A stretch of 64,000 bases of DNA from Lytechinus pictus (lineage: Eukaryota), in contig NC_087258.1 of NCBI RefSeq assembly GCF_037042905.1, forward strand, positions 5,952,001 to 6,016,000, in the 5' to 3' direction. Within the stretch, counting starts at the first letter, position 1, and the number at the start of each line of letters is the position of its first letter. Positions 1 through 64,000 of the stretch are shown piece by piece. The notes under the pieces were generated by a model. It was not told the DNA's origin. It was given only the letters and a program-made list of their open reading frames with translations, and did not search any database. The position numbers and the translations under genes were made by a program.

Positions 1-378
1 TCGTGCGTAAAAGTAAATGCAGAGAAAGCTCGATTTCTTCAGATGGTGCACACTGGGCACTCGCCGCAGCGGCTCGTGCACAGTGCGGCACCTATCTAAA
101 GAAACTTCGCGTGCTCTGCATTTCCACTAACGCACTCGGCTGCATGCATTATTTGTATATTGTTGCACGTTCTTGTCGGATAGAAGTGTAAATTACTATT
201 GTATGAAAATAAATCTGTGAATACATAATTATACAACTCGTGTTGTGGAAAAAATTGTGAAATTAAACGAAACTTCAAACAGTCATAACTTTGGCGCCCG
301 ATTTTAATTTTTTCCATCATTGTGCTTGTTTAATTATTCTCTGTTGAGTTGAAATCGGCCTGGGATGTAACAACTTTT
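1..378. mobile_element. Partial non-autonomous DNA transposon (MITE-like), cut by the window start
   Basis: Imperfect palindrome at about 1-140 (tgcagagaaag...agatggtgcacactg / cagtgcggcacctatct...ctctgca). The 3' part (ccgattttaattttttccatcattgtgcttg) resembles the right arm of the 11711-12302 element. Confidence 0.4.
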
Positions 379-897
379 ATTCGAATAGCTCAAACTTTTG
401 GTAGTCCTCCACATCCTCGGGAGCTTAATGAAAGGTGTCATCACGGGAGCATTTCATGAAACAACATTTTCAGTGATAATATTGCTCTCAGCCAATGAGA
501 AGGAAGGATTTGACTGTATTAACTTACAACATTATTTTTTTTAAATGGTCACCACTCTTTTATTTAAAGATATTGGCCACAAGGTTTTAACTCTCAGTCA
601 TTTTATAACAGCTAAAATAGCAGGGGGATAAATCACAACCTTGAGGGAGTCAAGAGTTCCTGACATGTTGATTCGACGTGATGAAACCGAACGAGGCCAC
701 TTTGTCCTGCTCTATATATTTCACGAAAATTATAAGATCAGCCTTCCAGGTTTGATGGTCTCGACGTCCTTTGCCAATTAAACATACACAAAATGTCCAT
801 CATTTTCAGAAGATTTGGATTGCAATTATGATAGCCACTTCATGTTTACCTAATCGTCCTGCGGGCCTTGCATGTACGTCGAGAGCCTGACAAGAGC

Positions 898-1026
898 CGC
901 ACTACGACTAACCACGATACTCAGCAATTGTTATTTTAAGAAGAAGTAACATTTGAGTATGAGGCGGACGCACTACGACTAACCACGATACTTAGCAATG
1001 GTTATGTTAAGAACTAACATTTGAAT
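898..1026 (+). repeat. Two-copy tandem duplication, about 70-bp unit
   Basis: cgcactacgactaaccacgatac(t/c)tagcaat...taacatttga occurs twice in a row. Confidence 0.8.
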
Positions 1027-1232
1027 AAATCATCCGTTCAGATGTGTTTTTATGAGGTATCTGCTTAAAAAAATCGTAATCCCTGAAAAGTAGATTATAG
1101 TATAATAAATTTATATCGGTACGCGGTTCCTGAAAATCAGTGGTGTCATGGGCCAACATTTTTGAGGGGGCTAGATAATAGATAGATAGATAGATAGATA
1201 GATAGAAAATATACATTTTTATTACAAAAATC

Positions 1233-1447
1233 CAATCGACGCGAAAACGCTTATTCATGAAAGTATAGACAAAATAATTGATAATATGATTGATTCCTGG
1301 AAGTCTTCTGCCGATGAAAACGAGGGTTTCAGCAGTAACGTAGTGTTCAATGATATCCAGTGTGCTGACTCTGAGATGGAAGAAGGCAATCGGTGGTAGC
1401 CACGATGCCATTTCATGCCAATAGTATAGCGGTTACCGCTATCAGAT
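1233..1447 (-). pseudogene. Inverted fragment (TM6-TM7-helix 8) of a paralog of the 4353-5582 GPCR
   Basis: Translates ASWLPPIAFFHLRVSTLDIIEHYVTAETLVFIGRRLPGINHIINYFVYTFMNKRFRVD, close to the C-terminal part of the intact GPCR. A 10-nt insertion (tggcatgaaa) shifts the frame in TM6, and the fragment then runs into a GATA microsatellite. Confidence 0.85.
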
Positions 1448-4352
1448 AATTACATAGTTGACCCTTCTCTCTTTCATTTTCTATTTCTTTTTCTTGGTCG
1501 TACTTTTTTTTGGGGGTGGGGGAGGGGCAAGAGCTCATATCTGTACGCTGGTGCTGAAAATCTAGAAAAAATGTAGGCCTATGTCCTATATATTTTTGGG
1601 AAAACTTTTTTATTGGGGGGGGGGGCTTTTTAAGACTCGAAAGAGATGGGTTGCTCTTGGTCGGTACTTGTTGGTGGACATTTTGCTTGACAGCTTCAAT
1701 CGGTGAATGATAAGATCACGTGAGCGGACACCAGGTACACGTGATCTGTGTTGATATCAAGTGCAACATGATGGACAGTAAAACAAATGAATAACGGCTA
1801 AAATAAAACAGATCTCATATTTAAATTCCTTTTAACCCAAGTTGAAAAACGTTCTTTTCAACCATCCAACATCTGAATTAATTTATCCCATCATATTTCC
1901 TAATTATTATATGTTTATTTTATCAGTACAAGTCTTAATTTTTATATTTTACTGTCCATAGGGACTGCCTCGACAGAACATTTGCTTTGTTCTTTTGCAG
2001 CTTTCCATTTCATGTTCATTTTTATGCATTTACTGTAATTATCCTTATACAATCTTTGCCTTTTTAAATCTTACTTGCATCTTACTTTTGTATCTTTGTT
2101 TCTTTGTTTCTTTATGTATTTCTGATGTTTTTTATATGCTCAATGTATTTTAATGGACTTGAATAAATAAATGAATGAATGAATGAATAAAATAGCGAAA
2201 CGGAGAGCGGACATTTCCCGTGCTGCATAACAATGTCACGACTGTCGTATTTTGGTCGTACATGAAGCAAACAGACCATAAGAGGATAATTGAGTTGATA
2301 GTGGGTGGGGGGATAAAACAAATATCAATATGAAGGGCTTGATGTGTGCAAGTTCAATTTCCTCCACAGAAAGAGAGAAAACTTTCCGCCAAAATAAAAC
2401 AAAACATTTTAAATGACATGGGATGGTTGACATCAATACAAATAGTTGCTTAATGAGCCAACCATTTTGAGAGGGAACATCATGACGTTTGCTGGAAAAT
2501 ATATAAATGGTCAAGAGCGAGCGAAGCAAGCAAGTAAAATTTTGTTTTTTTTTTGAAATAAATCAAACCCATTTTAATTAAATAATATCTCTAATTCTTT
2601 TGGGATAGATTTTAACACAAAAAAAATGATATAATATTCTACCCTATTACCTTTTATTTAATTTAATTTTCTCCTTTTTAGTGGTAAAACTTTGCTCCTT
2701 ACACAACCATTAGTACGGCAGTGACCTAACTAAAAGATCTCACCATAGTCACTCACAGAGATTTTTGATAGAACGCAATATGCCATACCCCATCCAGGTT
2801 TATCTACTGTAGTATTTTCATTTGAATTTGCTTGGTGTGTTGGACTCCGAGAAAAAATAGAGAAAAGAGGTGAAATGTATTGAATTATATGATTTATTAA
2901 TTTTGACAAAATCTATCGCAAAAATTAGAATATCATTTCTGTTAAAGGCCACTATTTGTCACTCAATCGCTTCGAGCCCTCGGGACTTTTGGATATTTTT
3001 TTGTTTTCGCCATTCGCTATGTTGTGCTCCTCAAAATGTTTCATTAAGCCACTACAAGATATGATTATTATCATCGAAATGTAGCTTTCATTTGGATATA
3101 TATTGCAGGAACGGTTCTTGAATCACCCTGTAGTTCAAATAACATTAGAGGCATCAATCTCACTTGTCGTGATAGCGACAACGGTCACGAATAAGCGCCG
3201 TTGCTTACTCTACGATCTTTACAGTAAAAAAAGGCACCGCATCTCCCTATAAAAAGCACTTTCCACACTCATAGCTGTCACTTAAATTCTAGTTTAGGCA
3301 GATAGCAGGAAACTTGACCGTGCATCATTCGACATCTTCCCGTTCCACCTGCCTGGAAAGCGCGTGTTTGAAACCTATCCAATCTGGAAGTGTTTCATGT
3401 CATTTTTCTCTCGCGTCAGGAAATCTACGGAGTATTATACATTCAGGCATACGATCGACGTCTAGATTGCAATACTATTTCTATTATTGTACTGATTTTT
3501 TTTTTTCTTTTCAACTCTCTTCTATTAAAGGGAAGAGGTTACAATTTTGAAGATCTAAGGGTAGAGTTCTACAGATTCATTTCCTATCAGAGCTTCTGCC
3601 TACAGCCTTGGCAATAATTATGAACCACTTGTACCTCGTCTTAGTTTTAGTATGAAGCGAACAAACACATATCTATTCTCATTCGATCGATATTTTACAC
3701 AATCTGTGACCAAAAAACAACAATAAATATCAAGAGTTCATTTAACATGGACGGATATTATGAGGAAGACGCTTATTATTCCTTTATCCATCAGGACAGC
3801 TCACCCTGCAAAAAGTGCTAAAATAACTCGAAATAAAACTACAGTAAATCTGTTTCCTCATATTCGCCTGACTTTTAAAAGTTACTACGTACTCAAGCGG
3901 TGTGTCTCAGCATTTTCAATGTACTCTTTTCTTTTGGTTCAAAGAAAAAAAATAAGACGCCGTTCGAGCTTTCGATATACCGACGGAAGGAGGGCCAAAT
4001 ACGATTTCTCTAAAAATTCGAATGTTATTGATAGTTGACTTGGAAAATGTAGAAACCTCGAGAACAACTAGGAAAATTATTTGCTTTCGCAATCGCTGCG
4101 AGTATGAATTGGGTGAAGGCTCTCACAAGCTCACCATAACTTTATTGGACATGTTCGAGGGATGAAATTTATTCCGAAAGGAGAAACCATTAGCGACAAC
4201 TGGTATTGCCTGTGTGTTATAACGATCGCCTTTTGAATCGTATTTTTCATGTTCTCGTTTCCCTTAGTGAATTTCATTGCCTTTTCGTTTAATCTGCGAC
4301 CTCAAATACTCGTTCTCGTTATTATTCTTATGACGGGAGTAATTTTGAAGCA

Positions 4353-5582
4353 ATGAATCTCTCATCCCCATCAAGCATCTATGCGGTTATCTTCTACAGC
4401 CTCCAGATCATATTCGGTATTCCCGGCAATGTATTGATCGTACTGGTGTACATACGGAAGAAACGAAAAGTCAGTACGGATATCCTGATCATTGCCCAGG
4501 GCATCATAGACCTCGTGGCATCCCTGCTCGCATCCGTCAACATCCTAAAATCCATCTCCGATCGCTTCACCATCAAAGCCATCTGCCGCATCACTCTCTT
4601 CGGCAACAACTCGCTCGCCTTCTCGTCTTTGTTCCTAACCGCCGCGATTGCGCTTGACCGCTTCTTTTTCGTATGTCGCCCGTATGGAAAGAGAACGTCG
4701 AACAATCGAGCGTTGTGTCTGGCGGTAGCCTGCTGGGTTTTAGGAAGCTCTCTCACCTGTACAAAACTCATCTATGTTGAAGCGGTTCCATCAATCAGTG
4801 GACAAAAGACCTGTCTTGTCATAGATACACTCCAGATCTTTGACAAGCTTGAAGCGTGGTTAAAGACTTCTGGATTCGTACTTGCGTTGGTCGTGAGTAG
4901 CGTTATGTATGGAAAAATATACCATACCATTAGACACCAGGCAAAGATCCATGCTCAGCTGGTAGGAGGTGTATCGAAGAAGGTTACTACGCCCAAAATA
5001 GCTTTCAGAACACAGGAAGAACTGATACAAACAGAGACAGATGCGTGTCATAGCACTCTCGAGCAATCAATGGTAGCATCGGGCGAACCGTCCGATAAGC
5101 AAGAAGCCATTACAATGGAAAGGTGTCCACAGTCCTCAAAGACATCGTTTTTGCAGGTGAATGGAAGAGCTAAAGAACGGGATCCGATGACACCCAATTC
5201 GCTTTCAAGCGCGTTTGACGGTCAAGCTACATCGCAGGTTACCTTCACAAATTCACACTCAAATTCTATTCCCGTCAACTCCCGGCAGAACTCACATCTG
5301 AAGTTGTCTGACCGCGGTGAGAACAGAACGACGAAAATGCTCATGGCGGTAACTGCTATACTTTTGGCATCGTGGCTACCACCGATTGTCTTCTTCCATC
5401 TCAGAGACAGCACACTGGATATCATAGAACGCTCCGTCACTGCTGGAACCCTCGTTTTCATCGGTATGGGACTTCCAGGAATCAATCATATTATCAATTA
5501 TTTTGTTTATACTTTCATGAATAAGCGCTTTCGTGTCGATTGCAAGTGCTTGCTCAAAACAATCACTCATAGGTTCTACTAA
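4353..5582 (+). CDS. Single-exon rhodopsin-class (class A) GPCR, 409 aa, orphan/chemoreceptor-like
   Basis: Seven hydrophobic segments; GN in TM1 (GIPGNVLI), D in TM2, DRF at the end of TM3 (ALDRFFFVCRP), W in TM4, SWLP in TM6, NYFVY (NPxxY variant) in TM7, FR in helix 8. Long S/T-rich ICL3. AATAAA at about 5632. Confidence 0.95.
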   Translation: MNLSSPSSIYAVIFYSLQIIFGIPGNVLIVLVYIRKKRKVSTDILIIAQGIIDLVASLLASVNILKSISDRFTIKAICRITLFGNNSLAFSSLFLTAAIALDRFFFVCRPYGKRTSNNRALCLAVACWVLGSSLTCTKLIYVEAVPSISGQKTCLVIDTLQIFDKLEAWLKTSGFVLALVVSSVMYGKIYHTIRHQAKIHAQLVGGVSKKVTTPKIAFRTQEELIQTETDACHSTLEQSMVASGEPSDKQEAITMERCPQSSKTSFLQVNGRAKERDPMTPNSLSSAFDGQATSQVTFTNSHSNSIPVNSRQNSHLKLSDRGENRTTKMLMAVTAILLASWLPPIVFFHLRDSTLDIIERSVTAGTLVFIGMGLPGINHIINYFVYTFMNKRFRVDCKCLLKTITHRFY

Positions 5583-6651
5583 TATTTAAACCGAATAATT
5601 TTAAGAAGAAACATAATAATGTTTGGAGGACAATAAAGAGACTTTCAGAAAGATAGGCAATTAAATACATGCAAATGTTCAACATGTTTAAGTCACATCA
5701 TTGATAAAGACTGCAGTGGACACCTAGATTGGGCTATATTTTCAAATGTGTTCAATACTACCGGTACACATGAACCTCATACCACGCCTGTAATCTTGCA
5801 CAACTAATGTTTTGTTGTATAATTATTTTAAACGGTAATAAACTCCCTTAATTTTGTATATTCAATAAGCATCGTACATAAAAAAAAAATATGTAATTGA
5901 GCTCTGCACTTACAAAATGTATATTGGTCATAAATGTCGGTACGACGATATTAGAGGCAGAGATATCGTCAAAGAGAATGTGTTCTTCACGTGACACTTT
6001 TCTAAATACATGTTGAAAGATTGGTATCATACAATTCAATATAGATTAAAGAATGATTTAGAACTTGTCAATATTTACTGCTATGAACGATTATATGTGT
6101 GCACGTATAAAATACAGCCGGTTACAGATCCTTCCCTCCAGTGTTTGTGGAAATCTCCAGTCATAAATCAGTTCAGTCTGAAATCAGTTCGGTATGAAGA
6201 AATAGTCAAATTTGTAAATAAATAAATAACAGTGCCCAAAAGAAATACTCAATGTTGGTTGGACAAATAATTACTCTCATGAAGCATTTTTACCCAATTT
6301 TCTTTAGAGTTTAGAATGGGCTTATGACCTCAATGACTCATTCATGTGAATCAATATCATATTATTTTTTTAAAGTCATGTCTGTCTTATTCTACTTTCG
6401 ATTTCGCCAACGATTTCTGGCATTCGCTTTATTAAATTCCTTATATTCATATCAATATAATATTGATAAGAAATGGAGGACGCCCCTTTAAACAATATAG
6501 TTCTGTAGATTACTTAAGATTCCAAAATGAAATCTGTCAAACCAAAGGTGACCTGTCCTAAAACGTTAACACCAAGTAGTATAACGTGAGTAAAATCACT
6601 TAAATCATGACCATTCAATGTATTATCTGAAGGTTTCCATGGCGAAAAAAA

Positions 6652-6788
6652 ATAGTGTAGTAGGTTTCACGGTACACCATATATCTTTCTTTGGCAAGTG
6701 TTGGTCCTGAAAAGTGTGGGTGGTCCTTTTCAGGACCAGCACTTGCCCAAGAAAGATACATGGTGTACCTTGAAACCTACTACACTAT
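6652..6788. repeat. 63-bp-arm hairpin palindrome, probably an inverted Penelope pLTR remnant
   Basis: Arms 6652-6714 and 6726-6788 are near-perfect reverse complements around an 11-nt loop. Flanking direct repeat atgaccatt(c/t)aatg at 6607-6620 and 6787-6800. Confidence 0.75.
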
Positions 6789-7502
6789 GACCATTTAATG
6801 TTCATATTGTTAGCTCTTGAGCTGGGCAATGCAAATAAAACAGGAAATTGAGAATGTGTTACGAGGGAAACCGGAATGGACATTTTTACGTTAGAAATAT
6901 TTGGGTGTTAAATGTAAAAAAAAGGAATGGGATGAAAAAAATAAAGGGAAATACACGCCCGACAATCCTCATGATCATTATGAATGCGATAATACATAAA
7001 ATTTATTTTCTATAGATCCAGCTTTGACAACATCTCACTTAAAAGTCCAGATTGAGATAGAATAATCCATTTTAATAATTATTGATGTTGTAATAAACTA
7101 AACAGAATTATCAACGTTGCGCTAAGAATACGTAGAGGCTTCGCAATAATAGGCAAACATTTAGAGAATAATTTAAAAATTAACATGGTTACGATAAGCT
7201 ATACATGTATGCGTTGTTACAACCGATAATCCCGACCTTTCGTTCGAGAACGCGAACGCTTATTTGCGACGGTAGTTGATTTTGGAAGAGACTTTTGGGC
7301 CCGTCGTCATGGTCGTAAAACTCTGTCCTGCAATGCAAATTGTGTGACATGGGATTTTTTTTTCGTTTCGCATCTGGAACGGAAACATTCATTCTGCATT
7401 TCGTGTGCAAAATTCTGGTTGCTACTATGGTTACAGCGATATATCCGACTTAGGACGACTTTCCAAAGCTAGATTTGGTTCCTCCCAGAGCTCGAGAGGC
7501 CG

Positions 7503-7802
7503 CCCGGGGGGCCCACTTCCTTTGAAGAGTGGATACCAGGCGCGACCAAGCGTAAAAAGGGAAAGAGTGGGCAAGTACGTTACGTATAGGCCTATGTAAC
7601 GTTATAAGGGTGTCAAAACGATGTTTAAAATACTGAAATGGAGGATATGTTTTCAATACTTGTAGGGTTTCACAAGCTAAATACTTGTTAAGAGATGCAT
7701 TTTCATAATCTGGAAAAGCCTTGCTTCCCTTGTTTAGGGTGCTTTTCGGAACCGCATGGTCGTGCCTGGTATCCACTCATCAATTGAAGTGGTCCCCCCG
7801 GG
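7503..7802. mobile_element. 300-bp MITE nested in the Ginger-like element
   Basis: TIRs of about 45 bp: cccgggggg...cacttc...gagtggataccaggcgcgacca / tggtcgtgcctggtatccactc...gaagtggtccccccggg. Confidence 0.8.
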
Positions 7803-8269
7803 AATTCGAATCTAATCCCCCATTTCTGGGGAAAGTAAAACATAATGCCCATTACATTGTGTGCTAGAGGCATATCGTTTGTGTAGGAGTAAACAAAAGA
7901 AAAAAAACCGCATATTCGGCTGGTACGTGTTCAAACGTATACATGCTGTGTACATAATCAACGCATGCGAAATGGTTCCGGCTGGAGAGGTGATTTGACC
8001 CATGGAATCAATTGCCAGAGATCCATCAATAATCCATATTAAATGCAATATCGATTCGATGGACTGTAATGATCTATATCTAAGCCTTAATTCAGTAACT
8101 TTTTCCTCACTCAATATGTACTCGATTTGTTTGAAAAACCACTTTCTTATCCACGACAGGTCCTGCATTTCGAATATCTCCAGCCATCAGTCGTAAAGTA
8201 CATGCATGTATGGTGCGGGTGTTGCGGGAAAGAATTTTGCACACGAAAAGCAGATCTGAAGGGCCTGTA

Positions 8270-8400
8270 GCCCCCTGTAACACAAAGCTTAGCATTGACT
8301 GTAGAGCAGTTTTCTACATTTGATTCTATTGACTATAATGTACAATCAATCTTAAAAATCAAGTGTATGATTAAGCGTTAACTTTTGTGTTAGGGGACCC
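8270..8400. mobile_element. Short MITE
   Basis: Inverted ends taacacaaagcttagc / gcgttaacttttgtgtta. Confidence 0.55.
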
Positions 8401-11400
8401 TAATATTAGCGTCCGTGAGGATTGCGAAAGGTGGCAAATGTCGCAGCGACGCATAATGTCGAAATTGCGACATTATGCGTTGGATGATTTTGGCATAATG
8501 TCACAGTCAACGCATAATGTCGTAGCTTAAATTACTGACGCATAACGTCGCAAGTCTTAACGCATAATGTCTCATCGGTATTTTATCCAGGAATCGAGTT
8601 GCAGATAAGATATATGCATAAATGGATATATGATATATGTTTTCACTCAGTAATTGTTTAAAGCTCTGTCATCTGAACGTTTTAGTAAGTGTGTTTGGTG
8701 GGACAGGCGCAAATGCAGGGGGGGGGGCATTATTGAATTCATTATGATGAAAAGTGGTCACTTTTTAAAGAATTAATATTTTATCGTTGTTCATGACAGT
8801 TTAGAAAGAAATTATATTTCGTATTGTAACTCGTAATGTACTGCATGAACAATAATTTTATAAGCGATATGTCCTATACCAATTTTCCCGGGGGAGAGGG
8901 GAGCACGTGAAAAATTAAGAACACGTTGGTACGTAGCGGGAGAGGGCAGAATTAATGCTCATCCCCGGAAAAAAAGTGAAAACCTTTCTTTCTTACTGAA
9001 GAATTCCACAAAATGTTATAAAATGTGCACGAAATCATTAAATATCACTTAAGATTCGTTTTTCACATCCCCTCCTCACAGAAAAAAATATGCGTATGTA
9101 TTTCCTTAAAAAAAATAATAACCGAACATTACAATATTTTACATGCATAGACAACCTTTTTTTTTCTCTTCTCAATAATGAGAGCCCCCGAGCAATGGCG
9201 GCACCATGAATTAAAACTGATGGATGGCAAAGGAAAAGGGATAGAGGGGGAATAACATTTATTTTGCATGTTTCACAAAATGGAGTGTGAAGCGCGAGCT
9301 TAGTGACTAGGGCGCTGGATCCAACTTGTGGGTCCCCGCTGGAGTCCAGGGGCAGAGCACACATACATACGTGTTTTTAATACAGTATATAAAGCGGGGT
9401 TTCTCCAATAGGGGGTGGGGCGCAGAATGTTTTCATTCATGTTTCCCGATCGGCCGCTAAAAGCCATTTTTTGCTGTTGGTTTATAGAGGGAGCAGTCCC
9501 AACTAAAGACTGAAGTTTTAAGTACACTTAATAAGCTTTATTCTTACAAACAAGATAGGATTTCTCACATTACCTAAATAGATAATGAGAGCGCGAAGCG
9601 CGAGCTCAATCTTTTAAATATTCGATGCATTTAGACCAAAGCAATGAACATTCTGAGCAGTTTTAGGCAGTATAAGATATGCGAGCGACCCCCCCCCCCC
9701 TTGCATCCGCACCTGCCCCACCAAACACGCTCTTAAAAAAATGTTCAGATGACAGAGCTTGCACAAATTAATCAGTGAAAAAAAACATTTTATTTCATAT
9801 ATTACCCCGAGTCCTGAAGCGAATACAGCTGCGACATTATGCGTTAAGACTTGCGACGTTATGCGTTAGTAGAAAAGCTGGACATTATGCGTTGACTGCG
9901 ACATTATGCGTTGGATGCTATTGGCATAATGTCGCAATCTGCGACATTATGCGTTGGTGTGACATTTGCGTTGCTGCGACATTATCGGTTGTAACATGCG
10001 TCACTACATTAATTTCAACAGTGAAATTTTGCACCATCAGTTCGGTTGGGTCTTTAATAAATATAGAAATCCACAAAACAGGAAGAATCGAATGTATAAA
10101 GACAAATCAATTCCATCAGAATCAGATGTAAAATAAGAAAATTGAAATCATTGTAAGCTTCGCTTATCTAAATATGTATAGCTAACCACTTTTGCGAATT
10201 CGGGTCATTATGTTTGAAAGACAAAACTACTATTTATCGCAAGATTCACCTTTCGCCAACCGAGTAGCAATGTTCTAAAGTTTGTGGAATATAATTACAA
10301 ATATGGCATTATTTGACAGAATGTCATCAACTTTTTACCCGATTACCCACAATTAAACAAGACTGATTCTGTGTCAAACTCATGGGTTCTAAATGTTAAT
10401 TCGTCGTACAAATACGATACCCAAGTCACGTGACAGTAATATTATGGATCGGGCCACAACGTACGAAATATACATGTTACTTAAATCAGCCATAGGCCGA
10501 TATAATCTCTTTTAAATCAACTATAATATTTTAAAGTGGATTTTACAACGTTTGTTATATTCATCGTGTATTCCTGACTTCATAAAATGACAGTTAATGT
10601 CAGTAAAGTCATCATATATTTCAATAAAAGCTGATTATCTATTACAGAGCCGTCATAGTAATTTGACGAGTTACTGTCATGCACAGTATACCCTTTCATT
10701 CAGCATTTTATTTAATTGTTTGACCAATTCTGTACTTGTCACGTTTCCAACTCAAAGCCCACCCCTGGTCGTCTCAGTAATTGCTCTTAGGCGCCTGTGT
10801 AAACTTAGTAATGCAAGAGTTACACCAATTAAAACGACTCCAAACTGAATAATGATTTCCAATTCGAAAAAACGCAATAGCTTGATCGGTTTGATATTAA
10901 TTTCGTTAATGTGACAGTGACATAAGTGACGGATAGACAGAACGTTAATTATTACGGAAAGACTACGGAAATATCACGAACAACCTTTGAATATCTGGAA
11001 CACCATGATTCATGATTCAATAAAGCCAGATTTTGAAAATTAAAAAGGAATATAAATTGCACGCCTCTTTCGGATGACTAGATGCAAGTAATTACAAGGC
11101 TACTTTGCATCGATCAATTTAGCTACATTCAAATTGGATGTACTATTCACACAATCAATTCCTTGCTTTAATCAAGTTGTCAACAACACTGATTGGAATA
11201 TTAGTCATGTTAGTGTTGGCATTATTATAGATGATAACATGGTCTGTGTACAATCATTGTAGTCACATTTATTCCCCCTATTTCATGTACATGTATTTCG
11301 GGGATAAATCAGAAATGGATGTCAATGACTGACATTTCGATTATATTTTCAGCTGACGGCTTTCAGATTTTGTAAGGGAAGGGTCAATACTTGTAATTCA

Positions 11401-11710
11401 TTTTGGGATGAGTTGACGATTTGTTTCTTCGTTTGTTCAATAATTCCCCCTAATTTCCTTATCCATTTCACTCTCAACTTGTATGTATTCTTATTTCTCT
11501 TTTCAAAGCTTCTTCTTCATCTCTTTCTTCTTCTCTTTCTTTTGTATTGTTCTCTTTCTTCTTTTAATTGCTTGTATTCTTGTATCCTGTATCATTTCCT
11601 GGATACAGTTTGGATCATTTTCAACGATTAAGACGGAGTACTGTATTTTGAAATTGTTGGAATAATCAATCTAGTGTTAATTTGAATGTGATCTTTTGAA
11701 TTGAAGTTAA

Positions 11711-12302
11711 AGGTCAAGTCCTCCCCAGAAAAATATTGATATGAATAAATAAAGAAAAATCAAACAAGCATTATGCTGAAAATTTCATCGAAATTGTATT
11801 TAAAATAAGAAAGCTATGAAAGTTTTGCTTATTTTTCATAAAACAGTTGTATGGAAAAATCAGTGACATGCAAATGAGATAGTCGATGATGTCTACCACT
11901 CACTATTTCTTTTGTTTCTTATTGTGTGAATTACAAAATATTTCAATTTTTACCAATTTGACAAGAAGGACCAACTAGTTAGTGAATCATAAAATGTTTA
12001 CAGTGGTAATACCACATGTTAAGGGGAAATAAATTTTGTTTCACAGGACAATGAGGAGAAAATTATAATATTTCATATTTCATATAATAAAATACAAAAG
12101 ATGCAGTGAGTGATATCATCAGTCCCCACATTTGCATACCGACCAGGATGTGCATATAATTGTTTTGTAGAATTAAGCGAAAATCAAAAATGTCATAAAT
12201 TTCTTATTTTACAACCGATTTTGATAAAAAATTTCAGTATAATGCTTCATAGATTTTTCTCTTTTTATTCAAATCAACTTTTGGTCGAGGTGGACTTGTC
12301 CT
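11711..12302. mobile_element. Kolobok-like non-autonomous DNA transposon
   Basis: TTAA|aggtcaagtcc ... ggacttgtcct|TTAA. AGG...CCT termini with a TTAA TSD. Related partial copies at about 22372-22870 and 46300-46480. Confidence 0.75.
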
Positions 12303-13714
12303 TTAAACTAAATAACATGGTTTAGACCTTTTTACTGCAATTGAAAACTCGACATCTACAAATAATAATTAACATAATACTTCGAGATCAGAACAAAAGA
12401 AAGTAAAATATTTCAAAATAAAGAGTCCTGTTATGGAATGGATATGAACTAAGGTTGACATATATCTGTATACGATAAAGAAGATAACCACTAACATAAG
12501 CAACCTAGGTTTCGTGAAACAAAATGTGTTTTTATTTAGAAACTAGCAGCAATTATTGTAGCCTGTAAGTTTGCTGTACATTGTAATTATTGATTATTCT
12601 TGAAACCATCGAAATAATCACGAACATCAATTTGTAAAGTGTTCCCCTGAAATCTAGTGTGGTATCTTCTGCACTCCAAAAATAAATCAGTCAAATTGAC
12701 AAGATAAACAGTCAGCTGGATTCAACAAAATTGTGTCTATTCAGATTGTGTTCTCGTTAAGTAGTGAAATAACACTAACATTGCACAGTTCCTGGCAACT
12801 TTTTCATCTAGTATTATAACTAATGTTCTAGTGTTAAAGAGAGAGTGTGAGTGTGGGGTGTTTTTAAGGATGTGTGGTGTGTTTGTCTATCTTCGGGTGC
12901 GAGAGAACTAAGGAGGAATGGTGGGCCTCAATATTCGGAGTGGGATATATGTGTGTGCAGGGGTGTGTGGGGGTGTAGAGGCGTCGTTTTCTAACGGCTA
13001 TTATACATTTAATGAATTGTGTTAGACCTTCAACATGACTTTGCGAAAGTGTTCTCGAAATTGATGTGCTTATTTGCATGTATGTTCGGGATAATGGTTC
13101 CGAGTGATGAGTGGGTTTGTGTATGTCAATTAGCTTCTTTAGGCCTATTCTGTACGTGAGTGGGCTGTATAAACGGAGTGTGGAAGTGCGGGTGTGGATG
13201 GTGCGTGTGAGTGAGTGTGTTTAAGGGTGAAGATAATGGAGTGTATGTTCTCGAGTGTTAAAAATTGTGGGGTATGGATGGGGATATTTGATGTTAGTGT
13301 ATTAGAGAGTGGTTGTGTGTGTGCATGTGTGTGAGGAAGGGGGCTGCATCGAGCATGTCGAGTGTGTGCCTGTTGAGTTGTAGTGACTGTGTGCGTTCAC
13401 TGGCTATAACTGTGTAGAGTTATACTGGTTTTCATTTAAAGCAGGTCGGAAAAGGATAACTTACTTCATGCACAAAAAAATCATTATTAAAACTATTGTG
13501 GCCATCAAGCATCTGAACGAAAAAAAAAATGTTTTTTCTCATAACGATTTTAGTCCTATTTTGATCAAATAAATGAAAAAAATACCGTTTCTCACACTAA
13601 TTTGTCACTATTCGTTAGTAGAATCACGCGCACCGTACAGAGAGCTTTTATGAAAAACCCATCCCCCCCCCCCCGCCGTTTCATGGAGCTCTCCGTAAGT
13701 TGCTCATGAGTTTA

Positions 13715-15515
13715 TGCTTAGGTCACACGGCCACTTAAGGTTGCTTAAGGTAAGCATCCGTATCCATCTGTTATTCAATCCGCAGGATTCGCAGGCATAC
13801 GTAGATCCACAGCGGGTATTTTGAAAATCTCACAATTTAGTTGAGGATGAAATCTACGTGAGCATCCGCAAAAGATACGTTATCCATTCGTAAAATACGT
13901 AACTCATATGTAAGATACGTAACTGATCCGCACATTTAATCATCATCTATAAATATTGAAATTTTAATATGTTCAAATGGGCCTCATAACATTTATTTTT
14001 TTTTTACAAATCTGTGGCCTTTCGACACTTTCTTGGGGGCGAAGCCTTGTATTCATTTAAACCATCTGAAACCAACCTTTTTATATCCAATATTAAAATG
14101 AAAATAACGATAGGTTTTTTTGGTTTGTTTTGTTTTTCCCATAATTGTAAGGCGATTTAATACGGAAATATCACCATGGCACTGTATCACATATAGACAT
14201 ACATGTATTTACATATTTCACATTTCTGAAATATTTTATACTAAACACTTTCTTTGAAAAAAATGTTTCACATTAATGAAACTACCGAAACAGATATTCA
14301 TTGCATTTTTCTTGGCTATATCTGTCATATCTGCTACACCTGTCGAATGGAATTTTTTTGCAAAGAAAAATGTTAAAAAATATCAATTACCAAGACGAAA
14401 CTAGCATGAACAAGATAACAAAAGAATGTAAATCTATTTATAAAATATGTGTTGAAAAAATCTTGTTAAACTCCTATTTCACAAAACAAATGGAGGAATA
14501 TTGTTTCAAAAGCACTTGGGACAAAATTAATATGATTCCTTTTGAATACTTACAGAATATAACTCTTCATAATAACCTTGGTATTGACAAGCATCTGAAA
14601 ACTGTTAGTATATTAAATTCTGTTTTATGTTCTTTTTGTTCAAAACACTCTGAAAGCATTTCCCATTTATTTCGGGAATGCCACTTCACTCGTCGATGTA
14701 TGGATGATTTTGATAAATACACTCAATAGTGAAATAATGTTATTTTAATGAAATATGGCATACCAGGTAGAAATTATACTTCATTTAATTTTGATATTTC
14801 ATATTCTGTATTTTCTACTAGGTGTTTATCTATCAAAATATCAGCATGAGATAGAACGTGCTATGAACACGCAACAAAAAAGGTTTATTGTATATTTTGA
14901 TGGGTCGAGGCACATGAAGCTTATTTAAATCTTGTTTTTCTACTTTGTGTTGTCTATACATGTATAATATTGTTTGCAATATATGATATGCATTTTGCAT
15001 AAGATTACATGATTTGTGGAGAAAATTTAATAAAGACTTTCTTTGAAGAAAAAAAAACAACCTCTATATCTGCAAACGGGCTGTAAATATATCAAAGCAC
15101 ATTATGGTATACATTAATAAAAACAAAGTATTCTAGCTCTCAGACTTGATGAAATGCGACTGAAGTAAGTTCAGATCCGCGTGGGTTAATATGCGGATGG
15201 TGCGTTTCCCTGAGGACGCCGACGCTAAGCGCAGACACGAGCGTAACTTATCTGTGTCGTCTGTAACTCATCCGTATCGTCCGTAAATCAGCTATAAAAT
15301 CCTTTAGTCATCCGTAAGTCTTCCGTAGGTCATCTGTGACATGTGTCAGCGGGTTGGCAGGTTTTCCCCGCAACTAATCCGTATAGTCCACAGATAATGG
15401 GTAACTCTTGCTCAAATTTCCGTTATTGGTGGTATAAATTACGCGGGTTTTTTTTTCATTATCCAAATATACACAGGGATCTGCAGGTCCGTAACATGGC
15501 CGTGTGACCTAAGCA
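13715..15515. mobile_element. PIF/Harbinger-like non-autonomous element
   Basis: TIR tgcttaggtcacacggcca / tggccgtgtgacctaagca, with 3-bp flanks TTA and CTA. Subterminal atccgta/atccgca micro-repeats. Confidence 0.7.
14290..15060 (+). mobile_element. Decayed 3' fragment of an L1/Tx1-type LINE
   Basis: ORF 14301-14729 contains CSFCSKHSESISHLFRECHFT (zf-RVT-type C-terminal motif). Ends with aataaa plus an A-rich tail at about 15030-15060. Confidence 0.65.
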
Positions 15516-15998
15516 CTACACACAACTGGTGATCCTTTCTTGTGGTGAATGATGTATCCCAAATTTTAATTGGTGTTGAATTAGCTAAAAATAAATGGTC
15601 ACCAGTCGCGCGTAACCGTTCGTAATGGGATAACTTACTATGCTTAGGAAGAGCTTTATGAAACATCCCCTGGAAGGTGTTTCATATTGACTTTACGAAG
15701 GACTGGTGATTCTTTCTTAGGTGCTAAATCAACATCAATGAAAATTTGATATATAAGATTTATGATAAGAGAGGGTCACAAGCCATTCTTAAAGTCGCTT
15801 GTAACAACTTTTTAAAAACAAGATGTAATCATTTTCAAGTTACGAGACACCTTGGATGGAATGTAAATTTCCTAACGATTTAAACGGTATCTCCTTATTT
15901 CAGTATCTCTATGGAAAGAAAACAGCTGTTGATGCTTAGGCAAATTCAAGAGTATTCCCTTTAAAGAAAATTATGAAATAAAATAGAAGAGGACATAT

Positions 15999-16254
15999 AC
16001 CGTGTTTACACAGTGACTCGGCTCGGGGGTTCGACACGCGAGCCGTCCTCAACAGGACAATGTGATCGCGTTTATACTGAAACCAAAAAAAAAAAGACGA
16101 GTTCGACACGGCCCGCGGGTTGACATCTACGATTTTGGCGGATCAAAAAGCCGTGTTCGCGGATCCCACTGATCGCGTTTACACAACATAAAATTGCCGT
16201 GTTGAGCACGACTCGCGTGTCGAACCCCGAGCCGAGTCACTGTGTAAACACGGT
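15999..16254. mobile_element. Palindromic MITE, Harbinger-like
   Basis: TIRs of about 44 bp: accgtgtttacacagtgactcggctcgggg...cgacacgcgag / ctcgcgtgtcgaaccccgagccgagtcactgtgtaaacacggt. Confidence 0.8.
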
Positions 16255-17576
16255 GAAATAGACCTACGAGGCATCAAACATGTCAAAAGCACGATATAAA
16301 TCAACGATACACATGAGAATTATGGATGAAATACAACCACTCCCAGAGGTGCGTTGACACTTAAATTTTCTTTAACTTAGTGATGGGAGTAGGAGCCATA
16401 CATAATGCCAGACACCATCTGCCAATTATTAACATGAACGAAACACTTTGCTCAATTGAGCTCAAGGTGCAGTCATTAAATAATACATCGTCATTGATCT
16501 GGGGTTCCTGAAGAACTGTGACATAACTAAAGAGTACTGTGCATTTTAATTGCCCTTTTTGTGAGTTAGAATAACTCAACCATATAGTGTTTAAATGTCA
16601 CATAAATAGTTTAGGTATCGCAACATTCAGGTAATTGTAACTTAACTTGCATGCTTCAAAGCATTACATTTTTTTAAATAGCTTTGAGTCTATCGATATT
16701 TAAGAGTATAACAATCTGAGACAGACATAAGGGACTTTGCTCAGACATGACATACAATATACATTTTAAAGTGAATCAAGAGGTATATATTCGAACCCTA
16801 GAATTTATAGAGGTCTTCATGGATGGTGATGTACGATTCAAGGAAGACATTGTAACACTTAAAAACCAGCAGCGCCATAAATAGAGACATTATTTTGATT
16901 ACACATTCTCTGGTGGACTTTTACAGAAGGATGTCATGATTTGTGTTAAAGGGGGGAAGATGGCGGAGTGAAATTAGAGCATGCGAAAAAGAACACGCTG
17001 ACTACCTATTATTCCTTTTGAAAGTCGTTATTTGGGAGGGTGGAATCTACATCCTGTCAACAGCGATTAAGTTTTTGAAAGCACTACATAGACGCCTTCT
17101 GGAACGCTGAAAATCTATTGTCAAAAGCCCGTCATGAGAAATCTTTGTCAAAGATCGGTGAATCAAAACAGCAGTGTTGTCTTGGACTATGGACAGACGA
17201 TTTTTTTTTTTAATTTAGAATTTAACGACGATCAGCTGTCCCGGTACACCAATTTTCGACAAAGACATCTCAGATGCTCATTATGATTTGAATGGCATTT
17301 TCAATAGATTTACTTTGTCGCTAATGATTTCCTAGCAAATGCAGAACAAAAAAACCCACATTCGTACGGGGTATATACAGCTGCAGGGGTACCGCTTTGT
17401 TCGATAACTATTGAATAGTTGAAATCCGGGCGCTGCTGTAGAATGAATTTGATCATAGGGTCTATTTGACTTTTCAATCGAAATAATTGGAAAATTTGAA
17501 ATAAAAAATGTATCGCAGTTTCCAAGCGAAGTAGAATTACACAAACCCAACGATATGGCACAACTTAAAATATTTC

Positions 17577-17844
17577 CATTTATATAGCGCAGTTACAATG
17601 TGCATATACTCAACTGCGCTTTGGTATCACTTATTACCCCGGCTGTAGCTGAGCCGCCATATTAATAGGCGCTAAAGCGTTCAAGGAATAAATCTTACCG
17701 GGTAACCATTCACCCCACCTCGGTCGAGTGTGGCACAATGTGGATAAATTTCTTGCCGAAGAAATTTACGCCATGGCTGGGATTCGAACCCACGACCCTC
17801 TGTTTCAAAGTCCGGAGACTAATCCACTGGGTCACAATGCTCCA
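17577..17844 (-). mobile_element. tRNA-derived SINE (family A)
   Basis: On the minus strand: A-box (tgacccagtgg), B-box (ggttcgaatccc), body and an L2/CR1-like tail. Homologous to 51745-52035. Confidence 0.9.
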
Positions 17845-18248
17845 TACATTCTACGTGTATGATAACCCTCTAAATCAATATCTGTTCTCCGTTTTTCTTC
17901 TTTTCTCTTTAGATAACCACAGTAATGTTGTCGATTGAATTGAAGGACGTTTGCTATCACAAACCAATCTACTGTGGACATAAATGATTTACATGTATAT
18001 ACATTAGCTTTACTTTAAACAAACAAAAAGAAACGTTTAAACACTAAACAATGCAGTTCGTCACATAAGTTATGATCTTTAGCATTTTGAATATTAAGAG
18101 GGTTCGTCCCGGTATTTAATTGCACTCCTATAAAAACAAAAGTAGAGAAGAGGTTCAATTTCGGCAGAAAGGCATCCTTCAATAATGATTGCATGACAAT
18201 ATGGCAACGTTTCGTCTGTCCCCACTACTAAAACATTTCTCTTTTAGA

Positions 18249-19133
18249 CAGAGGCGTCGATCCTGGGGGGCAGGGGGGGGGGGCGATCGCCCCACCAATG
18301 AAAATATTGGGGGGCAAACATATCGTTTTGCCCCCCCCCCCCAATAATTCCGGATGTGCAAAAATAAAATAAAATTGTAATGTTCAGCAGTCGAGATTGA
18401 GATACACAAATCGTTCTTTATTTCAAATCGTGCTCAAAATGTCCGCTTTTCATATTGGAATATAAAAATGTTCAGCTCGCGCTTCGCGCTCGCATCATTT
18501 CTGTAGCAAAAACCCATACTTTTCAAGATTAAATAGCTGAATAGAATGTCCCGTTTTCAGTTATAAACCTCAAAAGAACTCCTGCTTCGATTTGCAATAA
18601 TCTTTTGTTGCATATATATCTTGTGTTTTTTTTTATAAAAAAATGTCCATTAAACTGTCATTTTTTTTCAGATCGAAAATATCAAAATTTTCAGCTCGCG
18701 CTTCGCGCTCGCATCTATTGTCATTTTAGATGCCAATCTTAATCAATGGTACCAAAAATGCTTAGAATATCAAGCTTTCAGGTCAGAATATAAAGAAATT
18801 TCAGCTCGCTCTCGGCACTCGCATTATCTGTTTAGTGAGATATGTATCCTCCTCATGAGTTATTACAAACAGGTACGCTTTTCCTGTTCTAAGGTCAGTA
18901 TACTAAAAAATTAATTTGTTGGTGAGATACGTGTCTGTATATCATGAGTCATATATATATAATAATAATAATAATATAGGGTATTTATATTGCGCACATA
19001 TCCACCTTGTTAGGTGCTCAAGGCGCTCCTATATTACCCGGCTAAGCTAGGCGTTCATAGCGCACACATCTTTTTAAGGAATTACTTCCTACCGGTACCC
19101 ATTTACCTCACCTGGGTTGAGTGCATATACATA

Positions 19134-19189
<56 letters not shown>

Positions 19190-19291
19190 GGTTGGTGTGT
19201 GTGCGGGTGCTTTGTACGATCGAGCACCTTTGGAACGTTGATTCATGATTTGCCCCCCCCCCCCAATCTGAAAAATGGATCGACGCCCCTG
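18249..19291. mobile_element. hAT-type non-autonomous element with an 8-bp TSD
   Basis: CTTTTAGA|cagaggcgtcgatcc ... ggatcgacgcccctg|CTTTTAGA. Internal cagctcgcgcttcgcgctcgcat repeats. Carries a partial family-A SINE (about 18960-19125) and an (AT)n tract. Confidence 0.9.
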
Positions 19292-19326
19292 CTTTTAGAT
19301 CAAGCAAACAATCAATGGTTATGACA

Positions 19327-20676
19327 ACAAGTGGAGCGCCTCTGGCAATTTCGCCTGCATTACGCGATTCAATACAGCAGCAGTGCTGAGTTTGAAAACG
19401 ACTATAGAATAATCATTCACAAAAAACACCATTCATACGATGATAAAATAATATGTTCACTGATCCTAAATGACATTTGACCTTGATCTTGTGATCAAAG
19501 GCCTGTGCAAAACGATCAGTGATACTTGATTACCCTTATTTCCACAGTTCATGAACTAGATCCATAACATTTCAAAGTTATGATGGCAGTTCAACAAACA
19601 CCCCCCACACACACCCCAAAGTTCATTGACCTTGGTCATGTGACCTGAAAAGCAGGATTTTTGCTGATGCTTGAATACTCTTATGTCCAAGTTTCAGGAA
19701 CCTGGGCCCGTATTCCATAAACGAGATACGGGCCCAGATCCATAAACTTTCAAAGTTATGATATTAAAAAAAAAACTTGACCTTGGTTAAGATTTTGTTT
19801 TGATTCCCCCAAAATAATCTAAGTTCATTGACCCTAAATGACCTTTGACCTTGGTTATGTGACCTGAAACTCAGGTAGAGTATTTAGTAATAATTGATTA
19901 CTCCTATGTCCAAGTTTCAGGAACCAGATTCATAAACATTCAAAGTTATGATTTTATAAAAAAAAACTTAACCTTGGTTAAGTTTTTTTTGTTTTGATTC
20001 CCCAACATAATGTAAGTTCATTGACCCTAAATGACCTTTGACCTTGATTATGTGACCTGAAACTCAGGTAGAGTATTTAGTAATAATTGATTACTCCTAT
20101 GTCCAAGTTTCAGGAACCAGATTCATAAACATTCAAAGTTATGATTTTATAAAAAAAAACTTAACCTTGGTTAAGCTTTCGTTTTGATTCCCCCTCAATA
20201 ATCTAAGTTCATTGACCTTAAATGACCTTTGCCATGTGCCCTGAAACTCAGGCAGGGTGTTCAGTAATACTTGTTGACTTGGTTACCCTTATGTCCAAGT
20301 TTTATGAACTAGGCCCATATAATTTCTAAGTTATGATGACATTTCAAAAACTTAACCTTCGGTTAAGATTATGATATTGATTCCTCCAACATGATCTAAG
20401 TTCATTGTCCCTAAACATTCTAAATGGCCTTTAACCTTGGTCGTGTTATACCCAAATCTGGCAAAATTTTAGTAATATTGATAACCATTATGTTAAAGTT
20501 TTATGAACTAGACCCATATACGTGTAGGCATACTTTTTAAGTATGATGACATTTCAAAAACTTAACCTTCGGTTAAGATTTTATGTTGACGACGCCGCCG
20601 TCGTAACCGCCGCTGTCAGAAAAGCGGCGCCTATCATAATAGACCTGCTATCATGGCTATGCAGGCGAGACAAAAA
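19327..20676 (-). mobile_element. Helentron/Helitron2-type non-autonomous element (HINE-like) carrying a satellite array with a unit of about 190 bp
   Basis: Short subterminal inverted repeats tcgcctgcat / atgcaggcga near both ends. The minus strand begins ttttgtctcgcc and ends cacttgtt. About six copies of aagttcattgaccctaaatgacctttgaccttgg (at about 19453, 19619, 19821, 20014, 20205, 20398). Confidence 0.7.
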
Positions 20677-21101
20677 TGTGTGTTTATTTGTGGGCGTGTA
20701 AATGATGAGCGTCGTTATATGAAAATATACCGGGTTTATTGCAATCACAATACCACTGAATAGATTGTACAGTTATAATATTGATTTAATAATATCGAAA
20801 TTCATATCATGATACATATCGATTACATTCCTGACATTTTGAAACCTTCCCCAACTGTTGTCTGCCGTTGTCGTGAATATTGAATTTCTTTCTTTTTTCA
20901 AGGGGCTGAATTTCACTTAACATTTATAATCATGGAACTGATATCTTAGCATTTCAAAATTACTAAATAAAAAAAATATATATATATTTGCCAATATTAT
21001 AATAAAATAATATATCATAATACAAAGCCAATTTCTAACATGACTAGTTTTTTTTTTTCTCCCACTGGTGCCTGTACGGAAAATAAGCTATTTAAAATTG
21101 G

Positions 21102-21136
<35 letters not shown>

Positions 21137-21299
21137 ACACTGAAGTTAAAAGCAAGTCTGGTTTTAACAAATTTTTTTAATAAAACCAGTAAACTGTTTG
21201 AAAAAAAAATCCCTTTTCATTATACATGAATTTGAATTAAAAGACAAGATGCTATAGAAATACTATAATATTGGTAATAGAAATAAACAAAGGGAATCC

Positions 21300-21510
21300 G
21301 CAAGAAATTTATCCACATTGTGCTGCACTCAACCCAGGTTGGGTGAATGGGTACCAGGTAGGAAGAAATTATTTGAATGCTTGACCGCCTAGGTAGCCCA
21401 GCTAAAGCCGGGGTGATAATTATAGCAGGGCTCAATGGGAAAACAGTTTTCAGAACTGAAGTTGCTTCCCTGGGTAAATATACCTATATTATCATCATTA
21501 TTATTAATAT
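21300..21510 (+). mobile_element. 5'-truncated family-A SINE
   Basis: aagaaatttatccacattgtgctgcactcaacccagg...aatgggtacc matches the body of 51745-52035. Confidence 0.75.
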
Positions 21511-24024
21511 GTAAATTTTATTCATGGTACAATTATTTTCAAATGATAGAATTAATTCACATTCAAATCATGACATTTATAATCTAACATCATACTCGGG
21601 TTGTTTACAATACACATCCACAATTTAAAGTATGTGTTAGCATTTACGACAGATACAAATAAAGTTCGTGATGACTACAAATTTAAATTTCGATCGGAAG
21701 TTAACAATTTTCTTTTTGTTTTAATCAACAGTAATATTGACGGAAAATTGACCTGTTTCTCTTCAAGTAAAGTAAAGTTCAGCATTTCATAAACCGTTAT
21801 TTTCAGTGATTTCCATTGACAAGTCTGCTGGTCTCAGCGACTCAGCCAATCAGATGCAATGATTGTGGTATTAAGAATCACTGACAATGTACCTCGTGAA
21901 AAGCCCACAAGGGTGGAATTCCCCCAAGACACAAACAAGAATAAGACCGCGATAAAGTCTCTTCAAAAGAAATGTCAACATCGACTGGTCCGTTGTCTTA
22001 AGGTATAATGATGTTAATCACTGATACTGGGAAACTCTAAAGACGTATCACAATTACCTCCTCGATAAAATCGATCAATCAATCTTGATTTATTTACCAA
22101 CCAACTTTGCCCCCTTTCCCGAAATCAGATTATAATTTGTCAGCGAAGCCACATAATTATGAACATTCCCTGGAATTTTTTTTTGAACATGTTGAATAGT
22201 ATCGTTCATGTAACATATGTGAGGGGTCAAAAGTGTTAAGGGGATCAAAGCAAGTTGCTGAAAATAATTTGTTGTCGACCTGTACAATTTAATTGCATAT
22301 ATTTGTGTGCTAAACAGTTGGTACATGTGCCTCTACATTATATACCTCCTGAAACACAGGGGCACTATTAAAGGGGAAGTTCACTTGAATGATAAAGGTG
22401 TTCTGATAAAAAGTAGAAAATATACAGAAAAAATTGGGAAAGTTTTGACAACCACCAATCAAGGAATAAGAAAGTTGAGATTTTGTGACGCGTTGTGCGA
22501 GCAGGGATCCAATGTCATTCGCTTGTACTATGTTTTCAAGTAATGTCAAACTCAGTTCTTACATACAGTTATTCTGTGAGGAGCTCGTGTTCATATATAT
22601 CACTAAATCTATAAAGCCCAATATATTTTATATTTCAAACTAAAAAAAAAAAAAAAAAATTGTTTGTGTATCACATTATCGGTTCCCACATTTCAATCAT
22701 GCCCAGGTTGTTTTCCATAACGTCGATGACGTGTATTGAACATGTTCAATATAATTGTCTGTGAAAATTTTCAAATGCCATAACTTCCTTTATTTTACAT
22801 CAAATTTTGAGGAAATTGTCTGCTAAATCTAAATTCGTGTACTATTGCACCACACAAAAAAATGTCCAAATCTATTCAAACCATGATGGTTTGAGAACAC
22901 CAAATTGCAAGGCAAGTGCCGCTTTAGAAATGCCCATGATATACGGGAAGGGGGGCGAACGTAAACTTGGTCAATATCTCATGCAATTACTCATTTGGTG
23001 ATGAAAGAAATAGATGTGTTTGGGGGAACGCTCTGCGATTTACCCAACGTGCCCTCACATAATTGTCATCCGTAGCGGCGCGCCGCGGCGGCAGAAGACC
23101 CCAGAATTTTTTTAAACTGACATATTTTTACTGAAAATTTTCACAATATTTACCAATAATGTGCACAAAATCATTAAAAAGTATGCCAATCTAATGTGAA
23201 TAATGTGTTTATTGATGATTTTAAAAAAATATAGATAAATATATATATATATTTTAAATCACTTTGGGAAATGTAAAAGCGCCCCAATGACAAGCTCGGT
23301 CGCTTCGATCCCTCGCTTTTTCTTCGAAAGTCTGAACGTGTCCTTCCCACCGGAAATATTCTGCATACGACCATGCCTTTCAAATTTAATATAATGTTGA
23401 TATTCCGGGTGCTCCTGAACTCTGAAAATCTCGGACCATGCAGTCGATCGCGATCATCCCTGGGGCAAGTTGCAAAAAGAGTTGCAAAAACGCAATTCAA
23501 TGAATCAAGTGCAAGTCCCTAATGCGCGCATTTCATTGGTTGAAAGTCAAGTTCCATTCGAATTTTGGAGTTGCCTTTAATCATGTTAATCGCAATTCTG
23601 CAAAGGGATCCTGAACTCCTTGAATCTGATTGACATTCATGATGGTATGTTCTCTGTGATACAGTCACACCAACGAAATAGTATCCAGACCGATCAAAGC
23701 TATTACGTTATATTGAATGGCATATCATCGGTCGGTTTGGCGATTGCTCTGTTCGTGTGACTAGAATAGGCATTATCATAATATGATAACTTATTAGATT
23801 CATATAGGCCAACATTAACTGCTGATTGATTTTTTTATTTGTTCTTTGCACTAATCAAACCATCACTATCAGTCCTTCAGTCGTGAGTAATTAAGATAAT
23901 TTCGATATACTAATTGAATCCGGCATTGAATCATGAGAGTGAGAGCACATTTGAATACAATAACTATAAAAGTCTATAATACAAATATCGAATGTATTAA
24001 TCTAATTAAAGACCGAAATTCACA

Positions 24025-24205
24025 ACTGGGCGTTGTGGCGTGCGCCTGTAATCCAAGCTGTGGGGAGGTAACAAATTGATACAGAGGTTTGAGGTTCGAG
24101 CCCTGGTCACGTCTTTTGGGTGGTAACGTTAAAGGTCGGTCCCAGACGTAAATATTCATATCTGATTGACACACGTCTGACAAAACTCAAATACACACAC
24201 ACACA
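24025..24205 (+). mobile_element. 7SL (Alu-domain)-headed SINE-like element
   Basis: ACTGGGCGTTGTGGCGTGCGCCTGTAATCCAAGCTGTGGGGAGG aligns with the SRP RNA/Alu 5' end GCCGGGCGCGGTGGCGCGTGCCTGTAGTCCCAGCTACTCGGGAGG. It is followed by a B-box (ggttcgagccc), a SINE-body motif (acgttaaaggtcggtccc) and an (AC)n tail. Confidence 0.75.
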
Positions 24206-27200
24206 TTTGGATGTTACTACGTGTATAGGGTTTAATACATCTGGAAACTTCGGGTAAAAGTACATGTAACGTGTATCTGTAAATATTGTGATTATGTTGG
24301 TGATTGTAAAGCAACAGTCTACTATATGGACACATGCAAAATAAACAAATACTCGTAATCATTATTGTCTGTCTCTTCATTGTAGGCCTACGATAAAAAC
24401 CAAAGCCATTTGCGGCTTTAGTATCGAGCTAAAGAACGCCTGATACCCAGAGAATAAGGAAATCCCATGTATCTTTGGGAATACTAAAGATGAAACATTA
24501 TTATAGTATAACCCTGGCTTGCTCCTCAACCGGTTTTCACATTACAAGAAAAAAAAATCTTGCTCATTTTGCCTCATTGCAAACACCCCAACCACCATAT
24601 TCTCCATTTCATTCTTACAAATGTGAAGGCTGAATGAGCTTCCGATGGAAGCCGAGATAGTACTACATGTACGTGTACTTCATGCCAATTGGAGATATTA
24701 TCTTATATCATACCATTCTACTCAACCTTCCAACATTGTTTAAAGAGCAAATGTTTGTTGGATACGTTGACAATTTTCGATCAATAAAACATGAACCAAA
24801 ATCCTGTTTGAAAAGGGCGCCTTACAAGATGGGGAGAAATACTTTTGCGGAGAGGAATCTCAAATACACCTTTGTAGAATATAAATAGATATTACAACGA
24901 AATAATTTATCATATTAACATTGATTTTCTGTCGGGTCGTGTACAATACAAAGGGAATATTCTAGGTGCAATATTTCTCCCCAGCCGTCGCATGTGGGTT
25001 TAAATGCGTCATCTGCCCCACCCCCCTTCCCCCTCTTGTTCCCTTCCCACTCATACTCCCTGGTCCCCCGATAAGTTTATGATTTATAGGGTTCAGCTCT
25101 CGGCATCCTTTTTTTGTATAAATCATAATTTATTCGGCAAGGCATCCCCGTTTTCCTCCAAATAAACTCAAAGCAAGTAATTTACCCAGCTTGTAGCAGT
25201 ATTTACTTACAATAAGCAGTGTTTGCCCCTCCAATTTTGCTCATGCGTATGCAGTTTTATATTTCACACGCTTCAATCACCTCCCCTCCCCCCCCCCCCC
25301 CCCATCACCGTTGTTTTCGTATAGTTGACTTTATAGCTATTATATATATCCCATATTGCATTTTCCACCTTTTTTCTTTAAAATGAAAGTAGAAAACCAA
25401 AATGAACATGTGATTTGGCAAGAGATTCATCCAAAAATAACTGAGTTAGAGAATTTGGAAAGGTTTATTTCTGACGTCAGATGCGAGCAGCTTCCCCATA
25501 ATATGTCGTGAATTCTTAAAAGAATGCCATTGACTTCACACATTCCCACATTTGATAATTCACAACTCTCTTATTCCTCCATGGATATACATTAAACCTA
25601 TTTTTTTGTATGCTTTATTGAAACTAACTTCCCCTCAGGCTAATTTATTATTCACCAGTTGAAGAAAAAACAAGATATACCTTTAATTTCTGTTCATTTC
25701 ATGTGAGGCTTATCATCGTTTTTTTTTTATTACATCAATCTGTATTGTAGTAAACACAGTTGGAAAATGGAAAATCAAAGTAATTAAGCGGCAACCAGGC
25801 ACGTAGCCAAGGGGAGGTGGGGATGGTCGCCCCCCCCCCCCCAAAAAAAAAAAAAAAAAAAAAAAAAAACGCCCCAAAAAAGAAAAAAGACGGGGAAAGG
25901 GAGGGAGAAAAGCGAAGGGAAAAAGGGAAAGAAGGGTATAGCTTTATTGTTTTTTTTTTGTCAAACATATCAAAAGAATAAAAACCTAAATGAGATGTTC
26001 TTTTCTCTCTTCATACAAATTTTGTTTCCGCACTCCGCGCGGGAAAAAATAGCAGAATTGCCTTTCCCCTTTGTTTCCCACACCTTTTTTCCTACTCCGT
26101 TCTTTCCGCTTTCGGGTCATGAGAATCGCATTCTTGCCAGAAATTATAAAGTATACATGGGTGGTATGAAAAGTATTTTTTTTCATTGCACTGACACAAA
26201 ATTTCGGCTCTTCTGTTCAGAGCGGGTAAACTTTTATACCGTCACTCCCACGAGTCCTCAAAATGCTATTTCTTCCGCTTTTCAGCAAGCAATTTGTTGG
26301 CAAAGTATCTGCTCAAAGGGAGAAGCATTAAATTCGTGCCGTGCTATATGCAAAAGCAGAGTACGATGAAACTTAATTCTATATCGCTGCACATCCATCT
26401 CCGGTCCTGTTTTGGTTTTGCGCCATTGATTCAAAATTTTGAATATCACTGAAGTTTCTTAATCCTACATAAGGAAGCGCTTACTATTGTGAGCAATATT
26501 ACACAATTTTTTTTCGTCCAGAATAAGTCACAGAAGATTCCGTGCTTCGCGTGCATGGGAAAGGAAAAGTCCCTCTTCTAGCTTTCATCATCCATTTCAC
26601 ATTTTGAGCTATATTTTTCTTCGTATTATATACGAAATATCAAAATTAGAGCAGGTTAAAGTTACAGAAAATTTATAAAATTCAGAGCTTGCCATTCGCG
26701 GGAAGAAATATTTCCTCCCTGCATATACCAGCTTTCTACTCTGTTTTGCGAGTTAAAGAAATTTAATGTGGCTAAAGTTTTTACAATCAAATCTGATGTG
26801 GCTAAGGTAGGCATTTTATATCACTTCTGTTCTCATTTTTTTTAACATAAAACGTCTTAGCTTTCGCGCTTCGCGCGGTAAGAGGAATTATTTTGAATTC
26901 CTCAATCTTTTTCCCAATTTTGATAAGGGTATTACAGACGCAAGAGACGTCTTCTTTTGATTGAAATTTTATGAGCTTTGTAACTGGCTCTTTTTACCTT
27001 CTTTCTCTATGTAATTGTTATATTTGTAATTTCACTCATTTCTACATATATTTATATTGTTCCATGACTTTCTACTAGTTTTCATTAGGGGAAATGTGAC
27101 ATTTCAGCAGAGACCGGCTGAATGTCACTTTCTCTTTCTAGATTAGAATTTTTTTTTCTTCGCCAAGGATACACCACTTATTTCTCGCATCCCTCAAATT

Positions 27201-28330
27201 CTCGTATTCATCTAAATGTATCTAACCAATTAACTTCAACCTGTTGATTGCTTCAATAGGAGCACAAAAAAGTCTTCTTAGCACTCTGCTTCGTTTCTTA
27301 CTGCTCTAGACATGCTAGAGCAAACATTCAGAAAATGCCTAATGCTGCCTTTCATTTTGCTTTTATCATGAACGTGCTCTTCTGTTTGAAATAAAAATCA
27401 TTGATACTATTTACACGTATATTAACATATATAAGCTGACGTAAAGATATATGACAAACTAGTTTCTTATGATAAGAATGCCTCTTATTATCCCCTTCCC
27501 TCTCTCTCCCCCTCCCTCTTTCTTTCGCCCCCCCCCCCCTCTCTATCTCTCTCTCTCTCTCTCACTCTGTGAATCTGGGTGCAACTCAGATGAAATTGGG
27601 CTGAGAAAAGCTGTATTATTAGTAATAAATCATTCATCGTGATTATCACCATCATTACTACATTATCATAATCAATTTTAAAGAAATATACCACCATTAT
27701 TATACCATCGTTATTTTTACTACTTTTATCATCATCATTATTACAATCACCACCATCAACATTATTAAGGAATACAGTTATTTTAGATATTTAAGATGAT
27801 TGTAGTGTTACAGTGAGTTCAGAATTCCAGCATTTAACTTTAACCACTATTTCGTTTTCTAAAATAAATATTTATTTGGGATCTCCTCTTGTTTTAATGG
27901 TCATCTCAAAGATGGGCTGGAGAGTTCCATGACATTTGCTATATATTTAGCACTATTCTGCTTAAAGAAAGCGGACAGTTTTCACGAGCACGAACTTCAA
28001 ATACATACTTCATCATTCGGATGTATTTGTTGTAATAAGCATCCACTACTTTCCACCGCTTATCTTATATTCTACGACGCAAATTGGAGGGGGTGCGACA
28101 CCCATACATGGAATATTCATATTTTTTACTGTAAGCAATATTGATCTTTATAGCAACGGCGTATAAAGTATTTGAATATCCGATGGAAAAATATGACTTT
28201 CATCTTGTCGATTTCGACAATTATGATCCACCGTGAAAGTGTGAAACAACCAAATAATTTCTTCAACGAAACGATGAACCTCTTCCACATCATCAAGAGA
28301 GAGAGGTGTATACACACACACACATAATAC

Positions 28331-28331
<1 letters not shown>

Positions 28332-28380
<49 letters not shown>
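28332..28380. repeat. (AT)n microsatellite
   Basis: Pure TA dinucleotide run of about 48 bp. Confidence 0.95.
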
Positions 28381-28383
<3 letters not shown>

Positions 28384-30320
28384 CACATGTATATTTGCGC
28401 TTGTAGCAAGTAAATATCATGGCCTATTGGGTTCGTCGATGCAATTATCGAAATGTGATTTTTGCCAAATTCTGGAAGGTTAACTGAATTGATTATAACA
28501 TAAACTAATTATATTTCATAGAACCTGTTTCCTGAATACTTAACAAAATTGTTTTTCCCTTCCCACTTTGACCATTAACATAAATTGGTCCTGTTCACAT
28601 TGCATTTTTTGTGTGATTTCCTTCTCTCCATTTTTCTTCTACCTTTCTCCTTTTTCTTGGTCATGGAACTCATGAAGTTGCCATTACCCCAGTCCACCCC
28701 TCCTAACCACATCTATAAACCAGCGAGTTGTAGATAATGTAACCGAGATTTCTGCCAAAGTTAATTCTAAGAGAACTCCAAACTTAACTTTAAGTCAAAA
28801 TATCTCACTCAATGCATTAATATCGGCATGGCTCATGAGATTCGCATTTCATGGATGAAACTCGATATACATGGGGGAGAGAGAGAGGTCGGGATTGATT
28901 AAAGTAACTGTCATTTATACCACTTGGGAATAAAGCTAATACATGTATAGATTAATTGAATTTCATATGCCTTGATGATGACTTTCATTTTCGTTCTACC
29001 CGTTTATTCATGTTAATATGTCAATATCGCATCTCCCTCTTCCAGTCATTCAGTCATTGCCATTCAAACATACACCAACACGCCCACCCTCACGTAAGGC
29101 ACGCGCATGCGCATTCTACCAAAAGAAACAGTTTGATTTCTATTCTTGGCACATATTTTATTTATGAAAACAGATACTTGGGTGCTCATTTTATTGGGTC
29201 CTATACAAACTCATTTGAAATCGCTACCATAATTATATAGCATTTATCTTCAAACTATTCATAACTTTTTGGGAATAATATCTAATTAGTTTTCTTCTAT
29301 AGTACAGAGTATACAAAGGAAACATAATCATAACGTATTTTTTTTATTCGGCTTCCCGTTATTTTAGCAGAGAGATTGACTATGGTCCAAGCTAGACTGG
29401 ACGTCAGAATACAGGCCATTTGGTCCACTGTCAACGATGGTCTAATTAACGTTTGGTCTACACTAATACCAACTAAGTTTGATACACATTTAAAATGAAA
29501 TACATCCCACCTCAAGTGTTCTCAAATGGTGTTAGTCGAAGTAAATAATAGACGAAATTGGTTTAGCTTAACTAAAAATTACATAAATTGCAAATGGGCA
29601 ACATGAAAAATTAGACCAAATGTAAATTAGACAAAGGAGATGTAGACCAAGTGGCAATTCAGATGAAATTGTTAGTCAAAGGGGGATATTGTTAGCGACC
29701 TGGTTAGAAGAAGCAAATTACATTATAATTGTTTCCTTTGTTTACTCTGTACTGTTGAAGAAAACTATTTTAGTTATCTTTATAGATGGCAGTATGACAA
29801 TCCATTAGAATTATTTACAATGCCAACTCAATCTCACCTTGGTTTATTTTTTTTTTTCGTCCTTTTCTCTTTTTTAGGGAGGGGGGTCATGCTTTATTGA
29901 ATAAGTCGACTGAAATGAAGTTTGCAGGCACAGACATTTGGTTTTGGTTTAGTGTATAATGCAGAGTCTGAAGAAGTGAGACTAGATTAACTCATAAAAT
30001 GTCGCTGCTGGTTCCATTTGACACACACACACACAGAAAGGGTTAGGGGTCTAGTCTACACGATAGGCATGTTATTTGTGTAAGTGTTAAAATTTCAGTC
30101 TGTGCTTGTAGACTAATTAAACCCCTTCATGAGTTTATTTCATCAAAGGCACCACCCTCTGATCTGATACATCGAAATATCCAAATGTGAAGGAAGCAAA
30201 TGTCTCTATAACGAAGCTACAGTGTGCATTAATCTTTATTATTTACAGCTAAGAAAAAAAAATAGTTTTCGCTTCAAATATAAAATTCTAATTTGTATTC
30301 TTAGTATATTCTTAGACATG

Positions 30321-30449
30321 TGAAGCGAAAGCTCAGTCGGTAGAGGAGGGTTTCGGATTCCAGTGGCCCAGGTTCCATTCCCACTTGGTGCCCTTTGGTA
30401 AGGCATTTGTTCTAATACCAGGTCCCTCGGAGAAGACTTTAAGCCGTCA
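30321..30449 (+). mobile_element. 5' half of a tRNA-derived SINE interrupted by the Transib element
   Basis: A-box agctcagtcggtagag and degenerate B-box ggttccattccc. The body ends gaagactttaagccgtc and continues at 40131. Confidence 0.8.
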
Positions 30450-31562
30450 CACAGTGGGCCAGGAGAGAGCAAAAGTGCGCCAAAACTGGTTTTTGGTCAT
30501 GAAACAAATTTCGTTTTTTTCATGTTCTAAGCAAAGATTGTAGAATGCCTCCATACAATATTTCTCCATTAAATTGATTATTAGTTGCACATTTGTATTC
30601 AATATTACCGGGAAATGACTCTTTACGGCTACCGCATGTGTAAATGACACGTTTTAGATATTTCACTGTTTTAACAAAACGGAATGCTTAATCTATTTCT
30701 TATTCACGGTGCTCTTTGATGAATGATTGTTTTAAGTGATCAAAGATTTTCAAGATAAAATAATAATCCCTTCAGAGGCAATTTTGGACGAAACCATTTG
30801 ACAATGGGGGGTTTTAGCAAAAAAAAAATTCATGAGCATTTCTTTTACAAATTGCTGTCGATTGCTGCGCTGTAAATACCATGACAGTCTTTGTTATAGT
30901 TTATGCTTTACATTGATACCAAATTTAGCTGCATATACGTGCATTTTCTGGAGATATGACCAATTTTCCAGCCACATGTTCGCCGTATTTATCACAAAAA
31001 TCGTTCCAAGTTAGTGTCCCATTATGCGCGTGCCGAACGTTGCGGGTGACATTAAACAAACTCCCCGTCGCGTGCTGGGAGAGAGAGAGGGGGGGGGGAT
31101 GTCTGGCTCAAGTGTCTGGCTCTTGTGACTGGTGTCTGCCTTTAAAATATTTTCGTTAAACATACGTAAAGGCAAGCTTTCATTTCCAATTCCACTAACT
31201 ATATAATAATACATGTAACACAACTTCATTTTGATGCCAAACTGTTCCATCCCGTGTTCCATATCTGATATGCTGTCATCCTGAGAAGATTAATTCTTAA
31301 GGTAAGATTTCCGGGTAAGATTATATATTTGTTTTGTTGTTCATAAACCAAGTAGGGGCTACTGTATATCGCTATACACACATGACTAGGGATGTTTTCT
31401 GACAAAATATGAAAATGTGTATAGGACAGAGATGGGATATACGTGGGCTCTATTACATGTATAAGTTGCGTTATCATTATTGGTATTTATCCCCCCAAAA
31501 AGGGTTTGTAACTTCACATACACGTATGAATTCGTTTATCTCTTGGCTCATTCTAAATTTGC

Positions 31563-34500
31563 TTTTTTTTTTTTTAAAGGATGTTTTATTGTATTCTCTC
31601 AAATCAAAATAAACATTCACATTCCATAAGCAGGTTGTACAAACTATTTGAAACATGATTATAAATTATACAATAAATCCATAACAAATATAATTATACA
31701 AACTATACATCAAACTTCAAAGATACTAGAAATTAATACTAATGCGTTTCAGCAATTACAAAATGAAATATTAACAAGATGTATGAATGATAAGAGAGAA
31801 AAAAAAAGATAAAAAGTGTTGTTCTACCTCCCAACCCCCCCCCCCCCCCCCGTCCCTAGGTTAGGAGCACCCTCCCCTTTTTATGCCTATACTCTACATG
31901 GAAGGGACTACAATTCTCCGTATTTATTTATTTTTGTATTTTTTGTGTGGTTTTGTCTCTCGTTGTATATATACCTTTGCCTCACTCTCTCTATATATTC
32001 TTTTAATTCAGATTTTCCCATTTCCTTAAATGTAGAGACATCTTACCTCTACCTAGCGCCAGCCTTCTTTTTTCTCATTCTTCTTCTTTAAATTTCCTTT
32101 TAATTTCATCCATGGTTATAAGTGCACCCTTTTCCCTCCCTTTGAAAATTAAAAATTTAACAAAGATTAGAAAATGATTGACTAAACGTTCCTTTCCTTC
32201 GTCCTTTAATTCTACACCTACAAGAATTTCCTCCCAGCTTAAATTGCCCGTCGAAATAAAACCAAATATCTTCTTACAATTATCCCAAACCAGACAAGCA
32301 TATTCACATTCCAAAAATAGATGGCGATATGTTTCTTCCTCTTTTTTACAATAACAACAAAGATTATTCTGTGAGATTTTAAAACGGAACAAGTGATGAT
32401 TTGTATAAGCAATGCCGTGTAACATTTTAAACTGAAACTCTCTTAATCTACTGTTCAGAGTACATTGTCTTGGTCTCATAAAAATGTGTTCAATCTTTTC
32501 ATAAGAAAAACTATATTTGTTTTTTAACCTTTCGAAAACATCAGGTATTGTGAAGTTACATTTCATAAAATTTGCATAAACGTTTTTAGATACTAACTCC
32601 TCTATTGACAAAATTCTTTTTCCAGATATAAATGATATTTCTTCCCTAAGAGAAGCCTCTTTGCTATCTATTTTCATATTTCGTTTCCAGCTGACTGGAA
32701 AAGTTTTATAAATTGACTCTATCAAATGAAAATCATTTATGTTTAAACCCTGTCTTTGGAAGTACGAAAATGACCTTAAGTTTTCATCACAATCCATAAT
32801 ATGTTTCAGTCTGTAAATATTTTTTTCATATAATTTTTGGTTAAATATGCATTTCCCTTCAATTCGTACAAATTTATTGTTAAAAAATATCTCATTTCCT
32901 TTATATGTTTCAGATTTTAATCGAAAATCCTTCGTCTCTATCCATACTTCTAGCAAATCTATATAAAATTGCGGCAATACTATCTCCAACACTCCAAGCA
33001 AATAATCGCATGAAAATATAAAATTTCCTCCTAGATGTTTTGTGGCATAATTGAAATATTGTTTCCATTTCATTGCATTATTTTCTTTTAGTCGTTTAAT
33101 CCACATAACTCTCTGTGCCTTTATTAACCATTGAAAATTCATCATTTTCAAGCCGCCTTGATGGTAATCTAAATATATCGTTCTTTTGTTGATCTTATTT
33201 CTGCCAACCCACAAAAAAGTAAAAGCCAACTGATCAAGTTCAACATAAACCCATCCTGGGATTGGTGTGAGAGATGCCACATATATGAATTTTGAAAAGA
33301 TAAATTGCTTTAATAATTGTATTTTGCCCATCAAAGTTAAATCTCTTTGCTTCCACCAGTTTAACAGCTTCTTTATTTTACTTAATATTTCTTTATAATT
33401 CAATCTTTCTTTTACTTCTACATTTAAAGAAAAAAATACACCGAGAATCTTTATAAAATCCACCTTTTGGCCAAAAGATAAATCATATGATTTTCCTTGA
33501 GAGGAACCTAGTAATAAAACCTTCGTCTTATCGCTATTAACTCTAAGTCCTGATACTTTTCTGAATTTTTCTAAAATTTCTATTACTTTTTTGACTGAAT
33601 CTAGATCTCGGACAAAAATAGACATATCATCTGCATACAAAATCTGTTTTACTTCTTCCTTTCCAAAGGAAATTCCTTTAACATCATTATTATATCTTAT
33701 ATTATGCGCTAATACTTCTATGCATAAAATGAAAAGATATGGTGAAAGCGGATCTCCCTGCCTTACCCCTCTTTCCACATGAAAATAGCTTGTAGAATCT
33801 CCTCCATTAAAAATACAACTTTGGCTATTTGTATACAATACTTTGACCCATTTGCGAAATTGCTGGCCAAAACCGAATGAACCTAATGTGTGATGTAAAC
33901 ATTTGTGGGATATCGAATCAAAGGCTTTTTCTAATTCAATTGCTATCATATACCCAGGGATATTATTATATAACGTATGAAAAAGCATATCATCAATTAA
34001 TCTGATAGCTTCTCCTATATTCCTGTTTTTAATAAATCCTATTTGATCTGCTAATACAACGCTTTGCAAAACCTCTTTAATTCGTTTTGCTAAAACTTTG
34101 GATATGATCTTATAATCTGTATTCAATAACGAAATGGGTCTATAATTCTTTACGTAATGTGGGTCTTTCCCTTCTTTAGCTAATAAAATAATAATTGCTT
34201 GTTTTTGTGATGCAGAAAGTTCTCCAAGAGCAAAAGCTTCATTGAATGCCCCAATCAATACATCCTTTATTTCAGCCCAAAATGTACAATAAAATTCAAC
34301 TGTTAACCCATCGTTTCCAGGGGATTTATTTTGCTTCATTTCTTTCAGTACCGAAATACACTCCTCTTCTAATATATCCCCTTCACAGCTTTCGGAATCT
34401 TCAGATGTTAACGTTGGTACATTTTTAAAGAAATCCCTAAAATCTTCCGTGTATTCCCTAGCATAAAGATGGGTATAAAATGATTTAATTTCATTTAAAA

Positions 34501-36550
34501 CTTCTTTCTCGTTTTCAGTAATTTCTTCGTTAACCTTAACTAATTTTGTAATAATACTTTTCTTCTTGTTAGATTGTAATAGTTGACTAAAGTACCTTGT
34601 ATCCCTTTCTCCACTTTCGTACCATGTTTCACGAGACCGAATTTTAATACCTTCATTAATATACTCGTAACTGTCTGCAAGTTCTTTCCTTTTCTTTTCT
34701 ATCTTTTTAATCAATTCTGCATCTACTGAATTTACGCAACTACCTTCTAAACATTCCAATTCCTTTTCGAGAGATTCTTTTTTATTTTTTTTTCCTTAGC
34801 CAGTTTTTTCGAAAAAGTTATTGTGAAAGACATTATTTTCATTTTCAAATAATCCCATACAACTCTTCTATCTTTAACTTCTGTCTTTATTTTCTCCTTC
34901 AATGTAAGTATTTCTATTTTCATCTTTTTCACATATTCTACATTACCACAAAGGCTATTATTAAATTTCCAATAAGAACCATTCTTTTTACGCATTTCCT
35001 TATCAGTTTTATCATACAAGAACAAAAATATAGCTGAATGGTCAGGAGCTATAGATGGTAAAATTTTGCACCTAATAACAACATTTACCAATTCATCTGA
35101 TATTAGCCAATGATCTAATCTGCTTTGCATAAACGGATTATTTTTAGTGAAGGTAAATTGTCTTTTCAATGGATTTCTCTCCCTCCATATGTCTATCAAT
35201 TGTAGTTCCTCCATAAAATTTTCTATTTCTTTACTAACCTTGTCATGTAATTTTTGTTTCACTGTTCCATTATAATCTAATTCAGAATTCATAATAATAT
35301 TAAAATCTCCTCCCATTAAAACAGGTTTGTTACAACTATTTATTTTGTTTAATTTTATAAGCATATCCTTTAAAAATTTTATTTGATGATTTTCTTTATC
35401 CCTCGTAGGTAAGTATACATTACAAAGGACCATTCTATGTCCTTGGATTTCATAATCAATGAGTATTTATCGCCCTTCGTTATCGTGTTTTATATTTATA
35501 AGTTTAAAGTCTAGCGAGGTTTTGATAAGAATGAGTACTCCTCTGCTGTGATTTGATCCATGACTATAGTAACATGACCCATGCCACCCAGAACTCCATC
35601 TATCCTCTACATCTTTTGTACTATACGTCTCCTGTAAAACAATTACATCCCCTTTTTCTTTGCACCATGAAAATATTCGTCCCCTTTTCGCGCATTCTCT
35701 TATTCCTCTAACATTTAAGGAAACAAAATTTAAACATCTATTCATAAAGAAAATCTAAAAAGATCATTCCAACATTTTTTTTGTATAAAAACTTTAAGAT
35801 TTTCACTACGTTATTTATAGGGAGAGTGAGGATTAGACATACCAACATATTTCCTAGTGTAACTGCAGTACATAATCCAATGATAAACTCTAATTTATTG
35901 CGCCATTGTTCAAAACCAAAATGAATGTCGATCAATTCAAATATTGCTATCCCTTCCATGTAGAACATTATCTCTAAGAATCCTGAATAAGGTGCTCGTA
36001 AATCCTGCAGGTAAAAAAAGAAGGGAAAGAATCCCATCTATACGACCCTCTCCAAAGCAGCACTCCCTCACAGCTCACCCTTCTTTACAGGTTGCTGTAG
36101 TATTTCCAATAATAATAATCTACCCCTAATTCTTGTCTTTTTTCTTTGTTTGAACCTTATTGAATTTAAACGAAATAGCTGTAAATAAAATTAATAATGA
36201 AAAAAGAAGAAGAAAAGCTGACATTCAATTAGCATATTCCGCATTAATAAGTTAAATTTTAAACTTACACATATTAAGCAAGTATATATGTTTTTCTGTT
36301 AATAAGAACCTATCCCCAACAAAACAATACAAGTAAAATAATGGTACATGTTTGAAACACAGCCAATCAAAGTCCCAAAGCATTCCTAATCCCCTTGTTT
36401 CTATAATTAAAAAAAAAAAAAAACTTTCAAACAGTCCTGAGATTCACCTTTTGGTAACAAAACACCTAATCCCTATATAACAATATACCAAAGTCATGAT
36501 ATTGGATTCCATATAAGCATATTAAAGGTGCTACACTTTAAAGAAAAAAA
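31563..36550 (-). mobile_element. L1/Tx1-clade LINE (ORF2, 3'UTR, poly(A)) inserted in the Transib element; 5' boundary uncertain
   Basis: Poly(T) at about 31563-31575 preceded on the minus strand by AATAAA. ORF2 below. A U-rich (sense) region lies upstream of ORF2. No ORF1 and no TSD found. Confidence 0.85.
32004..35745 (-). pseudogene. LINE ORF2 (APE endonuclease, reverse transcriptase, zf-RVT), disrupted
   Basis: EN motifs SLNVRG, LQET, GGDFN, SRLD, PDH. RT motifs KSPGNDG, YRPISLLN, EKAFD, RQGDPLSP, YADD. C-terminal CCYC...HLFLEC. In-frame TAA at 35467-35469, a frameshift in an A-run near 34780, another near 32075, and E in place of the first catalytic D (AIELEKAFD). Confidence 0.95.
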
Positions 36551-36574
36551 AAATCACACTATTTCCATCATTAA

Positions 36575-37157
36575 AGGAGAATGAAACTCTTGGAGCAAGT
36601 TAGCTTTTGTGAAAGCAGAAAAATCTAAGAATAAGATCAACAAAACTTTGAGTAAAATAGGACTAGCAATAAAAGAGTTATGAGCATTTGAATGTCGAGA
36701 TCACTAATGCTATGGAGATCCTCCCATTGACAATGCGACCAAGATCTGTGATGTCACACACGTACAACTCTCCCATTTGGACACTGAAAATATACCCCAA
36801 AACATCTCTTTTTGCTCATTCTAATCATATGACAAACGATTCATCAATGATATAATGTTGTGAAACCTCTGTACTTGTCATCTCATAAAGAGAACACCTC
36901 ACCTTGTGATAGACTCTATAAAAGTGAGAATATAAGTGAAATAAGTACTAAAGTAATGAGGGAGTTGTACGTGTGTGATATCACAGATCTTGGTCGCATT
37001 GCCGTTGGGAGGATCTACATGGCACTAGTGATCTCAATATTCGAATGCTCATAACTTTCTTATTATTCATTCAATCTTCCTCAAACTTTCAACAATATGT
37101 TTCTTTGATTTTTCTCTTTGATATGGATTCAGCTGGTTTCAAGGGTTTCATTCTCCT
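36575..37157. mobile_element. Kolobok-like non-autonomous element
   Basis: TTAA|aggagaatgaaac ... gtttcattctcct|TTAA. Long internal inverted segments (caatgcgaccaagatctgtgat / atcacagatcttggtcgcattg). Confidence 0.85.
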
Positions 37158-37444
37158 TTAATGCCAGGAATACAGAACGAAATACTTATGTGACAATAAA
37201 TTCCACTGCAGGTAATGCATACCTAATCATTGGTTCAAAACAACAAAACTTGCATTTTTGGGACATTGTATTGAGGATAACTTCCTTTTGAATATTTAGT
37301 TCTATCTTGCACAAAAGGAACACCTGGAATTCTTTTTTTTTCTTAAAATCTAAGCAAACAAACACTTGGAGCATACATGCGCCAAAAAATATATAAAAAA
37401 AGCCAAAGTGTGACTTGTTTGTTTGAATTCACATTGGTTTCCCC

Positions 37445-39250
37445 AATCAATGCAAGAATGAACAAGAGATGCGATCATGCGCAACTCACTAACGCAAGTC
37501 ACCATATACCCCAATCGATGCCTCATGTTCCAAAATAATAATAAACAAAAAACTTCATCGTGTCTCTCCTTTGGTATTTGTGCAACATTCCTCAAGCCTG
37601 TGGGCATACTGATGGTCTTGTTCTTTTCTCTAATTCTATAGGCCTAATTTGCGTAATGAATAAAGAAAAAAAAAAAAAATAAAATAAAATGCTTGCATAG
37701 CAAGCAGTGCAATACTTTGTGTTCCTAATCAATGCTTCAAGACAATAAACTTGTATTTCTTAATACATTTCAGGCTACCCTTTTATTTCAAATTCATCCT
37801 TGCATTAATTGGGAAAGAAGAAAAGGAAACACTTTGTTATTTCTTTTTTATATCCAAACAAATAGACACTTAAGCATACGCACTTCTGCTATTCAAGTAT
37901 CTAACACATTACAACAGGAAAGTTTCCCATCTTAAGGATTTGCACTCCTTTTCAAAATTATCCCTTTTTTTAATTCCACTGTACCATAGTACAAGAATGA
38001 CCAGATTGCATTATTCTGGCTTTGTGTTCCTAATCAATGCTTCAAGACAATAAACTTGCATTTCTTAATACATTTCAGGCTACCCTTTTATTTCAAATTC
38101 ATCCTTGCATTAATTGGGAAAGAAGAAAAGGAAACACTTTGTTATTTCTTTTTGATATCCAAACAAATAGACACTTAAGCATACATACTCCTGCTATTCA
38201 AGTATCTAACACATTACAACAGGAAAGTTTCCCATCTTAAGGATTTGCACTCCTTTTCAAAATTATCCCCTTTTTTTAATTCCACTGTACCATAGTACAA
38301 GAATGACCAGATTGCATTATTCTGGCTTTGCTTCTTTTTTGTAAGATACTCTCAAGAGTTATTTCTTTTCATCTACTGAATGTAATAAAGCAGTGAAAAT
38401 TCAAGGTGTTATTTGTTTATATAGATTCACTTTAGTTAACTTAATTCATAGAGGATGAAAACGAGAAGCGATCATGCGCAACTCACCATAACGTTAATGC
38501 TACGTTTTGTACACCAATCAATGCCTCGAACACTCCGAATTCCATCTTATGATTCTAATTATAAACAAAAACTTCATATTATCCCTCCTTGAATATGAGC
38601 CACATTCCCCGAGCCGAGCAAGCAATATTAATAATGTTGCACCTGTATAAATAGGCACTCCAATTCTATAGGCCTTAATTAAGTAATGTATGAAGAAAGA
38701 AATGCTTGTCTAACATTAAATACTTGTAACAATCAATACGATGTTTTACGTTCCTAATAATCAGTTCTTTAAACAATAAACTTTGCACTTCTTGGGTAAG
38801 ATATTTCGGGGTGTCCCCCATTCAAATGTTCCAGATTCATCCTTGCATTGATTGGGGAAAAAAGAAAAGGATACACTTGTTATTCCTTTTGATTTTGTAA
38901 TCTAACCAAATAGGCACTTGCAACTATTTTAACAAACATAATAGGTTTACATTTACAACAAGGAAATTTGCCCTTCTTAAGGATTAGCAACATTTTTCAA
39001 ACTTCTCTCTCCTCTCTCTTATTTTCACTACCACTGTATGCCTGATACAAAATGGCCGAATTGTGTAATTTCTATTTACCAATACTCTCAAGAAATATGT
39101 CCTTCTATTCTACTGGCTTTGAAAATAAGCATAAAAAAGTCAAAAGAGTTGCTCATTTGTATAAATTTACTATACTCTACTCAATCAATGCAAGGATGAA
39201 AAAGATGTGCAATCATGAGCCACTCCCCTTCGCAAGTCACTCTAATGCAT
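37445..39250. repeat. Diverged tandem repeat (unit about 700-740 bp, about 2 full copies plus the start of a third) containing a young 305-bp tandem duplication
   Basis: Anchor atcatgcgcaactcac/atcatgagccactc at about 37474, 38471 and 39212. Near-identical duplicated blocks at 37716-38020 and 38021-38330. Confidence 0.85.
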
Positions 39251-39354
39251 GCGATGTTTAATCAATACCTATAATTGTTAGTATCGATCAAGAAGGAAGT
39301 GTATTATTATCATTTCAAGGATTGTTTGGTTTATGACTCTCATTGACTTTATAT

Positions 39355-39522
39355 GTATTCCACAGACTAATGGTAACAGGTGACATTGTGATTAGTAGTA
39401 AGTTTTTAAGAGTACAACAATCACAGCCTCTTCCCCCTGATGTTCAAAGTATGCTAACAGATCCTCTCACCAAAGACATAATAGTTGGTGAGATAGTAGA
39501 GAGAGACTCTGATTCGGAATAA
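39355..39522 (+). pseudogene. C-terminal remnant (possible last exon) of a Transib transposase
   Basis: Translates VFHRLMVTGDIVISSKFLRVQQSQPLPPDVQSMLTDPLTKDIIVGEIVERDSDSE*. This fits the Transib C-terminal pattern as recalled (DV-x-x-RLL-x-x-SDP-x-ISS...PLP-x-E-V-x-x-LL plus an acidic tail). Possible splice acceptor ttccacag at 39365; AATAAA at 39708; about 600 bp from the right TIR. Confidence 0.72.
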
Positions 39523-40130
39523 CTTTGTATACGCCGTTCTTGGTGAAATAGGTATATAGGCCTTGTAGGACCTTGTACTGATTAACCTGCAGAGGACCCG
39601 GCCTCTATTATTTATCACTGGAATCATTATTTTAAAGATTTCACTGTCCACTTCTGGTATCAATCCATTTTAATTCATGTAGGTTTGGTTAATCATTGTA
39701 CCCAGGGAATAAAAATACTCCTTTTCATTTTTTTTTTTACAATTTCACTTTGAATTTTACAATTCCAGATTCATGGTAGGGCGCCCTCTTTAAGCGATAC
39801 TCAAGTCACCAATTGAATTATTTGTACCCCGAGCACAGACTTTTTTTGTTTGTTTGTGTGTTTGCTGTTTGCTAATATGCTTAATTATTGCTGAAATTTC
39901 TCTAAAAGTAGTTTCTGAAAATTTGAAACTTATTGTAGAATTAGGAACATGTAATTTCTTCTCAAATGTTAACAGCCAATCAGAAAACAGTATTTTAACG
40001 ACGTCATCAATATTTGAAAATACTTTTATTGAATTCTACGGGTGAAATTACCCCTATCTCCCAAATTTAATCGTACAAATGTGTGAATAATGGGTTTTGG
40101 CGCACTTTGGGTTCATTCTGGCCCACTGTG

Positions 40131-40205
40131 CGTCGGTCCTCGGGTTGCTTGCTTGCGAGCATTCATGCTTTCTTAGCAATCAGGTAAAAAAAATCACCAC
40201 CATAA
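40131..40205 (+). mobile_element. 3' half of the SINE interrupted by Transib
   Basis: cgtcggtcctcgggttgcttgc...agcaatcaggtaaaaaaaa continues ...ttaagccgtc from 30449. Confidence 0.75.
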
Positions 40206-40790
40206 AGCATTTTGATAAAAGTAGTGATAGTCTATACACAATGTAAATACAGAAGATTATACACTATACAACACAAAGTAATTATATATATTTTTCCAAC
40301 ACATCATGGCCAATGAATGCATCATAAGCATGATTAAAAGAAGAATAATTATAATAAGAGCAAATAGTTTTTAAAAACTTAGAACTCATTGGGATCTAAC
40401 AGCAGAGGTATGTAAACAAACTTCGCGAACCCACACTCACCCCCCCCCCCCAAAAAAAAACGCACACACTGCTCATATCCCTAACGGAGTATCTATTACT
40501 ATCTTGCCGATTTTACTTTTTAGACAACAAATCAACCACAAATTAATTCAGGCTAGCTTGCTTAAATGTATATATATATATTTTTAATAGTGAACTGTAC
40601 CCAAATCTAAGGCCCCTGAAAATATTGCTTCATTCCGCCTCTTTTTGGCATTAAACTGGATAAACATGATAAAAGTTGTCAGATAGCATGCTGATAATAT
40701 TGGCTTGTTGCAGCCGGCAGGTGGCAGCAGTATTTAATTCATATCCAGAGAGAATGATTGCACCGCATAATAATATGAATGTGTCCCTTT

Positions 40791-42157
40791 CACTGGCGTA
40801 AATCCCGGGGGGGGGCGGGATGGCCTGTACAAACACCCCCCCCCCCCCCACTTTTTACGAAATAAATGAAAAAAAAAATCACAAGAGATAATTGTTTTAT
40901 TGGTGAAAATTCTTCCTAAAATACCGCTTAACAAATGAAACAATATTATTGAATCATAAAATGCAAATAAAGAGCCAGTTCACCATTTCCAAACGAAATA
41001 CTTATGTCCTTATTATAACATTAAAGAGAAACCCCCGTTTCTCTCATTCATCAATGTTGGGGTCTTTGGGAAGGGAATAAGATGGAATGTCAAAAAAATG
41101 TGAATGTAATCTCTAATAAAACCATTAAACCATCGTGGGGTAAAAAAAAAAATAATATTGGAGGGGTATTTGCCATATGGACATACAGTGGCGTAATTAC
41201 GGGGGGCATGGGGGGCACATCCCCCCCCCCCCCCCATTGGCTGACCAAAAAAAAAACGGGGAAAGGGGCAAAAGGAGAAAAGAGGGAGAAAGGAAGAGAA
41301 ACGTAGTGGGAAAGAAGAAAATATTATTCATTATAATGTTATATTATAATTATGTTATGTTACATTACATAAGAAACATTTTTATCATATCTTTATGAAA
41401 CATAATTTGCCCAGGGCCTACGTCTTCATTGTTCCTGGTGCTCGCATTGTCTACTTAACGAGATATATAATCATGTTGTACTAAAACATCCCGTTTTCAA
41501 TTCAATACAAACCAAATATATTTCCTAGCACTTGAGTTATCATTATTTTATGTAGTGACATATGCTTCTTTTTCATGACTCAAAAAGTGATTGCCCCATG
41601 TTAAGGTCTTCGTATATATGAAAAATTTCCTGTCCGTGATTACGTTCGCATTAGTGGATTGGTGAGATATGTCTGCTCTTCATGAATTCCTCAAATCAGT
41701 CCTTAAAATGTCCCCTCCTCTGATCTGAATATTAAAAATGTTCAGCTCGCGCTTCGCGCTCACATTGTTTAGCGAGACAGGTACCTATCATGATTACACA
41801 AATTTGATTATAAATAATGTCACTTTTTAGGTGTGAATATTAAAAAAATTCAGCTCGCGCTTCGCACTCGCATTATTTGATCAGTGAGATACATATCCGT
41901 TTAATGACATTGTCCTTAAAATGTCTCTATTAGGTCAGTATAACTGGCAACTGAGCGCTCTTCGCGCGCTCACTAGAGCACTCACTCAGTGATTCAAAAT
42001 TTTGCTGGTGCCCCCCCCCCCCCAATACCGTGACCCACGGTACGCCACTATGGACATATCAATGACAATTCCTTGCATATCTAAAAACATGATTGCCAAA
42101 AAAATGCCATAATATTTCAGTCATCCCCCCACCCATCAACACGGATTTACGCCAGTG
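40791..42157. mobile_element. hAT-type MITE with 8-bp TSD GTCCCTTT
   Basis: GTCCCTTT|cactggcgtaaatcc ... ggatttacgccagtg|GTCCCTTT. Confidence 0.9.
41186..42050. mobile_element. hAT-type MITE with 8-bp TSD TGGACATA, nested in the previous element
   Basis: TGGACATA|cagtggcgta ... tacgccacta|TGGACATA. Shares the cagctcgcgcttcgcgctc internal repeats with 18249-19291. Confidence 0.9.
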
Positions 42158-42774
42158 GTCCCTTTTGATTTCACTTCTGAAGATTTCGTTGATCTAAAAT
42201 GCTTGAAATGAGACGTTACATAATGAGAGCAGACAAGGAAGAAAAAAATTATTCCATTATATGTATGAAAAAATGGCATTGCAGAGAATACTGACTTGTG
42301 ATCATCATACTATTCATGTGCATACTGGAAGGGTGTAATTGAATATTGGCATGATTTTTTTTTCAGTTTTGTCTTGATTAGTATTTTAGACAAAAAATAT
42401 CCAAATACAACCTATCCTCCCCGTCCGAAAAATAAAAATTACATAAATAAACAAATGATACAAACGCAGATAACATAATGAAGAAAAAGAGTGAGGAAAA
42501 GAAAGATTTCAAAAACGAAAAATAATGTAAAAAGCAAATTTTACCAAATCTGAAGTATACATTGCCATGTTTGCAAATTGCAAAGGTAAAACTTGCTTTT
42601 GCTTTTTCATACAGACAAGTGTGAGTTGAAAATTGAAATATTTACTATTTTGAGGAATGGATTCATATGATCTAGACCCTTAATAAAAGCACGCTTCTCT
42701 TCTGTTATACCATATTAAAAATATGTACATATTAATTTTATTATGATTATTTCATTATTATGTATTTGTTTGGC

Positions 42775-42946
42775 GTAACCTGTGACTGGAAGACGAAAAG
42801 CGAACTGAATCCCCATGACCAGCAGGTCTCTCCTCCCACTTATTGGGGGAGTGCAGGTGGATCACTTTAGTCATCCGCCAGGGGTGGACTCGGACCCACA
42901 ACCTTTGGTTCGACAGGCAAACGCCTTATTACCAACTAAGCCAACT
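42775..42946 (-). mobile_element. tRNA-derived SINE
   Basis: Minus strand reads ttggcttagttggtaataaggcg...ggttgtgggtccgagtccacc (A- and B-box), then a non-tRNA body. Confidence 0.65.
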
Positions 42947-44224
42947 TCGCTCTTTTACTAAGTGAGTTGTCACTAAATGAAAAATAAATGTTTTGGCTAT
43001 GAAAGTATGAAAGTGAATAGTCAAAAGCATAAAAACGCATTCAGTAGACTTTTTCAACACAGAATTGGGAATGACATAAACCCATGCTTGATTTAATATG
43101 CCAAGATATCTCTCGAGTACGCTACCTGATAGATTTCTAAGAATATGCGATCGTGACGGTGCCCTGGGAATGATTTTTTAACAGGTGGTGCTGGTTGGTA
43201 AAAAAAATAATAAAAAGATTGACAAGCAAAAAAACACACAAAAGAATTAGCACACCAACCTGATTTCAAGGGGTGCTGCTTATGGTGTATAGCACATGTC
43301 AGAACCCTTGCTTCCCAGAGCCATGGATCGACATAGATTTTGACATTATATACAGAAAATGATTTCACATTTCGCCCATTTACCTTTTTTTCTCCTTTTT
43401 TTCTTCTTTGTCATGTAAATTAATGGGTCCATGCTCCCCTATTGTATTCACAATCGCGCTATGTGATTAGTCAAAAAATGGAATGATAAGCTCCTTTTAT
43501 TTTTCCTATCAGTTACTTTCCTTTTTTCCCCCTTTTTCTTTTTTTTTCTTGGTCATTGCATTGTTGGGATTCATTCACACCCTCCCATTTTATTCGTCAT
43601 TGCTCAAGTTCAAGTTTGTTCAATTTTTCAAACAGGAAATGCCTTACAAAGTTTGTCAAAAAGAAATTTAACATAGTTATGACCTAGTTTTGGGACCCCA
43701 TAATAGCAGAGCATGTGAAAGGGGGTGCCTAAAAGGAACGAAACAAAACGAAGTAAGTAATATGGAATATTGTTACAAGAATGTTATTGATGAACAAATA
43801 CATACATGTATTTACAATGATAAACTAGAGAGTAAATATGGAAGGAAATAAAAACAATCCGTTCACAATCTCATAAACGCACACACCCTTCCTCACACCC
43901 AAACGCACCCTCACTCACACAAGCATACACACACCGTCTCTATAACACGCCCTCCTACCAACAAACTTTTTAAACAACACTCCATACGCTCCACACACAC
44001 CCACACACACACAGCCAGGCCCTGCTTACTCTAACATGCACTGCTCATGAGCACAAGTTGCATACACTGAAAAAAACTATGTCAATGTACGGAGCCCCTG
44101 CGATGATACGACTTTTGATATAAGTCGAGGGGACGAGTGATAAGACGTGAAAACAAGTTAGGTTTAAAAAAAAACATGTCATGTTACCTTTAAATTCTGG
44201 ATAGATAAATAGATGGTAAATTGC

Positions 44225-44550
44225 TAATTCGTCCACTCACCACATGGTCTACCTTCATTTAGTCTAATGCCATTCCGTCCATTAACATTTTGTCTAACAA
44301 CCATTTAGTCCAATCATCACTTCGTCTAATTGCCAGTTCGTCTATTACCATTTCGTCTAATAACCAGTAGGTCTAATACCCACTTTCTTTTAATTCATTT
44401 TGCACAATTAACACTTTAGTCTGATAAGACCAAATGGTATATGGACTAAATGGCTATTGGGCCGATTGGTTATTAAACGGAATGGCATTAGACTAAATGA
44501 AAGTAGACCATGTGGTGAGTGGACGAACTGATGGTAGACCAAATGATAGT
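44225..44550. mobile_element. MITE with long TIRs and tcgtctaat/attagac micro-repeats
   Basis: ttcgtccactcaccacatggtctac...tttagtctaatgccattccgt / acggaatggcattagactaaatg...gtagaccatgtggtgagtggacgaa. A related decayed copy lies at about 29400-29680. Confidence 0.75.
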
Positions 44551-44569
44551 AGAGGTTCACTTTCAAGTG

Positions 44570-44990
44570 AGAACCCATAATATGGTATACCGCAAGGGTC
44601 AATTATCGGGCCTCAGTTGTTTACGTACTATACATCGGTTATATTGGGAACATCATCAGTCGGCACTCAATTCTGTATTGTGTTTATGCCGAAGACATTC
44701 AGATGTTCAACATTTTTTATGCTAGCAAGCGTGGAGATACAGCCTGTAATGAAAATGACTGAACATGTAACATACTTGTGTCGTACTCTAAACTGGCAAA
44801 TATACAATCTCAACCGCATCAGAAGTTTATGGGATATAATGTTGTTAGGGCACGTGTGCTCTCTAGGCTTGACTATGGTGGGTGCTTGCTTGGGGTATCA
44901 GTATAGATCTAGGTATACTTCAACGTCTTCAGAACAAACATGCACGACCCACAATACAAATAACTCGTAATAATCTTCAGTTAAGTACAT
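44570..44990 (+). mobile_element. Decayed L2/CR1-type RT fragment
   Basis: ggtataccgcaagggtcaattatcgggcct translates GIPQGSIIGP; tatgccgaagac translates YAED (YADD-like). Confidence 0.65.
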
Positions 44991-45791
44991 CGATATGAAA
45001 AATAGGCAGACCTGGGGGCCGTTTCATAAAGCTGTTCGTAAGTTAAGAGCGACTCTAAGAACGACTGGTGATCCTTTCTTTAGGTAAATGGTATACATGG
45101 TATACACCATAGGCGATGGTTTAGCGCATAAGAAAGGATTCTACTTTCATCTCCGAGATAGGCTGCAGAGCCCTTTGAAGATTATAGCAGATGATGATGA
45201 TGATGGCTAGTAATTGCTAATGACAAAGATAATGTTCATAATTACGACAATGATTTTCATCCCCAATATGCTAACATCTTGCCAGAATGTGAAAGAAGCA
45301 ATTGCCCCCCACACCGATATATTGCAACCCTCACCTTTACTCTACAATCGTTATCTTTTGTGACTTAATAATTAACTGATAATGTGGGTATAGATTATCA
45401 TCAGAACATTGTTATCAAATTAAAAATGTAGTCATAATCACTGACGACAAAGAAAAGTTAACGGCAACTTCCGAATGCTAAATGGACTGGTGCTTGGTAT
45501 CAGGCAGGCATATTGTCATCTGGATTAAAAAGATGCTTCTTTTTTCGTATTCGGTATTCTCTCATTCAAGAACATCATTGTCAGATTAGCTAGGGAATAC
45601 ATTGTTAAATCAATGATATATTATAATTGAACTCTCTCCTGAACATGAAGCTTTGAAAGACTAGACTATTCAACGAAACGCATATCATTTTCAGAGTGAT
45701 TCGCGGAATTACCAGGATAACCTCCAAATCTGTGGAATTAAGGATATACCTGGCAAGATCCTAGTGTAATCGATCGACGCTTATTCTGACA

Positions 45792-45876
45792 ATGGGATTA
45801 ATGAGAGAACAGTTTACTTTCACATTGTTATTCATATTATTTGCTATTGGATGTATCACGCATAATGTAAACGGTG
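45792..45876 (+). CDS. Exon 1 (signal peptide) of a Sushi/CCP-domain protein
   Basis: MGLMREQFTFTLLFILFAIGCITHNVNG plus G|gtaagt. Hydrophobic core, and a phase-1 donor compatible with the downstream exons. Confidence 0.75.
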
Positions 45877-46587
45877 GTAAGTTGTGAGATTGTTACATGT
45901 TATATCCCCCACAACCAACAATCTACTAATGATACAATTTAGGAGGGTTAAAGAAAGAAAAGAATAAAAAGGCGGAATGATTTCGGTGTATCAATAAAAT
46001 CCTTTATGTTTGGAAAAAACAACTACTTTTCAAAATATCGAGGAGATTCGCCATATATTTTTCGATGTTCTAAAGTCTTATCTACCAGATGACACCGAAA
46101 TGTTTTGGGGTTTTTTTCATGCATTACTGGACACTGACCTCTTGTACAGGGGGTCGAAAAATGGCTTTCGTGAAACTGAAGGAAATGGGCATAGTGATAA
46201 TCGGTCCATTTTAGGGTTATCTCAATCGATTGACTTGGGCTTTAATCATGCAGGACCATAGAAACAATAGGAACAATGATGGTATGTAATTATGTAACTT
46301 AAAGATTAAGTCCAACCCAACAAAAAAAGGTGACTTGAATAAAATCAGAAAAATACAGCAAGCACAACACCGAAAATTTCATCAAAGTCGGATATAAAAT
46401 AAGAAAGGTAGTATATTTTAAAGTTTCGATTATTTTTCACAAAATAGTTATAATCACATCTCAGTGATCTGCAATACGAGAGTCTTTCCCTCTCTATCTC
46501 CCCATCATTAAACCTCGAGGCCAAGGCATTGGAACCCACGACAAGGAAAAAGCGGAAAAACTTCAAAGCCAAAACATTATTTTTAAA

Positions 46588-46850
46588 CGGTGTATGGCTC
46601 AGTTGGTAGAGCGTGCGTCTAAAAACCGGGAGGTCGGGAGTTCAAACCCTTGCCGCGTCAGACCAAAAGACGTTAAAGATGGGAGTTGCTGCAACCCTGT
46701 TTGGCGTCCAACAATTTAAGCGAAGAGCTATGTCGATCTGGCGCTGCAAAGTGGCTGCCGGGCCCACGATCATTTAGGCAAATAGAATTTTCAGAGTATT
46801 TCTATTTTCAGATTTGATTTCGAACAATAACATATTAATTTTCATTTTAA
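46588..46850 (+). mobile_element. tRNA-derived SINE (another family)
   Basis: tggctcagttggtagagcg...ggtcgggagttcaaaccc head, then a cagaccaaaagacgttaaagatggg body and an AT-rich tail. Confidence 0.85.
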
Positions 46851-47513
46851 TTTTTCATTATACAAGAAATTAGAAGCACTGCGCAACTGATGCACAAATC
46901 ACAGAATTTAACATTCATTGTGATGTATATTCTTAAGTCAAAGAAGAGTACAATCTTTGTCATTTCTGTGTGCTAATGTTAATAGTTAAACTTAGCTATT
47001 GGAACAAACAAAATAGTATGAAAAGGAGTATGTAAGTGAATGGCAGCTTTTTCGTTTTCGCCTGTGAAGCTTAGCACTTAAGCCAATACCATTAACCATC
47101 CAAAATAAGCTAAATATCAGAAATAATGCCAAGAAGAATATGAATATGCGCTGGAAATGTGCTGGATTTTTAAGGCTTTCAATTCTGAAGGCCAAAGCAC
47201 AAACATCCAAGGCCAGTACATAGTCAAGATGCGCCTCAATGCCAAGCCATAAGATAAAGGCACTACAATACTGATTGATCGAATTTGAATTTTATCGCAT
47301 AATACAATTTGCATATACTTCCAATTAATTGAAATAAAAACATAACGTGAAAAAAGGTATTCAAATATAACATGATGTGAGCAAACACAATACAATATAA
47401 TGAAACATTGATATGTTTATCTACTTATCAAACAAAATCTGAAATTTTCTCTATTGTATAGACGAAGACGTGTAGGAATAAAATGAAATTAAATGAAAGT
47501 ATCATGTCCTTTA

Positions 47514-48302
47514 TACGGATCCTTTAAAATGCCATCAACTTGACGAGATGGCGAGATACCATATATTGCCATGTCGACTTAATAGCCTGATTATGTCAAA
47601 ATGGCGAGATACATTACACTGCCGGGTATCCATTCACCTCACCTGGGTTGAGTGCAGCACAATGTGGATGAATTTCTTGCTGAAGGAAATTACGCCATGG
47701 CTGGGATTCGAACCCACGACCCTTTCAAAGTCAGAAGACTAATCCACTGGGCCACAACGCTCCACATTATTCACAACTTATCAATCCTGTATGAATTGCC
47801 GTCGTGGAATTATACTTTCTGCATGATAATCTAGACCAAATTCCAAACTGTCTTTTATATTGTCGGTAGCTAATTTGAGCGAGAGCTTGTATTTCATTTT
47901 ATATATTTTTGCAAATAAATAAACGTTAAATATCTGGAGCCGGTCAAGTCAGGAAGCATACGCAGTTCTTCCCATGAAAGTATATCAAAAAATATACGGA
48001 GCTGAAAGAAAACTACTGTCGCTATTTGCAACGATGTGTTTTCCTATTGAAATTATACTTTGACACATGATCACGAATTGACCAATCGTTTATCTAGAAT
48101 ACTCATGAATATTCATATAGAGGGTTATAAAACGTTTTATAAGTCGAATTGGCAAGATATATCTGGGCATGTCAACATGCAAGTTCGCCATGTCGACTTG
48201 CCAAGATAACGTATCTCGCGATGTCGAAATACTTAGGCTGTTCAGTCGACATGTTAAGACAAAGCATAACGCCATGTCGCCTGGCACTTTAAAGGCTCCG
48301 TA
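47514..48302. mobile_element. Non-autonomous TIR element with a nested partial family-A SINE (about 47620-47765, minus strand)
   Basis: tacggatcctttaaaatgcca / tggcactttaaaggctccgta, with subterminal gccatgtcgac repeats. Confidence 0.7.
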
Positions 48303-48605
48303 CTTTTTTTTCGAGATTTACAAGCCATAGGGCCTACTTAATAGTTTATTCATATTTGATCACAGCTTGAATGGGAGGTGTTTTAATTAATTAAAAAGTC
48401 ACCTTGTAATGATGCTTATCTCAAATTTCGATCGAATATAAGTATTTTATACCAAAGTACTTTTTGAACGTTCATATTGTAGTAAAAAGCACGATTCACT
48501 TCAGTTGGTGAATAATGGTGTAAATCATTCATTCATGTTTCTACTTTGGTATTGCAGAGCATTATGGCTTCTTATAAACCTACATACAAAGACTTGACCT
48601 TCATC

Positions 48606-48781
48606 CAGGGGTGTGAGTGGTCACAAATAAAAAGATCTAAAAAAAGCTGAAGAGTGTTGAAAAAGTCTGAAATAGAAAGAGCTCCCATACTTTTTGTACA
48701 GAGGAAGGCCAAAAATAAGCTGAAATTAAGCTGGGAAAAAAAATCTGAAATCAGATAAAAATCTGAACTCTCACGCCCCTG
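48606..48781. mobile_element. Short hAT-type MITE with 8-bp TSD CCTTCATC
   Basis: CCTTCATC|caggggtgtgag ... ctcacgcccctg|CCTTCATC. Confidence 0.85.
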
Positions 48782-48887
48782 CCTTCATCTGAACGTTGCT
48801 TAAACTCGAACGTATAAAATATCAAATATGTACGCTTCTTTTACTTGTCTATAGTAAAATGCTGTTTCCATCCAACATCTCTATTAG

Positions 48888-49076
48888 TTTGCTACAGACC
48901 AGTTTTCACCAACCCCTACGCAATCGCAGTAGAACCCGACAAAGATGTATATGCGGATTTCGACCGAGTTGAGCTCGGCTGCGAGGAAGGACACACGCCA
49001 TATGGTCTCCCTGACAACGTATATTGCTCTTCCAGAACTGGCTGGGACCCAGACCCTTCGACGGGTCTATGCTTTG
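48888..49076 (+). CDS. Exon 2: Sushi/CCP domain 1
   Basis: ctattag|...|gtaagc, 189 nt, phase 1-1. VCYRP...YADFDRVELGCEEGH...YCSSRTGWDPDPSTGLCF shows the CCP pattern of four Cys plus Trp. Confidence 0.9.
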
Positions 49077-49919
49077 GTAAGCTTCATTTATAGAACAATA
49101 TAATTTTTGTAGTTTTTTCTTCTTTATTTTTTTTATTGAATTGAACTGAATTATATAGTTTTTTCTTCTTTATCTTTTTATATTGAATTGAACTGAATTG
49201 AATGTATTTAAACCAGTAAAAACAAAAGAGTGCAAAGTACAAACAAATGGTTACATAATAAAAAAAACTGAAAATGACAGGGACCCCAAAGATAAGCACA
49301 GCTTGTAATCAGGGGCCCCTATATATGATATTTTACTTGAACATGAGTAAAAGTGAGAAAAAAACTATTTACAAGGTATTTATAGAAAGATCATAACAGA
49401 AACATTACCCACACGCAAGCACGCTCACACTCACCCTGACAAACACACGCACACATTCACACTCCAAACATGTCACCCCCAGGTGCAAATTAACAAATGG
49501 TCTTAAATTTATCAAATAGGTATCTATGACATAATCACTTAAACCGAGACAGGGTACTGCTACTTCTTATATCAGCAGGACACATATTCATTCATCAACG
49601 CAAATTGTTCTGAAGGATTTCAACGTAGCATTTATTCTAGTAAAGGGTTGGTGAATAAGATGTTTCTGACGTGTGTTAGAATTATGAGTCTTAGAATTAC
49701 CACAAAAGTTTCTTGTAAAAAAAGAACAATGCAGGGATTGATATTTATACATGAAAATAACATAATCATTGAGACCATTCATTTTTATGGTAACATATTC
49801 AACTGGAGAAATCGGAGCCAGATAATTTGAATTTGTTACGTATCAAATAACTTTCCTTTGAAGAACTTGTAGTTTACGAACATGGGTCCTATATCTACGC
49901 CTCCAAGCAATATTTTATA

Positions 49920-52740
49920 TATTTATTTATTCATTTATTTATTGATATATTCATATTACACAAATTCTCAAAGTACATTTCATAGTAAATAATTTTTACA
50001 ATGAAAAGATGCATCAACTGCATAACACATGCAGGGTTGAAACGTACCAATGATATGAAAACAGTGGAGGGGCCTACTGAAAAGCAAATCTTGTAAGATG
50101 TAGACCCCCTATCAAAATGTTATACAAGGGTTATATGATATAAGTAGAGTAAAAGTAATCAGCAAATTTCTATAAATTTATGTAGATATAAACACTGTAA
50201 CACAAATGTATATACACTATATACAAAATTATATATTGACTTTAAGATAATCAACGCTACCGTGGATAAGTATGAAGTTCACAAATATATGATTGAATCA
50301 ATAAGAATTCAGAAGAATTTTGTTATGAGTAATTTAAATCGGTTCAGATTAGCTGCCTCTTGTATTACTCTGTCCAGAGAATTCCAGCATTTTGGTCCTG
50401 TGAAAAAATACGGTTTTTATAGAAAATAGTGTTCTACTTTTAGATAAGTGATAGTCATTTGACTGTCTCGTATTATATGAATGCAGAGTATTGTTTCTCA
50501 TAAATTTCTTTTGTAGGACATTAGGCACACTATTTCTATCTAGCTGATACATGAATTGGAATAACTGTAAGCGGTACAGGTCACTGACTTTAATGATACG
50601 TTTCTGACGAAACAATTCATCCATATGAGCTCTAAAGGACATATTGCATATTATTCTCAGTACTTTTTTTTCTGAAGTAGCAAGACTGTTGAATCTCGTC
50701 TGAGAGGCATTTCCCCATGACAGAATTCCATAATTAAGATATGGTAGAATTAGTGCACAATCTTCTTTGGAACCTGGCCAAGCTGTAATGATAAATAAAA
50801 TATATGAAGCAGAGGATCAGCAAGAGAATGTATAATGTTTTTCACAACTCTATTTGTAATGCCATCATAACCAAATTAAATACAATCTCAAGTCATTTTT
50901 GTCTATGAAATGGAGTAAGAAATATTGAAGTATCATTTTGTTTATCCAAAATGTCCTCAAACGAAATATCTACAGGCATAAAATTTCCAGCTAACTTTGG
51001 TCCAATTTGAGACAAATATGTATTAAATTCAATTGCTATAGAATGAGTATCTTCAACCATATTTCCATCTACACATAATTTATTAACAACACTAGATTTG
51101 TTAATTTTGTTTAGAGCCCCATTTATTGTTTTCCATGTATTTTTAAGGTCGTTTTAATATGATTGTAAGTTTTCTAAATGAAACCGCTTTTTTGCTATTC
51201 GTAGAGTAGTTGTTAAGGTAATTTTATAAGACGTGTATTTTTTTCCGTGAAATATCATTTGGATTTGATATATACGAAGCATACAGATTATTTTCCGATT
51301 GAAAGACCTTAATATCAATTTTGAAACCCATGGGAGTTTTAGAATACGTGTATAGTCGTAATTTCTATATTTCCTTAAAGGAACACATCTAAGCAGCCAT
51401 TGAAATATTTCAAAAATATGTCAAATGAGTCATCGACATTTTCTTTCGAGTTATAAACATCAGACCAATCAATAGAGCTTAAATCTTCTTGGAGGCGTTC
51501 AATATGTTTATCACTAAAGTTGCGACAGATCCTATATTTCTCTGCCATTTTTCCGAGTGATTGCATTGTTTGGATATGGGTAAAAATAAGAAAATGATCT
51601 GATGTCTGTCGTTACAATGCCAGCTTTCGGAAGAGGCTGAGAGTTACAAAATACATTACCTATTGTCAAGAGAGTAATATTGAAATCACCTTTGATGATA
51701 CAATTGTTATTCATCAATTCTCCGTTTTGCAAAAGTTCATTAGTGGAGTGGAGCGTTGTGGCCCAGTGGATTAGTCTCCGGACTTTGAAACAGAGGGTCG
51801 TGGGTTCGAATCCCAGCCATGGCGTAATTTCCTTCAGCAAGAAACTGATCCACAATGTGCTGCACTCAACCCAGGTGAGGTAAATGGGTACCGGTAGGAA
51901 GTAATTCCTTAAAAAGCTGTGTGCGCTATATGAACGCTCAACTTAGCCGGGTAATATAGGAGCGCCTTGGGCACCTAACAAGGTGGATATGTGCGCAATA
52001 TAAATACACTATGTTATTATTATTATTATTATTAGTAGCAAGTAAAAAAAATTCTTTACAAGAAGTTTGAGGATGACATTTCTTAGAGTTTTCTTATCTT
52101 TTTGAATTTTTACTTCTACAAATAAGGATTCGATGATATCATGCATATATTCAAATTCATGTCTAATTGCATAATCAAATGAGGACGGAATATATAATGC
52201 TAGTCCAGCTCCAAATTTATTTTTTCTATTGTTTATAACAATATCATAATTATATATAAGGCATTCGGTGTTTCCGTGAACCAGGTTTCAGTGAGAGCAA
52301 TGATTGGGGGATTGGCTAACTGCGTATTTCTTATAATAATCGAAATTTCTCGAAGTTTTGGTTAGCGCTTCTTATATTCAAATGCAAATAAAAAAATCAT
52401 ATTCTCCAATTACTTTAGCATAGTATTTGAATAAATTTTCTGTATAATATGGAGAAGGGGTAGATTGTATGCTTTATCATGAATATCGAATTCAACTTGA
52501 AGTTCATTAAAATTATTTTTAAGAATATCAGTATAATATCTATCAAACGGAGTATGATGATTTGAGATAATATTGCTTTTATCTTATTGATTTAGTAATA
52601 AGAAATTATCATTATTCAGATGATAAAAGGGAAAAACACGCATATCCTCCACCATTATGAAACATAATATATTGCCATTTTAAAACAATATCTTTTTAAG
52701 CTAAGAATATAAAGCATCTTTTAGATTTGATACCATCATG
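49920..52740 (-). mobile_element. Decayed CR1/L2-group LINE (endonuclease region and C-terminus; RT core largely deleted), intronic
   Basis: IKGDFNI (EN). C-terminal HMDELF...HSYNTRQ typical of CR1-group ORF2. (TAAA)n-like tail near 49920. Interrupted by the SINE at 51745. Confidence 0.75.
51745..52035 (+). mobile_element. Full-length family-A tRNA-derived SINE
   Basis: tggagcgttgtggcccagtggattagtctccggactttgaaacagagggtcgtgggttcgaatcccagcc head and a (tta)n tail. Confidence 0.9.
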
Positions 52741-53169
52741 ACCCAAAATTCGAGTTTGGAAATTACTGCAGATGTAATAGTTCACAAAATGAAGATTATT
52801 TAATACAATTATTAATGGTCAATGCAGAATATTTGCACACAAAAATAAGTAAAATTACCTCCATAAAATGTCTGGCATTGAAACACTATTGAAAGGGCAG
52901 TGAAAGAATGCAAAATATACCACGGAAAATAACACAGATATTGATCGATGTGAAAATTTTTGTGACAAGAATTTCAAAATAATGAAAAGAACACTGAAAA
53001 ATCAAATAACATGGAATGGATGAAGATGAAGGATACTACAGCTTGGAAAAGTCCTCTCTGTAATGAATGATGAGGGGCTGGCAATTCTCATCCTTCCTTA
53101 CATAGATTCGACCATTCTGGGTCCACATGAACTTGTATCCACCATCTCGGCGGGCAATACATTAAATGT

Positions 53170-55450
53170 GGCACAATTAGAGCATTATAAAAAGAAACTA
53201 CTATTCGCTGCATGAGGTAAGAAATGTCGTACTTTTGATATCACTCCAACATTACGAGATATTTTAGAACATACATTATTAAGGTGAAAATGCCATGACA
53301 AATAGTCATGAACTGTGACACAAAGAAATTGCACACTCGAACTGAATTCAATTTGACGACCATCGACTAGTATTGGGTGTATATTATTATTGATCCTCTT
53401 CCCCTTTGTTCTAAATAAAACACTTGTTTTACTTGTATTCAGTACCAGCTTATTACAACAAAACCGGGCAAAAACATGACAAATTTCAGTTTTTACCTCC
53501 CGAATAAGACTTTGCCAGTTCTTATGAGAAAGTAATGAACAGGTGTCAACAGCATATAAAGAATATGTAAGCAATTTGGAAGAATTCAAAAAATCGTTAA
53601 TATAGATAAGGAAAAGCAACGGACCAAGAACCGATCCTTGCGATACTCCATATGTAATATTTCTATATTCTTAGCTGACACCGTTTTTGACCAAGTTTAA
53701 TACACACCCATGCTAGTAGAGCAATTTTTCCTGAAGCTAAATAAAATATCTTTGAGAAGATAGGCAACAAGGAAATTGGTTTATAATTTTCAATGCATTT
53801 ACGATCACTTTTTTGCAGACAGGAACAATTTTAGCGATTTTTTACTTAATGGGAAGAATACCTTCAGACATTGACTTACTAAATACATGACACAGTGGTT
53901 CAGCAATGATATAAATGCATCCTTTGATAATTTTAGGAGGAATGTCATCTGAACCACTTGATTAAGAATCCTTGAATGAGGTCACCAGCCTTGGGATTTC
54001 ATAAACTGATGTTGGTCTGAGAAATAGAAATGATGCGTAATTTTGCCTTGGCATGTAATCTTTGAAAGATGTTTGGGCTTCTGGAATTTCTTTACTGACT
54101 CTTTCAGGCAAATTAATGAAAATATTTATAAAAGTAATCAACTTTTTGCAGATCTGTAGGGAGTAAATTTTCACCATGATACATTTCTTCTGGTATAAGA
54201 CCCCTTTTCCCTCTTCCAAGCTGCTCATTTATGTGAGTCCAAGTCTTCCTGATATCCTTCTGTGTATTTTTGAAAACATTGTCATAATAATCCTTTTCGC
54301 TTTTCCGAACTAGAATTGTCTACGCATTCTTACAAGCAAAATAGTTCTTTTTATTCCTCTCATTCTTACATTTAATGTACGTACAGTATAATTTATATTT
54401 ATGATGAATATATATTAAAAGACTCTGAGTAATTCATGGTTGCATTTCTTATTCAGTTCAACAATGGGGAAATGAATATCATACATCCGAGAAAAGATAG
54501 ACAAAACAATAATAACAAGACTCGTCTGCATTGGTCAAAGTGTAAAGAAAGGACCAATAAAAAACAATCAGATCTTGTATAAAACTTTATATCTTTATAT
54601 CTGTAATCAAACGATTGTACACCACACTACTCGTTTTGACAGAGATAACAGCCGACTCTTTATTGATGCTGGATATTGACACATGATCACACAAGTCTGA
54701 GCAGAAAATACCACTTTCAAAAGCATCTTGCACACAATTTGTGAATATATCATCTATGAGTGTTGAAGAAGAAGAATTAATACGAGTAGGTTTTGTAAGA
54801 GGACTAAATTGAAATAAGCCAAATGATGTAAAGAGATCAACAAAGTCTTTTACTCGATCATCAGAGTCATAATGCAACAGATTAGTATTAAAATCGCCCA
54901 TAATATAAATATTGTTATTATCACTAAGAACTTGCAAGTCCTGTTCAAAGTCAAAAGCAAATGACCTCACATCATTGTCAGGTGCTCGATATACACATCC
55001 AACAACAGTCTTAACATTATTCACAACAAATTCTATATATATAGATTCGTAGCCCAGAGTTACTTTTGACAGATCATCACGAATTCTATATTCACGACCC
55101 TCTCTAATATCAAGAGCAACACCACAACCTATTTTATTTTGTCAACAAACTTGAACAAGATAATATTCAGGGATATGAAATAAAGTCACATCTGTAGATG
55201 GTTTGAACCCGGTCTCTGAAATCCCAATAGTAGAGTAACTGTGTTTCACACTGGATGAGAAAACGACCTGATCTTCAAAGTTTTTAAAAATACGTGAATT
55301 TACATGAAGGATTGCTACTATTTCTTATAAAGAAAATCATTACAACTGATAGCCTGAGCTGATTAATGTAATACGCTGGCAGTGTAGGTCACAGGGTAAG
55401 AATTGCAGCACTGAGATAAGTGGATTCCTCAAAGAGCATTTGTCCTGTAC
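53170..55450 (-). mobile_element. Second decayed CR1/L2-group LINE (EN plus RT), intronic
   Basis: VGCVYRAP, IMGDFN, TKPTR, STLID (EN). GVSQGSVLGPLLFLIYIND and LYAVDT (RT, YADD decayed). Multiple stops and frameshifts. Confidence 0.85.
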
Positions 55451-55899
55451 GATATTCTATAACAGTTCTGGTAAAGTGGAATGCTGCAATTCATGCACTT
55501 CCAGTCACAATGTCAAAGATGGAGGATGTCGAGGAAGAGGCTTTGAGCGTTGTTTAGAACAGGATGGTGAAGACCGCGAGGAAGAGAATGTTCCTTTTTT
55601 ACTCAAAGGCTGTACAAATATATGATTTCGTGACAGATGTTCGACAAATTGTAAAGAGAAAGTGTTTACCACTGCTTGGACCTTTCCAAAGAGGTGCTAT
55701 TAGTCTCCGAAAAGTAGTTTCAGAAAAAAAATTTCGAGCTAGGGCCTTTCCGCCATCGGACTATACATTTTAGGCCACTTACTTTGAAGCAGACCATATA
55801 TTGATAAAAAAGAAAAACTTGCAGAAATTAATTCTGCCCACCACCTAAACCCCTAATTATAAGCTGTTACAATTTATGATACTCTGGGCTTAGTGATTC

Positions 55900-56440
55900 A
55901 AAATCAGAAATTTTCAATATGACATCTAGTGGCCATCTTGAATTAGACCTGAGGCTGATCCTATATTCTAAAATTAATAACATAAATGGGATATACACAC
56001 CCCCAAAACCCCTGAACAAAGGTATTGATCAGATCATTCAGCATGTTCAGGGGCAATGGGTTCAAAAGTTAATTTCTCAAGATGGCGTCGGCCTGGCGTC
56101 CATCTTCGATTTAACCTGAAGATGACCTTATATTGCAAAACAGATAGCAAAAATTGATTCTACACGCCCTAAAACACCTACAATGAGGTATTACTCATGA
56201 TTCTGGGGAAAGGGGTTCAAATTTAATTTTTCAAGATGGCGTCTGGTGACCATCTTCGATTTAGCCTGATGATCACCTCATATGGCAAGAATGATGACAG
56301 AAATGGATTCTACGCGCCCAAGAACCCCTAAAAAGAGGTAGATCTAGCTTTATTCCTCATCATTTTGTGGCAAGGGATTAAACAGTTACGTTTTTAAGAT
56401 GGTATAATGCGGCCATTTTGGATTTATGCAAATTAGCAAA
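55900..56440. repeat. Tandem array with a unit of about 155-165 bp (about 3.5 copies), probably inside a DNA transposon
   Basis: caagatggcgtc...ccatcttc/gga motif at about 55916, 56078, 56232 and 56396. Confidence 0.7.
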
Positions 56441-57069
56441 GTTGTCGCTTGGGCAACCAAGCTGAATTTGTTCTAGGACCCCATGTAAGTATCAAGAAAA
56501 AAAACTTCAAAAGAAAGAAGATTTCTAGGTTCGAAAAAAGTCAAATCGAAAAGAATGGTTTAGCATTCAGTCTAAAATTAAGGGTAAGAAATCTTCAATG
56601 TATTATATATATATATATATACACCTATCGTTTCATAATCATTTAACTGCTTACGTTAAGTTATACCTTGCGACATACATTGTATAATTATTAGCTCTAT
56701 CAAGTGTATCTAGGATTGATACTTTGCGTGTGTGTGCGTGAATAGGTGTGAGTGTGTGTGCGTATATAATTATGAGTGTGTGCGATCGCGAGATTGTTTG
56801 CCTGCATACAAAGTGTGCGTGCTTATTACTATACCTAATAGAAACCAAGAACCTATTGTGTTGTAAATCATAATAGTATTTATCCTACATAAAAATTCGT
56901 CCATATTTTCAAACGACGTCTGTTAGTGTTATACATGTAGCCCTAAATATCTGCCGTAACTTACTTCGATAACAATGAATTAATCAAGATTCAATAATAT
57001 AGTAACTTTTATGCATTTGGTAATATTTGTTTGTACGTTATATAAAGCACTTTTTTCTGTTATATATCT

Positions 57070-57115
57070 CGAGATACCCGAAGAAGGACCAATGGCCGAA
57101 AGCTTGTAATAAAAT
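57070..57115 (+). ncRNA. Degenerate minimal hammerhead-ribozyme-like motif (Penelope pLTR type)
   Basis: cc-CGAAGA-agg-accaatgg-cc-GAAA-gctt-GTA then AATAAA. The core reads CCGAAGA instead of CUGANGA, and the stem III region is the palindrome AAGCTT. Confidence 0.4.
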
Positions 57116-57226
57116 CTGATAAAACCCAGGACAAGCGACGTCTCCAGCTTTCATGCTTTATTGACATCCTCTCAAATATAAACCCTCAGCCCTCTCATCG
57201 ATTTCATTTTCTCCATCTTATGGCAG

Positions 57227-57424
57227 CTCAATGCAACATCACTCAGCTAATCGAAGACGATGATATCAAGGCTATTGATGACAATAACAAGCAGCAAACG
57301 ATTTTCAATCACGGAGAAATAGCTTACTTCGAATGTACTGACAAAGGCCAATTCGCAGGATCAGATCAAGGAACGTGTGACAACGGCACCATAATTGTGA
57401 TTACCAGTGATCCAACATGCTTAG
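57227..57424 (+). CDS. Exon 3: divergent Sushi/CCP domain 2
   Basis: tggcag|...|gtaagt, 198 nt, phase 1-1. AQCNIT...FNHGEIAYFECTDKGQFAGSDQGTCDNG...PTCL; the usual Trp is missing. Confidence 0.85.
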
Positions 57425-57816
57425 GTAAGTTAATCATGACGGTATTTCCTTTATAGTGTGGCCGGTATACTTTTTCGATAAAGTTTATTGTCAGTGCAAT
57501 GTAAGTACTCCTCTCGCTACAGTCGTACGAAGCAGATCAGTTTAGTATTCAGTTTAGTCATTAACGGAACCATCTGTGATAATGTAAGGGGACAATATGA
57601 CACTCTAATTTATTAACTTACAATTCTGGATGTTTTCATGCAGGTGAGGCGGTAACAGTGTAAAAATAATTTTGTTGAAATTACTTTTTTTTAAATGAGG
57701 GGGAACTGCCTCATTTTTCTTTTTAAATATTCTTAACTCATTTTCTGTGTCGCCATTTTACTCAAGGATAAAAAAATAGATTTTAAATCAAATTATTTCA
57801 CTTTTACCTATTCAAG

Positions 57817-58056
57817 TTTACTGTCCAGTGCTTGTTGATGAAGATGGCATGATTGGCGACGGGCTGTACTACGAAACTGTCGACGCACCAGTTATCAATG
57901 AGACCTCTATTATCTACTATAGGGACGATGACGAAATTACTTATAAGTGCCTAGATGGGTACGTCGGCCCACAAAACTGCTCAACTTCTGACTGCAGGAG
58001 TACATGTGAAGATGGATCGTGGATTCCCGATCCACCTGATATCCCGGTATGCGCCG
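57817..58056 (+). CDS. Exon 4: Sushi/CCP domain 3
   Basis: ttcaag|...|gtaagt, 240 nt, phase 1-1. VYCPV...YRDDDEITYKCLDGYVGPQNCSTSDCRSTCEDGSWIPDPPDIPVCA. Confidence 0.88.
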
Positions 58057-58533
58057 GTAAGTGGTGGTTTGAAATACATCTAATCAATAGATCATAGGTG
58101 GATCCAGGGGTCAAACTGAAATTCGGTAATGACGAAATACTCTATCGGAGTGGAGTCGGTTTCTTTAGTATGACGGTACCATATATTATAGCATAATAAA
58201 AACACAGGAGAGGCAACAATTCTACTAAGTACGGGTTTGGGAAATAGTGTATCATCTTTCTTTTTAATAAATAATCAGTTTCGCAGGTCACAGGCTAAAG
58301 ATCACAGGAATACATCTACCTTGTATAGCTTATTGAGGTATATTATATTTATGTATGCTTACTAGAGTGACAATGATGTGGTTAATTTGGGAGAACAGAG
58401 ATCTTTGGTCGCAGAGGGCGTACATGTTGAAATACAGTGTGTTTCTTTATAAAGGGTAGCCGATGTTCTAAGGTCAGCTCCATCAAAAAATATATTCTTG
58501 TGATTTGTATTCTGCATATATGCGTCATTTCAG

Positions 58534-58833
58534 ATGCGTCCACAACCACTTCAGATGCGTCCACTGCTGCCTCAGATCCGATCGTTATCACTTCAGACAC
58601 AACAACATTCAGGCACATCGCAACCACTGCCACTTCACTTATCCCCACAGCCCAAGACACAACAGTCTCTCCTACAACAGTTTCAGAGACGACTACTTTC
58701 ACAACAGCGTTACCTGAGACGACAGAGATCGACCCTGATCCTACGACAACACCCGAAGCAAAGGAGCCGACTTCATTGCCAACAACTAAACATAATACAC
58801 CCCTGGGAACAGAGGAACCGGGTTCTACGCCAT
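58534..58833 (+). CDS. Exon 5: Ser/Thr/Pro-rich mucin-like stalk
   Basis: tttcag|...|gtaagc, 300 nt, phase 1-1. DASTTTSDASTAASDP...PTTVSETTTFTTALPETTE...GSTP. The gene continues beyond this exon. Confidence 0.85.
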
Positions 58834-58869
58834 GTAAGCCATGTTCTTACATTATATTGCAATGATATA

Positions 58870-61800
58870 GTTATGAAAATACTTACCATGATTTTCTTAT
58901 TTACGAGATAACTGGATATACTCATTTGATTTGCTAGTTCATTACGATTAACTTGCACGCCGAATAAAAGTACACAATTTTTCCTGCGCGCGCGCAGCAT
59001 CTCCCTACGCACGCACTATCCCAAGATCATCACGCAAAAAGGCGTCCATTTCCTCTCATGAGCCTGAACGCAAGACATGTTGCCACGCAAGGCGAGGGGT
59101 CGGTGGGAGGGTTCAAATGAGTATATCCAGTTATCTCGTAAATAAGAAAATCATGGTAAGTATTTTCATAATTTACATCAATAACTGGGATATACTCATT
59201 TGATTTGCTAGACCAACACGGATTCAACGTGAAGGGAGGCATGTCTAGACTAAGAAAGTGCGTACAAAAATAGAGAGATGAAGACACGAAAGGCCGCTGC
59301 CTTAAGGACAGAGGAGGTAAATAAGGCCTCATGTGAAGAAAGGTCCTTAAGGACAAGGAATTAGAAGAGCGCCAAAAAGGCGGTCCTCAAGATGTCGTAT
59401 ACGACGATTCCATAGAAAGAGCCCAAGAAGAATGATACTATAATATCATGGGCCCTCGGCCTAGTGTCAGAAGGAGAACATCATCACCAACTGACTTGAT
59501 CGTTTCAACAATCCAGCGTGAGAAGATGTCTCGAGAAGCTGTCGCAAACGGCTCGTGCGACAAAACAACCAACTGCACAGAGTTGGGAATTGTCTGAAGA
59601 ATGGCAAACAAAGACGAGGGTTAGAAGTAACACCTAATCTAAGCCTATCCCGGCAACGGTCCGGGAGCAATGCATAAGTATGCAAAGCTTTGTACTGTAA
59701 ATGGTTATATATAAACAGATACAGGAGGGATCTCGACTGATAGACAGACAAAAGATACCCTGAAAACCGACCCAAGAGGGAGTTAGTCAAGCGTCAAGAA
59801 CGACCGACAGGTGCCATGACGGACTAAGCCATACAAGCTCAACGTTTGAGAAAAACTTAAGAGGTTGTAAGATTCGGATTGAAGGTATTAATCATCCGTA
59901 ACCGGAGGGATGATAATTGCCGATGATCAAAAAACGATCCGATTTTGTTGAAAATTTCGACAAGAATCGTGATCGGAAGACTGAAACTTGTACGGTTCAG
60001 TAAGTGATCCATCAATCAATCTGAGAAGGCGACAGCGGGGCTAATAAAAGCCACGGTCAAGTCACCGGCTTAATAATTTAAGCCAAGCCGCAACCATGCA
60101 AACGTAAGGAATGCAAGATAACTCAGAAGCCCCCGCGTGGGAGAAGGCGCCCAGAATTCGATATCTGTCTCAAATGCGTGAGGGCAGAACATCTGCAGAA
60201 TTCTGATAGAGAGCTGTGGCAGGACGTTTCCAGCGGTCCGAAAAGGACATGGAACGACAGAGAGTAAGGTTGAAGTAAACCACTCGTAAGGCAGTCAATG
60301 TGTCGAGAAAGGCGACTGAGTGCCATTCTGTTAATAAGAAAATGCCACGGACCTGCTGTCTATGTAGAATAGAACAGTCTTGTCAAATCAGCTCAAACGG
60401 GCGTGTCGGAGAAAAACGCGGCACGCATCACGACATAATAAGTGTGATAGACAGCGGATCCCTTTTGTCCCGTACTAAATAAAACACCCGCCCGAGGGTG
60501 CAGTGCCCGCGGCGGGAGAGGTGGGCGGTGGTTTGGCTGAAGGCACCATCGCCGAGAGGGTCCGTAAGACTAGGCTACGATGGATGTCCGCTGAGCGGAG
60601 TAATCCCTAGTCGCAGCAAGCGTACGCCAGAGATGAGCTGGCGAACAATGTCTCTGTCATGATCTTACGTGTAAACGATGATCAAGAGATGTCGGTCAAG
60701 ATGTTCTGAACCAACAGACAACGCCAGACATGATACCTCAACAGTTACGTTCCCGACGGAATCGAGTGAGGTAACAACGGCCCTGTCCTATCAAGGTTAG
60801 GGACGGAAACTGGCTAAGAGTGTCTAAGTCCTCGCTTGACGAAACAAGCGGAGGAGAAAGGCGACTTGAGGAAAATAATCACCAATATTTCCCTCAGTCT
60901 GCGATGAGAACCAGTTGTTTACGAAAACAGCCACAAGGCCTGGTTTCTCTGGTGATCGCAAGGGCAAGCACCGCCGGCGCCGGTTGCAACAGCATGGAAC
61001 AGACCGATATCGGTAAGATAAGGAGTTGCGAGAAACTGCGGGGGGCGGCAAAAATGACGCCCTAAGCAGCGGGGGATGAGAATCTATGCTTCTAAAAAGA
61101 AGAACTCCAGTGAAGTAAATCACTTTCATGGAGGGACTCATCCACAGTCGGCCCGAGAGAAAGCGGGTCGTGGTGATCGTGGTTAGACAGGCATAAGTAT
61201 GCATACACACACGTATACATTTTAAACATAAATGTATATCCACCACGATTACATCATCCTCGGTCACGCAGTGACCATGGTCACATACATAGCATGGAAG
61301 GAGGATGAAAGCAGCCTGCGAGGCGACTCAAGTGTGCCGATTGAAAAAGCTTCTAAATAGAAGAAAACTCGACACACGGGCACGGTAAATGCATCGACCG
61401 TAGCCCACTCCACACGAGGAAGCGGCGGAGACGCCCGCAAGCTTGACCCACATAGAGGGCAGTCTATCGGATAGACTGTTTGAGCTCGACCGATGGCCTG
61501 GTGGCGGACAGTTTGGTGTGAACTCGCCGACCCGGCACGGTGGGTGCGTCCAGGAAGTAGGCATAGAAATGCCGACAGAAAAAAACCTGGGGCTTGAAAC
61601 AAGCCTGAACGCACGCACACAGCCGACAATCTAAAGAGATATATGGCTGTTTCTTTCCACCGAGATGATGCTTACCCGACCGGGAAAGACTCGGGGAACA
61701 AGTTGTGAATGTCAACAGGAGGGGTATCTGGCGTATAAATAGCCGATTCCCTCCGGGCGTTCGGTGCGGGTGCTGCCGGCGGGGTCCGGGGGGACGACCG

Positions 61801-64000
61801 ATGATGGCAGCTCGGGCAGGGCTCGCACGAGCCGCCCGAATACGAGACAAATAGGTTACAAAATAACCATAATGCACCGGGTGGTGAAGGCATAGCGATT
61901 ATTAAGTATAGGAGAACTATTAATCGCCGTGACATTCAGATGCGATATTTATGCTCATAAGCTCGGCAGAGCTACGAGATAGTGAGACATACCGCTGAGC
62001 GGTGATGGTGCTAATATCGGAGTCGCCCTCACTACAGCGGCGATCGCTGGAGGACGGGTGTCTGTACTAGCCCTGACTCTAACCTTGCAAGGAAGAGAAG
62101 GAGTTAAAAGTAAAGACAGGGCACCCTTACTTTCGTATAGAAAGTGAGGTTCAGGCCAAAAGCTGACGGTCCCGTCGCCTGGGCGGACGGTCCGCGGGCG
62201 TGATAGGTTGCCCTCTCAAAAACAGCCAAACATTCTCATGAGAGAAGGAAGGCATGCGGTATGTTAGAAAATCTTACCTCCAATCTACAGGCCCGCCTAG
62301 GGGGTAGAATGGAGCGAGTTACCGCTGAAAGAGCCGTTGCCAAAAGCGATGCCCGGTCAAACTGTGAGGCTTGACGTAGAGGGCGAATTCGGGAGTACCT
62401 GCATATTAATGGGGGATACCCATGCAGGTGAACTCGCCGACGGCTCCCCGGAGTGCGGGCTGGCGGGAGAAACTCAATCCGCTCAATGCCCGTCACCGGC
62501 AATAAGACCGACAGAAAACAGTCAAGCGGCTGCAGCGACCAACCAGCGACATACGAGGGCTTGCCGACTTGCTGGGTGAGACCCATACGTCAGCAGCACC
62601 TGTGCATATCATGAAAACACCCGTGCGGGTGAAAAGGGCCGGCAATTTCAAAGAAAAGGGCCGGTGGCTGGTGCGAGGCTGTTGATAAGCCCAGCCGTCG
62701 CGTAGCGGCGGTCTGTAATGACGGAGAACACGAGGGTAAGAACCCGTAATGCTCGGGACGTGTTGATGCAACCTGTAAGGATGCAACGTCCAGCCGTCGG
62801 TTATCGAGAGCTTGCCGACATGTTGGCTTGAAAGCCGTATGTTGGAAGCACCTGCATGGAAACGGGGTCACCGTGTAGGTGAACAGCGTTTCAATAAAAG
62901 CCCGGCGTGAGAGGGCAGGTGACTGCTTGAACCGCACGGTGCTTAGCACGGCGGCTAAAGCTGACATGAAGCGGGAGTCTGGTGACATAATGGGGACGAT
63001 GCCCGTATGTCGATAACACCTGTGTATTAGCGGGAATTTCCCTTGCAGGTGCGTGAGCCGGCGAATCATGAAATTGCCGGTGACTCTCCGAGGTATGAGA
63101 TGGCGAATGTCTGCTTGGCCTGCCCGGTGCTTGACACGGCGGCTGAAGCTGACATGAAGCGTGGGGGAATTTACCCGCACTGCTCGTGGGCGTGTGAAGC
63201 AACATGAGAGTTGCGACGCGTGACCCACAATTATCGGGAGTCTGGTGACATAATGGGGGGCGATGCCCGTATGTCGATAACACCTGTGTATTAGCGGGAA
63301 TTTCCCTTGCAGGTGCGTGCGCCGGCGAATCATGAAATTGCCGGTGACTCTCCGAGGTGTGAGATGGCGAATGTCTGCTTGACCTGCCTGGTGTTTGACA
63401 CGGCGGTTTTAGCTGACAGAGAGCATGAGGATAAAAATCCGTGATGCTCGAGGGCGTTCTGTTGTAACATGAAGTTACGACGCCTGACAATCGGCACAAG
63501 AATTAGAAAGAAAGGGTCTGCCCGCGAAGCGGGGTTAGCAACCTAGAATTTCTTCTTCTTCCTCTTCTATGCGGCCCCCGCCGGGGGGCAGAATAGGGCA
63601 CAAGAGACAGGGGGGACGTGATATCTCGCATGAGAAAAATCACCCAAATCTGATCAAGCCGTTTAGGCACATGAACGCTAATTCCACGGTTCCACCTTTA
63701 AGGGCACGTGGACGCGATTCCACAGTTCCACCCTGATCAGAAAATCGTGAGAATGACGGAGTCGAGCTCACGTGTCTCTAGCGACTAGGGGCTGGTAGCC
63801 CTTTGCTAATGCTCCCTGAAGGAGACTGACAAAGCATCGAGCCTAGTCTGTGCCGGGAAAAGAGTCCCATGTTCTTAACCCGGACTTGATGGACCCGATA
63901 GCCGGTGGGTAAAGCAGCCCTGGAGGAGTGAAGTTTTCTATACTAGTACCACACTCCCCAAAATAGGTTCAGGTCCCGTCGAGGGAGCCTTGGCTATCAC
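58870..64000 (-). mobile_element. Decayed DIRS-type (tyrosine recombinase) retrotransposon in the intron after exon 5
   Basis: Abrupt GC rise. Terminal segment 58870-58927 recurs inverted at about 59116-59172, and 58908-58938 recurs directly at about 59181-59210 (ITR/ICR layout). Frameshifted YR C-terminal motif RAHD...SSWAL...DILRTAF/WRSSNS near 59370-59460. RT-like PGFF motif near 61590. Confidence 0.75.
62970..63418. repeat. Direct duplication of about 185 bp inside the DIRS element
   Basis: cgggagtctggtgacataatgggg...gacacggcgg...agctgaca at about 62972-63156 and 63235-63418. Confidence 0.9.

What the first reader, a model, noticed from the sequence alone, without database searches (positions are those of the whole stretch)
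30450..40130. 9.7-kb Transib/RAG-family transposon whose ends resemble V(D)J recombination signals
Seen: both ends begin with the exact RSS heptamer CACAGTG. The element is flanked by a 5-bp GC-rich TSD (CGTCA/CGTCG; the one difference fits CpG decay). Removing it restores a contiguous SINE (ttaagccgtc|ggtcctcggg), which supports a true insertion. Established: CAC...GTG ends with a 5-bp TSD define Transib and RAG-like transposons, the ancestors of RAG1 and the RSS. Inference: this is an internally deleted member of a possibly undescribed echinoderm Transib family. It is invisible in the ORF track because a LINE and other repeats fill its interior.
Basis: partly seen in the sequence, partly recalled or inferred. 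Interest (0 to 1): 0.9.

Follow-up and report, generated by a model that had tools for sequence, protein, structure and literature searches.

The report
Sea-urchin Transib mini-transposon carrying a LINE
This is a real cut-and-paste transposon of the Transib (RAG1-related) kind, but its native form is a 2-kb non-coding element present about 135 times in this sea urchin genome; this copy is 9.7 kb only because a LINE retrotransposon landed inside it, and Transib elements have been known in sea urchins since 2005.

Summary
Window 30450-40130 is bounded by 37-bp terminal inverted repeats that start with CACAGTG. It is flanked by CGTCA/CGTCG, and it interrupts a SINE whose uninterrupted form, with a single CGTCG, occurs 1,222 times in the genome (control 0).

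It belongs to a young family. The left end has 135 matches. Sixty-nine left/right end pairs were found, with a median length of 2,015 bp. Ten of 11 fetched copies have perfect 5-bp duplications, and 26 of 33 insertions lie in CGNCG. All DNA-level hallmarks of the Transib superfamily are met. The A-rich TR2 block of RAG-like (RAGL) transposon ends is absent.

The 9.7-kb size is secondary: a 2-kb non-coding element (30450-31563 plus 39269-40130) carries one 7.7-kb nested block that begins with the poly(A) end of a degenerate L1-like LINE.

No transposase source was found. All RAG1-like hits in the genome are ProtoRAG-type and lack this family's ends in the flanks I hold. I had no canonical Transib transposase to use as a query.

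Both ends have the same 22-bp spacing, so there is no 12/23 asymmetry.

Sea-urchin Transibs, including non-autonomous ones, were described in 2005, and this scan has already noted Transib-type elements elsewhere in this genome. Verdict: a new member of a known kind, of modest interest. Side observations: the same LINE family sits at the same nucleotide in three copies, and four heptamer-to-heptamer end junctions lie on one chromosome.

The parts
30318..30444 (+). 5' part of the interrupted SINE (host of the insertion), with A/B-box-like motifs
   Evidence: Over 1,900 first-look candidates at about 84% identity. The junction 28-mer is contiguous in 1,222 copies. No tRNA call from Rfam or ARAGORN.
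30445..30449 (.). Left target-site duplication CGTCA (CGTCG with a CpG-type G>A change)
   Evidence: The SINE consensus has CGTCG here.
30450..30486 (+). Left 37-bp TIR: heptamer CACAGTG, a conserved block to position 13, a variable stretch, then a conserved block ending in CCAAAAC
   Evidence: There are 89 exact copies and 135 at <=3 mismatches in the genome, against 0 for the control.
30450..31563 (+). Left arm of the canonical 2-kb non-autonomous element
   Evidence: Collinear at 91-96% identity with positions 1 to about 1135 of canonical copies.
31564..39268 (-). Nested 7.7-kb block. It is an L1-like LINE on the minus strand: poly(A) tail at 31564-31575, a broken ORF2 at 32075-35745, a 5' region without ORFs, and secondary repeats. 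It is bounded by a 2-bp CT duplication.
   Evidence: The break in collinearity falls at one point. Other LINE copies start matching at the poly-T.
32075..34759 (-). LINE ORF2 fragment: reverse transcriptase (RVT_1) plus zf-RVT, 894 aa
   Evidence: RVT_1 E=2.7e-37, zf-RVT E=2e-8.
34747..35745 (-). LINE apurinic-type endonuclease region, split into two ORFs (34747-35433 and 35467-35745)
   Evidence: Exo_endo_phos / Exo_endo_phos_2, E about 1e-6 to 1e-7.
36560..37172 (.). Palindromic MITE-like repeat nested in the LINE 5' region
   Evidence: inverted repeats I1 (161-nt arms, 80% complementary) and I3.
37715..38330 (.). 305-bp tandem duplication (2 copies, 98% identical) in the LINE 5' region
39269..40130 (+). 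Right arm of the canonical element
   Evidence: Collinear at 93-97% identity with positions from about 1135 to the end of canonical copies.
40094..40130 (-). Right 37-bp TIR (reverse complement begins CACAGTGGGCCAG and ends CAAAGTGCGCCAAAAC)
   Evidence: There are 94 exact copies in the genome, against 0 for the control.
40131..40135 (.). Right target-site duplication CGTCG
40136..40196 (+). 3' part of the interrupted SINE, ending in an A-run

Best explanation
Window 30450-40130 is one copy of a young, non-autonomous (non-coding) DNA transposon family of the Transib superfamily, canonical length about 2.0 kb, about 135 copies. It inserted into a CGTCG site inside a SINE and was later split by a nested L1-like LINE, which makes it 9.7 kb.

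Inferred mechanism: a Transib-type DDE transposase supplied in trans binds the two 37-bp ends, contacting the heptamer-proximal block and the A-rich distal block. It nicks at the CAC border and releases the element by the nick-hairpin route described for the Helicoverpa zea Transib transposase (HzTransib) and for RAG. It then integrates with a 5-bp stagger into CGNCG, which gives the 5-bp duplication.

Shown here: the ends, the TSDs, the target motif, the copy number, the pairing of ends, the filled versus empty site, and the nested LINE. Inferred: the identity of the transposase and the chemistry.
For: The 37-bp TIR starts with CACAGTG. Ten of 11 fetched full copies have perfect 5-bp TSDs. 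Twenty-six of 33 insertion sites are CGNCG, against a background of about 0.09% per site in the flanks, and most exceptions are CpG-decay variants. The left TIR has 135 matches and the right TIR 94 exact matches, with controls at 0. Sixty-nine end pairs have a median length of 2,015 bp, and 50 of them are 1.94-2.3 kb. The empty site is contiguous in 1,222 SINE copies. The window copy is collinear with canonical copies except for one block at 31564-39268. The two arms agree in a 13-bp heptamer-proximal block and a 15-bp distal block and differ only between them, the bipartite layout published for Transib TIRs. Published parallels (PMC1131882): Transib1_SP of the purple sea urchin has a CGGCG TSD, Transib TIRs are about 38 bp (heptamer, variable spacer of about 23 bp, A-rich nonamer), and targets are GC-rich. 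The nick-hairpin mechanism and 5-bp TSDs of HzTransib are described in PMC4840297. Transibs with symmetric 20-22-bp spacers exist (PMC8355894).
Against: No Transib transposase gene was identified in this genome, so no autonomous partner is shown. All 22 hits to the Pfam RAG1 model PF12940 are weak or ProtoRAG-like. I had no canonical Transib transposase to use as a query. The match to a nonamer is only moderate (6/9 and 7/9 against ACAAAAACC). Comparison with Repbase/Dfam consensus sequences was not possible.
Confidence: 0.87

Rival explanations
1. The family is a non-autonomous RAG-like (RAGL, ProtoRAG-type) element, mobilised now or in the recent past by the sea urchin's own RAG1L/RAG2L proteins and not by a canonical Transib transposase.
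For: RAGL transposons also make 5-bp TSDs and start with CAC (PMC7204232). The genome encodes open RAG1L frames of 612 and 624 aa that are very close to amphioxus BbRAG1L (E=4e-147). No canonical Transib transposase was found here. Purple sea urchin RAG1L can cleave at RSS heptamers when given mouse RAG2 (PMC4840297).
Against: Published RAGL TIRs carry an A-rich TR2 block right after the heptamer (CACTWMCAAAC..., PMC7204232). This TIR has GGCCAG there. No family TIR, at <=9 mismatches, lies in the flanks held around any RAG1-like hit (coverage is partial, mostly on the low-coordinate side of each hit, up to about 10 kb there and about 1.5 kb on the other side). Sea-urchin RAGL loci are reported to lack TIRs and to be immobile (PMC9885083, PMC10462144). 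SpRAG1L with SpRAG2L gave no recombination (PMC4840297).
Confidence: 0.07
2. It belongs to another cut-and-paste superfamily with CAC... ends (CACTA/EnSpm, Chapaev, or an undescribed group), and the Transib likeness is superficial.
For: The transposase is unknown. CAC termini are not unique to Transib.
Against: The TSD is 5 bp in every checked copy, not the 2-4 bp of CACTA/Chapaev (from general knowledge). The CGNCG target equals the CGGCG of Transib1_SP (PMC1131882). The TIR length and bipartite layout match the published Transib consensus.
Confidence: 0.03
3. The composite 9.7-kb unit (element plus LINE) is itself the mobile unit, or the ancestral form from which the 2-kb copies derive by deletion.
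For: Two other copies carry the same LINE family at the same nucleotide (C13:~17.58 Mb and C14:3.07 Mb), at different insertion sites with different flanks.
Against: The window copy and the C14:3.07 Mb copy belong to different subfamilies separated by about 20 diagnostic sites. Their LINE parts are 98.3% identical, significantly closer than their transposon arms at 95.8% (p=0.003). The right LINE junction of the window is unique among scored hits. More than 360 other LINE copies start exactly at the poly(A) boundary, so the LINE is the inserted piece.
Confidence: 0.03

Closest known systems
Transib1_SP / TransibN1_SP of the purple sea urchin (Kapitonov & Jurka 2005, PMC1131882)
   Same: Echinoid host. 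5-bp TSD of the CGNCG type (Transib1_SP: CGGCG). CAC...GTG termini. TIR of about 38 bp with a heptamer, a variable spacer and an A-rich distal block. Non-autonomous derivatives are present in many copies.
   Different: Sequence relatedness could not be tested because Repbase is not available and the paper's supplement is not held. Transib1_SP is a 4.1-kb autonomous element with a 676-aa transposase. This family is 2.0 kb with no coding remnant, and no autonomous partner was found.
HzTransib of Helicoverpa zea (the active Transib; structures 6pqn and related entries)
   Same: Expected mechanism: nick-hairpin excision at the heptamer border and 5-bp TSDs with a GC bias (PMC4840297).
   Different: Insect host. 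HzTransib encodes its own transposase, and its GC preference is described as slight, whereas here the target is a sharp CGNCG motif (26/33).
ProtoRAG / RAGL-B transposons (amphioxus, molluscs, hemichordates)
   Same: 5-bp TSD and a CAC-initiated heptamer. RAG1L-B-type genes are present in this genome.
   Different: RAGL TIRs have an A-rich TR2 block next to the heptamer and carry convergent RAG1L-RAG2L genes. Here TR2 is absent, no genes lie between the ends, and no intact RAGL transposon is known in echinoderms (PMC10462144).
Vertebrate V(D)J recombination signal sequences
   Same: Exact consensus heptamer CACAGTG. An A-rich block GCCAAAAC(T/C) lies 22 bp away and matches ACAAAAACC at 6/9 (left) and 7/9 (right), including nonamer positions 5-6. 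Heptamer and nonamer regions are conserved and the spacer is variable.
   Different: Both ends have the same 22-bp spacing (23/23-like), so there is no 12/23 asymmetry. The ends flank a mobile element with TSDs, not gene segments.
L1-superfamily LINEs (the nested element)
   Same: APE endonuclease, RT and zf-RVT domains, a poly(A) tail and a very short (2-bp) target duplication.
   Different: ORF2 is broken into at least three pieces, and no ORF1 was recognised in the 3.2-kb 5' region.

Membership tests
Transib superfamily (DNA-level definition) | 5-bp target-site duplication | tested here: met
   Ten of 11 fetched full copies are perfect. The eleventh and the window copy each differ by one CpG-type change.
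Transib superfamily (DNA-level definition) | Termini 5'-CAC...GTG-3' with an RSS-like heptamer (consensus CACAATG) | tested here: met
   CACAGTG at both ends. It is conserved in 89 + 94 exact TIR copies.
Transib superfamily (DNA-level definition) | TIR of about 38 bp: heptamer, variable spacer of about 23 bp, A-rich nonamer-like block | tested here: met
   37-bp TIR. The arms are identical at positions 1-13 and 23-37 and differ between those blocks. An AAAA core lies at positions 33-36. The nonamer match itself is only moderate (6-7 of 9).
Transib superfamily (DNA-level definition) | GC-rich target preference in an AT-rich genome | tested here: met
   CGNCG in 26/33 insertions. Flank GC is 36% and the CGNCG background is about 0.09% per site.
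Transib superfamily (protein-level definition) | Encodes, or is mobilised by, a Transib (RAG1-core-like DDE) transposase | tested here: inconclusive
   No coding remnant in canonical copies. All PF12940 hits in the genome are RAGL-type. No Transib profile or query sequence was available (PF26100 is not in the library).
RAGL / ProtoRAG transposons | A-rich TR2 block immediately after the heptamer | tested here: not met
   Positions 8-13 are GGCCAG at both ends. The published consensus is CACTWMCAAAC (PMC7204232).
RAGL / ProtoRAG transposons | Convergent RAG1L-RAG2L genes between the TIRs, or the same TIRs flanking such a pair elsewhere | tested here: not met
   No such genes lie in the element. 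No family TIR, at <=9 mismatches, lies in the held flanks of any RAG1-like locus (flank coverage is incomplete).
V(D)J RSS pair (resemblance only) | 12/23 spacer asymmetry between the two ends | tested here: not met
   Both ends carry the distal block at the same distance (22-bp spacer).
CACTA/EnSpm and Chapaev | 2-4-bp TSD and CACTA-type termini | tested here: not met
   The TSD is 5 bp throughout and the termini are CACAGTG.
L1-like LINE (nested block) | APE endonuclease + reverse transcriptase + 3' poly(A) | tested here: met
   for the domains. Poly-T on the + strand at 31564-31575, and other family copies begin to match there.

The most novel reading that the evidence does not exclude
No canonical Transib transposase could be shown in this genome, but open ProtoRAG-type RAG1L frames exist. 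The most novel reading not excluded is therefore that this young, about 135-copy family, with perfect RSS heptamers and 23-RSS-like ends, is a natural genomic substrate of the sea urchin's 'domesticated' RAG1L/RAG2L. That would be the long-sought target of echinoderm RAG-like proteins. The four heptamer-to-heptamer end junctions on chromosome C13 would then be germline 'signal joints'.
Probability: 0.05. Interest if true: 0.85.

Novelty: new member of a known kind. Interest (0 to 1): 0.3.

Why it matters
Transib elements are the transposon relatives of RAG1 and of the V(D)J recombination signals. A young, abundant family with intact ends in a sea urchin is therefore useful material. It offers a sharply defined CGNCG target, a symmetric 23/23-like end design, and many near-identical copies for testing which transposase (Transib or the host's RAG1L/RAG2L) recognises RSS-like ends in an echinoderm. 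It does not open a new category: sea-urchin Transibs and their RSS-like ends have been in the literature since 2005, and other windows of this scan show Transib-type elements in this genome, one of them probably this same family. For annotation, the practical lesson is that the 9.7-kb 'element' should be recorded as a 2-kb non-autonomous Transib with a nested LINE.

Tried and rejected
1. Autonomous partner. A PF12940 (RAG1) scan of the genome at E<=10 gave 22 hits. The four hits tested against solved structures are closest to amphioxus BbRAG1L, not to HzTransib. None has the family TIR in the flanks I hold.

2. The longer copies that I hold are not autonomous. The 4.2-kb copy L036 has only a weak GIY-YIG match (E=1.7e-4, below the Pfam cutoff), possibly a Penelope-like insert. 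L038 and L041 have no long ORFs.

3. Ways of obtaining a Transib transposase query failed. PF26100 is not in the library. The ESM Atlas listed probable Transib clusters but gave no usable ids. The supplement of the 2005 paper is not held.

I could therefore not read the three 6.1-6.2-kb copies, the other 8-9-kb copies or the C13 junction cluster. I did not try to read them by other means.

5. Empty-allele test.

6. A PF03089 (RAG2) scan found nothing. This is uninformative, because the control genomes gave nothing either.

7. The idea that one LINE insertion was followed by transposition of the composite was rejected on subfamily markers and the divergence contrast.

8. A strictly site-specific LINE was rejected, because other copies have diverse flanks.

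9. A tRNA origin of the SINE was not confirmed.

10. No subterminal repeat arrays were found in a canonical copy.
Full report
**Observation**

CACAGTG starts the element at 30450, and its reverse complement CACTGTG ends it at 40130.

- The inverted repeat is 37 bp long. The two arms are identical at positions 1-13 (CACAGTGGGCCAG) and 23-37 (AAAGTGCGCCAAAAC). Only 6 positions within 14-22 differ.
- The flanks are CGTCA on the left and CGTCG on the right.
- In the whole 64-kb window, 59 x 45 candidate heptamer pairs were tested, and this is the only pair that passes a combined filter: 5-bp flank identity with at most 1 mismatch, plus at least 24 of 40 TIR identity.

**A true insertion**

I rebuilt the empty site as a 28-mer: the left SINE flank, one CGTCG, and the right SINE flank.

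- It occurs 1,222 times in the genome at <=3 mismatches. The reversed control occurs 0 times.
- The commonest form, GACCTTAAGCCGTCGGTCCTCTGGTTGC, is an uninterrupted SINE with a single CGTCG.
- The element therefore entered a CGTCG inside a SINE and duplicated it. The left copy later changed to CGTCA, a CpG-type transition.
- The SINE family is large, with over 1,900 first-look candidates. Rfam and ARAGORN do not call a tRNA in it, although A/B-box-like motifs are visible in the sequence.

**A family, not a one-off**

- The first and last 300 bp each hit about 150 places at 94-98% identity.
- The left 37-mer has 135 matches at <=3 mismatches, 89 of them exact. The right 37-mer has 94 exact matches. 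Controls are 0.
- Pairing the listed ends by contig, orientation and distance gives 69 elements with a median length of 2,015 bp. Fifty are 1.94-2.3 kb, nine are 2.3-5 kb and ten are longer.
- I fetched eleven full copies. Ten have perfect 5-bp duplications, and one has a single CpG-type mismatch.
- Across 33 independent insertions the pentamer is CGNCG in 26. Most exceptions are one transition away from it. A weaker R-C preference lies just outside the pentamer. Flank GC is 36% and the CGNCG background is about 0.09% per site.

**Anatomy of this copy**

- Canonical copies align to 30450-31563 and 39269-40130 and to nothing in between. The window copy is the ordinary 2-kb element with one 7,705-bp block inserted at a single point, bounded by a 2-bp CT duplication.
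- The block begins with a poly-T run on the + strand, which is a poly(A) tail on the minus strand.
- More than 360 other genomic copies of the same repeat start matching exactly at that poly-T. That is the signature of a LINE 3' end.
- On the minus strand lie a reverse transcriptase with zf-RVT (32075-34759) and an apurinic-type endonuclease in two pieces (34747-35745). This is an L1-like LINE with a broken ORF2.
- The remaining 3.2 kb has no ORFs of note. It contains a palindromic MITE-like repeat (36560-37172) and a 305-bp tandem duplication (37715-38330).
- The last 120 bp of the block did not appear in any other top-scoring hit, so this part of the block appears to be low-copy.
- Canonical copies contain no long conserved ORF. 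Their two longest ORFs match nothing in the PDB, including the Helicoverpa zea Transib transposase, HzTransib. The family is non-autonomous. 'Internally deleted' remains an assumption.

**What it is**

Four DNA-level features match the published definition of the Transib superfamily: the 5-bp duplication, the CAC...GTG termini, a 37/38-bp TIR with a conserved heptamer region, a variable middle and a conserved A-rich distal block, and a GC-rich target. Kapitonov and Jurka (PMC1131882) describe:

- a 38-bp consensus TIR made of CACAATG, a 23-bp variable spacer and AAAAAAATC;
- a preference for GC-rich targets;
- in the purple sea urchin, the autonomous Transib1_SP, flanked by CGGCG, which is the same CGNCG motif seen here;
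- the non-autonomous TransibN1_SP.

RAG-like (RAGL) transposons share the 5-bp duplication and the CAC start. However, their TIRs carry an A-rich TR2 block straight after the heptamer (PMC7204232, PMC10462144), and here that position reads GGCCAG. The 5-bp duplication excludes CACTA-type and Chapaev elements.

**Likeness to recombination signals**

- The heptamer is the exact RSS consensus.
- After a 22-bp spacer, the distal block reads GCCAAAACT on the left and GCCAAAACC on the right. These match ACAAAAACC at 6/9 and 7/9 positions, including the critical nonamer positions 5-6.
- Both ends have the same spacing, so the pair is 23/23-like and not 12/23.
- Symmetric Transibs with 20-22-bp spacers are already known (PMC8355894).

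**How it most likely works**

The mechanism is inferred from the family's published properties (PMC4840297, citing Hencken et al. 2012).

1. A transposase supplied in trans binds both ends.
2. It nicks at the heptamer border.
3. It forms hairpins on the flanking DNA and releases a blunt-ended element.
4. It inserts the element with a 5-bp stagger.

That the two arms agree only in two blocks, and that these blocks are identical in most copies, suggests bipartite recognition. This is an inference.

**The missing transposase**

- A genome-wide scan with the Pfam RAG1 model gave 22 hits.
- The best are open frames of 612 and 624 aa (C182/C233 and C4). They match amphioxus BbRAG1L at E=4e-147 and HzTransib only at E=3.7e-5.
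- The fragments I tested are also ProtoRAG-like.
- None of these loci has the family's TIR in the flanks I hold.
- Pfam has no Transib model in this library, and I could not obtain a Transib transposase sequence inside the session.
- The autonomous partner is therefore unknown. Three copies of 6,133, 6,135 and 6,201 bp, and several of 8.5-9.3 kb, are the places to look.
- The literature states that Transibs with intact TIRs occur in many echinoderms, while no intact RAGL transposon has been found there (PMC10462144). It also states that sea-urchin RAGL loci lack TIRs and are immobile (PMC9885083). This favours a Transib transposase.

**Age and structure of the family**

- Thirty left arms fall into at least four subfamilies with clear diagnostic sites.
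- Copies without secondary insertions in the aligned stretch differ from the consensus by about 1.4-4%.
- The window copy belongs to a small subfamily with L005 and L019 and has 2.3% derived substitutions.
- Its TIRs are still identical to the family's commonest forms.

**Side observations**

1. The same LINE family sits at the same nucleotide in two other copies (C13:~17.58 Mb and C14:3.07 Mb).
   - The flanks and TSD of the C14 copy, the one whose flanks I hold, differ from the window's.
   - The C14 copy is from another subfamily.
   - Its LINE part is 98.3% identical to the window's, while the transposon arms are 95.8% identical (p=0.003).
   - The LINE therefore arrived after the host copies diverged. 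That means either recurrent insertion at a hot spot or conversion between copies.
   - The LINE is not generally site-specific.
2. A perfect heptamer-to-heptamer junction of a right and a left end, with no base between them, occurs four times, all within C13:13.886-14.024 Mb. The control is 0. I could not read the region.
3. One copy (L033) has a second family end only 8 bp beyond its own end, inside a (CCG)n-like target.

**Earlier notes of this scan**

Earlier notes report several Transib-type non-autonomous elements elsewhere in this genome, including a 2-kb one that is probably this family (s1-322091). One follow-up names the species as Lytechinus pictus (s1-294478). I did not verify the species. 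Those notes reached the same verdict: real, but a known kind.

**Verdict**

It is a new member of the Transib superfamily in a sea urchin: a 2-kb non-coding element made 9.7 kb by a nested LINE. Its transposase source is unidentified.

Noticed in passing
window 31562-31575; also G000 C14:3070502-3078673 (L027) and C13:~17571711-17580070: The same young L1-like LINE family is inserted at the identical nucleotide (…AAATTTGCT^ATAATTG…) in 3 of about 135 copies of the transposon family. The copies come from different subfamilies. The LINE parts are more alike (98.3%) than the host arms (95.8%, p=0.003). This points to a hot spot or to conversion between copies, not to one inherited insertion.
   Followed up: partly
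G000 C13:13885878, 13889114, 13956303, 14023749: A perfect heptamer-to-heptamer junction of a right and a left TIR (CTGGCCCACTGTG|CACAGTGGGCCAG, no spacer, no TSD) occurs four times, all within 140 kb of one chromosome; the control is 0. It looks like a signal joint or circle junction, or a head-to-tail dimer, amplified locally. The region also holds an unusual cluster of family ends.
   Followed up: partly
G000 C8:28732660-28738794, C8:38026588-38032720, C19:12618723-12624923: Three copies with exact TIRs have nearly the same length, 6,133-6,201 bp. They are untested candidates for a longer, possibly autonomous, form of the family. Their sequence could not be fetched.
   Followed up: no
L042 1501-3159 (G000 C182:16498-18156; twin on C233); L044 (C4:15674907-15676589): Open RAG1-like frames of 612 and 624 aa. 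The C182 frame is very close to the amphioxus ProtoRAG RAG1L (PDB 6b40, E=4e-147); the C4 frame was scored only against Pfam RAG1 (E=4e-65). The two loci share almost no DNA similarity with each other. Further RAG1L fragments lie on C2, C5, C9, C10 and C13, including a tandem series of weak hits at C9:18.15-18.17 Mb.
   Followed up: partly
L033 2196-2220 (G000 C2:29474456-29474500): A second TIR of the same family faces the end of a complete copy only 8 bp away, inside CGCCGCCG. This is consistent with two insertions into overlapping CGNCG motifs of a CCG repeat.
   Followed up: no
L036 1651-2415: The 4.2-kb copy of the family on C2:43.15 Mb carries a 2.2-kb insert with a 255-aa ORF that has a weak GIY-YIG match (E=1.7e-4, below the Pfam cutoff), possibly a Penelope-like element.
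   Followed up: no
window 36560-37172 and 37715-38330: A 613-bp palindromic MITE-like repeat (161-nt arms, 80% complementary) and a 305-bp tandem duplication (98% identical) lie in the 5' part of the nested LINE block.
   Followed up: no
window 30318-30449 + 40136-40196: The interrupted SINE belongs to a family of well over 1,000 copies. It has A/B-box-like motifs but gets no tRNA call from Rfam or ARAGORN.
   Followed up: partly
window 4353-5582 (+): An intronless 409-aa ORF with a rhodopsin-family 7TM receptor domain (E=5.7e-26). It is probably a GPCR gene about 25 kb upstream of the element.
   Followed up: no

What the first reader, a model, noticed from the sequence alone, without database searches (positions are those of the whole stretch)
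39340..39715. Hidden Transib transposase C-terminus, possibly the last exon of an intron-containing transposase gene
Seen: a 56-codon plus-strand frame, below the ORF-track cutoff, reads VFHRLMVTGDIVISSK...PLPPDVQSML...DSDSE* and is followed by AATAAA (39708). It lies where a transposase 3' end is expected. It resembles the classical Transib tail, as recalled, more than the RAG1 tail. Its 5' edge coincides with a plausible acceptor (ttgac...tatgtattccacag), and strong donors (aag|gtaaga at 31302) lie near the left end. This suggests a spliced transposase gene. The alternative is a deletion junction just upstream of VFHR.
Basis: partly seen in the sequence, partly recalled or inferred. Interest (0 to 1): 0.72.

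Follow-up and report, generated by a model that had tools for sequence, protein, structure and literature searches.

The report
Leftover tail of Transib transposase
The short hidden reading frame really is the last 55 codons of a Transib "jumping-gene" enzyme, but it is a dead leftover in a copy that lost the rest of the gene by internal deletion, not the last exon of a spliced gene, so it is an ordinary finding.

Summary
In detail: an open frame runs 39337-39522 (+), and AATAAA sits at 39708. The first half of the reading is right. Window 39355-39519 is 91% identical (50 of 55 residues, tblastn E 4e-27) to the C-terminus of Lytechinus pictus LOC129266800. It is 50-72% identical to the tails of about 700-residue transposases that match the solved Helicoverpa Transib transposase (E 1.7e-99). 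Those transposases sit in elements whose inverted ends (CACAGTGGGCCAG...) are the same as the ends of the 9.7-kb element here (30450-40130).

The intron reading is refuted.
- Eight independent genomic relatives carry one uninterrupted frame through the matching position, including a complete 4.1-kb element with a single 707-codon ORF.
- Every relative stops matching at exactly 39355, and nothing else of the transposase is in the window.
- The proposed acceptor AG (39364-65) lies inside the conserved VFHR codons.
- The bases before 39355 are AT, not AG.

Other notes of this scan had already called this element an old non-coding Transib in a sea urchin. Interest is low.

The parts
39355..39519 (+). 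Remnant of the last 55 codons of a Transib transposase (VFHRLMVTGDIVISSK...DSDSE). It corresponds to HzTransib residues from about 445 to the end, downstream of the catalytic-glutamate motif.
   Evidence: tblastn with P0007 (L. pictus LOC129266800) gives 50/55 identical, E 4e-27. Eleven relatives all match from 39355. The link to HzTransib runs through contiguous ORFs.
39520..39522 (+). TAA stop, at the same place as the stop of the closest relative (P0007 ends on the same DSDSE).
39337..39354 (+). Six in-frame codons (LSLTLY) that match no transposase. The frame is open here by chance, after TGA at 39334-36.
39353..39355 (+). Breakpoint (deletion or rearrangement junction). DNA and protein homology to every transposase-bearing relative begins here.
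   Evidence: blastn matches start at 39353-39355. tblastn matches start at 39355 for 11 proteins.
39364..39365 (+). The AG proposed as splice acceptor. It is the first two bases of the conserved Arg codon of VFHR, so it is not an exon edge.
39271..39352 (+). About 80 bases of unknown origin between the end of the tandem-repeat unit and the transposase tail. Other copies in sequencing runs share them (contigs at 39281-39349).
39708..39713 (+). AATAAA, at chance level (1.6 per kb on this strand).
30450..40130 (+). The host element: a non-autonomous, internally deleted Transib copy of 9,681 bp. It is colinear with the complete 4.1-kb relative L008 at both ends and at the transposase tail.
30450..30486 (+). 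Left inverted end, CACAGTGGGCCAGG...GTGCGCCAAAAC, preceded by CGTCA.
40094..40130 (-). Right inverted end (the same motif on the reverse strand), followed by CGTCG.
   Evidence: Loose ends at 40131 show unoccupied versions of the target repeat.
39976..40015 (+). Subterminal 40-base motif. It is repeated several times in the 3' region of the relatives L001, L002 and L008.
32075..35745 (-). Nested LINE (endonuclease plus reverse transcriptase ORFs) inserted inside the Transib copy.
36560..37172 (.). Nested high-copy inverted-repeat element (MITE-like).
37384..39270 (+). About 2.5 units of a roughly 740-bp repeat, with a 305-bp internal duplication, occupying the place where the transposase ORF would be.
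31299..31307 (+). aag|gtaaga donor-like string. No coding sequence of the transposase lies upstream of it.

Best explanation
Window 39355-39522 is the fossil 3' end (last 55 codons plus stop) of a classical Transib transposase gene. It is preserved in a non-autonomous Transib copy (30450-40130) that lost about 92% of the ORF by an internal deletion or rearrangement with its right breakpoint at 39353-39355.

Shown: the homology, the breakpoint, the shared ends, and the absence of any other transposase sequence.

Inferred:
- The deletion arose in the usual way for DNA transposons, by abortive gap repair or slippage.
- The copy could move only if an autonomous relative supplied transposase in trans.
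- The 61-codon open frame has no function. It lacks a start, all three catalytic residues and every DNA-binding domain. It stays open only because it is short and about 9% diverged from a working gene.
For: (1) The peptide against 1.84 billion proteins gives four hits (E 5e-6 to 2e-4). Two of them extend upstream into LPIGMMSEE.QE..NK...HARK.SR.
(2) One of those hits, P0002, matches HzTransib 390-461 at E 4e-12. Its DAFNRLMVTGDIVISS aligns to HzTransib DILNMLIISSDPLIS.
(3) The ORFs of L002 match HzTransib at E 3e-51 and 1e-37. P0008 (707 aa) matches HzTransib 7-459 at E 1.7e-99.
(4) L. pictus LOC129266800 (P0007) is 91% identical over 55 residues, up to the shared stop.
(5) All 11 close relatives begin matching at exactly 39355, and nothing else in the 64-kb window matches below E 0.3.
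(6) The inverted ends of the window element, L001, L002 and L008 share CACAGTGGGCCAG-N-CAAAGTG.GCCAAAA. L001 and L002 have perfect 5-bp CGCCG duplications.
(7) The window element is colinear with the complete L008: 30450-30526 = 1-78, 30880-30932 = 440-492, 39367-39455 = 2739-2827, 39976-40135 = 3938-4107.
(8) Contigs of three organisms carry A at 39458, which restores the Lys seen in the relatives (MLKD), and a synonymous C at 39399. The number of distinct contigs in run X3 rises from 1-5 upstream of 39304 to 22-32 inside the tail.
Against: The genomic DNA of the closest relative, L. pictus LOC129266800, could not be fetched. Continuity of the ORF is therefore shown only in relatives whose tails are 50-72% identical. 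The origin of 39271-39352 is unknown, so the left partner of the junction is not identified. The tail alone (61 aa, or a 59-position profile) does not reach HzTransib, so the link is transitive, through ORFs that contain both parts.
Confidence: 0.93

Rival explanations
1. One reading: the frame is the terminal exon of an intron-containing Transib transposase gene, spliced at 39365/39366 from exons further left (donor near 31302).
For: An acceptor-like pyrimidine-rich ...ccacag and a donor-like aag|gtaaga exist. A sea-urchin Transib, Transib1_SP, was predicted to have two exons (PMC1131882). Some relatives may have an intron or a frameshift near the 5' end of the gene.
Against: The conserved codons V-F-H lie upstream of the proposed acceptor, in the same frame. 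The two bases before the homology edge are AT, and the nearest upstream AG (39318-19) is followed by an in-frame TGA. No other transposase segment exists in the element or the window, even with 11 full-length queries. Only about 850 bases lie between the left end and the 'donor', too few for some 650 codons. Eight genomic relatives have an uninterrupted ORF across the site, and L008 to L011 have one ATG-to-stop ORF of 701-707 codons. No joint at 39365/6 appears among those listed in four runs (contigs only).
Confidence: 0.02
2. A chance open frame in AT-rich junk DNA with no relation to any transposase.
For: Frames of 61 codons or more are common (228 in the window). Pfam and the Protein Data Bank give nothing for the peptide alone.
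Against: tblastn gives E 4e-27 against a sea-urchin protein, and E 1e-7 to 2e-10 against ten others, always at the same coordinates and frame. The element ends are of the same family as those of the transposase-bearing relatives.
Confidence: 0.01
3. The tail is kept for a reason. Either the last 55 codons lie inside the 3' region needed in cis for transposition, or the fragment has been taken up into a host transcript.
For: Many more distinct contigs carry the tail than carry the sequence upstream of it. Runs guessed to be RNA hold contigs over 39425-40021.
Against: A higher contig count is expected anyway, because autonomous copies and other deletion derivatives share the tail. The 'RNA' label of those runs is a guess, their contigs run on past the stop codon, and no joints are listed there. 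An open frame of 55 codons at about 9% protein divergence needs no selection.
Confidence: 0.04

Closest known systems
Classical Transib transposons of sea urchin (Transib1_SP and the non-autonomous TransibN1_SP; Kapitonov & Jurka 2005, PMC1131882)
   Same: Same host group. Ends begin with the CACAGTG heptamer. The target duplication is 5 bp and GC-rich (the paper gives CGGCG for Transib1_SP; L001 and L002 here have CGCCG). Autonomous size is about 4.1 kb (4132 bp in the paper, about 4.1 kb in L008). The transposase is about 680-710 aa. Non-autonomous deletion derivatives exist.
   Different: I could not compare sequences, because the paper's supplements are not held. Whether this is the same family is therefore untested. 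Transib1_SP was predicted to have two exons, whereas the relatives found here encode the transposase in one ORF.
Helicoverpa zea Transib transposase (PDB 6PQN and related entries)
   Same: The full-length relative P0008 aligns to residues 7-459 at E 1.7e-99. The window's VFHRLMVTGDIVISS corresponds to DILNMLIISSDPLIS at about 444-459, after the catalytic-glutamate motif SEEA.EARNKD.
   Different: The window keeps only this tail. The echinoderm-type proteins have about 200 extra N-terminal residues and an acidic Ser/Asp-rich end.
RAG1 and amphioxus RAG1L (ProtoRAG)
   Same: The C-terminal profile of the family also aligns to RAG1 931-1037, which includes the acidic RAG1 tail, and to BbRAG1L 555-624.
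   Different: The match is far weaker (E 6.5e-5 and 1.6e-5, against 1.2e-41 for HzTransib). There is no RAG2-like gene: L008 holds a single gene between its ends. The two ends of the window element have the same layout.
Lytechinus pictus LOC129266800 ('uncharacterized protein', 321 aa)
   Same: It is 91% identical over the last 55 residues and ends on the same DSDSE stop. It is colinear with, and 68% identical to, P0008 390-691.
   Different: It carries the C-terminal half of the transposase, including the glutamate motif. The window copy has only the last 55 codons.

Membership tests
Transib superfamily DNA transposon | Terminal inverted repeats that begin with CACAGTG/CACAATG (like the V(D)J signal heptamer) | tested here: met
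   30450-30486 and 40094-40130. The first 13 bases, CACAGTGGGCCAG, are identical at both ends and in L001, L002 and L008.
Transib superfamily DNA transposon | 5-bp, GC-rich target-site duplication | tested here: met
   CGTCA and CGTCG flank the window copy (4 of 5 identical). Contigs of unoccupied copies of the target repeat read ...CCTTAAGC followed directly by the sequence from 40131. L001 and L002 have perfect CGCCG.
Transib superfamily DNA transposon | Encodes a DDE transposase homologous to Transib transposases and the RAG1 core | tested here: not met
   Only the last 55 codons survive, and no catalytic residue is present. The copy is therefore non-autonomous. Relatives with the same ends do encode the enzyme (HzTransib E 1.7e-99).
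   Homology starts at 39353-39355, preceded by AT. The proposed AG at 39364-65 is inside the conserved Arg codon.
   tblastn with 30 relatives (P0005-P0034), 11 of which match the tail, finds nothing else below E 0.3.
   The frame is uninterrupted in the genomic DNA of L001, L002, L005, L006 and L008-L011. The genomic DNA of the closest relative, P0007, could not be obtained.
RAG-like (RAGL/ProtoRAG) transposon | RAG1-like transposase closer to RAG1 than to Transib, with a convergent RAG2-like gene | tested here: not met
   The profile hits HzTransib at 1.2e-41 against RAG1L at 1.6e-5. The complete relative L008 has a single gene. The window element has no ORF over 100 aa apart from the nested LINE.

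The most novel reading that the evidence does not exclude
The family is still alive. An intact, intronless 4.1-kb Transib encodes a 707-aa enzyme that is identical in a TARA metagenome scaffold and two unrelated sequencing runs. It, or its Lytechinus counterpart, may still mobilise the many sea-urchin deletion derivatives. Those derivatives may keep the last 55 codons because the 3' 780 bases, coding tail included, are needed in cis.
Probability: 0.1. Interest if true: 0.35.

Novelty: new member of a known kind. Interest (0 to 1): 0.12.

Why it matters
It matters little in itself. Non-autonomous DNA transposons that keep a scrap of their transposase gene are routine, and Transib elements in sea urchins have been known since 2005. 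There are two small gains. First, the copy at 30450-40130 is tied by sequence to a concrete transposase family: L. pictus LOC129266800 and 695-719-aa intact relatives with matching ends. Other notes of this scan on Transib-type mini-elements of the same genome said that no such enzyme had been found. Second, this Transib lineage encodes its enzyme without an intron at the tail. That removes a suggested parallel with split RAG1 genes.

Tried and rejected
- Pfam on the peptide and on P0001-P0004, P0007, P0008 and the L005 ORF: no usable family. The only hit was a sub-threshold RAG1 match for the beetle (Zophobas morio) relative P0020.
- phmmer of the 61-aa peptide against the Protein Data Bank at E up to 10: only latherin at 0.64, which is noise.
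- A tail-only profile (A1, 59 positions) against the Protein Data Bank: nothing.
- Word search with the 61-aa peptide: no candidates.
- Supplements of PMC1131882, for the Transib1_SP sequence: not held.
- Paper search for the accession prefixes of the related contigs: nothing, so the organisms of L001-L011 remain unknown.
- Inverted-repeat search in L005: no left end on that contig.
- Fetching the gene of P0007: not on record.
- An apparent upstream extension of homology (SR...IDF in another frame, proposed by MAFFT with a 21-base and a 5-base gap): rejected. The 91%-identical P0007 finds nothing upstream in any frame.
- Depth figures were not used as copy numbers. All four runs are contigs, so only contig positions and contig counts were used.

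Full report
**The observation.** The + strand frame is open from 39337, just after TGA at 39334-36, to TAA at 39520-22. It reads LSLTLYVFHRLMVTGDIVISSKFLRVQQSQPLPPDVQSMLTDPLTKDIIVGEIVERDSDSE. AATAAA is at 39708, 'ccacag' ends at 39365, and aag|gtaaga is at 31299-31307. None of these is unusual on its own. The window has 228 stop-to-stop frames of 61 codons or more, 100 AATAAA on the + strand, and 102 YYYCAG.

**Context.** The window is animal DNA. It holds a rhodopsin-type receptor gene and LINEs. The frame lies 608 bases inside the right end of a 9,681-bp element bounded by inverted repeats that start with CACAGTGGGCCAG (30450-30486 and 40094-40130). The flanks are CGTCA and CGTCG. In the sequencing runs, contigs that match the DNA to the right of 40131 are preceded by ...CCAGGTCCCTCGGAGAGGACCTTAAGC. 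That is the sequence found left of 30445, so these are unoccupied copies of the target repeat, and they fix the element's borders.

The interior is mostly later additions:
- a LINE on the minus strand at 32075-35745;
- a very abundant inverted-repeat element at 36560-37172;
- about 2.5 units of a roughly 740-bp repeat at 37384-39270.

**Is it a transposase tail?** The peptide alone hits nothing in Pfam, in the Protein Data Bank or in the word-indexed protein search. phmmer against 1.84 billion representative proteins gave four short hits, at E 5e-6 to 2e-4. Two of them extend upstream into ...HILLVHGALILSSSVLPIGMMSEEVQEVRNKDNKMYRREHARKASRVDYMND, followed by AFNRLMVTGDIVISS.

One of the two, P0002, matches the solved Helicoverpa zea Transib transposase at residues 390-461 (E 4e-12). 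The motif shared with the window aligns to DILNMLIISSDPLIS.

The contigs that encode these proteins, and further contigs found with them, carry Transib transposase genes:
- The two ORFs of L002 match HzTransib at E 3e-51 and 1e-37.
- L005 has a 573-codon open frame.
- L008 is a complete element of about 4.1 kb. It has the same CACAGTGGGCCAG ends and a single 707-codon ORF (P0008), which matches HzTransib 7-459 at E 1.7e-99.

A word search with the C-terminal region of the L005 protein then found the closest relative, 'uncharacterized protein LOC129266800 [Lytechinus pictus]' (P0007, 321 aa). Its last 55 residues are 91% identical to window 39355-39519 and end on the same DSDSE stop (blastp E 1.6e-30; tblastn on the whole window E 4e-27).

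A profile of the C-terminal 130 residues of 19 relatives plus the window peptide hits HzTransib at E 1.2e-41, amphioxus RAG1L at 1.6e-5 and RAG1 at 6.5e-5. The ends of the window element are of the same family as those of L001, L002 and L008. L001 and L002 have perfect 5-bp CGCCG duplications.

**Is it a last exon?** No, for five reasons.
1. Genomic DNA of L001, L002, L005, L006, L008, L009, L010 and L011 has one uninterrupted frame across ...SRxDxMxD|VFHRLMVTGD.... In L008-L011 the whole 701-707-codon gene is one ORF.
2. All eleven close relatives start to match the window at exactly 39355. DNA similarity starts at 39353-39355. With a relative that is 91% identical downstream, such an abrupt edge must be a structural breakpoint and cannot be gradual decay.
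3. The bases before the edge are AT. The proposed acceptor AG (39364-65) is inside the conserved Arg codon, which would put the conserved V-F-H codons in the supposed intron. The next AG upstream (39318-19) is followed by an in-frame TGA.
4. No other piece of the transposase is present in the element or anywhere else in the window. Only about 850 bases lie between the left end and the 'donor' at 31302.
5. The window element is colinear with L008 at the left end (1-78 and 440-492), the tail (2739-2827) and the right end (3938-4107). The roughly 2.2 kb in between is missing.

**Reads.** All four runs that could be laid are assembled contigs, so they cannot show RNA ends or expression levels. They do show four things.
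- The stretch from about 39281 to 40130 occurs in several organisms.
- All contigs covering 39458 carry A, which gives Lys as in the relatives' MLKD. All contigs covering 39399 carry a synonymous C.
- In run X3 the number of distinct contigs rises from 1-5 upstream of 39304 to 22-32 inside the tail. This is expected if autonomous copies and other deletion derivatives share the tail.
- No joint at 39365/6 is among those listed. The list was truncated, so this is weak evidence.

**Mechanism.** The homology, the breakpoint, the shared ends and the loss of the ORF are shown. It is inferred that the copy is a non-autonomous derivative made by internal deletion. It could be moved only by transposase supplied in trans from an autonomous relative. 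It has since been broken up by nested insertions. The remnant has no start codon, no catalytic residue and no DNA-binding domain. At about 9% protein divergence over 55 codons, an open frame is expected without selection.

**Open points.** The origin of 39271-39352 is unknown. The genomic locus of the L. pictus gene could not be fetched. The organisms behind contigs L001-L011 are unknown. I could not check whether this family equals a described Repbase family such as Transib1_SP.

**Earlier notes of this scan.** On this same window they called 30450-40130 a Transib-family transposon and called its right end an ordinary, old, non-coding Transib in a sea urchin. My own tests of the ends, the duplication and the coding content agree.

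**Verdict.** This is a real but ordinary transposase fossil. The intron hypothesis is refuted.

Noticed in passing
L008:1-4107 (also L009, L010): A complete Transib of about 4.1 kb with CACAGTGGGCCAG ends and one intact 707-codon ORF (762-2885). The identical protein is encoded in a TARA ocean metagenome scaffold and in two unrelated public runs. It may be an active element of an unidentified marine animal.
   Followed up: partly
P0007 (L. pictus LOC129266800) and P0008-P0014: Earlier notes of this scan on Transib-type mini-elements elsewhere in this genome said the enzyme that moves them was not found. This transposase family, whose elements share CACAGTGGGCCAG ends, is a candidate worth testing against those elements' ends.
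   Followed up: no
window 30300-30449 and 40131-40200: The Transib copy sits inside a SINE-like, apparently tRNA-derived repeat. Contigs of unoccupied copies of that repeat appear as loose ends at 40131 and confirm a 5-bp target duplication.
   Followed up: partly
window 32075-35745 (-): A nearly intact LINE nested in the Transib copy. It has an 894-aa reverse transcriptase ORF with a zf-RVT domain, plus endonuclease-like ORFs of 228 and 92 aa separated by frameshifts.
   Followed up: partly
window 36560-37172: An inverted-repeat element (161-nt arms, 80% complementary) that is extremely abundant in all four sequencing runs, with many internal-deletion variants among the contigs.
   Followed up: no
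window 37384-39270: About 2.5 units of a roughly 740-bp repeat, with a 98%-identical 305-bp duplication (37715-38276), filling the place of the lost transposase ORF. Unit similarity ends at about 39256-39270.
   Followed up: partly
window 1007-1411 (-) and 4353-5582 (+): A 409-aa rhodopsin-type receptor ORF, and on the opposite strand 3 kb away a 134-aa ORF whose first 60 residues repeat the receptor's C-terminal end. This is probably a partial inverted duplicate.
   Followed up: no
window 60000-64000: GC content jumps to 51-55%, with long overlapping minus-strand ORFs that contain internally repeated peptide blocks. The stretch is unlike the rest of the window.
   Followed up: no
alignment A4 against the Protein Data Bank: The family's C-terminal profile aligns to mouse RAG1 931-1037, through the non-core acidic RAG1 tail. 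The Ser/Asp-rich acidic end may therefore be an old shared feature of Transib and RAG1 C-termini. The E-value is only 6.5e-5 and the tail part is low in complexity.
   Followed up: no
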